Positions 1-64,000 of a DNA stretch of 64,000 bases are shown here, in pieces (within the stretch, counting starts at the first letter, position 1; every line of letters starts with the position of its first letter). A program made the translations under genes and the position numbers. Source of the DNA: Clostridium sp. (GTDB lineage Bacteria; Bacillota; Clostridia; Clostridiales; Clostridiaceae); NCBI RefSeq assembly GCF_036643715.1, contig NZ_JAVXRL010000008.1, forward strand, positions 2,722 to 66,721, given 5' to 3'. The notes beneath the pieces are model-generated. The model did no database searches, was not told the DNA's origin, and saw nothing but the letters and a program-made list of their open reading frames with translations.

Positions 1-939
1 GTACATTCACTTATATCTTTATATATTTTTGCAGGAGTAATGCTTGGAGCAGCAGATGGTATTGCGTATATGATATCGCTATCCAATTGCATTAAGTGGT
101 TTCCAGAGAAAAAAGGGCTTATTTCAGGAATATCAGTCGGAGCATATGGAACTGGTAGCTTAATATTTAAATATATAGATTCAGCGTTCTTAAGATCAAG
201 TGGTGTAAGTATAGCATTTGAATATTGGGGAATACTAGCAATGATACTTATATTTGTTGGAGGAATGCTTCTTAAAGATGCTCCTTTAGATCCAATTGTA
301 AATTCAGATAGTAAAGATAAAGTTGATAATAATTTTACAGTAAAAGAAATGCTTAGAACTAAACAAGCATATCTTTTGTTTATAGCTTTTTTTTCAGCTT
401 GTATGGGAGGACTATATCTTATAGGAATAGTAAAAGATATAGGAGTTAATCTAGTTCATTTAGATGTACAAGCTGCAGCAAACTCAGTTGCAATGGTAGC
501 TATATTTAATACAGTGGGAAGAATAATTCTTGGCGGGTTATCAGATAAGATAGGAGCACTTAGAGTTATAGGATTTAATTTCATAGTTACAGCAATTTCA
601 GTTACAGTATTGTTATTTGTTCCTTTAAATTTCGAAATTTTCTTTGCTTGTGTTGCGGGTATAGCTTTCTGCTTTGGAGGCAATATTACGATATTCCCAA
701 GCTTGGTTGGAGACTTCTTTGGACTTAAAAATCATAGTAAAAATTATGGAGTAATATACCAAGGCTTTGGTATTGGAGCATTATCAGGTTCTGTAATTGC
801 TAATATAGTTGGAGGATTCAGACCAACATTTATGGTTATTGGAGTTTTATGTATAATTTCATTAATTATAGTAGCAACAATAAAAGCACCTCATCATGAA
901 AGAGTTATAAATGAAGAATTAAAATTAGGTAATGCGTAG
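1..939 (+). CDS. MFS transporter, oxalate:formate antiporter (OFA)-like, 5' end outside window
   Basis: Frame is open from base 1 (VHSLISLYIFAGVMLG...). Multiple hydrophobic helices; MFS motifs 'KWFPEKKGLISG' and 'GRIILGGLSDKIG'; OFA-type 'FGLKNHSKNYG'. Confidence 0.8.
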   Translation, partial: VHSLISLYIFAGVMLGAADGIAYMISLSNCIKWFPEKKGLISGISVGAYGTGSLIFKYIDSAFLRSSGVSIAFEYWGILAMILIFVGGMLLKDAPLDPIVNSDSKDKVDNNFTVKEMLRTKQAYLLFIAFFSACMGGLYLIGIVKDIGVNLVHLDVQAAANSVAMVAIFNTVGRIILGGLSDKIGALRVIGFNFIVTAISVTVLLFVPLNFEIFFACVAGIAFCFGGNITIFPSLVGDFFGLKNHSKNYGVIYQGFGIGALSGSVIANIVGGFRPTFMVIGVLCIISLIIVATIKAPHHERVINEELKLGNA

Positions 940-964
940 AGAATAATAACAAATGAGCTGTAAG

Positions 965-1006
965 AGTAGATAATCCTTTGAAAATTTTTTCAAAGGATTA
1001 TCTACT
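965..1006. terminator. Hairpin between convergent MFS and GH18 genes
   Basis: Long perfect inverted repeat agtagataatcctttgaaa / tttcaaaggattatctact. Confidence 0.75.
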
Positions 1007-1009
1007 TGA

Positions 1010-2035
1010 TTATATTAAATTTTTATATATACAATTTAATAATGTACCTGTACTATCTGCATAATAGTGCCAAAACATCATTCCTAAAAGTCCTTCATCT
1101 TTTAAATAAGAGCACTTATAACTTATAGATTCTTCATCATCATAAGATATAAATTCAGTACCATTAAATAAGTATGGAGCTTTTGCTTCGTTATCAAAGT
1201 ATCTTTTAAAACCATTTTTATTTATATAATTTTCTTTAAGTTCATCATAATTTGAGAAGAAACCACCTGTAGTTTCTGCTATTTGGAAAAGTCCACTATT
1301 AAAGTTTGGAACACCTTTAAATCCTCTAGCATAGAAAGCAGCACCGATAATTAATTTCTCTTTTGGTACACCAGCTTTTTCAAATAGTTTAACTGCATCA
1401 TGGGTAGAACCTTTAAATAAATCACCTGTTGAATTATAAAGTGGAGTATGGTGTCCTGTTAGTACTTGGAATCCACCTCTAAAATCATAAGTCATAAGTT
1501 GAATATAATCTAAATACTTATGAATCTTATCCATTTCAGTTCCATCTAAATAATATTGCTCTGCACCAGTTGCTATTGTTAACAAGAAATGTTTGTTATA
1601 TTTTTCTTCTTCAATATCTAGTTGATTTCTAAGTTCTTCTAAAAGAAGAGTGAAATTAACCTTATCATCTGGTGAAGACATAATTCCTGATACTGAGTAA
1701 CATGGATATTCCCAGTCAAGGTCAAGACCATCTAATTCATACTTATGCATGAATTCTATTGCATTTTTTGCAAATAACTTTCTATTTTCATTAGAAGATG
1801 CAGCTTCAGAAAAACCGCCAGCACCCCAGCCACCTAAAGACATTAAAATAGTCAAATCAGGATTGAAATCTCTAATTTTAGAAAGTTCGTTTAAATTTTT
1901 AAGTTTTGTGTATATTTCACAATTTGAAACCTTTGCAAATGCAAGATTTATATGAGTAAGCTTTAGAGCATCCTCTTTTTTTATGTTCAAAAGTCCGATA
2001 TCGCGTAAATACGCAATTATAAATTTATTTCCCAT
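1010..2035 (-). CDS. Glycoside hydrolase family 18 (chitinase-like), catalytic domain only
   Basis: 'SLGGWG' and catalytic DxDxE 'LDGLDLDWEYP', 'MTYDF', 'GAAFYAR', 'GMMFW'. No signal peptide visible. Confidence 0.9.
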   Translation of the reverse strand: MGNKFIIAYLRDIGLLNIKKEDALKLTHINLAFAKVSNCEIYTKLKNLNELSKIRDFNPDLTILMSLGGWGAGGFSEAASSNENRKLFAKNAIEFMHKYELDGLDLDWEYPCYSVSGIMSSPDDKVNFTLLLEELRNQLDIEEEKYNKHFLLTIATGAEQYYLDGTEMDKIHKYLDYIQLMTYDFRGGFQVLTGHHTPLYNSTGDLFKGSTHDAVKLFEKAGVPKEKLIIGAAFYARGFKGVPNFNSGLFQIAETTGGFFSNYDELKENYINKNGFKRYFDNEAKAPYLFNGTEFISYDDEESISYKCSYLKDEGLLGMMFWHYYADSTGTLLNCIYKNLI

Positions 2036-2157
2036 AGTACCCCTCCTAACGTTTACATAATAAGTTTATCATATATAATTAATAAATTTATATAGCAAAA
2101 TACAATTAAATTTATTATCATTAATAAGTAGTTATAAAATTATAGTAGGAGTGAAAA

Positions 2158-3117
2158 ATGAATATTTTAAAAGAAAATACATTTAAGATGGCAATATCAG
2201 CAACACTTGCGATATTTATTGCAGAAAGCTTTGGTCTTCAATTTGGAGTTACAAGTGGAATTATTGCTATTCTTAGTATACAAAATACAAAAAAAGAAGC
2301 ACTTTTAGTAGGTGGAAAGAGATTAATTGCGGCTACCATAGCGGTAGTATTATCATATTTTTTATATATGTTACTTGGAAATACAGCACTTATATTTGGA
2401 ATATTTCTTCTTGTGTATATTACGATTACTAAAGAACTAAAAATAGAAGAAGGAATGGTAGTTGGAGCAGTTTTATCAACTCATTTATTAGTAAGTACTA
2501 ATATCGATTTAGGATGGATATTAAATGAAGAATATTTAACTTTAATAGGGATAGGGGTAGCGTCATTATTTAATCTTTATATGCCTTCATTAGAAGATAA
2601 GTTTAAAGAAAAAAGAGAACTTATAGAAGTAGGATACAGAGAAATTATAAATGATATGGCTCAAAGTTTAATATTAAAAGCAGTACCAATTAATGAAATG
2701 GAAAAGCTTAGAAAGATTGAGGGACATATAGAAGAGGCTAGAGATCTTGCGTATAAAATAAATAACAACTATTTATTTAAAGAAGAGCTCTATTATATTG
2801 ATTACATAGAGATGAGAATAAAACAATTAGATACAATGAAAAGAATGAAGTCTCACTTTTCAAGGTTTTATATGGCCTATGATCAAACACTTATAATGGC
2901 TGATTTTACAAAGGATGTTGCTATGAATATATATGATGGAAATGATTGTATTGCACTCCTTTATAAACTTAAAAAATTAAAGTTTGGATATAGGAATATG
3001 CCACTTCCTAAAACAAGGGATGAATTTGAAAATAGAGCGATGCTGTTTCAATTTCTAAATGATTTAGAAGACTTCTTAACGCTTAAGAAAGACTTTAAAA
3101 AAATATATAAAAATTAG
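2158..3117 (+). CDS. Aromatic acid exporter family (YgaE/FUSC-like) membrane protein
   Basis: N-terminal hydrophobic block with 'GIIAILSIQNTKKE', C-terminal helical region ending 'LPKTRDEFENRAMLFQFLNDLE'. Confidence 0.8.
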   Translation: MNILKENTFKMAISATLAIFIAESFGLQFGVTSGIIAILSIQNTKKEALLVGGKRLIAATIAVVLSYFLYMLLGNTALIFGIFLLVYITITKELKIEEGMVVGAVLSTHLLVSTNIDLGWILNEEYLTLIGIGVASLFNLYMPSLEDKFKEKRELIEVGYREIINDMAQSLILKAVPINEMEKLRKIEGHIEEARDLAYKINNNYLFKEELYYIDYIEMRIKQLDTMKRMKSHFSRFYMAYDQTLIMADFTKDVAMNIYDGNDCIALLYKLKKLKFGYRNMPLPKTRDEFENRAMLFQFLNDLEDFLTLKKDFKKIYKN

Positions 3118-3145
3118 GCTATGATAATCATAGCCTAATTTTTTT
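3112..3145. terminator. Bidirectional intrinsic terminator
   Basis: aattaggctatga-t-aatcatagcctaatt followed by a T-run, between convergent genes. Confidence 0.75.
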
Positions 3146-3151
3146 AATAAA

Positions 3152-3925
3152 CTAAAGAGATATTATTTGAGGCTTTCTTTCTTTGAAGTATATAGGCTTT
3201 AAATTAGCTTCTTTAGCCATATTAAGTGCAATATCAAAATTAGAGCCAATAGCCCCTGCATTATGAGCATCTGAGCCTAAAGTTACATATTTACCACCAA
3301 GCTCATTGTATCGTTTATATAGTGGAATAAGCGCTTTAGAGGCAGAAATAAAATCTAATCTCTTACTATTTAATTCTAAAACTTTACCTTTAGATATAAG
3401 AACTTTGAAAATTTCATCTATATAATCAGAGAAGTCCTTTAAATAAATTTCATTATCTTTGAAATTTAAATACCTGCAAGGGTAATCTATATGAGAAAGT
3501 GAATCAAAATTATCAAAGCCCTTAACATCACGTAACATTTCCTCAAAATAAGAAGTGAAGAAATCTTTCTTTGATATAGAATCTTTGTTTGGATCACTAA
3601 AAATATCAACATCATTAATAGAATGAACGGAACCTAGTATAAAATCAAATGGATATTTATTAGATAGTTCAATATTTTTATCTACAATAGATTCAGAAAG
3701 TCCAATTTCAATTCCAAGAAGAAGATTATCTCCTCTATATTTAGAATATTTTTCAAAAAACTTATCGCAATCTACTTTAAATAAATCAGGAACAGGATAG
3801 TTATAATCCATATGTTCAGTTAGTATTGTTCCAATATTCAGGTCTTGTCCTCTTTTGATTACTTCGGCTATTGTCATTTTGCTATCAGAGGATAATTCTG
3901 TATGCATGTGACTATCGAAAATCAT
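3152..3925 (-). CDS. PHP-family phosphatase, histidinol-phosphatase HisJ/HisK type
   Basis: 'DSHMHT', 'TEH', 'GIEIG', 'GSVH', 'SHIDY', 'GSDAH' metal-binding motifs. Confidence 0.85.
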   Translation of the reverse strand: MIFDSHMHTELSSDSKMTIAEVIKRGQDLNIGTILTEHMDYNYPVPDLFKVDCDKFFEKYSKYRGDNLLLGIEIGLSESIVDKNIELSNKYPFDFILGSVHSINDVDIFSDPNKDSISKKDFFTSYFEEMLRDVKGFDNFDSLSHIDYPCRYLNFKDNEIYLKDFSDYIDEIFKVLISKGKVLELNSKRLDFISASKALIPLYKRYNELGGKYVTLGSDAHNAGAIGSNFDIALNMAKEANLKPIYFKERKPQIISL

Positions 3926-4024
3926 ATTAAAAAACCTCCAGTATAATATATAAATTGCTTTTTTATATTATAGCATAGTATTATTAATATTGAAGATAAT
4001 AACCTATAACGAGGAGGAAAAATT

Positions 4025-4369
4025 ATGAAAGAATTATTTAAAGTAAAAGATATGTCTTTTTATGAAGAAGACTTTTTAGATGATATTGCAGAGTATGAGG
4101 ATATAATACCAATAATAAAGGAACTTGAAGGTAAGTTAGATTACGAAAAGATAGCATGTGTTGATATTAATGAATGTTGTGAAAAGAGTAAGGATAATTA
4201 TTTAGTTGAAATTGTTGGATATATAAATGATGAAGATGAATTTATTACTAAAGAAGAAAAAGAGCAGTTTGAGAATGTATTAAAAAATGATGCTCTTGAT
4301 TTGTTCGTAATATCAGTTTACAAATGTGCTGATTGTGGGAAATGGGTAATAAAAATATTAGAAGATTAG
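4025..4369 (+). CDS. Acidic hypothetical protein with probable Zn-binding cysteines (C-terminus resembles DUF3785)
   Basis: RBS gaggagg. 'CVDINECC' and C-terminal 'YKCADCGKW'. Family match is from memory only. Confidence 0.6.
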   Translation: MKELFKVKDMSFYEEDFLDDIAEYEDIIPIIKELEGKLDYEKIACVDINECCEKSKDNYLVEIVGYINDEDEFITKEEKEQFENVLKNDALDLFVISVYKCADCGKWVIKILED

Positions 4370-4573
4370 TATGATATTTATGGGGTTATATCAAAGAGCT
4401 AAATATAGTTCATTTTGATATAACCTCTATTTTTATATAAAAAAGTATTAATATAAGGCATAATGTTAATAATCAAAATAATTACGAAATAATTAAAATA
4501 AAGAATAAAAAGTTAAAAAAGATTGATTTTTGTTAATAAAATTTATTATTATATAAAAAGAGAGAGGTGCAAA

Positions 4574-5824
4574 ATGGCGATAAAAGATAATTTATACAAT
4601 ATTAAAGAGTTTTTTATTAAAAAATGCAAAGATATAAAAGGTATAAATAAGGACAACTACAAAAACTTTTTGAGAAAAAATATTAAGTGGATTATAGCGA
4701 TAATACTATTAATATTTCTAATGGCTGGGTTTTCTATTGGAAATGCAACGACAACAAAAAATCAAATCGTCAAAGAACTTAATTTAACATTAAAAGATGG
4801 AAAAGCAAATAAGCTTACAAATATTATTGAGGTTAATAATAAAAAAGTAAGCAAAAAAGAATTACTACCTTTAATTGAATATTATAAAGGCAAAAATGAG
4901 CTAGTAAACAGTACTGTTGAGCAGTTAAGTGACAACAACAAAACAGACATATTTGAACTTGTAAATGAAAAAAGTTTTTTTGGAGATAACTATCACATAA
5001 ATTTAAAGACTTTTAATGTTACACTAACTAGCAACTTTAAAGATGCACAGATTTCACTAAGTAATAGTGATGAGAAATATGGAACAACAGATACTATAAG
5101 AAATATAATTCCAGGAAATTACGTAATAACAGGTGAAATAAAGAGTGATTATGGAGACATAAAATCAGAGAAAGATATCACTGTTATGAAGGATGAAAAG
5201 ATAGATATGAATCTTAAAGGGGTTATGGTAACAGTACAATCAGATATAAAAGATGCTAAAGTTATGATAAATGGAAAAGATAGCGGAATTATAGCTAACA
5301 ATTTTAAAGATATTGGACCAATTCCAAGTGATGGATCTGTTAGTATTTCACTTCAAAAAGAATTTCCTTGGGGAGTTGTAGATGGAAAAGAAGTGAAAGT
5401 TATGGATTCTAAAAATATAAAACTAAATATTAATTTAGTTAATGATGAGCTTTGGAACAATGTATTAAATAGTGTTAATACTTTTTATAAAAGTGTTATA
5501 GATGCACTAAATAATGAAGATGAAAGTCTTATAAAGGGTTCAAGTGAAGAGGCAAAGAAGAAAGTATATTCTATACTTGAAAAAAATTATTTCATATTTA
5601 AAAACAAATATGAAATGACATCATTAAATATTGATAAAGAAAAAAGCCATTTTGAATACAACGGAGGAGAGTATAAGGGGACTGTTGTATGTGACGTTAA
5701 TTACGATGTTAGCATGGCGTTATTTGGTATTGGAAAGAAAGAGAACAATAAAAAGTTCTTTACAAAAGTAGTTTATAAAAATAATGAGTGGATTGTTGAT
5801 GATGTTGAGAATTTCTCATTGTAA
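4574..5824 (+). CDS. Membrane-anchored TcaA-like cell-envelope protein
   Basis: Start re-assigned to ATG 4574 (RBS agaggtg). One N-terminal TM segment, then beta-rich domains ('IIPGNY', 'FPWG') and an NTF2-like C-terminus typical of TcaA-domain proteins. Confidence 0.6.
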   Translation: MAIKDNLYNIKEFFIKKCKDIKGINKDNYKNFLRKNIKWIIAIILLIFLMAGFSIGNATTTKNQIVKELNLTLKDGKANKLTNIIEVNNKKVSKKELLPLIEYYKGKNELVNSTVEQLSDNNKTDIFELVNEKSFFGDNYHINLKTFNVTLTSNFKDAQISLSNSDEKYGTTDTIRNIIPGNYVITGEIKSDYGDIKSEKDITVMKDEKIDMNLKGVMVTVQSDIKDAKVMINGKDSGIIANNFKDIGPIPSDGSVSISLQKEFPWGVVDGKEVKVMDSKNIKLNINLVNDELWNNVLNSVNTFYKSVIDALNNEDESLIKGSSEEAKKKVYSILEKNYFIFKNKYEMTSLNIDKEKSHFEYNGGEYKGTVVCDVNYDVSMALFGIGKKENNKKFFTKVVYKNNEWIVDDVENFSL

Positions 5825-5864
5825 TATTAAGGTGGATTAAGGGGTTTTAGGAGGAGTTTTCATA

Positions 5865-7115
5865 ATGAAAAAAAGGGTTATATCAATAGGGCTTGCATTT
5901 GTTATGCTAACAGGAGTTATGGGAATCAATACAACTGATGCATATGCAACAAACACAGATTCTAAAAATAAAATAGAAGAAAATAAAAATAAAATAGAAG
6001 ATCTTCAAAAAGAAAAAGATAAGATTAATAATAGAAAAAAAGAGGAAGAAAGTTATTTATCTTCATTAATGAATGAAATAGAAGAAAAGAGTTTAGAACT
6101 TTCAAAATCTGAAAATAATTTAAAAAGTATTGAAGATGAAATAAAGTCACTAGATGAAGAAGTTAGGAAAATTAATAATGAAATAAATAATAAAGAAATA
6201 GAAATAGGAGAAAATGAAGTTAAAGCAAGTGAGACTGAAGATATACTATCAAAAAGGCTTAGAAGCTATTATAAATCAGATTTTCAGTCTCAATATTTAT
6301 ATATGATTTTTACAAGTGAAAACATAACTCAATTTTTCTCGAATATATCAAGTATAAATAAAATAATTAAAACTGATAATGAGCTTTTAAAAGAAATAGA
6401 AGATATGCATAAAAACTTAGAAGAGCAAAAAGAAGATCTTAGACGCAGAAGAAGTGAAGTGGAAGAAAATAAAGCTTCAAAAGAAAATCTTAAAATAAAA
6501 GCTGCAAATGAGAAAGACAGATACGAATCAGAAGTTAATCAACTTAAATCTTTAGAAGAAGAAAAAGCGAGTAGAGTTGATAGTTTAAATAATGAAGAGA
6601 AAAAAATCCAAGAAGAAATTGGAGATTTAACAAGCTTTAATAAAGAACTGCAAAATGAAATGGATAATATATTTAATAATATAAATAGTGGAAATGATAG
6701 TGGTAGTAGTTCTAATAATGGTGGAGAGTCAAGCAAAGGCTTTGTAAGACCAACGGCTGGCAGAACTACAAGTCTATATGGACCAAGAAAACATCCTGTA
6801 ACTGGAGCTATGGGATTCCATACAGGTGTTGATTTTGCAGGGGCAAGTGGAGCAAAAATAGTCGCATCAAAAGGTGGAAAAGTTGTATCAGCAGGTGTAA
6901 TAGGTGGATATGGACAAGCTATTATAATTGATCATGGAAATGGAGTGCAAACTTTGTATGCTCATTCAAGGAAGCTGCTAGTAAATGTTGGACAAACTGT
7001 ATCACAAGGACAACTTATAGCTGAAGTAGGAAGTACAGGCATGAGTACAGGACCGCATCTTCATTTTGAAGTTAGAATAAATGGAAAACATACTAATCCA
7101 ATGAATTACTTATAA
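5865..7115 (+). CDS. Secreted coiled-coil M23 peptidase (EnvC/NlpD-like murein hydrolase)
   Basis: Signal peptide, long coiled coil, M23 Zn motifs 'HTGVD' and 'PHLHFEV'. Confidence 0.9.
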   Translation: MKKRVISIGLAFVMLTGVMGINTTDAYATNTDSKNKIEENKNKIEDLQKEKDKINNRKKEEESYLSSLMNEIEEKSLELSKSENNLKSIEDEIKSLDEEVRKINNEINNKEIEIGENEVKASETEDILSKRLRSYYKSDFQSQYLYMIFTSENITQFFSNISSINKIIKTDNELLKEIEDMHKNLEEQKEDLRRRRSEVEENKASKENLKIKAANEKDRYESEVNQLKSLEEEKASRVDSLNNEEKKIQEEIGDLTSFNKELQNEMDNIFNNINSGNDSGSSSNNGGESSKGFVRPTAGRTTSLYGPRKHPVTGAMGFHTGVDFAGASGAKIVASKGGKVVSAGVIGGYGQAIIIDHGNGVQTLYAHSRKLLVNVGQTVSQGQLIAEVGSTGMSTGPHLHFEVRINGKHTNPMNYL

Positions 7116-7169
7116 TTTTATCTAAAATAAGGAATACTTTAAGTGTTTCTTATTTTTTTACGAAAGAAA

Positions 7170-7319
7170 ATAAAAAACCTGTACTAAAAATAGTACAGGT
7201 TAAAGGGTTATGTTCATTTAAGAAAGGGAATAAATGAACATTTTGTGGGGTTTATTTAAACTCTATAGCGTTTGCTAATAGAGTGGTATGGGCTTTATTA
7301 ATTTTTTAATTTATTTGTT
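7170..7319 (-). ncRNA. Putative ~150-nt C-rich small RNA
   Basis: Own sigmaA-like promoter, two internal hairpins, C-rich single-stranded tracts, minus-strand terminator (7175-7201 plus T-run), no credible ORF. Confidence 0.55.
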
Positions 7320-7325
7320 AATATG

Positions 7326-7354
7326 ATTATACTAAAATTTAAAATAAATTCCAA
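7326..7354 (-). promoter_or_regulatory. SigmaA-like promoter of the putative sRNA
   Basis: Minus strand TTGGAA (7354-7349), 17 nt, TATAAT (7331-7326). Confidence 0.6.
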
Positions 7355-7541
7355 TAGGTAAACGATAAGTTTACTAAATATTAATAAATGGTTTATAATA
7401 TGTTAAAAAAGTATTCAAAAAATCAATTTCAAATATTTTTCTATAAAGTTATAAAATAATGGTGAAATTATGATAAAATAATTTGTAGAAATTTGAATAA
7501 ATACAGACTAAATATAGTTTTTATAATAAAGGAGAATAATT

Positions 7542-7700
7542 ATGATAAGAATAGATAAGAAGACACATTTAAGGGATAGTATGGAATATGAAGATTATTC
7601 TAACAATATAGCTAATTTATCCAACAAGGAAAAGGAAGAACTTGGGATTAAAACTTGTGGCGGTTGCTGTAAAACAAAAAAAGAACAAAAAAGTAAGTAA
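7542..7700 (+). CDS. 52-aa small protein with a CGGCC motif (not in the ORF track)
   Basis: RBS aaggag 8-9 nt upstream. MIRIDKKTHLRDSMEYEDYSNNIANLSNKEKEELGIKTCGGCCKTKKEQKSK*. Confidence 0.7.
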   Translation: MIRIDKKTHLRDSMEYEDYSNNIANLSNKEKEELGIKTCGGCCKTKKEQKSK

Positions 7701-7782
7701 AATATAAGAAAAAATTTATTAATTTAATGTAGCAAGTATTGTATAATAAATGTAGTATTAGTAAGTTTAGGAGGTAAATATT

Positions 7783-8565
7783 TTGGCAAAACCAAGTATA
7801 TTTAGTAAAGATTATGAAAAGAAAATGAGACGTAGAAAGATTAAGATTTCAGTAATAGTAGCTTTAGTTGCAGTAGTTACAGGAATTCTTATATATAAAT
7901 TCAAGATAGAAAAAATGGATTTTTCTAATGTAAGAGGGAAATTACAAGCTTGGGTTGATAGTGGGAATGATAATAATAGTGATGAAAAGGTAAAGGAAGA
8001 AGTACAAGAAGAGACTAAGCCAGAACCGCCAAAGCAAACTTACATCGAAGCTAAAATAAATGAGAAATTAACATTGAAATGTGAGTATAAAACAGAAGAT
8101 GATAAAAAAGAATTTGTCTCTATAGAAAATGCAGATGGTATAAGCTATGATATTTCACCTAACAAACAGATGATTGTTGTATTAGATAAAGATCAAAACA
8201 TGCAATTAATAAATATAGATGGAAAAGTTACAGATATAACAAAAAAAGAATATATATCAAAAAAAGGTGATAAGTTTAAGAAGGAATTAAAGATTAAGGA
8301 AAATAAAGATTATTTATGGCATTCACAAGCTAAGTTTATGGATGATGAAAACATAGTATATGTAAGTAATTTACCTTACTTTGGTACTGCTGCGACAAAT
8401 GAGTATATATGGATATATAACATAAAAGATAAGAAAGATACTATAAGTTGGAAAACTAAAGGAAAAGATATAACAATTGGAAAAGTAGTTCCAAAAAAAG
8501 GTATTGAAATTAAGTCAGGCAAAAATGAATATATACTAGATAATAAGGGTACTATTGTAAAGTAA
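7783..8565 (+). CDS. Hypothetical membrane-anchored protein with beta-rich extracellular domain
   Basis: TTG start with RBS ggagg. Basic N-terminus, one TM helix, then a lysine-rich beta-type domain. Confidence 0.7.
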   Translation: MAKPSIFSKDYEKKMRRRKIKISVIVALVAVVTGILIYKFKIEKMDFSNVRGKLQAWVDSGNDNNSDEKVKEEVQEETKPEPPKQTYIEAKINEKLTLKCEYKTEDDKKEFVSIENADGISYDISPNKQMIVVLDKDQNMQLINIDGKVTDITKKEYISKKGDKFKKELKIKENKDYLWHSQAKFMDDENIVYVSNLPYFGTAATNEYIWIYNIKDKKDTISWKTKGKDITIGKVVPKKGIEIKSGKNEYILDNKGTIVK

Positions 8566-8677
8566 GATTTAGTAAAAAAGAGCCTGGAATAAAGCATTTG
8601 ATAATGTGTAGAAATTTATGTTATAATAACCTAGTTAATAAATGTGAACAAAGAACTATTTTAGGAGGAATAACAAA

Positions 8678-9961
8678 ATGGAAGCTAAAATGGAAAAAAT
8701 AGAAGCTAATGTTGTTAAATTTGAAGTGAGAGTAGAAGCAGAAAAATTCACTGCTGCTTTAAATAAAGCATACAACAAGAATAAGAAGAACTTTAATATA
8801 CCTGGATTCAGAAAAGGTAAAGTGCCAATGGCAATGGTAAAGAAGCACTACGGTATCGAAGTATTATTTGAAGATGCAATAAATACAGTAGTAAGTGAAA
8901 CTTACCCAACACTAGTTGAAGAAAACAACTTAAGACCAATTGATTACCCAAGCATAGACGTTGTAGAAGTTGGAGAAGGTAAAGACTTAGTTTATACTGC
9001 AGAAGTTACTTTATATCCAGAAATCGAACTTGGAGAATACAAGGGATTAGACGTTAAGAGAAAAGAAGTTAAAGTAGAAGACGTTGAAGTTGAAGGCCAA
9101 TTAAAGAGCATGCAACAACAAAACGCTAGAGTAGAAGTTAAAGAAGAAGGAACTATTGAAAATGGTGATATCGCTGTTATAGACTTCAAAGGATTTGTTG
9201 ATGGAGTTGCTTTCGAAGGCGGAGAAGCTAAAGACTACGCTTTAGAAATTGGATCAGGTTCATTCATCGATAACTTTGAAGAACAATTAGTAGGAATGAC
9301 TACTGGTGATAAGAAAGAAATCAAAGTTAACTTCCCAGAAAATTACGGAAAAGAAGATTTAAACGGAAAAGAAGCTACTTTTGAAGTAACAATCAATCAA
9401 ATTAAAGCTAAAGAAATGCCAGCTTTAGATGATGAATTTGCTAAAGAAGTTTCAGAATTCGAAACATTAGCTGAATTAAAAGCTGATATAATCGGAAAAA
9501 TAGAAGAAACTAAGAAAGCTTCAATTGAAAGAGAATTCGAAGACGAGTTAATAACTGCAGTTATCGAAAACTCAAAAATGGATATTCCAGCAATCATGGT
9601 TGAAAAAGAAATAGATACTATGGTTAAAGATCTTGAAAATAGATTACAACAACAAGGTTTATCATTAGAGCAATACATGCAATTCACTGGTAACACAGAA
9701 GAAAAGATGAGATCATACATGAAGGAAAATGCTGATAAGAAAGTTAAAGCTGACTTAGTATTAGAAGCAATTGCTAAAAATGAAAAGATCGAAGCTACTG
9801 ATGAAGAAATCAAAGAAAAAGCTACTGAAATAGCTAAAATGTATGCACCAGATGAAGCTGAAAAAATGGCTGAAATGTTAATGCAAACTCAAAAAGCTAT
9901 GATAGCTAAAGACATAGTTGTTTCAAACACAATTAAGTTATTAGAAAACAGCTGTAAATAA
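8678..9961 (+). CDS. tig: Trigger factor
   Basis: '[10 protein letters not shown]' ribosome-binding motif, FKBP domain ('[14 protein letters not shown]', '[11 protein letters not shown]'), upstream of clpP-clpX. Confidence 0.97.
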
Positions 9962-9992
9962 TTGATATATAAAAATTAAATAAATGTAACAT

Positions 9993-10031
9993 AAAATAAT
10001 TGCCAGAAAATTTCTTTCTGGCAATTATTTC
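9993..10031 (+). terminator. Intrinsic terminator after tig
   Basis: aaaataattgccagaaa / tttctggcaattatttt inverted repeat. Confidence 0.75.
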
Positions 10032-10106
10032 AAATAAAAAGATTAACAAAAGACAAATATTAGGGTATAATTTTATTTAAGTTACATTGAAAAGGAGGGG
10101 AATTAA

Positions 10107-19746: not shown

Positions 19747-19829
19747 CAAAGTTGTTAATTGATTAACAAATTCCGTGTTCATTTCATTTTATTTTATATA
19801 GAGCAGAAAATCTGTTCTATATTTTTTTT
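19747..19829 (+). ncRNA. Putative ~80-nt small RNA divergent from perR
   Basis: Lies between the promoter at 19713-41 and terminator atatagagcaga-aaa-tctgttctatat-T7. The next gene has a separate promoter. No ORF. Confidence 0.5.
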
Positions 19830-19877
19830 GAACAATTTTAATAATAAGTGAATTTAATTTTAAAAGTGAAAGTTTAG

Positions 19878-19906
19878 TTGAATATGACGATTTAAAGTGC
19901 TAATAT
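19878..19906 (+). promoter_or_regulatory. SigmaA promoter with extended -10 for the 19943 gene
   Basis: TTGAAT, 17 nt, TG-n-TAATAT. Confidence 0.55.
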
Positions 19907-19942
19907 AAAAATATAAGAGAGTTTAATAAGGAGGCTAAAGTT

Positions 19943-20272
19943 ATGGCTAAATATAAAATTGGAGACGAACTATTAATAGTAAACGATCCTACAAAAGAAA
20001 AACAAAGATTAAAAGAGTTAACTAAGTTAACTGTAGATGATGATTATGCTCAAATATCATGGGGTATTAAAATACTAAATGTAGAATATGATAAGCCTAA
20101 TGTGACACTTACATACAGAAATATTAATGGAGAAACAAACAAGGTATTTGCAGTATGTAAAGACATTGAGAATTTTGATCAACAAAAGGTACTTGAAAAG
20201 GCTCTATTAAAGGCTTTCCAAAATGAAATAATAGATATTTCAGTTGGTAAAAATACAGGTATATTAAGATAA
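19943..20272 (+). CDS. Hypothetical protein
   Basis: RBS aaggagg, 109 aa, followed by hairpin agccacatgt-agt-acatgtggct plus T-run. Confidence 0.7.
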   Translation: MAKYKIGDELLIVNDPTKEKQRLKELTKLTVDDDYAQISWGIKILNVEYDKPNVTLTYRNINGETNKVFAVCKDIENFDQQKVLEKALLKAFQNEIIDISVGKNTGILR

Positions 20273-20402
20273 AAATTAGCCACATGTAGTACATGTGGCT
20301 TTTAAATTATAAAATTTTAAAAAAATACTTTATTTTACAGGAAAAATATTATATACTAGTGGTGTAATAATGGTTTCGTTTTCAAAAGGGTGGGGAGAAA
20401 TT

Positions 20403-20576
20403 ATGAGTAATTGTCCATTTTGGTCTTCAGATATTGAAGGGGTAAAGTGTAATTCTGAATGTCCAATGAAACAAGATTTAGAAAAAGAAGAAGAGTGTGT
20501 TTTCAAAGAATATTTGGATGAGACTAACTTAGGGTATGGTAACCTAGTAAATGTTAAAGGTTATAAAGACTTATAA
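20403..20576 (+). CDS. 57-aa four-cysteine protein
   Basis: ATG 20403 after ggggag. C-PFWS-x7-C-x3-CPM-x9-C pattern. Confidence 0.65.
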   Translation: MSNCPFWSSDIEGVKCNSECPMKQDLEKEEECVFKEYLDETNLGYGNLVNVKGYKDL

Positions 20577-20644
20577 AGATATTAAATGAGAATAACATAG
20601 AAGAACAACATTGATATTTTAGTATCAATGTTGTTCTTCTTTTA

Positions 20645-22120
20645 TTATGAATAAAAGTTTGTTGCTGAATGTAGTAAAGTTTGTTTTAAAGACCAAAGAT
20701 TATCAGATAAATCAACTGAATACTCATGTGGATTTTCAAATCTCAATACTTCAGGCCAAAGCTTTTCTGTTTCTAAATTAGAAAATTCTCTTATTTCCAT
20801 AACTGATGGTGAATTATAAGTACAAGTTCCTTCATTAAATATTTTAACCATTAAATCCTTAACATAGTAGTTAGTTATAACTTTTTTCTTCCATGTATGG
20901 ATAGGGTGGAATATAGTTAAAGGCATATTCTCATCTATAGTTTCATCGTGAAGCATAATTAAATCAGCAATAGCTTTATGAGAATCTTTATCGAAAATTC
21001 TTACTGTCTTTTTAAAGCCAGGGTTTGTTATCTTTTCGTTATTTTCGCTTATTTTTATTTTAGGAATTATCTTTCCATCCTTTTCAACTGCTACAAGTTT
21101 ATAAACTCCACCAAAAACAGGTTCAGATTTAGCTGTTATAAGTCTTTCACCAACTCCAAAAGAGTCAATTGCAGCACCTTGTGATAATACATCTGTAATT
21201 ATATATTCATCTAATGAATTAGAAACTACTATTTTACAGTCTGAATAACCAGCATCATCTAAAATCTTTCTACATTTTTTAGTTAAGTAAGTAATATCAC
21301 CTGAATCTATTCTTATACCTGTTGGTCTCTTACCTAATGGTTTTAAAATTTCATTGAAAACTTTAATTGCATTTGGGATACCAGATTTTAATACGTTATA
21401 TGTATCAATAAGAAGTAGGCAATTGTCAGGATAAACTTCTGCCCATGTTTTAAAGGCTTCATATTCAGTATCAAACAGTTGTATCCAACTATGAGCCATA
21501 GTCCCTACTGCTGGAATATCAAAACGTTGATCTGCAAGAGTACATGCTGTTGAATTACAACCACCTATCATTGCAGCTCTAGCACCATAAATAGCACCAT
21601 CATATCCTTGAGCACGTCTTGAACCAAATTCCATAACTGTTCTTCCCTTAGCTGCTCTACATATTCTATTTGCTTTTGTTGCAATTAGAGTTTGATGGTT
21701 TATAGTTAAAAGAATCATAGTTTCAACAAATTGAGCTTGAACTACAGGTCCTTTAACAGTCACTAGGGGTTGATTTGGAAAGACTGGATTTCCTTCAGGG
21801 ACAGCCCAAACATCACAGGAAAATTTGAAATTTTTAAGGTAATCTAAAAATCCTTCGCTGAAAATATCCTTAGATCTTAAATAGTTTATATCATCTTCTG
21901 TAAATTTAAGTGAACTTAAATATTCTACTAGCTGTTCAACGCCAGCCATAATACAATATCCGCCACCATCTGGAACTCTTCTGAAGTACATATCAAAATA
22001 AGCTATCTTATCTTCAATGTTTTTTTCAAAGTAACCATTTCCCATTGTTAGTTCATAGAAATCAACTAACATAGTAAGGTTTCTATTATCTTGAACATTA
22101 AAAGTCGTTATAGTGTCCAT
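20645..22120 (-). CDS. pncB: Nicotinate phosphoribosyltransferase
   Basis: 'LVDFYELTM', 'EFGSRRAQG', 'GTMAHSW', 'LIDTY', 'GIRIDSGD'. Confidence 0.95.
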   Translation of the reverse strand: MDTITTFNVQDNRNLTMLVDFYELTMGNGYFEKNIEDKIAYFDMYFRRVPDGGGYCIMAGVEQLVEYLSSLKFTEDDINYLRSKDIFSEGFLDYLKNFKFSCDVWAVPEGNPVFPNQPLVTVKGPVVQAQFVETMILLTINHQTLIATKANRICRAAKGRTVMEFGSRRAQGYDGAIYGARAAMIGGCNSTACTLADQRFDIPAVGTMAHSWIQLFDTEYEAFKTWAEVYPDNCLLLIDTYNVLKSGIPNAIKVFNEILKPLGKRPTGIRIDSGDITYLTKKCRKILDDAGYSDCKIVVSNSLDEYIITDVLSQGAAIDSFGVGERLITAKSEPVFGGVYKLVAVEKDGKIIPKIKISENNEKITNPGFKKTVRIFDKDSHKAIADLIMLHDETIDENMPLTIFHPIHTWKKKVITNYYVKDLMVKIFNEGTCTYNSPSVMEIREFSNLETEKLWPEVLRFENPHEYSVDLSDNLWSLKQTLLHSATNFYS

Positions 22121-22235
22121 AAGTCAACTCCTCTAAAAAAATACTTAAACCTATTGTACAACTTAAACAGAATTATTACAATATAGTTATTCCCTATTAA
22201 ATGTGGCAATAATCAAGAAGAAGGAGGGAATTATT

Positions 22236-24239
22236 TTGAAGTTAGATTTGTACCAGAAAGAAGCCGTAAAGGCTAAAGAAAGAAATATATTAGTTGTTGC
22301 AGCACCAGGTTCTGGTAAGACAACAGTAATAATAAATAGGATAAGATATTTAACTAAAGACCTTGGAGTTTTAAATAAGAATATTATTGTAATAACATTT
22401 ACTAAAGCTGCTGCTTTAAATATGAAAGATAGGTATGTGAATACTTTTAATACAAATTCTTCACCGTTTTTTGGAACGTTTCATGGACTTTTTTATAAGA
22501 TTCTACTTAGGGAAAATTACAATATAAGAATAATAGAATCATATAAAATACATAGACTTGTTGAAAGTGTTTTAAAAAAATATTTTGATGATATTAATGA
22601 AGATAAAATAAAGGAAGTAATAAATAATATATCATTATTTAAAAATTCAAGAGTGACTTTAGGAGAATTTAAGCCATCTTTAACTAAAGAGATATTTGAA
22701 GATTGTTATACTACATATATTAATTATTGCGAAGAAAATGGTTATTGGGACTTTGATGATTTAGCAGTTAAAGTATTAGATTTATTTAACGAAAATAAAA
22801 GACTGAGAGATGGGTATAGAGGGTTATTTAAATATATATTGGTTGATGAGTTTCAAGATTGTGATGAGCTTCAAATAGAATTTTTAAATATGATGAATGA
22901 AGAGGATAACTCATTATTTGCGGTAGGGGATGAGGACCAATGCATATATTCATTTAGAGGATCTAGACCAGAATATATGGTAACTTTCTCAAAGATTTTT
23001 AAAGATAGTAAGAAATATTATTTATCAAAAAATTATAGAAGTTCATCTAACATTATAGATGGAGCTAAAAATGTTATAGAGTACAACAAAAAGAGAAATG
23101 AAAAAGAAATAATAGCGCATAAAGAGGAAGATGGAATTGTAAAAATTATGGCTCCTTACGATGAAAAAATTCAAGGTGAACAAATCGTAGATGAAATAAA
23201 ATCATTAAAAAAGAATGGCTACAATTATAATGATAATATTGTTTTATATAGAACTAATATGGAGGCTATGACTTTTATTGATGTATTTACTAGAAAAAGA
23301 ATTCCATTTACTTTACTTGATAAAGAATACAATTTCTTTGAGCATTTTATATGTAAAGATATTTTAACGTACTTAAAGCTTGCTATAGATCCTAATGATA
23401 GAAGTGCATTTATTAAAATAATTAATAAACCCTTTAGATATGTAAGTAAAAACAATGTTGAATATGTAAGATATTTTAGGGAGGATAAAGATCCTTTCCA
23501 AATTTTAATGGATAAAAAGGATACTCCACCATTTCAAATAAAGAAATTAGATGATTTAAGAAAAGATATAAATTATTTATCTAAACTTAGTTTAAATAGT
23601 GCGATACAGTTTATAATAAGTGACTTAGGATATTTAGATCATTTAAAGGAATATTGCGATAAGTTTAATCAAAGTATTGATGATTTAGAAGAAATATTAG
23701 AAGAATTTAAAATATCAGCTAGTGAATATAGAACTATAATTGATTTCTTTGCACATATTGAAGAAGTTAAAGAAGAAATTGAGAATTCTAAAAATAAAAA
23801 AGACGAAGATAGAGTTATTTTAAGCACTGTTCATAGAGTTAAAGGAATGGAATTTAAAAATGTATTTGTAGTTAATTGTAATGAGGATACAATGCCTCAT
23901 GCATCAGCAGGAGAAGAGAACTTAGAAGAGGAAAGAAGATTATTCTACGTTGCTATTACAAGATCTATAGATAATCTTTATATTTTAGCACCAAAAACTA
24001 AAGGTGGTAAATTTAAGGAAGCATCAAGATTCATAAAAGAAACAGCATTTGTATCAGATGAAGGAATGTCTAAAGAATTTAAAAAGGGTACGACTGTATA
24101 TCATAATGGAAGACAAGAGCAAGGAATTGTTGAGGAGTGTCAAGGAGATAGGGTTAGAGTATTGTTTGGAGATGGAATTAGTAGAACATTCTCTCTAAAA
24201 GTGCTTTTAGAACGTAATTTAATTATGATCATACAATAA
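22236..24239 (+). CDS. UvrD/PcrA-family SF1 DNA helicase
   Basis: TTG 22236 with RBS aaggagg. 'AAPGSGKTT', 'DEFQD', 'VGDEDQCIYSFRG', 'STVHRVKGMEF', 'EERRLFYVAITR', Tudor-like C-terminal tail. Confidence 0.9.
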   Translation: MKLDLYQKEAVKAKERNILVVAAPGSGKTTVIINRIRYLTKDLGVLNKNIIVITFTKAAALNMKDRYVNTFNTNSSPFFGTFHGLFYKILLRENYNIRIIESYKIHRLVESVLKKYFDDINEDKIKEVINNISLFKNSRVTLGEFKPSLTKEIFEDCYTTYINYCEENGYWDFDDLAVKVLDLFNENKRLRDGYRGLFKYILVDEFQDCDELQIEFLNMMNEEDNSLFAVGDEDQCIYSFRGSRPEYMVTFSKIFKDSKKYYLSKNYRSSSNIIDGAKNVIEYNKKRNEKEIIAHKEEDGIVKIMAPYDEKIQGEQIVDEIKSLKKNGYNYNDNIVLYRTNMEAMTFIDVFTRKRIPFTLLDKEYNFFEHFICKDILTYLKLAIDPNDRSAFIKIINKPFRYVSKNNVEYVRYFREDKDPFQILMDKKDTPPFQIKKLDDLRKDINYLSKLSLNSAIQFIISDLGYLDHLKEYCDKFNQSIDDLEEILEEFKISASEYRTIIDFFAHIEEVKEEIENSKNKKDEDRVILSTVHRVKGMEFKNVFVVNCNEDTMPHASAGEENLEEERRLFYVAITRSIDNLYILAPKTKGGKFKEASRFIKETAFVSDEGMSKEFKKGTTVYHNGRQEQGIVEECQGDRVRVLFGDGISRTFSLKVLLERNLIMIIQ

Positions 24240-24366
24240 TTAAGTAGATAATTTTATAAAATATCAAATTTAAATGTTAAAAGATGATATACTTATACTA
24301 GTTATGTTTAAAATTATTTACAATTAATCATTTTAAATTAAAGTTTAATTCTAGGAGGTACGGGGA

Positions 24367-25551
24367 ATGATTGATTTTAGAGAAGAAGCAAATAAAATAA
24401 AAAAAGATTTAATTGATATAAGAAGAGATATTCATATGCATCCAGAAGTAGGTTTTGAAGAAGTTAGAACTTCAAATCTTATAAAGAATTTTTTAGAGGT
24501 TCAAGGAATTGATTATAAAAGTGTAGCAGGCACTGGAATTTGTGGAATAATAAAAGGAACTAAAGAAGGAAAAGGTAAGACTATAGCAATAAGAGCTGAT
24601 ATGGATGCCCTTCCAATTCAAGATAATAAAGTTTGTGAATATAAATCTACAGTAAAAGGTAAAATGCATGCTTGTGGTCACGATGGTCACACAACAATAT
24701 TACTTGGAGTTTCTAAAATACTTAATGAAAATAAACACTTATTTAGTGGAAATGTAAAATTATTATTTGAACCAGCAGAAGAGACAACAGGTGGGGCAAG
24801 TGTAATGATAAGTGAAGGTGTTTTAGAAAATCCGAGTGTAGATAAAGTTATTGGATTACATGTTTCAGAAGATGTAGAGTGTGGAAAAATAAAGATTAAA
24901 AATGGAGTTGTAAATGCAGCTTCAAATCCATACAAAATTAATATTAAGGGAAGTGGCGGACATGGTGCTGCACCTAGCGCAACAGTAGACCCAATAGTTA
25001 TTGGAGCAAATGTTGTAAGCACACTTCAAACAATAGTGAGTAGGGAAATATCAGCTGTAAACCCAGCTGTTGTAACTGTTGGTACATTCCATGGCGGTAC
25101 AGCTCAAAATATAATTCCAGAAGAAGTTGAAATTTCAGGTATTATAAGAACAATGACAGTTGAAGATAGAGAATTTGCATGCAGAAGAGTTACAGAAATA
25201 GCAGAAGGAATTGCAACAGTAGGAAGAGGTAGCGCTAAAGTTTTAATAGAAGAGAGTTACCCTTGCTTAACAAACAATGACGATTGTGTATCTTTAATTA
25301 GAAATGCTGCAAATAAAATTCTAGGAGAAGAGAATGTATTAGAGCAAAAGGCTCCAAGCATGGGAGTTGAAAGTTTTGCATACTTTGCAATGGAAAGACC
25401 AGCAGCATTTTATTTCCTAGGAACTTCAAATAAAGATAAGGGAACAAATAAATCTGCACATAGCAGTTTGTTTGATATAGACGAGGATGCACTACCTTTA
25501 GGAGTAGCAATTCAATGTCAAGCAGCCTTTGACTATTTGACAATGGAGTAA
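24367..25551 (+). CDS. M20D-family amidohydrolase
   Basis: 'RRDIHMHPEVGFEE', 'RADMDAL', 'MHACGHDGH', 'FEPAEE', 'GGHGA'. Confidence 0.9.
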   Translation: MIDFREEANKIKKDLIDIRRDIHMHPEVGFEEVRTSNLIKNFLEVQGIDYKSVAGTGICGIIKGTKEGKGKTIAIRADMDALPIQDNKVCEYKSTVKGKMHACGHDGHTTILLGVSKILNENKHLFSGNVKLLFEPAEETTGGASVMISEGVLENPSVDKVIGLHVSEDVECGKIKIKNGVVNAASNPYKINIKGSGGHGAAPSATVDPIVIGANVVSTLQTIVSREISAVNPAVVTVGTFHGGTAQNIIPEEVEISGIIRTMTVEDREFACRRVTEIAEGIATVGRGSAKVLIEESYPCLTNNDDCVSLIRNAANKILGEENVLEQKAPSMGVESFAYFAMERPAAFYFLGTSNKDKGTNKSAHSSLFDIDEDALPLGVAIQCQAAFDYLTME

Positions 25552-25648
25552 ATAAATATTACTCTAGAGTAATGTATAGAAATAATTAGATGATTAAATG
25601 AGAAAATAATTCACTAAAGAAGTTTAAAATAATAGGAGTGATTAAATA

Positions 25649-26623
25649 GTGAGAATAGAAATAGGCGCAAACGAAGCAGGCCAGAGATTAGATAAATTCC
25701 TTAGAAAATTACTTAAGGACGTACCACTAAGTGCTATATTTAAAGCATTAAGAAAAGGTGATGTTAGAGTAAATGGAAAAAAACAAAAAGAAAAATATGC
25801 ACTTGAAATTAATGACGTAATAGAAATAAAATATCTTCAAAGCCAAAAGATGACAGAGAAGAAAGTTGATACTTTTATAAAAGTTGATGCATGTGGTTTA
25901 AAGTCAGTATATGAAGATAATAATCTATTAGTAGTTGAAAAGTGGCCTGGTGTTTTAGTACATCCAGATACAAATAAGAAGATACCAACACTTACTGATT
26001 ATGTTTTATCATATTTAAATGAAAAGGGAGATTATATTCCTGAAGAGGAAATAACATTTACTCCAGCTCCATGTAACAGACTAGATAGAAATACATCAGG
26101 AGTAGTTATGTTTGGTAAGAACTTTGAAAGTTTGAGAGAACTTAATGAAATAATTAGAGAAGGAAAAGTAAAGAAATACTACATGGCTCTAGTTAAAGGA
26201 AGAATTAAGGATGGCTTATATAAAGGTTACATATTAAAGAATGAAGAAGCTAATATATCAAGAATATTTGATAAAAAAGTTAAAGATTCAAAAGAAATAT
26301 CAATGGAAGTTAAAACTTTAGAAAGTGATGGAGCATTCTCACTTTTAGAAATTGATTTAATAACAGGAAGAAGTCATCAAATTAGAGCACACTTATCACA
26401 TTTAGGTAATCCTATAGTAGGAGATTCTAAGTATGGTGATAAAGTACTAAATTCACACTTCTTCAACAAGTATGGTTTAGACTATCAATTTTTATATGCA
26501 TATAAATTGAACTTTAAGAATACAGATGGAAAGCTTGAATATTTAAAGAATAAAGTTATAACTCAAGCATTACCACCAATATTTAAAAAGATTAAGTACG
26601 ATACATTTAAAATTAGATTATAG
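25649..26623 (+). CDS. RluA/RluC-family rRNA pseudouridine synthase with S4 domain
   Basis: GTG start. 'QRLDKFL', catalytic 'NRLDRNTSG', 'TGRSHQIRAH'. Confidence 0.92.
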   Translation: MRIEIGANEAGQRLDKFLRKLLKDVPLSAIFKALRKGDVRVNGKKQKEKYALEINDVIEIKYLQSQKMTEKKVDTFIKVDACGLKSVYEDNNLLVVEKWPGVLVHPDTNKKIPTLTDYVLSYLNEKGDYIPEEEITFTPAPCNRLDRNTSGVVMFGKNFESLRELNEIIREGKVKKYYMALVKGRIKDGLYKGYILKNEEANISRIFDKKVKDSKEISMEVKTLESDGAFSLLEIDLITGRSHQIRAHLSHLGNPIVGDSKYGDKVLNSHFFNKYGLDYQFLYAYKLNFKNTDGKLEYLKNKVITQALPPIFKKIKYDTFKIRL

Positions 26624-26637
26624 TTAGGGGATTTAAC

Positions 26638-28257
26638 ATGAGGGAAGAATCATCATCCACTAAAGGATTTATGATACTATCTATCGCTGGTATATTTGGA
26701 AAATTACTTTCAGCTTTTTATGTTCCTTTCTTAACTAGAATTATAGGCACCGATGGAATAGGAATGTATTCAAGAAGTTATGACATCTTTATGTTTGTTT
26801 ACGCTATAACGAGTATGGGATGCCAACCGGCAGTTGCAAAGGTAGTAGCTGAACTAAGAGCTTTAGGAAATGAAAGAGATGCTATAAGAGCATTAAAAAT
26901 TTCTAGAAAGTTGTACGGAATAATTGGAGGAACTTTAAGTGTACTATTATTATTAGTAGCTTATCCATTAACTAGGCTTGTAGAGATACCGAACTCTATG
27001 TTTGCAATAATGGCACTTGCACCTAGTATATTCTTTACAGCAATATTGTCTGCTTACAGAGGATACTTTCAAGGTAAAAATGAAATGACTGGGATTGCAG
27101 TATCTCAAATATTAGAACAAATATTAAATGTAGTTATAAGTTTAATATTTGCAGGTCTATTAGTTAATATAAGCGTTCCTATGGGAAGTGCTGGAGGTAC
27201 TATTGGTACTTCAGTTGGTGCTATATTTGCTGTTTTTTACCTTATTTATATTTACGATAAGAAGAGATTTGAAGAGGAAGCATTAGTTTTAACAACGAGA
27301 GAAAGAAAAGTTTCTTCAAAAGCTATATCAAGAAAGTTAATAAGATATGCATTCCCAATAACACTAAGTGCTGGTATACAGAACTTTGGTGGTATGGTAG
27401 ATATGATGAATGTTAACTTAAGATTGATTCATGCTGGACTTGCGGCGCAATCAGATGCTTTAAATGGACTTTTGTATCAATACAAAGTTCTGCTAGGAGT
27501 GCCGCTTATAATAGTTACAGCACTTACAACAATAGTTTTACCAGCGATATCTAAAGCTGCTATATTAAAGGATAGAAAAGCACTTAGAAGAAATTCTAAC
27601 TTTGCTTTTAGAATAACCTTTATAATAACAATACCATCAGCAATAGGACTCGCAGTATTAAGTGATGATGTATATAAACTTTTATATAGAGGAACTGAAG
27701 GGTCATACCTTATGAAGTGGGGAGCTATTATACTTGTATTTATGGCGCTTGCACAAGTTCAAGGTGTAATACTTCAAGGGGTAAATAAGTTTTACCCAAT
27801 GATAGCCTCTTTTGCTATTGGTATAGTATTTAAGATTGTAGCAAATTATATATTTGTTGGAATAAAATCTATAAATATAATGGGAGTATTAATAGGTAAT
27901 TTATTATGCTTCGTAATACCAGTTGTATTGAATCACAGGATACTTAAGAAGAGTATAAAGGCAAAGATTCCTTTATTAAGAAATTGTATAAAACCACTAA
28001 TATCAGCAATTGTTATGGCGATTGTAATAATTGTTTTAAAACAACCTATAATTATAATACAAAGTTTCTTAGGAGCAAATACAATAGTGATATTTATGTA
28101 TACTTTAATATATACAGTATTACTAGTTGCAATAGGTGGATTCGTATATATTTATTCAATGGTCCTTTTAGGAGGAATAAGAAGATTAGATGTAGAGTCA
28201 CTATCACCAAGAGTGTACGGAATGCTTCCAAGATTTATAAGAAAGAAATTACTATAA
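26638..28257 (+). CDS. MOP-superfamily flippase (polysaccharide biosynthesis / MurJ-like, YabM/YtgP type)
   Basis: About 14 TM segments. 'RGYFQG', 'SQILEQI'. Confidence 0.8.
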   Translation: MREESSSTKGFMILSIAGIFGKLLSAFYVPFLTRIIGTDGIGMYSRSYDIFMFVYAITSMGCQPAVAKVVAELRALGNERDAIRALKISRKLYGIIGGTLSVLLLLVAYPLTRLVEIPNSMFAIMALAPSIFFTAILSAYRGYFQGKNEMTGIAVSQILEQILNVVISLIFAGLLVNISVPMGSAGGTIGTSVGAIFAVFYLIYIYDKKRFEEEALVLTTRERKVSSKAISRKLIRYAFPITLSAGIQNFGGMVDMMNVNLRLIHAGLAAQSDALNGLLYQYKVLLGVPLIIVTALTTIVLPAISKAAILKDRKALRRNSNFAFRITFIITIPSAIGLAVLSDDVYKLLYRGTEGSYLMKWGAIILVFMALAQVQGVILQGVNKFYPMIASFAIGIVFKIVANYIFVGIKSINIMGVLIGNLLCFVIPVVLNHRILKKSIKAKIPLLRNCIKPLISAIVMAIVIIVLKQPIIIIQSFLGANTIVIFMYTLIYTVLLVAIGGFVYIYSMVLLGGIRRLDVESLSPRVYGMLPRFIRKKLL

Positions 28258-28312
28258 AAACAAGCTGTATCAATAACTTTAAAAGTATATTGATACAGCT
28301 TTATTTTATTAT

Positions 28313-29818
28313 TTAATATTCTCCAAATTTTGAATAATAAATAAATGATATAAAAGTTAAAAAAATTATAAGTAAAATTTCTAATGTATTTAAAGGAAAT
28401 AACACAGTTTTAATAAATATGTTTAAAATTAAAAAAGTTAATATAGCTAGTAAAATGAATATAACTACATTAGTTAAAGAAATATCTAAGTAGATTTCTT
28501 TTTTTACTTCATGAAGGTTTAAAATTAAACTGCAAATTGAAGTTATTAATAAAGTCAGGCTATACCCATATATATTTATACTTTTAAAAGATGTAAACAC
28601 AAATAAGCAGACTAAGTCTATTAAGGCGATAATAAGACAATTTCTAACGATTATTCCTTGCTTATTTAAGCCGTTTAAAATTCCAAACATTGTTGATGCT
28701 GTGAAAAATATTGGAGCAGATATCGATGCCATAAAAATATAGCCACCTAAATCATCTCTTCCGTAAAATAGGTTACCAAGGTCCTTTGGTATTAATGAAC
28801 AAATTACTGTTGTTGATAGTCCAAGTAAGAAAGCTAGCTTCATAACCTTCTTTATTCTTATTGATGCATCATAATTTTTACCTTTACTTAAACTTTGAGA
28901 AAGATCTGGAATAAGTAAGGTGTTAATAGATCCAACAACAATTAATGGAATACCAATTAAAGTTGTTGCCATACCAGTGTACTTTCCAATCATAGCTAAA
29001 GCTTCATTATATGCAAAGCCAGCTTCTATTAACCTCCGTGGCACTATGAGAGTTGATAATGTTGAAAAAATATTATTTAAAAACCCATTAATGCAAAGGG
29101 GTAATGAAATAATAAGAACATTAAAAAGAAGCTGAGCCCTACTTTCTGCAGGTTTAGTAGATTTAGGTAACTTAGATACACAACGCCTATAATAGAAAAA
29201 CAACAAAATTAAACTTTGAAGTTCACCAATTGCAAGAGATACATATGCTAAAGTGACCAATGTAGTTAAATTATCTGTACTAAACGCATATACTAAAAGT
29301 GTTATTGTAACTATTCTCATAGCCTTCTCAAATATATCTATTAAAGCTGGTATTTTTATTTCTGATGTACCTAAAAAATAACCTTTTAAAATATTAGATA
29401 AAGCTATAAGAACCATAGCAGGACATGCCACCTTTATTGCATTTATCGTTCTTATATCATTTACTCCATGTTCACCTATTGTAGGAGCGAGAAAGAATAC
29501 TAAAACACCGATAAATATTGCCCATATAACATTAAATATAGCAACAGAGTTAACAGTCTTAGTTAGATTGTTAGTTTCCCCTTTCTCGTGATAAACAGCA
29601 GATACGCGAGAGAGAGCTGCAACTACGCCAGCGGTCATAAGACAAATAAATAAATTATATATAGGCATTACTAAATTATAAAGCCCAATACCTTCAGCAC
29701 CTAGAACTTTTGATAAATATATTGAAAAAGCAAAGCCTAATAAACCTGTAGTTATATTAGAAGCTGTTAGCAATATTGAGTTTCTAAAAAAATTATCTTT
29801 TGCCAAATTTAAATTCAC
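28313..29818 (-). CDS. spoVB: Stage V sporulation protein B (MOP flippase)
   Basis: 'LGAEGIGLYNLVMPIYNLF', 'KGYFLG', 'TLIVPRRLIEAG', 'LIPDLS'. Upstream ATA-N16-AATATTAT resembles a sigmaE promoter. Confidence 0.8.
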   Translation of the reverse strand: MNLNLAKDNFFRNSILLTASNITTGLLGFAFSIYLSKVLGAEGIGLYNLVMPIYNLFICLMTAGVVAALSRVSAVYHEKGETNNLTKTVNSVAIFNVIWAIFIGVLVFFLAPTIGEHGVNDIRTINAIKVACPAMVLIALSNILKGYFLGTSEIKIPALIDIFEKAMRIVTITLLVYAFSTDNLTTLVTLAYVSLAIGELQSLILLFFYYRRCVSKLPKSTKPAESRAQLLFNVLIISLPLCINGFLNNIFSTLSTLIVPRRLIEAGFAYNEALAMIGKYTGMATTLIGIPLIVVGSINTLLIPDLSQSLSKGKNYDASIRIKKVMKLAFLLGLSTTVICSLIPKDLGNLFYGRDDLGGYIFMASISAPIFFTASTMFGILNGLNKQGIIVRNCLIIALIDLVCLFVFTSFKSINIYGYSLTLLITSICSLILNLHEVKKEIYLDISLTNVVIFILLAILTFLILNIFIKTVLFPLNTLEILLIIFLTFISFIYYSKFGEY

Positions 29819-29966
29819 CCCTTTATACTACAATAAATAATATTCATAAGAGTTATTATTTATACTGATTATTTCAATATATAAAATTATGAAATAAAAG
29901 GAATAAAGTATATACTATGTAAAATATAAATTTAATAAGTAGAGAGTTAAGTTGTTGGAGGGGGAT

Positions 29967-31241
29967 ATGAAAAAATTTATAAAGTTTTCTATACTTTCAA
30001 TAGTAATAGTATCTGTAGCGCTTCTTATATATAAGTATTCAAATAGATATGATTTAAAGATTGAAAGTGAAGGTATAAAAAGTGATTTATTAATAAAAGG
30101 ACTTGAAGAGTCACGATCTATATGTAATGGTGAAGGTTCAGATATTTATGTATCTTTCAAAAGTGAAATTCTAACTATAAATGAAAATAACAAAATAAAT
30201 AAAGTTTATAAAGATGTTAAATTAGATATTGAGGACATGCTATATAAGAGAGGAAATCTTTATGTATTATCAAAAGATAAATTAATAGTATTTAATGAAG
30301 AAAATAAAGAAGGAAAGACTATATTAAAAGATATTCCGTATAAGGGTGAAAATTTAGAACGTAATCTTTTAGATAATAATGATAGCATCCTTATTTCAAT
30401 TGGAGCAAATACTAATTCAGGAGTTTCTGAAAAGGGAGGAATAAATGATACATATCCTATAGATTTAATATTAAATGGTAATAATTTTGGTAAAGGGAAT
30501 ACTGGTGGATTTAAACCTTATGGAACAGAGGCAAAAGATGGAGAGAAGGTAGAAGGTAAGAAAATAGGCAATGCTTCTATAATATCTGTTGACTATAAAA
30601 GCTTTAAAACTTCGCTGTTTGCATCAGGGATACGTAATGTTAAAGGATTTGATTTAAATAGCAAAGGGGAAGTAGTTTCAATAGTTGGAGGAATGGAACC
30701 AGAAGGAACAAGGGGAGTTATAAGAGATTTTGATTATATATATAAAATAAATAAGGGGTTATGGTATGGGTGGCCAGACTTTAGTGGTGGAGATCCAATA
30801 AGTTCACCAAGATTTAGTGATGGAGAAAAAATAAAGCCAATAATAAAAAATAGTCCAGAGAAAAAGATTCCGACACCACTGTATCAACATAAAAATGTAA
30901 GTTCACTAGAGAGACTAGTCGTTGATAGGGAGGGAGAAATTCTAGAAAAAGATTCAATTATATTTTATGATAAGAAAGATACTAGCTTATATTCACTTAG
31001 TAGCAAAAGAGTGTTGAATAGGATAGTTGATTTTGGAGAGGAAAGTAAAATAAGTGATATTGAAATTATAGGTGATAAATGTTTAATTTTAGATAGTTAT
31101 AAAGGTTATATTTATAGGATATATAAGGAAGAAAAAATATTGGGAGATAAAATACCATATAGCGTTATTGTTATAACTAGTATAATTATTTTAGCTTCAA
31201 TAACTATATTAATTTATAAAGTGAAAATTAAGGGTAAATAG
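29967..31241 (+). CDS. Glucose/sorbosone-dehydrogenase-like beta-propeller, membrane anchored at both ends
   Basis: 'SIGANTNSG', 'FASGIRN', 'WYGWPDF'. N- and C-terminal hydrophobic segments. Confidence 0.6.
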   Translation: MKKFIKFSILSIVIVSVALLIYKYSNRYDLKIESEGIKSDLLIKGLEESRSICNGEGSDIYVSFKSEILTINENNKINKVYKDVKLDIEDMLYKRGNLYVLSKDKLIVFNEENKEGKTILKDIPYKGENLERNLLDNNDSILISIGANTNSGVSEKGGINDTYPIDLILNGNNFGKGNTGGFKPYGTEAKDGEKVEGKKIGNASIISVDYKSFKTSLFASGIRNVKGFDLNSKGEVVSIVGGMEPEGTRGVIRDFDYIYKINKGLWYGWPDFSGGDPISSPRFSDGEKIKPIIKNSPEKKIPTPLYQHKNVSSLERLVVDREGEILEKDSIIFYDKKDTSLYSLSSKRVLNRIVDFGEESKISDIEIIGDKCLILDSYKGYIYRIYKEEKILGDKIPYSVIVITSIIILASITILIYKVKIKGK

Positions 31242-31345
31242 TATTAGAGCAGTTAGATTATTTTTAAATCTAACTGCTTATTCTTTATGTATATGTAAAA
31301 TGATGGTAATATTAATATAGGTTATGTAAATATGGAGGGGTTAAT

Positions 31346-31840
31346 ATGAAAAAAACATTAATATTAAACTTAAAAGATGTAAAAATTAGTGGAGATATAC
31401 TTGATATATCTAAAGAAGAAAATAATATAATAAGTAGATTAGTAGTAGAAGAAAATGATGAAATTGCAATAGACAGTGTAGAAGAGGAAAATGATGATTT
31501 AAATAATAAAAAATATGGAGTATGTACTTTCTTTTTTAATTTAAGTTCAATTTGGAATACTACTAAAAGAGAAATGTTAATAGAGGATGTTTATAATAAG
31601 TTACAAGATAACGCAGAAATATATATATGGGATATAAATAAAAATATTGGTGAATTTGTTGATAGTAAATTAAAGGTATTACTTCCAAAAGAAGAGATAA
31701 AGGAGTATAAAATTAAAAACAATAATTTAATTTCGTCCTCAAATGTAGAAGAATGCAAAAAAATCCTTGAAAAAAAATTCAAAATAGAAGAAACTAAGGT
31801 TTGGGAAGATATTTATTTCATTAAAGGAATAAAAATATAA
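31346..31840 (+). CDS. Hypothetical protein, possibly a degenerate class I methyltransferase fold
   Basis: 'GDILDIS', strand with 'CTFFFNL', 'LQDNAEIYIWD' resemble MTase motifs but the glycine-rich motif I is absent. Confidence 0.5.
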   Translation: MKKTLILNLKDVKISGDILDISKEENNIISRLVVEENDEIAIDSVEEENDDLNNKKYGVCTFFFNLSSIWNTTKREMLIEDVYNKLQDNAEIYIWDINKNIGEFVDSKLKVLLPKEEIKEYKIKNNNLISSSNVEECKKILEKKFKIEETKVWEDIYFIKGIKI

Positions 31841-31862
31841 TCTTTAAGAGAGGAAGAATTTT

Positions 31863-33545
31863 ATGAAAATATTACTTACAGCTATAAACTCTAAGTTTAT
31901 TCATAGCAATCTAGCTGTTAGATATTTAAGGGCTTTTACTAAAGATATGCCTTATGAATGTGCAGTCAGAGAATTCTCAATTAATGATAGAGAAGAGAAT
32001 ATTTTAGAAGAGATAATAAAAGAAAAGCCAGATGTTGTAGCTTTTTCAACATATATATGGAATGTTGAGATGGTATCTAGACTATCAGAGCTTATTAAAA
32101 GAGTAGATAACAATATAGAGATTGTTTACGGAGGTCCTGAAGTTTCTTATGATAGTATGGTTTATTTAAAAGAAAATATAGGAGACTATGTAATAGAAGG
32201 TGAAGGGGAACAAACTTTTAGAGAGTTCGTTTCATATAAACTAGGAAAACTCGATATAAAAGAAATTAGAGGATTAGTTTATAAAGAAAATGGAGAAGTT
32301 AAATTTAATGGTAAAAGACCTCTTATGTCAATGGATGACTTAGTATTTCCATATGAAGAAGATGAAGATTTAGAAAACAAGATAGTATACTATGAAGCTT
32401 CAAGAGGATGTCCATTTAATTGCAAGTATTGTTTATCATCAACAGTACACGGTGTTAGATTTCATAGTATAGAAAGAGCCTTAAAAGAACTTGAGTATTT
32501 TATTAATAAGAAAGTTAGATTAGTTAAGTTTGTAGATAGAACATTTAACTGTAATCATAAATTTTCTATGGCTATATGGAAGTTCTTAATTGAAAGCAAA
32601 ACAGATACCCAATTCCACTTTGAAATATCAGCAGATATATTAAAGGATGAGGAAATAGAGTTATTAAGAAATACTCAAGAAGGAAAATTCCAATTCGAAG
32701 TTGGAGTTCAAACAACAAATGATGATGTTTTAAGAAATATAAATAGATTTGTTAACTTTACTGATATAAAGGAAAAAGTTTGTGAATTATTATCAATAAG
32801 AAACATAAAGCAACATCTTGACTTAATTGCTGGACTTCCAGGAGAAAACTATGAGTCATTTAAAAGATCATTTAACGATGTTCATTCAATTAGACCGGAA
32901 GAAATTCAACTTGGATTTTTAAAGTTGCTTAAAGGTTCTTCAATGAGAGAAGAAGGGGATAATTACAGTATGAAATACTCACCGTACCCTCCATATGAAA
33001 TATTAAGTACAGATATGATTTCATATGAAGAACTTGTTGATTTGAAGAAAGTTGAACATATGGTAGATAAGTATTATAATAGTCAAAAATTCAATAATAT
33101 ACTAAATTTCTTCTATCCTAAATATGAGAATAGCTTTGATTTCTTCCACAGTTTAGCTATGTTCTATGATAATAAAGGATACTTCAATAGAAATATTGGA
33201 AACAATGAATATTACAAGTTATTCTTAGATTTCAATAAAGAGGTTTTAAAGGGAGAAAATAATATATTAAGAGAAGTAATAAGATATGATTACTTATTGC
33301 ATAATAAGAGAAGGGGAATACCTGAATATATAAAAGGTGATATAACAAAGGAAGAAGAAAGAGAATTAAAAGACGCTTTAAGAGAAATATATTCATTTAG
33401 AGATTATAGCGTAGAAAAATTCAATATTGATATATTACATTTTATAGAAAATGGTGAAATAGAGAGTGGAATAAAGTATGCATTACTAGATAACTCAAAA
33501 AACTTTAAATTTATCGATTTCAATGAAATAGACATTAACAAATAG
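31863..33545 (+). CDS. Cobalamin-binding radical SAM protein (C-terminal DUF4080-like region)
   Basis: N-terminal B12 domain ('HSNLAV', 'STYIWN', 'GGPEVS'), 'SRGCPFNCKYC', 'FVDRTFN', 'HLDLIAGLPGE'. Confidence 0.88.
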   Translation: MKILLTAINSKFIHSNLAVRYLRAFTKDMPYECAVREFSINDREENILEEIIKEKPDVVAFSTYIWNVEMVSRLSELIKRVDNNIEIVYGGPEVSYDSMVYLKENIGDYVIEGEGEQTFREFVSYKLGKLDIKEIRGLVYKENGEVKFNGKRPLMSMDDLVFPYEEDEDLENKIVYYEASRGCPFNCKYCLSSTVHGVRFHSIERALKELEYFINKKVRLVKFVDRTFNCNHKFSMAIWKFLIESKTDTQFHFEISADILKDEEIELLRNTQEGKFQFEVGVQTTNDDVLRNINRFVNFTDIKEKVCELLSIRNIKQHLDLIAGLPGENYESFKRSFNDVHSIRPEEIQLGFLKLLKGSSMREEGDNYSMKYSPYPPYEILSTDMISYEELVDLKKVEHMVDKYYNSQKFNNILNFFYPKYENSFDFFHSLAMFYDNKGYFNRNIGNNEYYKLFLDFNKEVLKGENNILREVIRYDYLLHNKRRGIPEYIKGDITKEEERELKDALREIYSFRDYSVEKFNIDILHFIENGEIESGIKYALLDNSKNFKFIDFNEIDINK

Positions 33546-33733
33546 ATGTTTTATTCAAGTATACTTTTCAAAGTTTACACTTTAGAAACAAATGGACAGA
33601 TTAAAATAAATAAAATTATTGAAATTATCCATAAAAAGTGTATAATTAGATTTATGAATTAAAAAGTAATTAATACTATATTAAGTATTAATTCATATAT
33701 TATTATGCATTCAAGCACAAAGGTGGTGAGATT

Positions 33734-34060
33734 TTGGCATTAGAAGCAATTAAAGAAATCAAGAAAGCAGAAGCACAAGCAGAAGAAATGATAAGAAATG
33801 CTAATGCAGAAGCAAAGGATATCGTTCAAAAAGCTACCGTAGAAGCTACAGAGAATTATAATAAAGTTTTAGAAGGTGCTAAGAACAAATGCAATAGTAT
33901 CGTAAGTGATGCTGTTGAAGAAGGAAATAAGCAAGCAGAACCTATCTTACTTAAGGGTAAGCAAGACGCCCAAGGAATATATAATATCGGGGAAGATAAG
34001 AGGGATAATGCTGTAAAATTAGTGATTGAGAGGATTGTGAAGATTCATGGCAATAGTTAA
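33734..34060 (+). CDS. V/A-type ATPase subunit H/G (peripheral stalk)
   Basis: TTG start, alanine/lysine/glutamate-rich helix, first gene of the operon. Confidence 0.8.
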   Translation: MALEAIKEIKKAEAQAEEMIRNANAEAKDIVQKATVEATENYNKVLEGAKNKCNSIVSDAVEEGNKQAEPILLKGKQDAQGIYNIGEDKRDNAVKLVIERIVKIHGNS

Positions 34061-35984
34061 GATGAATAAATTCACTTTGCTAGCTTTTGAATCAAACAAG
34101 AATATTCTTTTAGAAAAACTTCAAGGTTTTTCAGAAGTAGAATTTATAAATCTTCAAAATGAAGACTATCTTGAAGATCATGAAGAACTTAAGGAATTAA
34201 TGAAAGATTCTGTTGATTCAGAGTATGCAAAAAGTGAAGAAGATTTATCTAAAGTAAAGTTTACTTTAGAGTTCTTAAAGAAATACGTACCTCAAAAATC
34301 CGGTTTAAAAGCAATGCGTGAAGGTAAAAGAGCTTTAACACTTGAAGAGCTTAAAGTACAGGTTAATAGAAGTGCTTGGGAAGAGCTTTATGATAAGGTT
34401 AAGGAAAAAGACATTCAACTTGCAAATTTAGACAATGAAAAAACTAAACTAGAAGGTGAAATAGAAACTTTAAAGCCTTTAGAAGGATTAGATGTATCCT
34501 TTGAACAGCTTAAAGAAATTAAGACACCTTATTTTTTAGGAAGTGTTGCTAAGCAATACGAAAATGAACTAGTTAGTGGATTATCAAATGGATATTTAGA
34601 AATAATATCAAGAGATAATCAAGACATTCTCTTTTTAGCATTAGTTAATCAAGAGAATAAAGAAGAGATTGAAGAGGTCTTAAGAGGATTTGGATTCAGT
34701 CCATTCAAAACAGATAGAACTGAAACTCCAATTAAGGTTATCCATAATAATATGGATAGAATTGAAAAAATCGAAAGTGAAAAGTTCTTCATAAAAGAAG
34801 CACTATCAGCTTTAGATGAAGAAGTTAAATGTTTAGAACTTGCTTATGAGTATTATCATAATGAATATACAAGAAAGCTTGTAAATACTAACTTCTTAAA
34901 AACAAACAAAGTATCTTTAATACAAGGATGGCTTGCAGCTTCTGATAAAGAGGAATTATCAAGAATTGTTAAAGATACACTAGGAGAAGATTATTACCTT
35001 TCATTCGATGAAGTAAAAGATGAAGAAGTTGATAATGTTCCTATAAGATTACAAAATAATGATTTAAATAAATCATTTGAAAATATAACAGAGATGTACA
35101 GTCTACCAAAGTACAATGAAATAGACCCAACACCATTACTGTCACCATTCTTTTTAATATTCTTTGGAATGATGGTTGCAGATGCAGGATATGGTTTATT
35201 ACTTTTAATAGGATCAATCATTGCAATTAAAGCATTTAACTTAGACGATTCACAAAATAGATTTGCTAAGTTCTTTATGTATTTAAGTATACCTACAATA
35301 ATATTCGGATTTATTTATGGATCTTTCTTTGGAGATTTTATAAATCTAGATGGTGTAAGGTTAATAGATCCAAGTAAAGATGTTAATACAATACTTATTG
35401 CATCAATAGTATTTGGGGTAATCCAAATATTCTTCGGACTTGGAATAAAGGCATATGTCTTAATAAGAGACGGAAAGCCTCTAGATGCTGTATATGATGT
35501 AGGCTCATGGGTTGTTACATTAGTATCAATCGCAGCATTTGGTTTAGGAAGTGGAACAATAGCTACTTTCGGTAAATATGGAATGATTATCGGTATGATT
35601 GCAATTGTCTTAACACAAGGAAGACATATGAAATCAGCTGGTGGTAAATTAGGTCAAGGTTTATATGCTTTATATGGAATAACAGGATACGTTGGAGACT
35701 TAGTTTCATATACAAGACTTATGGCACTTGGACTTGCAGGTGGATCAATAGCAGGAGCGCTTAACCTTATTATAGGTATGTTCCCAACTGTTGCACTAAT
35801 AATTATTGGACCTGTAGTATTTATTTTAGCCCATATATTCAATTTAGGGTTATCATTACTAGGTGGTTATGTTCATACATGTAGATTAGAATATGTTGAG
35901 TACTTCTCAAAATTCTATGAAGGTGGCGGAAGACCATTTGAACCATTTAAAACTTTAGATAAATTTATTAAAATTAAAAAATAA
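34047..35984 (+). CDS. atpI: V/A-type ATPase subunit I (NtpI)
   Basis: 'EIDPTP', 'FFGMMVADAGYG', 'SYTRLMALGL', 'RLEYVEYFSKFY'. Confidence 0.95.
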   Translation: MAIVKMNKFTLLAFESNKNILLEKLQGFSEVEFINLQNEDYLEDHEELKELMKDSVDSEYAKSEEDLSKVKFTLEFLKKYVPQKSGLKAMREGKRALTLEELKVQVNRSAWEELYDKVKEKDIQLANLDNEKTKLEGEIETLKPLEGLDVSFEQLKEIKTPYFLGSVAKQYENELVSGLSNGYLEIISRDNQDILFLALVNQENKEEIEEVLRGFGFSPFKTDRTETPIKVIHNNMDRIEKIESEKFFIKEALSALDEEVKCLELAYEYYHNEYTRKLVNTNFLKTNKVSLIQGWLAASDKEELSRIVKDTLGEDYYLSFDEVKDEEVDNVPIRLQNNDLNKSFENITEMYSLPKYNEIDPTPLLSPFFLIFFGMMVADAGYGLLLLIGSIIAIKAFNLDDSQNRFAKFFMYLSIPTIIFGFIYGSFFGDFINLDGVRLIDPSKDVNTILIASIVFGVIQIFFGLGIKAYVLIRDGKPLDAVYDVGSWVVTLVSIAAFGLGSGTIATFGKYGMIIGMIAIVLTQGRHMKSAGGKLGQGLYALYGITGYVGDLVSYTRLMALGLAGGSIAGALNLIIGMFPTVALIIIGPVVFILAHIFNLGLSLLGGYVHTCRLEYVEYFSKFYEGGGRPFEPFKTLDKFIKIKK

Positions 35985-36006
35985 AAAAATTAATTAGAAG
36001 AAGTAG

Positions 36007-36504
<498 letters not shown>

Positions 36505-36526
36505 TTAGGATTGGGGAAGTGAAGCT

Positions 36527-37126
36527 ATGTCAAACGTAAACAATCTAACTTCCAAAATCTTAAGTGATGCGGAAGAAAGAAAGGCAAGTATACTAAAAGA
36601 AGCTAATGAAGAAAAAGCTAAAATAGTTTCAAAAAAAGAAGCTATAGCACAATCTGAAGAAGCTACAATGGTAGAAAAAGCAAAGTCTGAAGCTAAGACT
36701 GCAAAAGAAAGAGTTGTTTCAGGAGCAGAGCTTAAAGCAAGAAATGAAAAGCTTACTGCAAAGCAAGCTATTATAGATAAAATATTCAAAGACAGTATAG
36801 AAGAACTATGCAAGATGTCTGATGAAGATATGAAAAATTTCATTAAAAATAAAATAGTTAATGCTGATATAATAGGTGATGAAACTATATTATTAAATGA
36901 AAAAGGTAGCAAGCTAGTTAATGGTGAGTTACTTAAAGAAATAAACAGTGAGCTTTCAGCAAAAGGCAAAAAAGGTGAGCTTACTATAAGCAAAGAGATA
37001 AGAGACTTTAAGGGTGGATTTATCTTAGAAAAGGGTGGCATAGAAATAAACAATACTTTTGAAGATTTAGTTAACTCTGAAAGAGATGACTTAGAATTCG
37101 AAGTAGCTAAAGTTTTATTTAATTAA
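36527..37126 (+). CDS. atpE: V/A-type ATPase subunit E
   Basis: Coiled-coil N-terminus, 'GGFIL...IEINNTFE'. Confidence 0.9.
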   Translation: MSNVNNLTSKILSDAEERKASILKEANEEKAKIVSKKEAIAQSEEATMVEKAKSEAKTAKERVVSGAELKARNEKLTAKQAIIDKIFKDSIEELCKMSDEDMKNFIKNKIVNADIIGDETILLNEKGSKLVNGELLKEINSELSAKGKKGELTISKEIRDFKGGFILEKGGIEINNTFEDLVNSERDDLEFEVAKVLFN

Positions 37127-37138
37127 GGAGGAGAGCAA

Positions 37139-38140
37139 ATGAACTCAATGCAATTTACTCAAGTTATACCAAGACTTAGGGTATTAGAAACAAGACTCCT
37201 TGATAAAGCTAAAATCGATAGAATGATTGATGGAGATTCTGCAAATGAAGCACTTAAGGTGCTTCAAGAATCTGAGTATGCCGCTATTATGACTGGTGTT
37301 AAAAGACCAGAAGACTATGAAATGGTGCTTGCAAGAGAACTAAAAAGAGTTTATGAACTTATGTACGATGCATCACCAGAAAAATCATTAATAGATATAA
37401 TGAGCATTAAATATGACTATCACAACATTAAAGTTATTTTAAAAGCAATGTTTTTAGGAAAAGACTTTAGTTATATGTTAATTCCAGTAGGAATGATAGA
37501 CATACAAACATTAAAGCATAGTATTGAAAATAATAATCTAGGCGAACTAACAGAAGCTATGAAAGAGGGAATAACAAAGGCTAAAGAAGACTTTGAAGCA
37601 AATAAAGATCCTCAAAAAATAGATATTATATTAGATAATGCAATGTTTGAAGAAATGAAAGAAATCGCTAAAAAGATAAATGATAAGTTTGTCGATAAAT
37701 ACGTTAGAGCTTCTATTGATTCAACTAACATAAAAACTTTATTAAGAGTTAAAAAGCAAAATAAAGATAAAGATTTCTTAGAGGAAGTTATTATAAAAGG
37801 CGGAGAAATTGATAAAGATACTATCGTTTCAATGCTAAATGATGCTCCAGAAAATATATCTAACAAATTAGCATTTACAAACTACGGTGAAATGATAAGA
37901 ACAGGAATCGAAGATTATTCAAAGACAGGGTCTACAAATCTTCTAGAGAAATTAGCTGATAACTACATCATGAATATGATGAAGGAAGCTAAATTCATTC
38001 CTTTTGGAGTTGAACCAGTATTAGCTTATGTTTATGCTAAAGAAACAGAAATAAAAATTGTTAGAATTATAATGGTTGGTAAACTCAACAATATTTCAGG
38101 GGAAGTAATTAGAGAAAGGCTGCGTGATATTTATGTATAA
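37139..38140 (+). CDS. atpC: V/A-type ATPase subunit C
   Basis: '[10 protein letters not shown]', 'YDYHNIK', '[11 protein letters not shown]'. Confidence 0.92.
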
Positions 38141-38444
38141 GAAAATCGGTGTAGTTGGCGACAAAGATTCAGTATTAGCTTTTAAAGCACTAGGAATAGA
38201 TGTATTCCCAGTAGTTGAATCAGAAGAAGCAAGAAAAACTATAGATAGATTAGCAATGAAAGATTACGCAGTTATCTTTGTAACAGAACAAGTTGCAAAA
38301 GAGATCGAAGAAACTATTGAAAGATACAATAGAGTAACACTTCCAGCTGTAATATTAATTCCAAGTAATCAAGGATCATTAAATATAGGAATGCAAAGAA
38401 TCAGCGATAATGTAGAAAAAGCTGTTGGCGTTAATATCTTATAG
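38133..38444 (+). CDS. atpF: V/A-type ATPase subunit F (NtpG in E. hirae naming)
   Basis: ATG 38133 overlaps the subunit C stop. '[17 protein letters not shown]', 'EKAVGVNI'. Confidence 0.92.
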
Positions 38445-38462
38445 GAAGGTAGGTTTTGTAAC

Positions 38463-40235
38463 GTGAAGACCGGAAAAATAATAAAAGTTTCAGGACCTTT
38501 AGTAGTTGCTGAAGGAATGGAAGAAGCTAACATATTTGACGTATGTAAAGTTGGAGAAAAAGGTCTTATCGGAGAAATCATAGAAATGAGAGACGATAAG
38601 GCATCTATACAGGTATATGAAGAAACATCAGGAATAGGACCTGGAGACCCAGTTGTAACAACTGGAGAACCTCTAAGTGTTGAACTTGGACCAGGACTTA
38701 TAGAATCAATGTTTGATGGAATACAAAGACCACTTGATGCTTTCATGAAAGCAGCAAAGTCAGACTTCTTAACAAAGGGAGTATCTGTTAAATCATTAGA
38801 CAGAGAAAGAGTTTGGGCTTTTGAAGCAACTGTTAAAGTTGGAGATGAAGTTTCAGAAGGAGACGTTATTGGAACTGTTCAAGAAACTCCAGTAGTTCTT
38901 CATAAAGTAATGGTACCTTTCGGAGTTAAAGGTAAAATTACAGATATAAAGAGCGGAGAATTCAAAGTTGAAGATATAGTTTGTACTATAGAGACTGAAA
39001 AAGGACTTAAAGAAGTTTCAATGCTACAAAAATGGCCAGTAAGAAAGGGAAGACCTTATGCAAATAAATTAAACCCAGTTGCGCCATTAACTACAGGACA
39101 AAGAGTTATAGATACATTCTTCCCAGTTGTAAAGGGTGGAGCTGCAGCCGTTCCAGGGCCATTCGGAGCTGGTAAAACAGTTGTTCAACACCAAGTTGCT
39201 AAGTGGGGAGATGCTGAAATAGTTGTTTATGTTGGATGTGGAGAGCGTGGAAATGAAATGACAGACGTTCTAAACGAGTTCCCAGAACTTAAAGACCCAA
39301 AAACAGGTCAAAGTTTAATGAAGAGAACAGTTCTTATAGCAAACACATCAAATATGCCAGTTGCAGCTAGAGAAGCTTCAATATACACTGGTATCACAAT
39401 AGCTGAATACTTCAGAGATATGGGATACTCAGTAGCTATCATGGCTGACTCAACATCAAGATGGGCAGAAGCATTAAGAGAAATGTCAGGTAGACTTGAA
39501 GAAATGCCTGGTGACGAAGGTTACCCAGCTTATCTTGGATCAAGACTTGCAGATTACTACGAAAGAGCTGGTAAAGTTGTTTGTCTTGGAAATGATGGAA
39601 GAGAAGGCGCTGTTACAGCAATCGGTGCGGTATCACCTCCAGGAGGAGATATTTCAGAGCCAGTTACTCAATCAACTTTAAGAATAGTTAAAGTTTTCTG
39701 GGGACTAGATGCACAGCTTGCTTACCAAAGACATTTCCCATCAATTAACTGGTTAAACTCATATTCATTATATGCAGATAGAATCGGTAAATGGATGGAT
39801 GAAGAAGTTGCTGGAGATTGGTCAGAGCTAAGAATAGAAGCTATGGCACTATTACAAGAAGAAGCAAACTTACAAGAAATCGTAAGACTTGTTGGTATTG
39901 ATGCCCTTTCAGAAGGGGATAGATTAAAGCTTGAAATTGCTAAGTCAATAAGAGAAGATTACCTTCAACAAAATGCTTTCCATGAAGTTGATACTTATAC
40001 TTCATTAGAAAAACAACATAAAATGTTAAAGTTAATACTTCAATTTAAGAAAGAAGCAGATAGAGCTTTAGAAGCTGGAGTATATTTAGATAAGATTTTA
40101 TCACAAGATGTAATCAGAGATAGAATTGCAAGAGCTAAGTATATACCAGAGGAAGAAATTTCAAAGATTGACCAAATCGGTGTTGATTTAACAGCTGATA
40201 TGGATAAGTTAATCAGCGAAGGAGGGGCTTTCTAG
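38463..40235 (+). CDS. atpA: V/A-type ATPase catalytic subunit A (NtpA)
   Basis: GTG start. P-loop 'GPFGAGKT', '[10 protein letters not shown]', '[10 protein letters not shown]'. Confidence 0.97.
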
Positions 40236-41615
40236 ATGCTTAAAGAGTATAGAACAGTTACAGAAGTTGTAGGACCATTAATGGCCGTTGACGGTGTTAG
40301 TGGAGTTAAATACGACGAATTAGTTGAAATAGAATTACAAACTGGAGAAAAGAGAAGAGGTAAAGTACTTGAAGTTAACGGATCAACTGCAATGGTACAA
40401 ATCTTCGAAGGTTCTTCAGGAATTAACTTAAAAGGAACTAAAGCAAAATTCTTAGGAAGACCACTTGAACTTGGTGTTTCAGAAGATATGCTTGGAAGAG
40501 TCTTTGATGGTATGGGAAGACCAAACGATAATGGTCCAAAGATAATACCTGAAAAAAGACTTGATATTAATGGAGAAGCTATAAATCCAGTTGCAAGAGA
40601 TTTCCCATCAGAATTCATTCAAACAGGAATATCTGCAATTGATGGACTTAACACTTTAGTTAGAGGACAAAAGCTACCAGTTTTCTCTGGTGCTGGACTT
40701 CCACATGCTGAACTTGCAGCTCAAATTGCAAGACAAGCGAAAGTTTTAAATTCAGATTCAAAATTCGCAGTTGTATTTGCAGCGATTGGTATCACTTTCG
40801 AAGAAGCGCAATTCTTCGTTGATGAATTCAAATCAACAGGTGCTATAGATAGATCAGTTCTATTTATGAACCTTGCTTCAGATCCAGCTATCGAAAGAAT
40901 AGCAACTCCAAGAATGGCATTAACTACTGCTGAATATTTAGCATATGAAAAAGGAATGCACGTTCTTGTTATTATGACAGATATCACAAACTACGCAGAA
41001 GCTTTAAGAGAAGTTTCAGCTGCTAGAAAAGAAGTTCCAGGTAGAAGAGGATATCCAGGATACCTATATACTGACCTTTCAACATTATATGAAAGAGCAG
41101 GAAGACTTAGAGGTAAAGAAGGATCAATCACTCAAATTCCAATACTTACAATGCCTGAAGATGATAAGACACATCCAATTCCAGATTTAACTGGATATAT
41201 TACAGAAGGACAAATAATACTTTCAAGAGAACTTTATAAAAAAGGTATTATGCCTCCAATAGATGTACTTCCATCACTTTCAAGACTTAAAGATAAAGGT
41301 ATAGGTAAAGGAAAGACAAGAGAAGACCACGCTGACACAATGAACCAATTATTCTCAGCATATGCTCAAGGTAAGCAAGCAAAAGAATTATCAGCTATCT
41401 TAGGAGAATCAGCTCTTTCAGATACAGATAAGGCATTTGCTAAATTTGCAGAAGCTTTTGAAAATGAATATGTTTCACAAGGATTTACTGCAAATAGAAC
41501 AATCGAAGAAACACTAAACTTAGGATGGAAGCTACTTAAGTTACTTCCAAAGACTGAGCTTAAGAGAATCAGAGATGAATATATTGAAAAATATATGCCA
41601 AGAGAGGAAGAATAG
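40236..41615 (+). CDS. atpB: V/A-type ATPase subunit B (NtpB)
   Basis: '[11 protein letters not shown]', '[16 protein letters not shown]', 'YITEGQI'. Confidence 0.97.
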
Positions 41616-41618
41616 GCT

Positions 41619-42260
41619 ATGGCTAGATTGAACGTGAATCCTACAAGAATGGAACTCACAAAGCTGAAAAAGAGATTAGCAACAGCTACTAGAGGTCATA
41701 AGCTTTTAAAAGATAAGCAAGATGAGTTAATGAGACAATTCATTAACTTAGTTAAATATAATAACTCATTAAGAAAAGATGTTGAAGATGAACTTCAAGG
41801 ATCTTTAAAGGACTTCGTTATGGCAAGAGCCGTAATGAGTTCAGAGTTTTTAGAAGAAGCTATTGCTTATCCAAAAGAAAGCATCTCAGTAGAGGTTGGA
41901 AACAAGAACATCATGAGTGTTAATGTTCCAGTTATGAACTTTAAAAGACAGCTTGAAGGAGATGAAGGTAGTATCTTCCCATACGGATTTGCAAATACAT
42001 CATCAGAATTAGATGGTGCAATAACAAAGCTTTATGGAATATTACCAAAGCTTTTAGAATTAGCTGAAGTAGAAAAGTCTTGTCAACTTATGGCAGACGA
42101 AATAGAAAAGACTAGAAGAAGAGTTAATGCTCTTGAATATATGACAATTCCTCAACTTCAAGAAACTATCAAGTACATAAGAATGAAACTTGATGAAAAT
42201 GAAAGAAGTGCTTTAACAAGACTTATGAAAGTAAAGAGCATGATAGAGCAAAGAGGATAG
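41619..42260 (+). CDS. atpD: V/A-type ATPase subunit D (NtpD)
   Basis: 'PTRMEL', 'RGHKLLKDK', '[10 protein letters not shown]'. Confidence 0.95.
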
Positions 42261-42265
42261 TTTTA

Positions 42266-42304
42266 AAAAGTGTACCTTGACACATGACAAGGTGCACTTT
42301 TTTT
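42266..42304 (+). terminator. Intrinsic terminator of the V-ATPase operon
   Basis: aaaagtgtaccttg / caaggtgcactttt plus T-run. Confidence 0.8.
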
Positions 42305-42407
42305 ATACATAAAGCTTAAAAGAAAATTAAAATTAAGTCATTACAATTGATAATGTAATAGTTTAATAGTATAATTCTAGTAGGTTAGAATGTAGGAGAA
42401 AGAATAT

Positions 42408-43361
42408 ATGAATTATTTTATAGACTTTGTAATTTCCTTTGTAGTCGTTACAATTCTTACACCATTACTTATGAAGTTATCTCATAAGATAGGGTTTACA
42501 GATAAACCGACTAAAAGAAAGAAACATAAGAAGATAACTCCACTTTCTGGAGGACTAGGAATGTTTATAGGATTTTTTACTGTTCTATATATAAGGAATG
42601 GTAAATTTGATAATGAAATGATGTGGATCTTCATAGGAGCCATATTAATAGTATGTATAGGCCTTGTAGATGATTATTATAAATCAGTAGGAAAAGAATT
42701 TCCTATATTGCCAAGACTTATAATACAAATATTGGCTGCTGTTATAGTCTTTAAAGCAGGAGTTGCATTTAATGGTTTTACTAATCCTTTTACAGGAGTA
42801 TATGTAGAACTAAATGAATTTTTAAAATTTGTACTTAGTGTAACTTGGATATTTGGAGTTACAACAGTTATAAACTGGTCAGACGGAATGGACGGCTTAG
42901 CTGGAAGTATATCACTTGTATCATCTGGTACATTTTTTATAGCCGCAATTATTTTGGGCCAACAGTACTCAGCAACTACATCAATTATACTTGCAGGTGC
43001 TATTGGAGGATTTTTAGTATTTAATAAATATCCAGCAAAAGTGTTCATGGGGGATTCAGGTGCAAATTTCTTAGGCTTTATACTTAGTATAATAGCTTTA
43101 GATGGTGCTTTTAAGCAAGCAACAGTACTTAGCTTAATGTTGCCAATATTAGCGCTAGCAGTACCTATATTTGATAATCTTTTTGTTATATTTAAAAGAT
43201 TCAATGAAGGAAAGCCGGTATATCAAGCTGACAGAAGTCAAATGCATTTCAGATTAGAAGAAAAGGGTTTAACTAAACCTCAAATAGTACATTTAATAGT
43301 TGGAATAAGTATAATTTGTTCATTTTTATCAATTGTATTATTATTCTATAATCATCCATAG
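42408..43361 (+). CDS. MraY/TagO/WecA-family undecaprenyl-phosphate sugar-1-phosphate transferase
   Basis: 'GLVDD', 'INWSDGMDGL', 'FMGDSG', 'ADRSQMH'. Confidence 0.88.
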   Translation: MNYFIDFVISFVVVTILTPLLMKLSHKIGFTDKPTKRKKHKKITPLSGGLGMFIGFFTVLYIRNGKFDNEMMWIFIGAILIVCIGLVDDYYKSVGKEFPILPRLIIQILAAVIVFKAGVAFNGFTNPFTGVYVELNEFLKFVLSVTWIFGVTTVINWSDGMDGLAGSISLVSSGTFFIAAIILGQQYSATTSIILAGAIGGFLVFNKYPAKVFMGDSGANFLGFILSIIALDGAFKQATVLSLMLPILALAVPIFDNLFVIFKRFNEGKPVYQADRSQMHFRLEEKGLTKPQIVHLIVGISIICSFLSIVLLFYNHP

Positions 43362-43449
43362 AGAAAAAGAGTAGCTTTTAGCTACTCTTTTTTGTTTGAC
43401 TTTTTATACATTATTTGGTAGTATGTATAAAACAAAAGGGGGCGATTTT

Positions 43450-43992
43450 ATGTTAAAAGGAAATAAAGTGAAGCTTAGAGCTTATTGTGAAGAAGATATA
43501 GAAAGAGTTGTAGGCTTTATAAACGATGAAGAAGTTAAGAAGTTTTTGTGTATTGAAACACCTTTTCCAATGACAAAATGGGAAGAGGTCGAGTGGATTA
43601 AAAGTAGAAAAGCTACTAAAGAACAAACTTATGACTTTGCAATTGAAGAGTTAGAAAATGGTAAAGTAATTGGTGGATGCAGTATTAATGAAAGTAGTAT
43701 TAAAAATAGAAACTGCGTAATTGGTATTATGATTGGGGATAAAAATTATTGGGGAAAAGGGTATGGTTTTGACGCATTATCAATACTTATAAAATTTATA
43801 TTTGAAGAGTGTAATATGGAAAAGATTAAACTTAGTGTTTTTGAATTAAACCCTAGAGCTAAAGCTTGTTATAAGAAGTTAGGATTTAAGGAAGAAGGAA
43901 TACTTAAAAATGAAATATATCGAGAAGGAAAATATTATGATGTAACTTTAATGGCTATATTCAAAGAAGATTATTTTAAAAATAGAAATTAG
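43450..43992 (+). CDS. GNAT N-acetyltransferase, RimJ/RimL type
   Basis: ATG 43450. 'YWGKGYG', 'NPRAKACYKKLGFKEEG'. Confidence 0.85.
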   Translation: MLKGNKVKLRAYCEEDIERVVGFINDEEVKKFLCIETPFPMTKWEEVEWIKSRKATKEQTYDFAIEELENGKVIGGCSINESSIKNRNCVIGIMIGDKNYWGKGYGFDALSILIKFIFEECNMEKIKLSVFELNPRAKACYKKLGFKEEGILKNEIYREGKYYDVTLMAIFKEDYFKNRN

Positions 43993-44045
43993 AATATATT
44001 TACAAAAGTTTAAGTTTAATATATAATAATATACAACAATTGGAA

Positions 44046-44130
44046 ATCTTATCAAGAGTGGTGGAGGGACTGGCCCTATGAAACCCAGCAACCTATATAA
44101 AATGTGGTGCTAATTCCAGACAGATAAGGA
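44046..44130 (+). promoter_or_regulatory. SAM-I (S-box) riboswitch aptamer, apparently without P4
   Basis: CTTATCAAGAG-TGGTGGAGGGACTGGCCCTATGAAACCCAGCAACC...GGTGCTAATTCC-agaca-GATAAG, upstream of metF. Confidence 0.92.
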
Positions 44131-44147
44131 TATAAATTTGAGATTAT

Positions 44148-44179
44148 AAGTCTTAGGTATTATCCTAAGACTTTTTTTT
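44148..44179 (+). terminator. SAM riboswitch expression-platform terminator
   Basis: aagtcttagg-tattat-cctaagactt plus T-run before the metF RBS. Confidence 0.85.
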
Positions 44180-44198
44180 ATAAAAAAGGGGGCTATTT

Positions 44199-45086
44199 AT
44201 GAATATTAGAGAGATTTTTAATGAAAAAAAATTAGTATTATCTTTTGAAGTATTTCCACCAAAGAGTACTTCGCCTGTTAAGAGTATTTATACAGCGTTG
44301 AATGAACTTAGCAGTTTAAGACCAGATTTTATTAGTGTAACCTATGGGGCAGGTGGAAGTCTTACAAATAATAAGACTTCTGAAATTTCATCATTAATAA
44401 AAAATGTGTACAATATTGAGGCATTAGCACATTTAACATGTATATCTTCGAGAAAAGAGGATATAGATATTATTACAGAACATTTAGAACTTGAAGGAGT
44501 ATCAAATATTTTAGCTTTAAGAGGAGATGGGGAGTCTAATCTTAATATAGATTATAAATATGCAACAGAACTTATTGATTATATTAGGGAAAAGAATAAG
44601 TTTAATATAATTTCTGCATGTTATCCTGAAGGTCATATAGAAAATAAAGGATTAGAAGAAGAAATAATGAATATGAAAAGAAAAGTTTCATCTGGAACTA
44701 CAAGTTTTATATCACAATTATTTTTTGATAATAATCTATACTATAACTTTTTAGAGAAAACAAGAAATAATGGAATTGAAGTTCCTATTCAAGCTGGTAT
44801 TATGCCAGTTATCAATAAGAAACAAATTGATAGAATATCTTCTATGTGTGGGGCGAGCATTCCAACTAAATTTAGAAAGATAATGGAGAAGTATGAGTAT
44901 AACAGCGAAGCATTAAGAGAAGCTGGTATTGCATACGCTGTAGAGCAAATAATTGATTTGGCATCAAGTGGGGTTGATGGGATACATCTTTATACAATGA
45001 ATAATCCATATGTAGCAAGAAGGATTAAAGAAAATGTAGATATAATAATAAAATCAATAAATGAAGAGGGGGAAACTATAGCATGA
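44199..45086 (+). CDS. metF: 5,10-methylenetetrahydrofolate reductase
   Basis: 'SFEVFPPK', 'SVTYGAGG', 'AHLTC', 'LALRGD', 'YPEGH', 'SQLFFD', 'HLYTMN'. Confidence 0.95.
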   Translation: MNIREIFNEKKLVLSFEVFPPKSTSPVKSIYTALNELSSLRPDFISVTYGAGGSLTNNKTSEISSLIKNVYNIEALAHLTCISSRKEDIDIITEHLELEGVSNILALRGDGESNLNIDYKYATELIDYIREKNKFNIISACYPEGHIENKGLEEEIMNMKRKVSSGTTSFISQLFFDNNLYYNFLEKTRNNGIEVPIQAGIMPVINKKQIDRISSMCGASIPTKFRKIMEKYEYNSEALREAGIAYAVEQIIDLASSGVDGIHLYTMNNPYVARRIKENVDIIIKSINEEGETIA

Positions 45087-45538
45087 AGAAAGTTGAGAGT
45101 TTTGAATTAGATCATAGAAAGGTTAAGGCGCCGTATATAAGAAGATGTGCACACTTAGAAGGAGTGGAAGGTAATTCTATAAGTAAGTTTGATATTAGAT
45201 TTCTTCAGCCTAACGAAGAAGCATTTGGTACAGCAGCTATGCATGCATTAGAGCATATTTTAGCTTATAATGTAAGAGGGTTTTTAGATGGAGTAATTGA
45301 CATTTCACCAATGGGATGTAGAACAGGATTCTATTTAATTGTTTGGGGAGATAGAGATTGCACAGAAGTTAAGGCGGCTGTCGAAAAAGTTCTAGAAATT
45401 GTTATAGAATCAACTGATGTTCCAGCTAATAATGAAGTGCAATGTGGAAATTACAAAGATCTTTCTTTATTTGGTGCAAAGGAATATGCAAAGGAAATAT
45501 TAAAGAAAGGTTTTTCTTTAAATATATATGGACAATAA
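45083..45538 (+). CDS. luxS: S-ribosylhomocysteine lyase
   Basis: 'VESFELDH', 'HALEH', 'SPMGCRTGFY', 'QCGNY'. ATGA overlap with metF. Confidence 0.96.
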   Translation: MKKVESFELDHRKVKAPYIRRCAHLEGVEGNSISKFDIRFLQPNEEAFGTAAMHALEHILAYNVRGFLDGVIDISPMGCRTGFYLIVWGDRDCTEVKAAVEKVLEIVIESTDVPANNEVQCGNYKDLSLFGAKEYAKEILKKGFSLNIYGQ

Positions 45539-46226
45539 TGTGAGTTTAAACATTGATGAAAATGAAGTTCTTCGCTATTTAGGATACAAAGGCCAAGTAA
45601 TAGGAGAAGAACTTCTTCTAAAAATAAGAAGTACAATAGAAGAGGGAAAGAAACTTATTAAACCCAAGATTATATATAAAGAGTATGATATAAATAGCCT
45701 AGATAAAGGAATAGAAGTTATTGGAACTACATTAGTTTTAGAGGGGAAAGATATAAAAAACCTTTTGAAAGAGTGTAATAGATGTGTATTAATGGCGGCA
45801 ACTATTGGAAATTATATAGAAAAGAAAATAAGGTTTTATGAGAAGATAGACCTTACAAGAGCATTGATTTTAGATGCTGTTTCTACTACTGCAGTTGAAT
45901 GTTTATGTGATAGTGTATGTACTTCAATTGAAGATTCTTTAATTAAAGATAATTTAGAACTCACTTTTAGGTATAGCCCTGGATATGGAGACTTGAATTT
46001 AAACATTCAAAGAGATTTTATAAATGTTTTAAATGGATCTAAAGAAATTGGAGTTAATGTTTCAAAACATATGATATTATTTCCTAGGAAATCTGTAACT
46101 GCTATAGTTGGAATAAGAAGAAAATTAGGAGAAAAGGCTAAAAAAAGTTGTATTAATTGCGGAAACTACGAAATTTGCTTATATAGAAAAGAGGAGAATG
46201 CTTGTGGATGTACGAGAATATGTTAA
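45528..46226 (+). CDS. Stand-alone methionine synthase activation-domain protein
   Basis: 'EVLRYLGY', 'MAATIG', 'RYSPGYGDL', 'PRKSVTAIVG'. Overlaps luxS and metH. Confidence 0.85.
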   Translation: MDNNVSLNIDENEVLRYLGYKGQVIGEELLLKIRSTIEEGKKLIKPKIIYKEYDINSLDKGIEVIGTTLVLEGKDIKNLLKECNRCVLMAATIGNYIEKKIRFYEKIDLTRALILDAVSTTAVECLCDSVCTSIEDSLIKDNLELTFRYSPGYGDLNLNIQRDFINVLNGSKEIGVNVSKHMILFPRKSVTAIVGIRRKLGEKAKKSCINCGNYEICLYRKEENACGCTRIC

Positions 46227-48597
46227 AGAAAATATAGTAGTATTTGATGGTGCTATGGGAACTATGCTTCAAGATTTAGGAGTTAAGCTTGGAGAAAATA
46301 TGGAAAAGCTTAATATTACAGAAAGTGAAAAGATAAGAGATATACATAAACAGTATATAAAGAGTGGTGCGAGTGTTATTACAACTAATACTTTCGGCGC
46401 TAATGAAATTAAATTAGAAAATACAGTATATTCAGTTGAAGAAATAATAGATAAGGCAGTCTTAATTGCTAAGGAAGCAAGAGGAAATAATAAATGTTAC
46501 ATTGCGTTGGATATAGGTCCTATTGGAGAGTTATTAGAACCTATGGGAACATTAAGTTTTGAAAAGGCGATTAATATATTTAAAAGACAAATAATTCAAG
46601 GTGTAAAGTCTGGTGTAGATTTAATATTAATTGAAACTATGACAGATCTTTATGAAATGAAAGCTGCAATAATTGCAGCAAAAGAAGTTTGTGATTTACC
46701 TATATTCGCAAGTATGACATTTGAAGAGGATGGTAGAACATTTACTGGATGTCTTCCTGAAAGTATGGCTATAACATTAGAAGCTTTAGGTGTGGATGCA
46801 GTAGGAATTAATTGCTCACTAGGACCTAAAGAACTTAGTAATATAGCTAAAAAAGTAATAAACAATACTAATCTACCAGTAATACTTCAGCCAAATGCAG
46901 GCCTTCCCAAAATTGTTGATGGAAAAGCAGTTTACAATATAAGTAAAGAAGAATTTAAGAAAGAAGTTGAGAAGTTAGTTAATATTGGTGTATCAATTAT
47001 AGGAGGGTGTTGTGGGACAACTCCCGATTTTATTAAAGAGCTTAATAAAATTAAGAAAAATAAAAAAAGAGTTTTAAGGAATGAAGTTAGTATTTATGCA
47101 GTTACTTCACCATCAAAAGTTGTATATATAGACGAAGTTAGAGTAATTGGAGAGCGAATAAATCCAACAGGTAAAAAATTATTTAAAAAGGCTCTTATTG
47201 ATAGGGATATGGACTATATATTAAAGCAAGCTATAGAACAAGTAGAAGGTGGAGCTGAAATATTAGATGTTAATGTTGGACTTCCAGAAATAAACGAAGA
47301 GGAAATTATGGAAAGTGCAATAAAAGAAATTCAAGGAATATTAGACATTCCACTTCAAATTGATTCAGGAAAGAGTAAAGTGATAGAGAAAGGACTTAGA
47401 GTGTATAATGGTAAGCCTATAGTTAACTCTGTAACTGGAGAAATTAAAGTTCTAGATAGAGTACTTCCTCTAGTTAAGAAGTATGGAGGAGCTGTTGTAG
47501 GGCTTACATTAGATAATAGAGGAATACCAAGCAGTGCAGAAGAAAGATATGAAATAGCAAATACAATTGTAACTAAAGCTATAGAGTATGGAATAAAGAG
47601 AGAAGACGTATATATAGATTGTTTAACATTAACAGTATCAGCGCAGCAAGAAGATGTAATGGAAACACTTAAAGCTGTAAAATTAGTTAAAGATAGGCTT
47701 AATGTTAAAACTCTTTTAGGAGTATCAAATATATCTTTTGGACTTCCAAATAGAGACTTGATAAATGAAACATTTCTAGCATTAGCATTAAATTCAGGGC
47801 TGGATCTTCCGATAATGAATCCTAATAAAGAGGGGATGATGAACGTTATTAATTCATTTAAAGTCCTAAACAATAATGATAAAAAAGCTAAATGTTTTAT
47901 AGAGAAGTATGGAAATAAAAAGATTGAAAGAGTTATAGTACAAGATGAGAAACCTAAGACTGAAAATAATGATGAAGAATCATTACAAAATTCTATAATA
48001 AAGGGGCTTAAAAACAGTACTAAAAAGTATACTGAGGAGCTACTTAAAAGCAAAAGTGAACTTGAAATAGTTAATGAATACTTAATACCAGCATTAGATA
48101 AGGTAGCAGAAAAGTATGAGAGTGGAGAAATATTTCTTCCTCAATTAATTCAATCTGCAGAAACTGTGAAAGTGTCTTTTGATATTATTAAGGAGCGATT
48201 AATTAATAGCAATATTACAGGAGTTTGTAAGGGGGATATATTACTAGCTACAGTTAAGGGGGATGTACACGATATAGGTAAAAATATAGTTAAAGTTATT
48301 TTAGAAAATTACGGATATAACATTTTAGATTTAGGTAAAGATGTTCCTATTGAAAAAGTTGTAAATGAAGCTATAAAAAATAATATTAAGCTTGTTGGAT
48401 TAAGTGCACTTATGACAACAACAATAAAGTCAATGGAGGATACAATTGCCCAGTTAAAAAAAGCAGGATATAAAGGTAAAATAATGGTTGGTGGAGCTGT
48501 TTTAACTAAGGATTATTCTGAAAAAATAGGGGCAGATTATTACTCTAAAGATGCAAAAATGAGTGTTGAGATCGCTAAGGAAATATTCGACAATTAA
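46198..48597 (+). CDS. metH: Cobalamin-dependent methionine synthase lacking the activation domain
   Basis: 'FDGAMGTMLQ', 'GINCS', 'GGCCGTTP', 'IGERINPTG', B12 motif 'DVHDIGKNIV'. Confidence 0.93.
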   Translation: MLVDVREYVKENIVVFDGAMGTMLQDLGVKLGENMEKLNITESEKIRDIHKQYIKSGASVITTNTFGANEIKLENTVYSVEEIIDKAVLIAKEARGNNKCYIALDIGPIGELLEPMGTLSFEKAINIFKRQIIQGVKSGVDLILIETMTDLYEMKAAIIAAKEVCDLPIFASMTFEEDGRTFTGCLPESMAITLEALGVDAVGINCSLGPKELSNIAKKVINNTNLPVILQPNAGLPKIVDGKAVYNISKEEFKKEVEKLVNIGVSIIGGCCGTTPDFIKELNKIKKNKKRVLRNEVSIYAVTSPSKVVYIDEVRVIGERINPTGKKLFKKALIDRDMDYILKQAIEQVEGGAEILDVNVGLPEINEEEIMESAIKEIQGILDIPLQIDSGKSKVIEKGLRVYNGKPIVNSVTGEIKVLDRVLPLVKKYGGAVVGLTLDNRGIPSSAEERYEIANTIVTKAIEYGIKREDVYIDCLTLTVSAQQEDVMETLKAVKLVKDRLNVKTLLGVSNISFGLPNRDLINETFLALALNSGLDLPIMNPNKEGMMNVINSFKVLNNNDKKAKCFIEKYGNKKIERVIVQDEKPKTENNDEESLQNSIIKGLKNSTKKYTEELLKSKSELEIVNEYLIPALDKVAEKYESGEIFLPQLIQSAETVKVSFDIIKERLINSNITGVCKGDILLATVKGDVHDIGKNIVKVILENYGYNILDLGKDVPIEKVVNEAIKNNIKLVGLSALMTTTIKSMEDTIAQLKKAGYKGKIMVGGAVLTKDYSEKIGADYYSKDAKMSVEIAKEIFDN

Positions 48598-48611
48598 ATA
48601 GAACATGTAAA

Positions 48612-48650
48612 AATAGGGTGTATTTTTAGTATAAATACACCCTATTCTTA
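48612..48650 (+). terminator. Hairpin terminator after metH
   Basis: aatagggtgtattt / aaatacaccctatt. Confidence 0.65.
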
Positions 48651-48790
48651 ATATTAATTATAATTATCTGAATATTTTATAATTAAATTCTTAATACTTT
48701 TCAACAAATATTTACATGGACAATCTTTTATGATATTTTTAATACTCAAGGGGATAAAGGAAATAAAACTACTTAATGAGGGGATTTTAG

Positions 48791-49462
48791 ATGGGAAAGA
48801 ATAATAAAAATAAAATAAAATTTTGTATGTTTGTAATTATAGTTTCAGTTTGTATATTTACATTAGTTGAAAACTGGAGTATTTTGAGTAATTTAGATAC
48901 GGATAAAATAGCTTCTTTTATAAAAGAGAGGGGAATATTTTCATCTGTTTTATATTTACTATTCTTTATAGTAAAACCATTTTTCGTAATTATACCAACA
49001 AACATAATTGCCATAGCAGGTGGCACAATGTTTGGACCAATAAGAGGTTTTTTACTAACGATGGCAGGTTTTTTCATTTCAGGAACTGTAGCTTTTTTTG
49101 TAGCTAGATACTTAGGTAGAGATTTTGTAGAAGGAATAATTGGTAAGAAATTTATAAAGTTAGAAGATAATATGGAGAAAAACGGTTTTAAAATATTATT
49201 TCTATTAAGATTACCACCAATTTTACCATATGATCCATTAAGTTATGCCTGTGGATTAACTAAAATAAAGTATAAAGATTTTATTCTAGCATCACTTTTA
49301 GGAGTAATACCAGAGACTGCATGTTATTCTGTATTAGGTAAAAGCTTTAGTAATCCTTTTTCTATAGAATTTTTATTACCAATCGGTATTTTAATGATTG
49401 GTGTAATATCCTCTAAATTTTTAATAAAATCAAAAAAGCAAACTGAAGTACCAGCAGAGTAA
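48791..49462 (+). CDS. TVP38/TMEM64 (DedA-superfamily) membrane protein
   Basis: 'AIAGGTMFG', 'FFVARYLGR', 'LRLPPILPYD', 'SYACGLT', 'SLLGVIP'. Confidence 0.88.
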   Translation: MGKNNKNKIKFCMFVIIVSVCIFTLVENWSILSNLDTDKIASFIKERGIFSSVLYLLFFIVKPFFVIIPTNIIAIAGGTMFGPIRGFLLTMAGFFISGTVAFFVARYLGRDFVEGIIGKKFIKLEDNMEKNGFKILFLLRLPPILPYDPLSYACGLTKIKYKDFILASLLGVIPETACYSVLGKSFSNPFSIEFLLPIGILMIGVISSKFLIKSKKQTEVPAE

Positions 49463-49646
49463 TATAAACATAACGGTTAATATATAGTGCTATATCAATT
49501 TATTTTGATATGGCACTTTTTTAATTTATTTCATAATAATAAAATATATGTTAAAGTAATGTTCAAATTCTAAAATGAAATAGCATTTCCTTTATATGGT
49601 ATAATATTAATTATGAAAGATTATAATAAAGCAGGGGGAGAGGACA

Positions 49647-50585
49647 ATGTTTATAGAGATTAATAAAAAACTTAGAGAGTATAAAGACAGTATAATTTTA
49701 AAAGAATCTTTAGAAGATAAGCTTAAAAAGTTGGAAGAAACGCTAAACTTAAAAAAGAAAGAACAAAGATATTTAAAAAGCTTGCTAGATAAAGAGGAAA
49801 AGTCAGTTAAACGTTTAGAAAATCTATCTATTTACAAATTAATAGCAACTGTTTTAAGGAATAAGAATAGAAAGATTAAAAAGGAAGAAGAGGATTATAT
49901 TATTTCTAAAATACAGTATGAAGAATGTCTTTCAATGATACATGGTTATGAAAAAGAATATAATAGTATCAAATCTAGAATTAATAGTTTAGGAGATATA
50001 GAGGACAAGTATAACAAACTTTTAGAAGATAAGTATAATTTAATTAGACAAGATTGTGTAGACAATATTAAAATACTTCAAATTGAAAAAGATAGAAATG
50101 CATTGATGAAAGAAAAGATAGAATTAGATGAAGCAATTAGAGAAGGTAGAAAGTGTATAACTTTAGTTAATAAAATAATAAGCAATTTAGAAAGTGCAGA
50201 AAAATTCGGAACTTATGATATTATAGGTGGAGGATTTTTATCTTCAACAGTTAAGTACAGTAGAATTGACGATGCTGAAAATGAACTAAGAGGTCTTATT
50301 TATACTATTGATAAATTTAAGAAAGAAATTTCAGATGTTAAAATAATGCTTCCAGAAAGTATATTAGAGATAGATAAATTTACCTATACATTAGACGTAA
50401 TTTTTGATAATGTTTTTTCTGATATATCAGTACAAAGAAAAATAAAATCATCCATAAAAAATATAAAAAATTTAAAAAGTAAGATAGTAGAAGTGAATTA
50501 CTTGTTAGAAGATAAAAACTCAGATATAAATGATAATATATCTGAATTAAACTTTAAACTTAGTGAAATAATTGAAAATATATAA
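49647..50585 (+). CDS. Coiled-coil hypothetical protein
   Basis: Heptad-rich. Motifs 'YDIIGGG' and 'DVIFDNVFSD' suggest a conserved family of unknown function. Confidence 0.7.
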   Translation: MFIEINKKLREYKDSIILKESLEDKLKKLEETLNLKKKEQRYLKSLLDKEEKSVKRLENLSIYKLIATVLRNKNRKIKKEEEDYIISKIQYEECLSMIHGYEKEYNSIKSRINSLGDIEDKYNKLLEDKYNLIRQDCVDNIKILQIEKDRNALMKEKIELDEAIREGRKCITLVNKIISNLESAEKFGTYDIIGGGFLSSTVKYSRIDDAENELRGLIYTIDKFKKEISDVKIMLPESILEIDKFTYTLDVIFDNVFSDISVQRKIKSSIKNIKNLKSKIVEVNYLLEDKNSDINDNISELNFKLSEIIENI

Positions 50586-50706
50586 AGGTCTTATTTTTAA
50601 TCTTACATAAATGAAAGACTCCAGTAATGTTAATAAATATGTTCTTTTTGTAGTTGAATCTATAATAGGGACATAGAGTTAATAAATTAATTGGAGGCGA
50701 TTACTA

Positions 50707-51420
50707 ATGAGAAATATTTTGTTTAATGAGGGAAAGATAATTGAAGGAATTTTAATTTTAATATTTTTGATTACAGTAAGTTTCGGCTGCTTTATATATA
50801 AATATAAATTAGATAATAGATCATTAAATAGCAAAGTAGATTCAATAAGAAATGGGAAAAATTATATAAAGATTGAAAATATAGATAGCAAATTTTTAAA
50901 TTCAATGGTTGCAATTGAAGACCATAGATTTTATTCACATGGCGCTGTTGATTTTATATCAATTGTTAGAGCAACTGTTAATAATATAAAAGCTGGAAAA
51001 GTAGTACAAGGTGGTAGTACAATAACACAACAATTAGCTAAAAATATGTGTCTTTCAAATGAGAGAAGTTTTAAAAGAAAATTTAAAGAGTTATTTTTAG
51101 CAGTAGAACTTGAAAGAAAATACTCAAAGAAAGAATTATTAGAGCTATATGTAAATGTAATAAATTTTGGAGATGGATATGTGGGAATAGGTGAGGCTTC
51201 AGAAGGATACTTTGGTAAAAAAGCAAGTAACTTAAATTTTGATCAAGCAACAATACTAGCTGGATTACCACAAGCACCTAGTCGTTATGCACTTAGTAAC
51301 AATAATGGACTTGCAAAAAAGAGACAAAAACAAGTTATAAATGCGTTAGAGAGATATAATGGAGTAAAAGAAAAAGATACAGTAGTTGCTTTAGAAGTTT
51401 CATATAAAACTACAAATTAA
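50707..51420 (+). CDS. Monofunctional peptidoglycan transglycosylase (GT51)
   Basis: 'EDHRFYSH', 'GGSTITQQLAKN', 'RKFKE', 'LELYVN'. No transpeptidase domain. Confidence 0.9.
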   Translation: MRNILFNEGKIIEGILILIFLITVSFGCFIYKYKLDNRSLNSKVDSIRNGKNYIKIENIDSKFLNSMVAIEDHRFYSHGAVDFISIVRATVNNIKAGKVVQGGSTITQQLAKNMCLSNERSFKRKFKELFLAVELERKYSKKELLELYVNVINFGDGYVGIGEASEGYFGKKASNLNFDQATILAGLPQAPSRYALSNNNGLAKKRQKQVINALERYNGVKEKDTVVALEVSYKTTN

Positions 51421-51532
51421 TAAGCAGAACTTATGGCCCACATAATATATACGTATATATTGTGTGGGCTTAGTCTATGATATAATATTACTAAGGGTAA
51501 TATTATTGGAAATAGGTATATGGGGTGGTATT

Positions 51533-52396
51533 ATGGTTAAAGATTACTTAGAACTTACTGTAGATGAAAAAGATAAAACGTTATTATTTATAGATAGAAA
51601 TAATGGAAGTATTTCTTTATCAGAGATGGATAGAATGTTTAAAAGTAAAGTTTATGGCTATGGAAAAGGAATACTAATTTTAGAACAAAATAATAAAGTA
51701 ATTGGAATTGGAAGAATAGTATTACAAGAGATTAAAATTACAGGAATAGCATATATACATTTTTTAGATATATTAGAAGATTTAGATGATACAAAAGAAG
51801 TAATAAAAGAATTAATTAATGAATGTTTTACAAAAGCTGAGGAACATAAGGCAAAGAAAATACTTCTTGGGTTTAGAAAAAGAGAAACAACCGAAATGCT
51901 TCATGAAATTGGATTTGATGCAGATTATGAGGCTAAGATTATGACTTTAAATGATAGAGAAAAAAGAGAAGATATATTAAATATTGAAGAGATAAATGAA
52001 AATAATATAAAAGAATATATTAAGCTATATAATGAATCCTTTAATAATATGCCTCATGGGGCGTCATTAGATGAAGAAGAAGCAAATGGCTTTTTAAATG
52101 AGAGCAATACTTGCAATAAATATTTTATAGTTTCTAATTCAAAAGAAAATATAGGAGTTTTAAATACTACTATAGAAGATAACGAAGGTACTTTTGATAT
52201 AGGTCTAAGTAGTAGATTTAGAGGAAAAGGATATGGAAAGAGATTATTAGAAACGGCAATTGATTATTTAAACGAGAAAAAAATACCAAATATTTATTTG
52301 GTTGTTATTGAAACAAATAAAATTGCTTATAATATGTATAAGAAAAGAGGTTTTGAGCAACAAAAAGTACTCAGTTATTGGATAAAATTAAAATAA
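51533..52396 (+). CDS. Tandem-domain GNAT N-acetyltransferase
   Basis: ATG 51533. C-terminal 'FRGKGYGKRLL', 'AYNMYKKRGF'. Confidence 0.82.
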   Translation: MVKDYLELTVDEKDKTLLFIDRNNGSISLSEMDRMFKSKVYGYGKGILILEQNNKVIGIGRIVLQEIKITGIAYIHFLDILEDLDDTKEVIKELINECFTKAEEHKAKKILLGFRKRETTEMLHEIGFDADYEAKIMTLNDREKREDILNIEEINENNIKEYIKLYNESFNNMPHGASLDEEEANGFLNESNTCNKYFIVSNSKENIGVLNTTIEDNEGTFDIGLSSRFRGKGYGKRLLETAIDYLNEKKIPNIYLVVIETNKIAYNMYKKRGFEQQKVLSYWIKLK

Positions 52397-52472
52397 TAAA
52401 AAAAGTAGTACATTTTTTAATAAAATCGAATATAATTATATAGTAAATCTCTTTGCACTGCATATAAATCTA

Positions 52473-52558
52473 CAGTACAAACTGATCAGGCCATAAATTT
52501 TTATTTATGGAGCCGGGCCAAATAGGCAACAGGAATATTATATACCTGTGGGACAGTA
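52473..52558 (+). promoter_or_regulatory. NiCo (czcD) riboswitch aptamer
   Basis: GTACAAACTG-ATCAGG-[ccataaat/atttatgg]-AGCCGG-[gcc/ggc]-AA-[cagg/cctg]-TGGGA-CAGT four-way junction pattern, matching the NiCo consensus as I recall it. Confidence 0.85.
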
Positions 52559-52581
52559 AAATGTTCTACGGGTATTTTTTT
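52543..52581 (+). terminator. Terminator mutually exclusive with the NiCo aptamer
   Basis: tacctgtgggaca-gtaaaa-tgttctacgggta plus T7. The 5' arm uses the P4 and P1 3' strands. Confidence 0.8.
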
Positions 52582-52687
52582 ATCTAAGAACATTTATTGT
52601 AACTATCTATTCTTATGCATTGACATAGAGCTATCAAAATAAATGACCTAGACAATATGTCTATGGCGAAATTTGGAGGTAACTTTT

Positions 52688-55213
52688 ATGGCACAAGAAA
52701 AAAATGATATTATGAAAGGTTTAACAAATGATGAGGCTAAGGCAATTCAGGAAAAGGTAGGCAAAAATCAATTAATTCCTGAGAAAAAAGAAAGCTTTTT
52801 TATGAAGATTATCGAAGTAATTAAAGAGCCGATGTTCTTGCTTCTTATGGTTGCAGCTATAATATACTTCGTATTAGGCGAACCTAAAGATGGATTAATT
52901 ATGCTAGTATTCGTAGTTGGAGTAATTAGTATTGAAGTAATTCAAGAATGGAAGACAGATAAGACATTAAAAGCACTTAAAAATCTGTCTGCACCTCATA
53001 TAGAGGTTATTAGAGACTTTGAGAAATTAGTAATAAATAGTGAAGATTTAGTCCCTGGTGATTTAATGATTGTAACAGAAGGAGTGAAAATTCCAGCTGA
53101 TGGAGAAGTAATTGATTCAAGTGACCTTTGTATAGATGAATCTTCTTTAACAGGAGAAGCTGAAGGAGTATGGAAATATAATAGTAACGTAGAATATGAT
53201 AGTTCTAATGATTATTTTAGACGGGATTACTGTTATGCAGGTACTTTAGCAATCCAAGGAAGTGGAGTAATTTTAGTTAAGAAAATAGGATCTAGTACTG
53301 AATACGGTAAAATCGGTAAAGATATTTCTGAGACAGTAGAAAGTAGTACGCCACTTCAAAGACAGACAGGTAAACTTGTTAAAGTATGTGCAGGAATTGC
53401 TGGAGTATTTTTTGCATTAGTTAGTTCTATAACTTACTTAAATTTAGATACTCTTATTTTAAAAGATAGGATAATTCAAAGTATACTATCAGGAGTAACT
53501 CTTGCAATGGCTATGATACCTGAGGAGTTTCCAGTAGTATTAACTGTATTCTTATCAATGGGGGCATGGAGACTTGCTAAGAAAAATTCTCTTGTTAGAA
53601 AATTACCATCTGTTGAAACTTTAGGTGCAATATCTGTTTTATGTGTAGATAAGACGGGCACTATAACAATGAATCAAATGACTTTAAGTAATACTTGGTC
53701 TAAAGAGAATGATAATAAAAGATTATTAGAAGTTATGGGAATGGCATGTGAGACAGAAGCTTATGACCCTATGGAAAAAGCAATGATTAAGTATTGCGAG
53801 GAAAATGGAATATCAAAAGATTCATTGTTTAATGGTGAGTTAATAACAGAATATTCATTTACAAATGAAAGTAAGATGATGGGACATGTATGGAAAAGAG
53901 ATGAAGGGATAGTAGTTGCATCAAAAGGATCTCCAGAGAAAATTCTAAGTATATGTAACGTTAATGAAATAGAAAGAAAAGAAATTGAAAATAAAATATT
54001 TGAAATGTCAACAAAAGGTCTTAGAGTTATTGGTGTAGGTGAGATGAAAGTAAAAGATGAAGAAGAAATTAAAGATACTCTTGAAGAATGTGATTTAAAG
54101 TTTCTTGGACTAGTTGGACTTTTAGATCCACCAAGGGATGGCATAAAAGAAGATATAGAAGAATGCAACAAAGCATCTATAAGAGTTGTAATGATAACAG
54201 GGGATAATGGTATTACAGCAAGTTCGATAGCCAAAAAGGTTGGTATTAGTCATAGTGATGAAATAATTACTGGTGATGAATTAAATAAAATGAGTGATGA
54301 AGAACTTAGGGAGAAAGTTAAGCATGTAAGTATTTTTTCAAGGGTTATTCCAGAGCATAAAATGCGTATAGTTAAAGCATTTAAAGATAATGGAGAAATA
54401 GTTGGAATGACTGGAGATGGAGTAAATGATGCACCCGCATTAAAGTATGCAGATATTGGGATAGCAATGGGTAAGAGAGGATCAGAAGTTTCAAGAGAAG
54501 CTGCGGATTTAATTCTTTTAGATGATAATTTTAGTACTATAGTTGATACTGTTAAAGATGGAAGGCGAATATACGATAATATTAGAAAAGCTGTTGGATA
54601 TATTTTTACAATACACATACCTATAGCATTTTCTGCATTACTTGCACCAATATTAGGTATAGGTTCTTCACTTCTTTTGCTGTTGCCAGTTCATGTTGTA
54701 CTTCTAGAATTAATAATAGATCCTACTTGTTCTATAGTTTTAGAGAGGCAACCAGCAGAAGAAGATATAATGAAACGTAAGCCTAGAGATCCAAATGAAA
54801 GTATATTAACAAAATGGGTTCTCATAAAGAGTATAATACAAGGGCTTGCAATATTTGCTGCATCCTTTGGAACTTATTATATTTATTTGAATAATGGTTA
54901 TGGAGATGCTAATATAGCAAGAACTATGGGACTTTCTATAATTATAATTTCTAATATACTATTAGTTCAAGTAAATAGTTCAAATAGTGAATTTGCATAT
55001 AAATCCTTAAAAAACTTAGTTAAAGATAAAGTAATGTGGTTTGTTAATGGGGGAGCTATAGCTGGACTTCTAATTATAATGTATACACCTATAGCTAATT
55101 TCTTAAAACTTGCACCACTTGGATTTAAAGAATTACTAATAGTAATCGGAGCAGCATTTGTAGCTGTTATGTGGTATGAATTAGTAAAATTTTTTAAAAA
55201 GATAAATAGATAG
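52688..55213 (+). CDS. Cation-translocating P-type ATPase, P2-like topology with atypical PEEFP motif
   Basis: ATG 52688 with RBS ggagg. 'TGE', 'DKTGT', 'TGDN', 'GDGVNDAP'. No N-terminal metal-binding domain and no CPx motif. Confidence 0.92.
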   Translation: MAQEKNDIMKGLTNDEAKAIQEKVGKNQLIPEKKESFFMKIIEVIKEPMFLLLMVAAIIYFVLGEPKDGLIMLVFVVGVISIEVIQEWKTDKTLKALKNLSAPHIEVIRDFEKLVINSEDLVPGDLMIVTEGVKIPADGEVIDSSDLCIDESSLTGEAEGVWKYNSNVEYDSSNDYFRRDYCYAGTLAIQGSGVILVKKIGSSTEYGKIGKDISETVESSTPLQRQTGKLVKVCAGIAGVFFALVSSITYLNLDTLILKDRIIQSILSGVTLAMAMIPEEFPVVLTVFLSMGAWRLAKKNSLVRKLPSVETLGAISVLCVDKTGTITMNQMTLSNTWSKENDNKRLLEVMGMACETEAYDPMEKAMIKYCEENGISKDSLFNGELITEYSFTNESKMMGHVWKRDEGIVVASKGSPEKILSICNVNEIERKEIENKIFEMSTKGLRVIGVGEMKVKDEEEIKDTLEECDLKFLGLVGLLDPPRDGIKEDIEECNKASIRVVMITGDNGITASSIAKKVGISHSDEIITGDELNKMSDEELREKVKHVSIFSRVIPEHKMRIVKAFKDNGEIVGMTGDGVNDAPALKYADIGIAMGKRGSEVSREAADLILLDDNFSTIVDTVKDGRRIYDNIRKAVGYIFTIHIPIAFSALLAPILGIGSSLLLLLPVHVVLLELIIDPTCSIVLERQPAEEDIMKRKPRDPNESILTKWVLIKSIIQGLAIFAASFGTYYIYLNNGYGDANIARTMGLSIIIISNILLVQVNSSNSEFAYKSLKNLVKDKVMWFVNGGAIAGLLIIMYTPIANFLKLAPLGFKELLIVIGAAFVAVMWYELVKFFKKINR

Positions 55214-55229
55214 TATTTAAATAAGATGA

Positions 55230-55263
55230 AAATAGATAGCCTGTAATCGGGCTATCTATTTTT
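55230..55263 (+). terminator. Intrinsic terminator after the P-type ATPase
   Basis: aaatagatagcc / ggctatctattt plus T-run. Confidence 0.75.
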
Positions 55264-55352
55264 GTGTATTAAAGGAATAGGAAGGTTGCATAATAAATTA
55301 AAATGATATATAAATTAATAAACTATATTAATGGAAATGGGAGGTAGAAATT

Positions 55353-55880
55353 ATGGATTTTATAAGGCTAAAAAATATTGATAATTCAGATTGGAAAAAG
55401 GTATTTGAAATATATAAAGAAAGTTTTCCAAAGTATGAGTTAAGAAATATAGAAGACCATGAAGAAGCTATGAAAGATGATAAATTCTTCTGTGTATATG
55501 TAAAAGATGAAGATAAGTTAGTTGGAATTATATTTTACTGGGAATGGGAACACTTTAGATATATTGAACATTTTGCAGTAAATTCAAAATTAAGAGGTGG
55601 ACGTTATGGTTCAAGAATAATAGAGAAGTTATGCAAAGACGATAAGACGACAATTCTTGAAATTGACCCTATAGTTGATGAAATATCAGAACGTAGATTA
55701 GTATTTTATGAAAGATTAGGGTTTGTAATGAATAAGTTCACTCATCTACATCCTCCATACAAAAAAGATGATAAAGGTCATGAGCTAAAGGTTTTAAGTT
55801 ATAAGAGAACTATAAATGATAAGGAATTTGAAAATTTTGAGACATTTTTAGAAAATCATATAATGAAATATTCTGAATAA
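55353..55880 (+). CDS. GNAT N-acetyltransferase
   Basis: 'YIEHFAV', 'RGGRYGS', 'RRLVFYERLGF', 'HPPY'. Confidence 0.82.
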   Translation: MDFIRLKNIDNSDWKKVFEIYKESFPKYELRNIEDHEEAMKDDKFFCVYVKDEDKLVGIIFYWEWEHFRYIEHFAVNSKLRGGRYGSRIIEKLCKDDKTTILEIDPIVDEISERRLVFYERLGFVMNKFTHLHPPYKKDDKGHELKVLSYKRTINDKEFENFETFLENHIMKYSE

Positions 55881-55956
55881 ATAAATTGAATAAAACTACA
55901 CTTAATTTGGAAAAGTAAAATAGTGCAAAGTTTGAAGCATAACTTAAGAAGGGAGC

Positions 55957-57579
55957 ATGGTATATATGTCAGTAGAAAAAATAAGATTTTTAGCTGAAAA
56001 AAATATAACAGGGATACCTAATGTTATTTGTATAAAAGGAAGAGGTTTAGAAAAAATAGCAAAAAAGTATGAAGAGATATGCTCGAAACTATCTATTAAT
56101 GGAAAGATATTAAAATTAGAAAAAGATAATATTTATTTAAGTTATGAAAGAGAATGTATTGCTTCAAAAATTATTGAAGGAATAATAAATAAGGATGAAG
56201 ATCTCTTTAAAAAACTAATGGATATTTTAAATAATGATTGGAAAAATGAAATAATAAGAAAATTAAGAGAGAATAACATCCAAGAAGTAGAGCTTCAAGA
56301 TGATTCTCTTTTAATTGGTTATGGAGAGAATTCTATAATATTGACAAAAGATAATTATAAAAATATAAATATTGAAAAAATAATTAAAAATAAGGTGAGT
56401 ATACCTATAATTGCAGTAACTGGAACAAATGGTAAAACATCAACAACAAGATTAATACATAACACGTTATTAAAGCTTAATTATAAAAGTGGAATGTCAT
56501 CAACAGGTGGAATAATTATTGGTGATGAAACCATAAGGACTGGGGATACAACTGGGTATTATAGCGCTATTGAAGTTTTAAAGAGAAGAGATATAAATGT
56601 AGCTGTTCTTGAAACTGCTAGAGGTGGAATGATTAAGAAAGGATTAGGATTTAAAAATGCAAATGCATGTATTATAACAACTTTATCAGAAGATCATATG
56701 GGCATGGAAGGTATTAATACTTTACATGAATTAGGTAAGGTAAAGGCGTTAATTAAAGAAGGACTCAAAGAAGATGGTGTAATGGTAGTTAGAGCTACTA
56801 CTGAAATAGTGAATTTATTTAGTGAGAAAGATAGATTAATATTATTTGATAACTTTAAAAGTGATCTTATATTAAAGCATATAGAAAATGGTGGAGAAGC
56901 ATTTTATACAAAGGATGGATTTATAATACATAATAGTAGCTTCAAAGAGAATAAGATTGTTTCTTTAAGAGAATTAGAATTTACTCATAATGGAGCATCA
57001 AAAAGTAACGTTAGAAATGTAATGGCAGCAATAGCATCAATTTCCACAGTTCATAATAATATTGATGAAATAGTAAATGCACTTAAGAAAGTAAAATGTG
57101 ATATTAGTAAAAATAAAGGAAGACAAAACATATTTAATATAAAAGATTTTAAATTAATAATTGATTATGGTCATAATAGTGAAGCTTTTTATGAAGTGTT
57201 TGATATAGCAAAATCTTTAAATCCTAAAATAATAACAGGACTAATAACTGCACCAGGGGATAGAACAGATAGACATATAATAGAACTTGGAGAAATAGCA
57301 GCAGCTTATTGCGATAAAGTTATAGTAAAAGAGCAAGAAGACAAAAGAGGAAGACAGAAGGGTGAAACTGCAAAGCTTTTATATGAAGGACTTATAAGGA
57401 AGGGATTTAAAGAGGAAAATATAACTGTATTACTTGAAGAGCAGGATGCAATACGTAAAGCTTTAGATGATGGAACTTGCGGAGAAATTATAGTATCATT
57501 TAGTCAGTTTTTACATTTAACTATACCTGCAATAAATGAATTTTTAAGAAAAAATAATTTAAATAAAATAGAAATTTAA
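55957..57579 (+). CDS. Cyanophycin synthetase (CphA)-like protein with Mur-ligase domain but no ATP-grasp domain
   Basis: 'IPIIAVTGTNGKT', 'GDTTG', 'VAVLETARGG', 'EDHMG', 'IDYGHN', 'PGDR', 'KRGRQKGE'. Only 540 aa. Confidence 0.8.
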   Translation: MVYMSVEKIRFLAEKNITGIPNVICIKGRGLEKIAKKYEEICSKLSINGKILKLEKDNIYLSYERECIASKIIEGIINKDEDLFKKLMDILNNDWKNEIIRKLRENNIQEVELQDDSLLIGYGENSIILTKDNYKNINIEKIIKNKVSIPIIAVTGTNGKTSTTRLIHNTLLKLNYKSGMSSTGGIIIGDETIRTGDTTGYYSAIEVLKRRDINVAVLETARGGMIKKGLGFKNANACIITTLSEDHMGMEGINTLHELGKVKALIKEGLKEDGVMVVRATTEIVNLFSEKDRLILFDNFKSDLILKHIENGGEAFYTKDGFIIHNSSFKENKIVSLRELEFTHNGASKSNVRNVMAAIASISTVHNNIDEIVNALKKVKCDISKNKGRQNIFNIKDFKLIIDYGHNSEAFYEVFDIAKSLNPKIITGLITAPGDRTDRHIIELGEIAAAYCDKVIVKEQEDKRGRQKGETAKLLYEGLIRKGFKEENITVLLEEQDAIRKALDDGTCGEIIVSFSQFLHLTIPAINEFLRKNNLNKIEI

Positions 57580-57609
57580 AGTATATATATAAAATAACGG
57601 TACTATAAT

Positions 57610-57654
57610 AAATAAGATGTGGGCTATTGTAATTCAATAGCCCATATCTTATTT
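57610..57654. terminator. Bidirectional terminator
   Basis: aaataagatgtgggctattg / caatagcccatatcttattt between convergent genes. Confidence 0.75.
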
Positions 57655-58159
57655 AAGGTACTATGTGAACTTCATATCCGAAATCTCTTAATGTATCTTT
57701 TATTAAATTCAGGTTTTTATTTGATATGGATATTCTATATTTTTTTGAATTATCACTTGTATGTAAGACTATTCTGGATGAAATATAAGATGGATTTTCG
57801 ATTAATATGTAATCTGAATTTTTAGTTGGCACTGTAATACTTAAGGTTGATATATATGAATCATTTATTAATATTACAGAATCAGATGTGTTTGGTAAAA
57901 GTAATAGTATAGGGAAAAGTGCAAAGTAGGGCTCATCAAATATAACAAAAATGAACATACAAATTAAAGTTGTTATAGATATAGTTAAATATTTCTTTAA
58001 TAAAGTTGATTTTAAATTTAGACTTTTATTTTTATATAATGAAAGCACTTTTGTATTTGAACTTTTAAAAATATTGTATACACGAATATATTTATAAGTT
58101 GTAACTATAATAACGGTAGTTAGAATTATTGAAAAAAATAAAGTAGTCAAAGAAAACAT
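57653..58159 (-). CDS. Hypothetical membrane protein
   Basis: Three hydrophobic segments and a soluble C-terminal region. RBS agagg upstream. Confidence 0.6.
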   Translation of the reverse strand: MFSLTTLFFSIILTTVIIVTTYKYIRVYNIFKSSNTKVLSLYKNKSLNLKSTLLKKYLTISITTLICMFIFVIFDEPYFALFPILLLLPNTSDSVILINDSYISTLSITVPTKNSDYILIENPSYISSRIVLHTSDNSKKYRISISNKNLNLIKDTLRDFGYEVHIVP

Positions 58160-58302
58160 CCTCTCTTAAAATGAAATTAATTACAGTTTAACATAATAAT
58201 GTTTAATAACTTATTAACAATAAATGTACATTATTAAATTAAAGTAAAGTGTGTTAGTAACTGATTAATATTTTTTTGATATAATAATTAAGAGGTGATT
58301 TT

Positions 58303-58923
58303 ATGGAGATATATACAATAGGGCATTCAAATTATTCACTTGATAGATTAATCCATATGTTAAAACATTTTAATATAAATTGTGTAGTAGATGCTAGAAA
58401 AACTCCATATTCAAAGTATAACGTACAATTTGATAAAGAGAGATTAATGGAAAGCTTAAAAAAAGCTGGATTTATATATATTTATATGGGTAATGAACTT
58501 GCGGCAAAGAGAAATGATAAATCTACTTATAATGAAGAAGGATATTCAGATTTTGAAAAAGTAATTAAAGAAGAATGTTATATAAATGCTGTAAATAGAC
58601 TAAAGGATGGATGTAATAAAGGGTTTAAAATAGCGGTTTTAGGTGCTGTACAAGATCCAATAAGATGTCAAAGAGGTATTTTAATTGGGCGAACTTTAAG
58701 AAGGGATGGGGTAGAAGTAAAGCATATACTTGATGACTACTCAATACAAAGTCAAGAGCAATTAGAAGAAGAACTATTAGATAAATACTTTGAGGATAGG
58801 AGCCAGATTACAATTGATTCTTTACTTGGAGAAGGAATGTCAGAAAAGGATATGATAGAAGAAGGATATAGATTAGCAAATAGAGAGATAGGATATAGAG
58901 TAGAAAATATAAAAAAAGGATAA
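58303..58923 (+). CDS. DUF488-family protein
   Basis: 'IYTIGHSN', 'VDARKTPYSK', 'YIYMGNELAA'. Confidence 0.82.
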   Translation: MEIYTIGHSNYSLDRLIHMLKHFNINCVVDARKTPYSKYNVQFDKERLMESLKKAGFIYIYMGNELAAKRNDKSTYNEEGYSDFEKVIKEECYINAVNRLKDGCNKGFKIAVLGAVQDPIRCQRGILIGRTLRRDGVEVKHILDDYSIQSQEQLEEELLDKYFEDRSQITIDSLLGEGMSEKDMIEEGYRLANREIGYRVENIKKG

Positions 58924-58960
58924 AAATAGTCACCACCTAAATTAGGTGATGACTTAAATT

Positions 58961-59479
58961 TTATGCTTTTTGTGCTGCTACTATTGGAACGAATACTCTT
59001 TTAGCGAGTTCATCATCCATCATGTAAAGAGCAGCAGGATTTCCTTCTGATCTTCTAACTCTCTTTAAAAGAGAATTGAAATTATTTTCTTCTTCAACTT
59101 GTTCATCAATGAACCAGTTAAGTAAGCTCATAGTCGCGTGCTCTCTTTCTTCAGAGGCGATATCAGCAAGTTTATAAATCTTGCTTGTAACTAATTGCTC
59201 GTGTTCGTATCCTTTTTGGAATACATCAATTATGCTTTCGTATTTATGATTTGGCTTTGGAACTTCTTCAAGTTCAACAAGTCCATTCTTTTGGAATATG
59301 TAATCATAAAATTTCATAGCATGTGCTAGTTCTTCTTGAGCTTGAACTCTAAAGAAATTAGCAAACCCACTTAAATCAACTGATTCAGCATATGATGCCA
59401 TAGCTAAATAAGTATATGATGAATAAAATTCAAAGTTAACTTGGTCATTTAGACTCTTTAGTAAATTTTCACTTAACAT
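58961..59479 (-). CDS. ftnA: Non-heme ferritin
   Basis: 'QVNFEFYSSYTYLAM', 'QAQEELAHAMK', 'WFIDEQVEEE' ferroxidase residues. Confidence 0.93.
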   Translation of the reverse strand: MLSENLLKSLNDQVNFEFYSSYTYLAMASYAESVDLSGFANFFRVQAQEELAHAMKFYDYIFQKNGLVELEEVPKPNHKYESIIDVFQKGYEHEQLVTSKIYKLADIASEEREHATMSLLNWFIDEQVEEENNFNSLLKRVRRSEGNPAALYMMDDELAKRVFVPIVAAQKA

Positions 59480-59511
59480 TTAACCATCTCCTCAATTTCT
59501 TTTACAATATT

Positions 59512-59540
59512 AGTTTACAACTAATGGAGGATTTTATCAA
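59512..59540 (-). promoter_or_regulatory. SigmaA-like ferritin promoter overlapping the end of the upstream gene
   Basis: Minus strand TTGATA (59540-35), 17 nt, TAAACT (59517-12). Confidence 0.5.
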
Positions 59541-60114
59541 ACTTCAAAAAAATTAAGATGTCAAAGTGAAATTGATTATTTAATATTAAGTAAATGTTAT
59601 AAACAATTAACAAGAATGTAATTCCCTTTAGAAAGTTATAAAATATTTTTTCTCCTTTAGAGCCTGTCTTAATAAAGAAAATCTTTATATTAGTTTTTAG
59701 AGGAAAAAATAGCTCAATGCCTTCTTTTGTAAGTAAGTCTAAAAGAAGGTGTGATGTATATCCAAATAAAAATCCGTAACTTATTGTAATAACAACTATA
59801 TTAAATGAACTTATTGAGATTAATACTTTAAATAACAAAAATAAAGTAAATAAAAATATTAAGCTATGAGTGATTCCTCTATGTCTTAAGCGTTTCCCAA
59901 AATGTTTAGCAATAAATGGATGTCTCTTACTTATAAAAGAACTCTTCATATCAATATCAGGAAAAAGAGAGCCTAAGTTTGCTGAATAAAAATATATTAT
60001 TATTAAAAATATTTTATAGTATAAATCATAATTACTTATGTATTTTGCAGTGAAAGAATTTAAAGCTAGAAGAGCAATAAAAAATCCTCCTGATGTATGT
60101 GTTTCTTTTGTCAT
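59521..60114 (-). CDS. YdjM/DUF457-type membrane metal-dependent hydrolase
   Basis: ATG 60114 with RBS aaggag. 'ETH', 'LFPDID', 'HRGITHSL', 'SHLLLDLLT', 'GIELFFP'. Confidence 0.85.
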   Translation of the reverse strand: MTKETHTSGGFFIALLALNSFTAKYISNYDLYYKIFLIIIYFYSANLGSLFPDIDMKSSFISKRHPFIAKHFGKRLRHRGITHSLIFLFTLFLLFKVLISISSFNIVVITISYGFLFGYTSHLLLDLLTKEGIELFFPLKTNIKIFFIKTGSKGEKIFYNFLKGITFLLIVYNIYLILNNQFHFDILIFLKFDKILH

Positions 60115-60297
60115 TAGTTGCTCCTTAAATAAAAAAATTGTTAAGTACATTATATATGAATAAGTAAATAAATACATAGTTTTTTATCCTTTAAAACCAC
60201 TATATTACAAAAATGATATGAGTGTGGTTCTTTATTTTAATAATAAAAGCTCTATAATAGTATTATAGAAGTTTTATAATAACTAGAGGTGGAAAAA

Positions 60298-61458
60298 ATG
60301 GAAAAGAATTTAAGAGCTGTATGGGCAGAGATAGATTTAAACAAATTAGAAAATAATATGAGAAGAATAAAAGAACTTGCAGGTGATAAAGAAGTTGTTG
60401 CTGTAGTTAAAGCTGATGCGTATGGTCATGGGGCAGTAAATGTAGCACCGGTATTTTTAAAAAGTGGAGCATCAAAGCTTGCAGTAGCAGTAATTGCAGA
60501 AGCTATGGAACTTAGAAATGCAGGTATTAAAGCACCAATAATGATATTAGGATATACTCCATTAGATCTTTATGATGAACTAATTAATAATGATATAGAA
60601 CAAACAGTATACGATTTAGAGTATGCAAAAAAGCTATCAGAAAGAGCATTAAAGATAGATAAAAAAGCTAAAATTCACATTGCAGTAGATACAGGTATGG
60701 GTAGAATAGGATTTATGCCAAATGAAACAAGTGTTAAAGAAGTAATTGCAATTTGTAACTTAGAAGGATTAGAAGTATGTGGTTTATTTACTCACTTCTC
60801 AACAGCAGATGAGGAGGATAAGACTTATACAGAAGAACAATTTAAAAAGTTAAAAGACTTTGATGAAAGTTTAAAAGAGAATGGGATAAATATTAGCTTT
60901 AAACATGCATCTAATAGTGGTGCTATTATAGATCTTCCTGATACTTATTTAGATGGAGTTAGAGCAGGAATAATATTATACGGATATTACCCATCAAATG
61001 AAGTAGATAAAAATAGGTTAGAGTTAGAACCGGCATTTACACTAAAGACAACAGTTGCACATGTTAAGACATTAGAAAAGGACATGTATGTTAGTTACGG
61101 AAGAACATTTAAAACAGAGAGAAAGAGTATAATTGCAACATTACCTATTGGTTATGCAGATGGATATTTAAGACTTTTAAGTGGAAAAGTAAAAGTAATC
61201 ATAAATGGAAAGTTTGCAGAAGTAGTAGGAAGAATATGTATGGATCAGTGCATGATAGATGTAACAGATATTGAAGGCGTTAAGGTAGGAGATGAGGTTA
61301 TACTTCTTGGAGAAGAGGGTAACTTAAAATTTAATGCAGATGATATTGCAGAAGCTATTGGAACAATTAATTATGAGGTATTATGTATGATAAGACATAG
61401 AGTACCAAGAATATATATACGAGATAATGAAGTTTGTGATGTAAGAAATTATCTTTAG
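60298..61458 (+). CDS. alr: Alanine racemase
   Basis: PLP lysine '[11 protein letters not shown]', 'DTGMGRIG', 'SNSG', 'VSYG', 'GRICMDQ', 'TINYE'. Confidence 0.96.
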
Positions 61459-61474
61459 AAATTGAGGTGAGTGT

Positions 61475-64000: not shown

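What the first reader, a model, noticed from the sequence alone, without database searches (positions are those of the whole stretch)
52431..55213. NiCo riboswitch driving a non-P1B P-type ATPase with a remodelled ion-binding site
Seen: a complete NiCo aptamer whose 3' strands also form a terminator, so metal binding should switch the gene on. The ATPase has P2-like topology but differs from Ca2+ pumps in the membrane helices: M4 PEEFP instead of PEGLP, M5 'YIFTIHIP' with His where SERCA has Asn, M6 'LLELIIDPTCS' with Glu where SERCA has Asn. It has no CPx motif or N-terminal metal-binding domain. Established: NiCo riboswitches bind Co2+, Ni2+ and Fe2+ cooperatively and mostly control metal exporters, and known transition-metal P-type pumps are P1B. 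Inference: a transition-metal efflux pump built on a Ca-ATPase scaffold, whose substrate is indicated by its riboswitch. Helix alignment is by eye.
Basis: partly seen in the sequence, partly recalled or inferred. Interest (0 to 1): 0.75.

Follow-up and report, generated by a model that had tools for sequence, protein, structure and literature searches.

The report
NiCo riboswitch-controlled P2-like metal pump
A metal-sensing RNA switch (NiCo class) sits in front of a calcium-pump-like ATPase whose ion-binding residues have been replaced by His, Glu and Cys. The same RNA–gene pairing recurs across many anaerobic bacteria, which points to an uncharacterised family of iron/cobalt/nickel export pumps that has not been tested biochemically.

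Summary
A complete NiCo aptamer (52472-52558) scores 74.4 bits against a gathering score of 37. Its 3' strands form the 5' arm of a 14-bp terminator followed by a T7 run (52542-52582). The 841-aa ATPase (52688-55213) has P2 architecture and fold, with Listeria LMCA1, SPCA1 and SERCA as nearest structures. It has no CPx motif and no metal-binding N-terminus. It carries PEEFP in M4, His643 at SERCA N768, and Glu674 at SERCA N796.

This is not a local oddity. NiCo lies directly upstream in 64 of 78 orthologous loci from other species, and 61 of 65 leaders have the same terminator design. The PEE(F/L/I)P / His / Glu-x3-Asp-Pro-x-Cys signature persists down to 36% identity, including a Gram-negative branch without NiCo.

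The best reading is an ON switch by antitermination that drives a single-site Fe2+/Co2+/Ni2+ efflux pump. No member of the family has been characterised.

The literature already records a NiCo-regulated "MgtA-like" ATPase (Ccel_1038) of unknown function. I could not confirm that it belongs to this family. A Mn-riboswitch-controlled P2 pump is a known precedent. So this is a new variant of a known kind. Substrate and transport direction remain inferred.

The parts
52417..52444 (+). Candidate sigma-70-type promoter (TTAATA-16-TATAGT). It would start the transcript about 20-25 nt before the aptamer.
   Evidence: Consensus scan, 9 of 12 matches. This is weak evidence, and promoter-like sites are not enriched over shuffles in this AT-rich DNA.
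52472..52558 (+). NiCo (czcD-motif) riboswitch aptamer, complete P1-P4 four-way junction.
   Evidence: Rfam RF02683, 74.4 bits against a gathering score of 37, model positions 1-96 of 96. It aligns with 58 aptamers found upstream of orthologues, and the invariant core nucleotides are shared.
52542..52582 (+). Intrinsic terminator (14-bp stem, 6-nt loop, T7 run). Its 5' arm is the 3' part of the aptamer (CCTGTGGGACAG).
   Evidence: Terminator scan. It is the MFE fold of the ligand-free leader. The same design occurs in 61 of 65 NiCo leaders of this gene family.
52675..52679 (+). Shine-Dalgarno sequence GGAGG, 8 nt before the ATG.
   Evidence: Read directly from the sequence.
52688..55213 (+). 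841-aa P2-like P-type ATPase of the 'PEEFP' family. The coordinates include the stop codon.
   Evidence: Translation. Pfam finds Cation_ATPase_N, E1-E2_ATPase, Hydrolase and Cation_ATPase_C. No NCBIfam equivalog cutoff is reached; only the generic TIGR01494 passes. The AF2 model has pLDDT 79.7, and the best fold matches are LMCA1, SPCA1 and SERCA.
53519..53533 (+). M4 motif P278-E279-E280-F281-P282. E279 corresponds to SERCA E309, and E280 replaces SERCA G310.
   Evidence: E280 is invariant in 80 of 80 loci and in all 149 aligned cluster representatives. E279 is present in 80 of 80 loci and in 136 of 150 representatives. The AF2 model breaks the M4 helix at residues 277-279.
53648..53662 (+). 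Phosphorylation motif DKTGT (D321).
   Evidence: The motif is invariant in alignment A2.
54614..54616 (+). M5 His643, at the position of SERCA N768, LMCA1 Asn and Na,K-ATPase N776.
   Evidence: His is present in 78 of 79 aligned loci and in 143 of 150 representatives.
54692..54733 (+). M6 segment H669...E674-L-I-I-D678-P-T-C681-S682. Glu674 is at SERCA N796 and Asp678 at SERCA D800. Cys681 is the only Cys in M4-M6.
   Evidence: E674, D678, P679, C681, S682 and H669 are invariant in the 47-sequence alignment that spans both branches.
55229..55262 (.). Palindromic GC-cored hairpin just after the stop codon. It is likely the end of the monocistronic unit.
   Evidence: The terminator scan reports it on the minus strand, and the stem is a perfect palindrome. 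No downstream partner gene is conserved across the 80 loci.

Best explanation
The locus is a monocistronic metal-detoxification unit.

Switch. Transcription starts shortly upstream of 52472. Without ligand, the nascent leader folds into the terminator (52542-52582) and transcription stops before the gene. When cytoplasmic Fe2+, Co2+ or Ni2+ rises to micromolar levels, the ions bind cooperatively in the NiCo four-way junction. This locks the CCTGTGGGACAG segment into P4 and P1, the terminator cannot form, and the ATPase mRNA is completed (ON switch).

Pump. The product is a 10-TM pump derived from the P2A lineage that has lost site I. Ile sits at the SERCA E771 position and Asn at the E908 position. 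Site II has been rebuilt from the Glu/Asn/Asn/Asp oxygen set of Ca2+ pumps into a softer set: Glu279 and Glu280 (M4), His643 (M5), and Glu674, Asp678 and Cys681 (M6), possibly with His669. Such a site suits one divalent first-row transition-metal ion, which the pump would expel from the cytoplasm per ATP.

Shown here: the aptamer, the shared-strand terminator, the P2 fold, the residue substitutions, their conservation, and the family-wide NiCo linkage.
Inferred: the metal identity (Fe2+, Co2+ or Ni2+, possibly Zn2+), the outward direction, the stoichiometry, and which residues actually ligate the metal.
For: - Riboswitch and terminator. The same platform occurs in 61 of 65 leaders.
- Linkage: NiCo lies directly upstream on the same strand in 64 of 78 orthologous loci with upstream DNA, plus one sub-threshold hit. 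The loci span Clostridiaceae, Peptostreptococcaceae, Oscillospiraceae, Lachnospiraceae, Erysipelotrichaceae, Desulfotomaculia, Syntrophomonadaceae and Negativicutes. No other riboswitch class was found upstream of any of them.
- Riboswitch-first sample: the 11 true NiCo elements from a metagenome scan precede this ATPase family (3) or Cation_efflux/CDF exporters (6). The pump therefore shares its regulator with known exporters.
- Site residues: they lie at canonical ligand positions and are nearly invariant down to 36% identity.
- Exceptions fit the pattern, though n is only 2: the two orthologues with an altered site (L078 His->Lys, L079 Glu->Gln) both lack NiCo.
- Fold: the nearest structures are the outward single-site pumps LMCA1 and SPCA1.
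- Ligand data from the literature: NiCo aptamers bind Fe2+, Co2+ and Ni2+ at about 1 uM and do not respond to Mn2+ (PMC9389577).
- Precedent: a Mn riboswitch turns on a P2 pump that relieves Mn toxicity (PMC6649816).
Against: - No member of the family has been assayed, and no solved structure is closer than LMCA1 (33% identity).
- AF2 coordinates could not be read, so the clustering of the proposed ligands is inferred from homology and was not measured.
- 13 of 78 orthologues, including three Enterococcus species, keep the signature without NiCo.
- The Gram-negative branch has no NiCo, and its gene neighbourhoods are mostly uninformative.
- Fe2+, Co2+, Ni2+ and Zn2+ cannot be told apart from sequence.
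- Published opinion on the one discussed example (Ccel_1038) leaned towards a Mg2+ importer (PMC9389577).
- No RNA-seq run covering this organism was found.
Confidence: 0.6

Rival explanations
1. The pump is a compensatory importer. Like MgtA, it would bring in Mg2+ or another protective cation when excess Fe/Co/Ni displaces it, so the riboswitch reports the stress and not the substrate.
For: Xu & Cotruvo 2022 (PMC9389577) proposed this for the NiCo-regulated Ccel_1038, annotated 'MgtA-like P3-type'. They point out that transport direction and selectivity of P-type ATPases are hard to predict.
Against: - The MgtA model TIGR01524 scores 339 bits against a cutoff of 610.75, lower than the PMR1, SERCA, PMCA and H+-pump models.
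- The nearest sequences and folds are outward pumps: LMCA1, SPCA1 and SERCA.
- A site lined by His and Cys is unlike a Mg2+ site (established coordination chemistry).
- The other genes under NiCo control in my sample are CDF exporters.
Confidence: 0.1
2. It is an ordinary Ca2+ or Ca2+/Mn2+ efflux pump, as databases label it ('Ca2+-transporting ATPase', 'P-type Ca2+ transporter type 2C'). Its NiCo control would then reflect cross-talk or general envelope stress.
For: The best NCBIfam hit is the PMR1-type Ca2+ pump model, and JGI names say Ca2+-transporting. The fold is closest to LMCA1 and SPCA1. Asp678 (SERCA D800) and Glu279 (SERCA E309) are retained.
Against: - The score of 494 bits is far below the PMR1 equivalog cutoff of 798.
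- Both Asn ligands of site II are replaced (by His and Glu), Gly310 becomes an invariant Glu, and a conserved Cys appears in M6.
- NiCo aptamers do not respond to Mn2+ and are not known to sense Ca2+ (PMC9389577).
- The linkage to NiCo in 64 of 78 loci is too consistent for incidental cross-talk.
Confidence: 0.1
3. It exports a different soft metal (Zn2+, Cd2+ or Cu+/2+), with NiCo acting as a broad divalent-metal sensor.
For: NiCo aptamers bind Zn2+ with a Kd of about 2.7 uM in vitro (PMC9389577). A distant homologue in Syntrophus aciditrophicus lies beside a ZraP-like Metal_resist/LTXXQ gene and a sigma54 two-component system. A Cys and two His in M5/M6 would also suit Zn2+.
Against: Buffered cellular Zn2+ is far below micromolar, so the riboswitch is unlikely to see it in vivo (argument in PMC9389577). 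The Syntrophus context is a single case, and four other Gram-negative contexts show nothing similar.
Confidence: 0.12

Closest known systems
NiCo (czcD-motif) riboswitch regulons: CzcD-type CDF exporters and P1B4 ATPases (for example the Listeria plasmid LMO3448)
   Same: The aptamer class, the terminator/antiterminator ON logic and the presumed role (removing excess Fe2+/Co2+/Ni2+) are the same. CDF genes were the other NiCo partners in my riboswitch-first sample (PMC9389577).
   Different: The regulated protein is neither a CDF nor a P1B pump. It has 10 TM helices with Cation_ATPase_N and Cation_ATPase_C domains, no CPx/SPC motif and no HEGxT-type M6.
Ccel_1038 of Ruminiclostridium cellulolyticum (UniProt B8I9E0), a NiCo-regulated 'MgtA-like P3-type ATPase'
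   Same: It is a non-P1B P-type ATPase reported as positively regulated by a NiCo riboswitch (PMC9389577, citing Furukawa 2015). It is very probably an orthologue, because this family was the only ATPase type found behind NiCo in my sample.
   Different: I could not fetch its sequence, so membership is untested. The published interpretation was a possible Mg2+ importer, and no analysis of its ion site has been published that I could find ('PEEFP' occurs in no relevant paper).
Mn2+ (yybP-ykoY) riboswitch-controlled P2 ATPases: S. pneumoniae MgtA/CaxP and L. lactis YoaB
   Same: A metal-sensing ON riboswitch drives a P2-type ATPase that protects against a transition metal (PMC6649816; PMC11477304). 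This is the closest precedent for the overall design.
   Different: The riboswitch class and the metal (Mn2+/Ca2+) differ. Those pumps are described as SPCA-like Ca2+/Mn2+ pumps. None of the 80 loci here had a yybP-ykoY element.
Listeria LMCA1 and human SPCA1 (single-site P2A Ca2+ or Ca2+/Mn2+ pumps)
   Same: They are the best sequence and fold matches (449 bits, 33% identity, TM-scores 0.7-0.8). Site I is absent in both, as here. The M4 Glu and the M6 Asp are retained.
   Different: M4 reads PEEFP where LMCA1 has PEALS and SERCA has PEGLP. The M5 Asn is His, the M6 Asn is Glu, and M6 reads DPTCS where LMCA1 has DSLPA. An invariant Asn sits where LMCA1 has Arg795.
P1B4 Fe2+/Co2+ pumps PfeT, FrvA and CtpD
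   Same: The proposed physiological job is the same: ATP-driven efflux of Fe2+/Co2+. Both use His, Glu and Cys side chains in the membrane site (established knowledge; PMC9389577).
   Different: The lineage and topology are unrelated within the superfamily. The TIGR01525 heavy-metal model scores 245 bits against a cutoff of 346.

Membership tests
NiCo riboswitch (Rfam RF02683) | Covariance-model score at or above the gathering threshold over the full model | tested here: met
   74.4 bits against 37, model positions 1-96 of 96.
NiCo riboswitch (Rfam RF02683) | Conserved junction nucleotides of the four-way junction | tested here: met
   All positions that are upper-case in the Rfam consensus are matched. 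The invariant columns A8, A9, G13, A14, G44-46, G55, C56, A57, G79-81, A82 and C83 are shared with 58 other aptamers.
NiCo riboswitch (Rfam RF02683) | Expression platform in which ligand binding prevents terminator formation (ON switch) | tested here: met
   The terminator's 5' arm is the aptamer's 3' strands. The design is conserved in 61 of 65 leaders.
NiCo riboswitch (Rfam RF02683) | Cooperative binding of Co2+/Ni2+/Fe2+ and metal-dependent read-through | not testable with these tools
   This needs ITC or in-line probing, plus in vitro transcription.
P-type ATPase superfamily | DKTGT phosphorylation site, TGE, TGDN and GDGxNDxP motifs | tested here: met
   DKTGT at residues 321-325, LTGE at 154-157, TGDN at 504-507, GDGVNDAPAL at 576-585. 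TIGR01494 scores 282 bits against a cutoff of 62.
P1B heavy-metal ATPases | CPx/SPC motif in the ion-translocating helix, N-terminal metal-binding domain or His-rich tail, 6-8 TM topology | tested here: not met
   There is no CPx/xPC, CxxC or His-rich stretch. Ten helices are predicted, with Cation_ATPase_N and Cation_ATPase_C domains. TIGR01525 scores 245 bits against a cutoff of 346.
P2A/P2C Ca2+ pumps (SERCA, LMCA1, SPCA/PMR1) | 10-TM P2 architecture and fold | tested here: met
   Pfam domains. The Foldseek top hits are LMCA1, SPCA1 and SERCA with TM-scores of 0.7-0.84.
P2A/P2C Ca2+ pumps (SERCA, LMCA1, SPCA/PMR1) | Site-II ligand set: PEGL-type M4 Glu, M5 Asn (N768), M6 Asn (N796) and Asp (D800) | tested here: not met
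   The Glu and Asp are kept, but N768 is His643, N796 is Glu674 and G310 is Glu280.
P2A/P2C Ca2+ pumps (SERCA, LMCA1, SPCA/PMR1) | NCBIfam equivalog cutoff | tested here: not met
   PMR1-type 494 against 798.3, SERCA-type 438 against 703.4, PMCA-type 370 against 507.
P3B Mg2+ ATPase (MgtA/MgtB) | NCBIfam TIGR01524 / PRK15122 cutoff | tested here: not met
   339 against 610.75, and 279 against 975. The M4 motif is PEEFP, whereas MgtA has PEMLP (the MgtA motif is from memory).
'PEEFP' P2-like ATPase family (defined here) | M4 PEE(F/L/I)P, M5 H(I/V)P and M6 E-x3-D-P-x-C/S-S/T at the site-II positions | tested here: met
   The window protein and 77 of 79 full orthologues carry the whole signature. 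Nearly all of the 150 cluster representatives carry it, down to 36% identity.

The most novel reading that the evidence does not exclude
The PEEFP proteins would be a previously unrecognised subfamily of P-type ATPases. It would be derived from P2A pumps, widespread in anaerobic Firmicutes and in Nitrospirota, NC10, Syntrophia and Betaproteobacteria. Its single His/Glu/Asp/Cys site would export Fe2+ (and Co2+/Ni2+). It would be one of the two main regulons of the NiCo riboswitch and an independent, non-P1B invention of ATP-driven iron detoxification.
Probability: 0.45. Interest if true: 0.72.

Novelty: new variant of a known kind. Interest (0 to 1): 0.6.

Why it matters
If confirmed, it would give a function to a large protein family now labelled only 'cation-translocating' or 'Ca2+-transporting' ATPase. 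It would show that P2-type pumps were re-tooled for first-row transition metals beyond Mn2+. It would also supply a natural, sequence-defined set of substitutions (G310E, N768H, N796E and an M6 Cys) that convert a Ca2+ site into a transition-metal site.

It bears on an open question in metal homeostasis: what the NiCo (czcD) riboswitch senses in vivo (Fe2+ or Co2+/Ni2+), and what the 'MgtA-like' genes behind it do (PMC9389577; PMC11672702). A pump whose substrate can be measured would make that question directly testable in strict anaerobes.

Tried and rejected
- Single-sequence AF2 gave a useless model (pLDDT 37). The alignment-based model was good, but its coordinates are not exposed, so ligand geometry could not be measured.
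- The metagenome pattern scan mostly returned chance matches in GC-rich DNA. Only 11 of 120 were true NiCo elements. The pattern required GCCGGGCC, which under-samples the GCTGGGCC variant common upstream of this ATPase. The 3:6 ATPase:CDF ratio is therefore only indicative.
- I looked for other regulators in the orthologues that lack NiCo. The permissive Rfam search on 12 of the 14 loci with upstream DNA found no other RNA family (L065 and L078 had only the gathering-threshold scan). Across 13 of the 14 (L065 not scanned for operator boxes), there was no upstream regulator gene and no convincing Fur, PerR or Zur box.
- Five gene neighbourhoods of the Gram-negative branch were examined. Only Syntrophus shows a metal-stress neighbour, and none has NiCo by my own model.
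- No downstream partner gene is conserved.
- No RNA-seq run holds this sequence, so the transcript ends could not be checked.
- Furukawa 2015 and the supplement of PMC9389577 are not held, and the sequence of Ccel_1038 could not be obtained. I ran no further search on a low-probability attempt to hit it.
- Mycobacterial CtpE, CtpF, CtpH and CtpI were considered as possible characterised relatives and rejected. They carry PEGL or PEGM (PMC3573892).
Full report
**What is there**

Rfam's NiCo model (RF02683) matches window 52472-52558 on the plus strand end to end, at 74.4 bits against a gathering score of 37. A consensus scan finds a terminator-like hairpin at 52542-52575 (14 pairs) followed by seven T. 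Its 5' arm is the last 17 nt of the aptamer, that is the P4 3' strand, the junction and the P1 3' strand.

Folded without ligand, 52472-52585 adopts this hairpin and loses P1 and P4, while P2 and P3 persist (-35 kcal/mol, z = -4.9). This is the shared-strand architecture expected of a transcriptional ON switch.

A weak promoter-like site (52417-52444) lies about 25 nt upstream.

The ORF finder starts the gene at TTG 52673. ATG 52688, 8 nt after GGAGG, is the likely start and gives 841 aa ending at 55213. A palindromic hairpin at 55229-55262 follows the stop. The flanking genes are two GNAT acetyltransferases, a transglycosylase and a Mur-ligase-like gene. The unit therefore looks monocistronic and is not part of a metal island.

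**The protein**

Pfam finds Cation_ATPase_N, E1-E2_ATPase, Hydrolase and Cation_ATPase_C.

In NCBIfam the best models are the PMR1-type (494 bits) and SERCA-type (438 bits) Ca2+ pumps. Every equivalog cutoff is missed by a wide margin, including MgtA (339 against 611) and the heavy-metal P1B model (245 against 346). Only the generic P-type model passes.

The closest solved structure by sequence is Listeria LMCA1 (449 bits). An AF2 model built on a 47-sequence alignment reaches pLDDT 79.7 and pTM 0.69, with M4 unwound at residues 277-279. Foldseek ranks LMCA1, SPCA1 and SERCA first, with TM-scores of 0.7-0.84.

There is no CPx or xPC motif, no CxxC and no His-rich segment.

HMMER alignments to LMCA1, Na,K-ATPase and SERCA give these equivalences:

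| Residue here | Equivalent position |
|---|---|
| E279 | SERCA E309 |
| E280 | SERCA G310 |
| H643 | SERCA N768 |
| I646 | SERCA E771 |
| H669 | SERCA Q791 |
| E674 | SERCA N796 |
| I677 | SERCA T799 |
| D678 | SERCA D800 |
| N756 | LMCA1 R795 / SERCA E908 |

The SERCA numbering for H669 and N756 relies partly on my memory of the SERCA and LMCA1 sequences. The remaining equivalences follow from the printed alignments and their coordinates. Site I is gone, as in LMCA1 and SPCA. Site II has both Asn ligands replaced and gains a second M4 Glu and an M6 Cys.

**It is a family trait**

A scan of one genome per species returned 80 loci encoding relatives at 47-81% identity. Rfam at gathering threshold finds NiCo directly upstream on the same strand in 64 of them. 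Two loci have no upstream DNA, which gives 64 of 78. L019 has a sub-threshold match at the right place (31.5 bits). No yybP-ykoY, Mg or other riboswitch was found in front of any orthologue.

The hosts span Clostridiaceae, Terrisporobacter, Oscillospiraceae, Lachnospiraceae, Erysipelotrichaceae, Desulfotomaculia, Syntrophomonadaceae, Negativicutes and Christensenellales.

In 61 of 65 leaders a hairpin that begins inside the aptamer's 3' end is followed by a T-run.

The site signature across the 80 loci is as follows:
- P278, E279 and E280 are present in 80 of 80.
- H643 is present in 78 of 79 aligned loci (Lys in L078).
- E674 is present in 78 of 79 (Gln in L079).
- D678 is present in 79 of 79.
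- C681 is present in 78 of 79.
- The two loci with an altered site both lack NiCo, which fits the model but is anecdotal.

An exhaustive HMMER search of 1.84 billion cluster representatives returned 150 best hits from 64% down to 36% identity, and almost all carry the signature:

| Residue | Present in representatives |
|---|---|
| E280 | 149 of 149 aligned |
| H643 | 143 of 150 |
| E674 | 142 of 150 |
| D678 | 125 of 150 |
| C681 | 106 of 150 (Ser in 27) |

A branch at about 40% identity belongs to Syntrophus, Nitrospirota, NC10, Betaproteobacteria and others. Its members are all named only 'cation-translocating' or 'Ca2+-transporting' ATPase. That branch has no NiCo.

**Riboswitch-first view**

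A degenerate NiCo pattern scanned over metagenome contigs gave 120 loci. My own covariance model, built from 59 aptamers, accepted 11 as true NiCo. Their downstream genes were:
- this ATPase family in 3 (64-68% identity);
- Cation_efflux (CDF) proteins in 6, of which four were confirmed by Pfam and two by resemblance to those;
- nothing recognisable in two identical human-gut contigs.

The pattern was biased against the GCTGGGCC variant that about half of the ATPase leaders carry. The ATPase share is therefore probably an underestimate. The pump shares its sensor with bona fide exporters.

**Mechanism**

I take the riboswitch half as well supported (about 0.9). By default the leader terminates. 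Micromolar Fe2+, Co2+ or Ni2+ stabilises the junction and sequesters the terminator's 5' arm, and the mRNA is completed. The reported affinities are about 0.5-1 uM for Fe2+, Co2+ and Ni2+, 2.7 uM for Zn2+, and no response to Mn2+ (PMC9389577).

The pump half is inference (about 0.6). The argument has three steps:
- P2 pumps bind their primary substrate from the cytoplasm in E1.
- The nearest relatives are single-site exporters.
- The rebuilt site (two or three carboxylates, one or two imidazoles and a thiol) suits a borderline divalent ion better than Ca2+ or Mg2+.

Which of Fe2+, Co2+ or Ni2+ (or Zn2+) is physiological cannot be decided here. The strictly anaerobic hosts and the published argument about buffered metal pools favour Fe2+.

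**Rivals**

- A Mg2+ importer acting in compensation. This was the published suggestion for Ccel_1038 (PMC9389577). It is disfavoured by the MgtA score, the site chemistry and the exporter company the gene keeps.
- An ordinary Ca2+/Mn2+ pump. This is disfavoured by the lost Asn ligands, the failed equivalog cutoffs and the specificity of the linkage.
- A Zn/Cd pump. This remains possible. One distant homologue sits beside a ZraP-like gene and a sigma54 two-component system, but four other contexts are silent.

**Relation to what is known**

NiCo riboswitches controlling CDF and P1B4 exporters are established. One NiCo-regulated non-P1B ATPase (Ccel_1038, 'MgtA-like') is on record with its function explicitly left open (PMC9389577). 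I could not obtain its sequence, so its membership in this family is likely but untested.

A Mn riboswitch turning on a P2 ATPase that relieves Mn toxicity (S. pneumoniae MgtA; L. lactis YoaB) is a direct design precedent (PMC6649816; PMC11477304). It also shows that 'transition-metal P-type pumps are all P1B' is too strong.

I found no paper describing the PEEFP signature. No curated NCBIfam model exists for the family, and no solved structure is closer than LMCA1.

I therefore rate this a new variant of a known kind. The kind is a riboswitch-gated metal efflux ATPase. What is new is that the pump lineage and the ion-site chemistry are uncharacterised. Interest is moderate to high (0.6), because the hypothesis is sharp, widely applicable and directly testable.

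**Limits**

- There is no experimental data.
- No ligand geometry is available from the model.
- The riboswitch-first sample is small and biased.
- No transcript data were found.
- No formal phylogeny against reference subfamilies was built.

Noticed in passing
window 44046-44130 (+), with genes 44199-45086 and 46198-48597: A SAM-I riboswitch (RF00162, 73.8 bits) lies upstream of a methylenetetrahydrofolate reductase gene and a B12-dependent methionine-synthase-like gene. This is an ordinary S-box methionine operon.
   Followed up: partly
L054 ~1290-1310, L055 ~1300-1320, L074 ~1330-1350 (about 130-190 nt before the ATPase start): The three Enterococcus orthologues lack NiCo. They share a palindrome-like element of the form TAGGG-N4-CCCTA upstream: TTTTAGGGATACCCCTATTTT, TTTTAGGGTCACCCTTATTT and TTTTAGGTATACCCAAAAA. 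It may be an operator for a protein regulator that replaces the riboswitch.
   Followed up: no
L014 and L043 (both from Ethanoligenens sp. MAG WK034_bin.8): One genome carries two paralogues of the ATPase (66% and 62% identity to the window protein), and each has its own NiCo riboswitch.
   Followed up: no
L201 8724-12642 (Syntrophus aciditrophicus CP000252.1): A distant homologue (about 40% identity, full signature, no NiCo) lies next to a Metal_resist/LTXXQ (ZraP-like) gene, a HisKA sensor kinase and a sigma54-dependent response regulator. It is divergent from a NiFe-hydrogenase cluster.
   Followed up: partly
Representatives P0189, P0195, P0208, P0210, P0216, P0222, P0259, P0261 and P0161, P0170, P0182, P0200, P0207, P0233, P0240, P0255: Sub-groups of the family replace the M6 Asp (D678). 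One has Gly (ELIMGPTCS, together with PEEIPVA in M4) and the other has His (EL.LHP). These may be further changes of ion specificity.
   Followed up: no
L141 9873-9979 and L199 1383-1489 (human-gut metagenome contigs): A high-scoring NiCo aptamer (75-78 bits with my model) has no recognisable ORF in the roughly 1 kb downstream. It is an apparent orphan riboswitch, or it precedes a degraded gene.
   Followed up: partly
Alignment A1 (NiCo aptamers upstream of the ATPase family): About half of the ATPase-linked aptamers read GCTGGGCC where the Rfam consensus and the window have GCCGGGCC, at the P2/P3 junction. This is a lineage-specific variant at a near-invariant core position.
   Followed up: no
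window 51464-52396 and 55353-55880: Two GNAT-family acetyltransferase genes flank the riboswitch-ATPase unit on the same strand. No link to metal handling is evident.
   Followed up: partly
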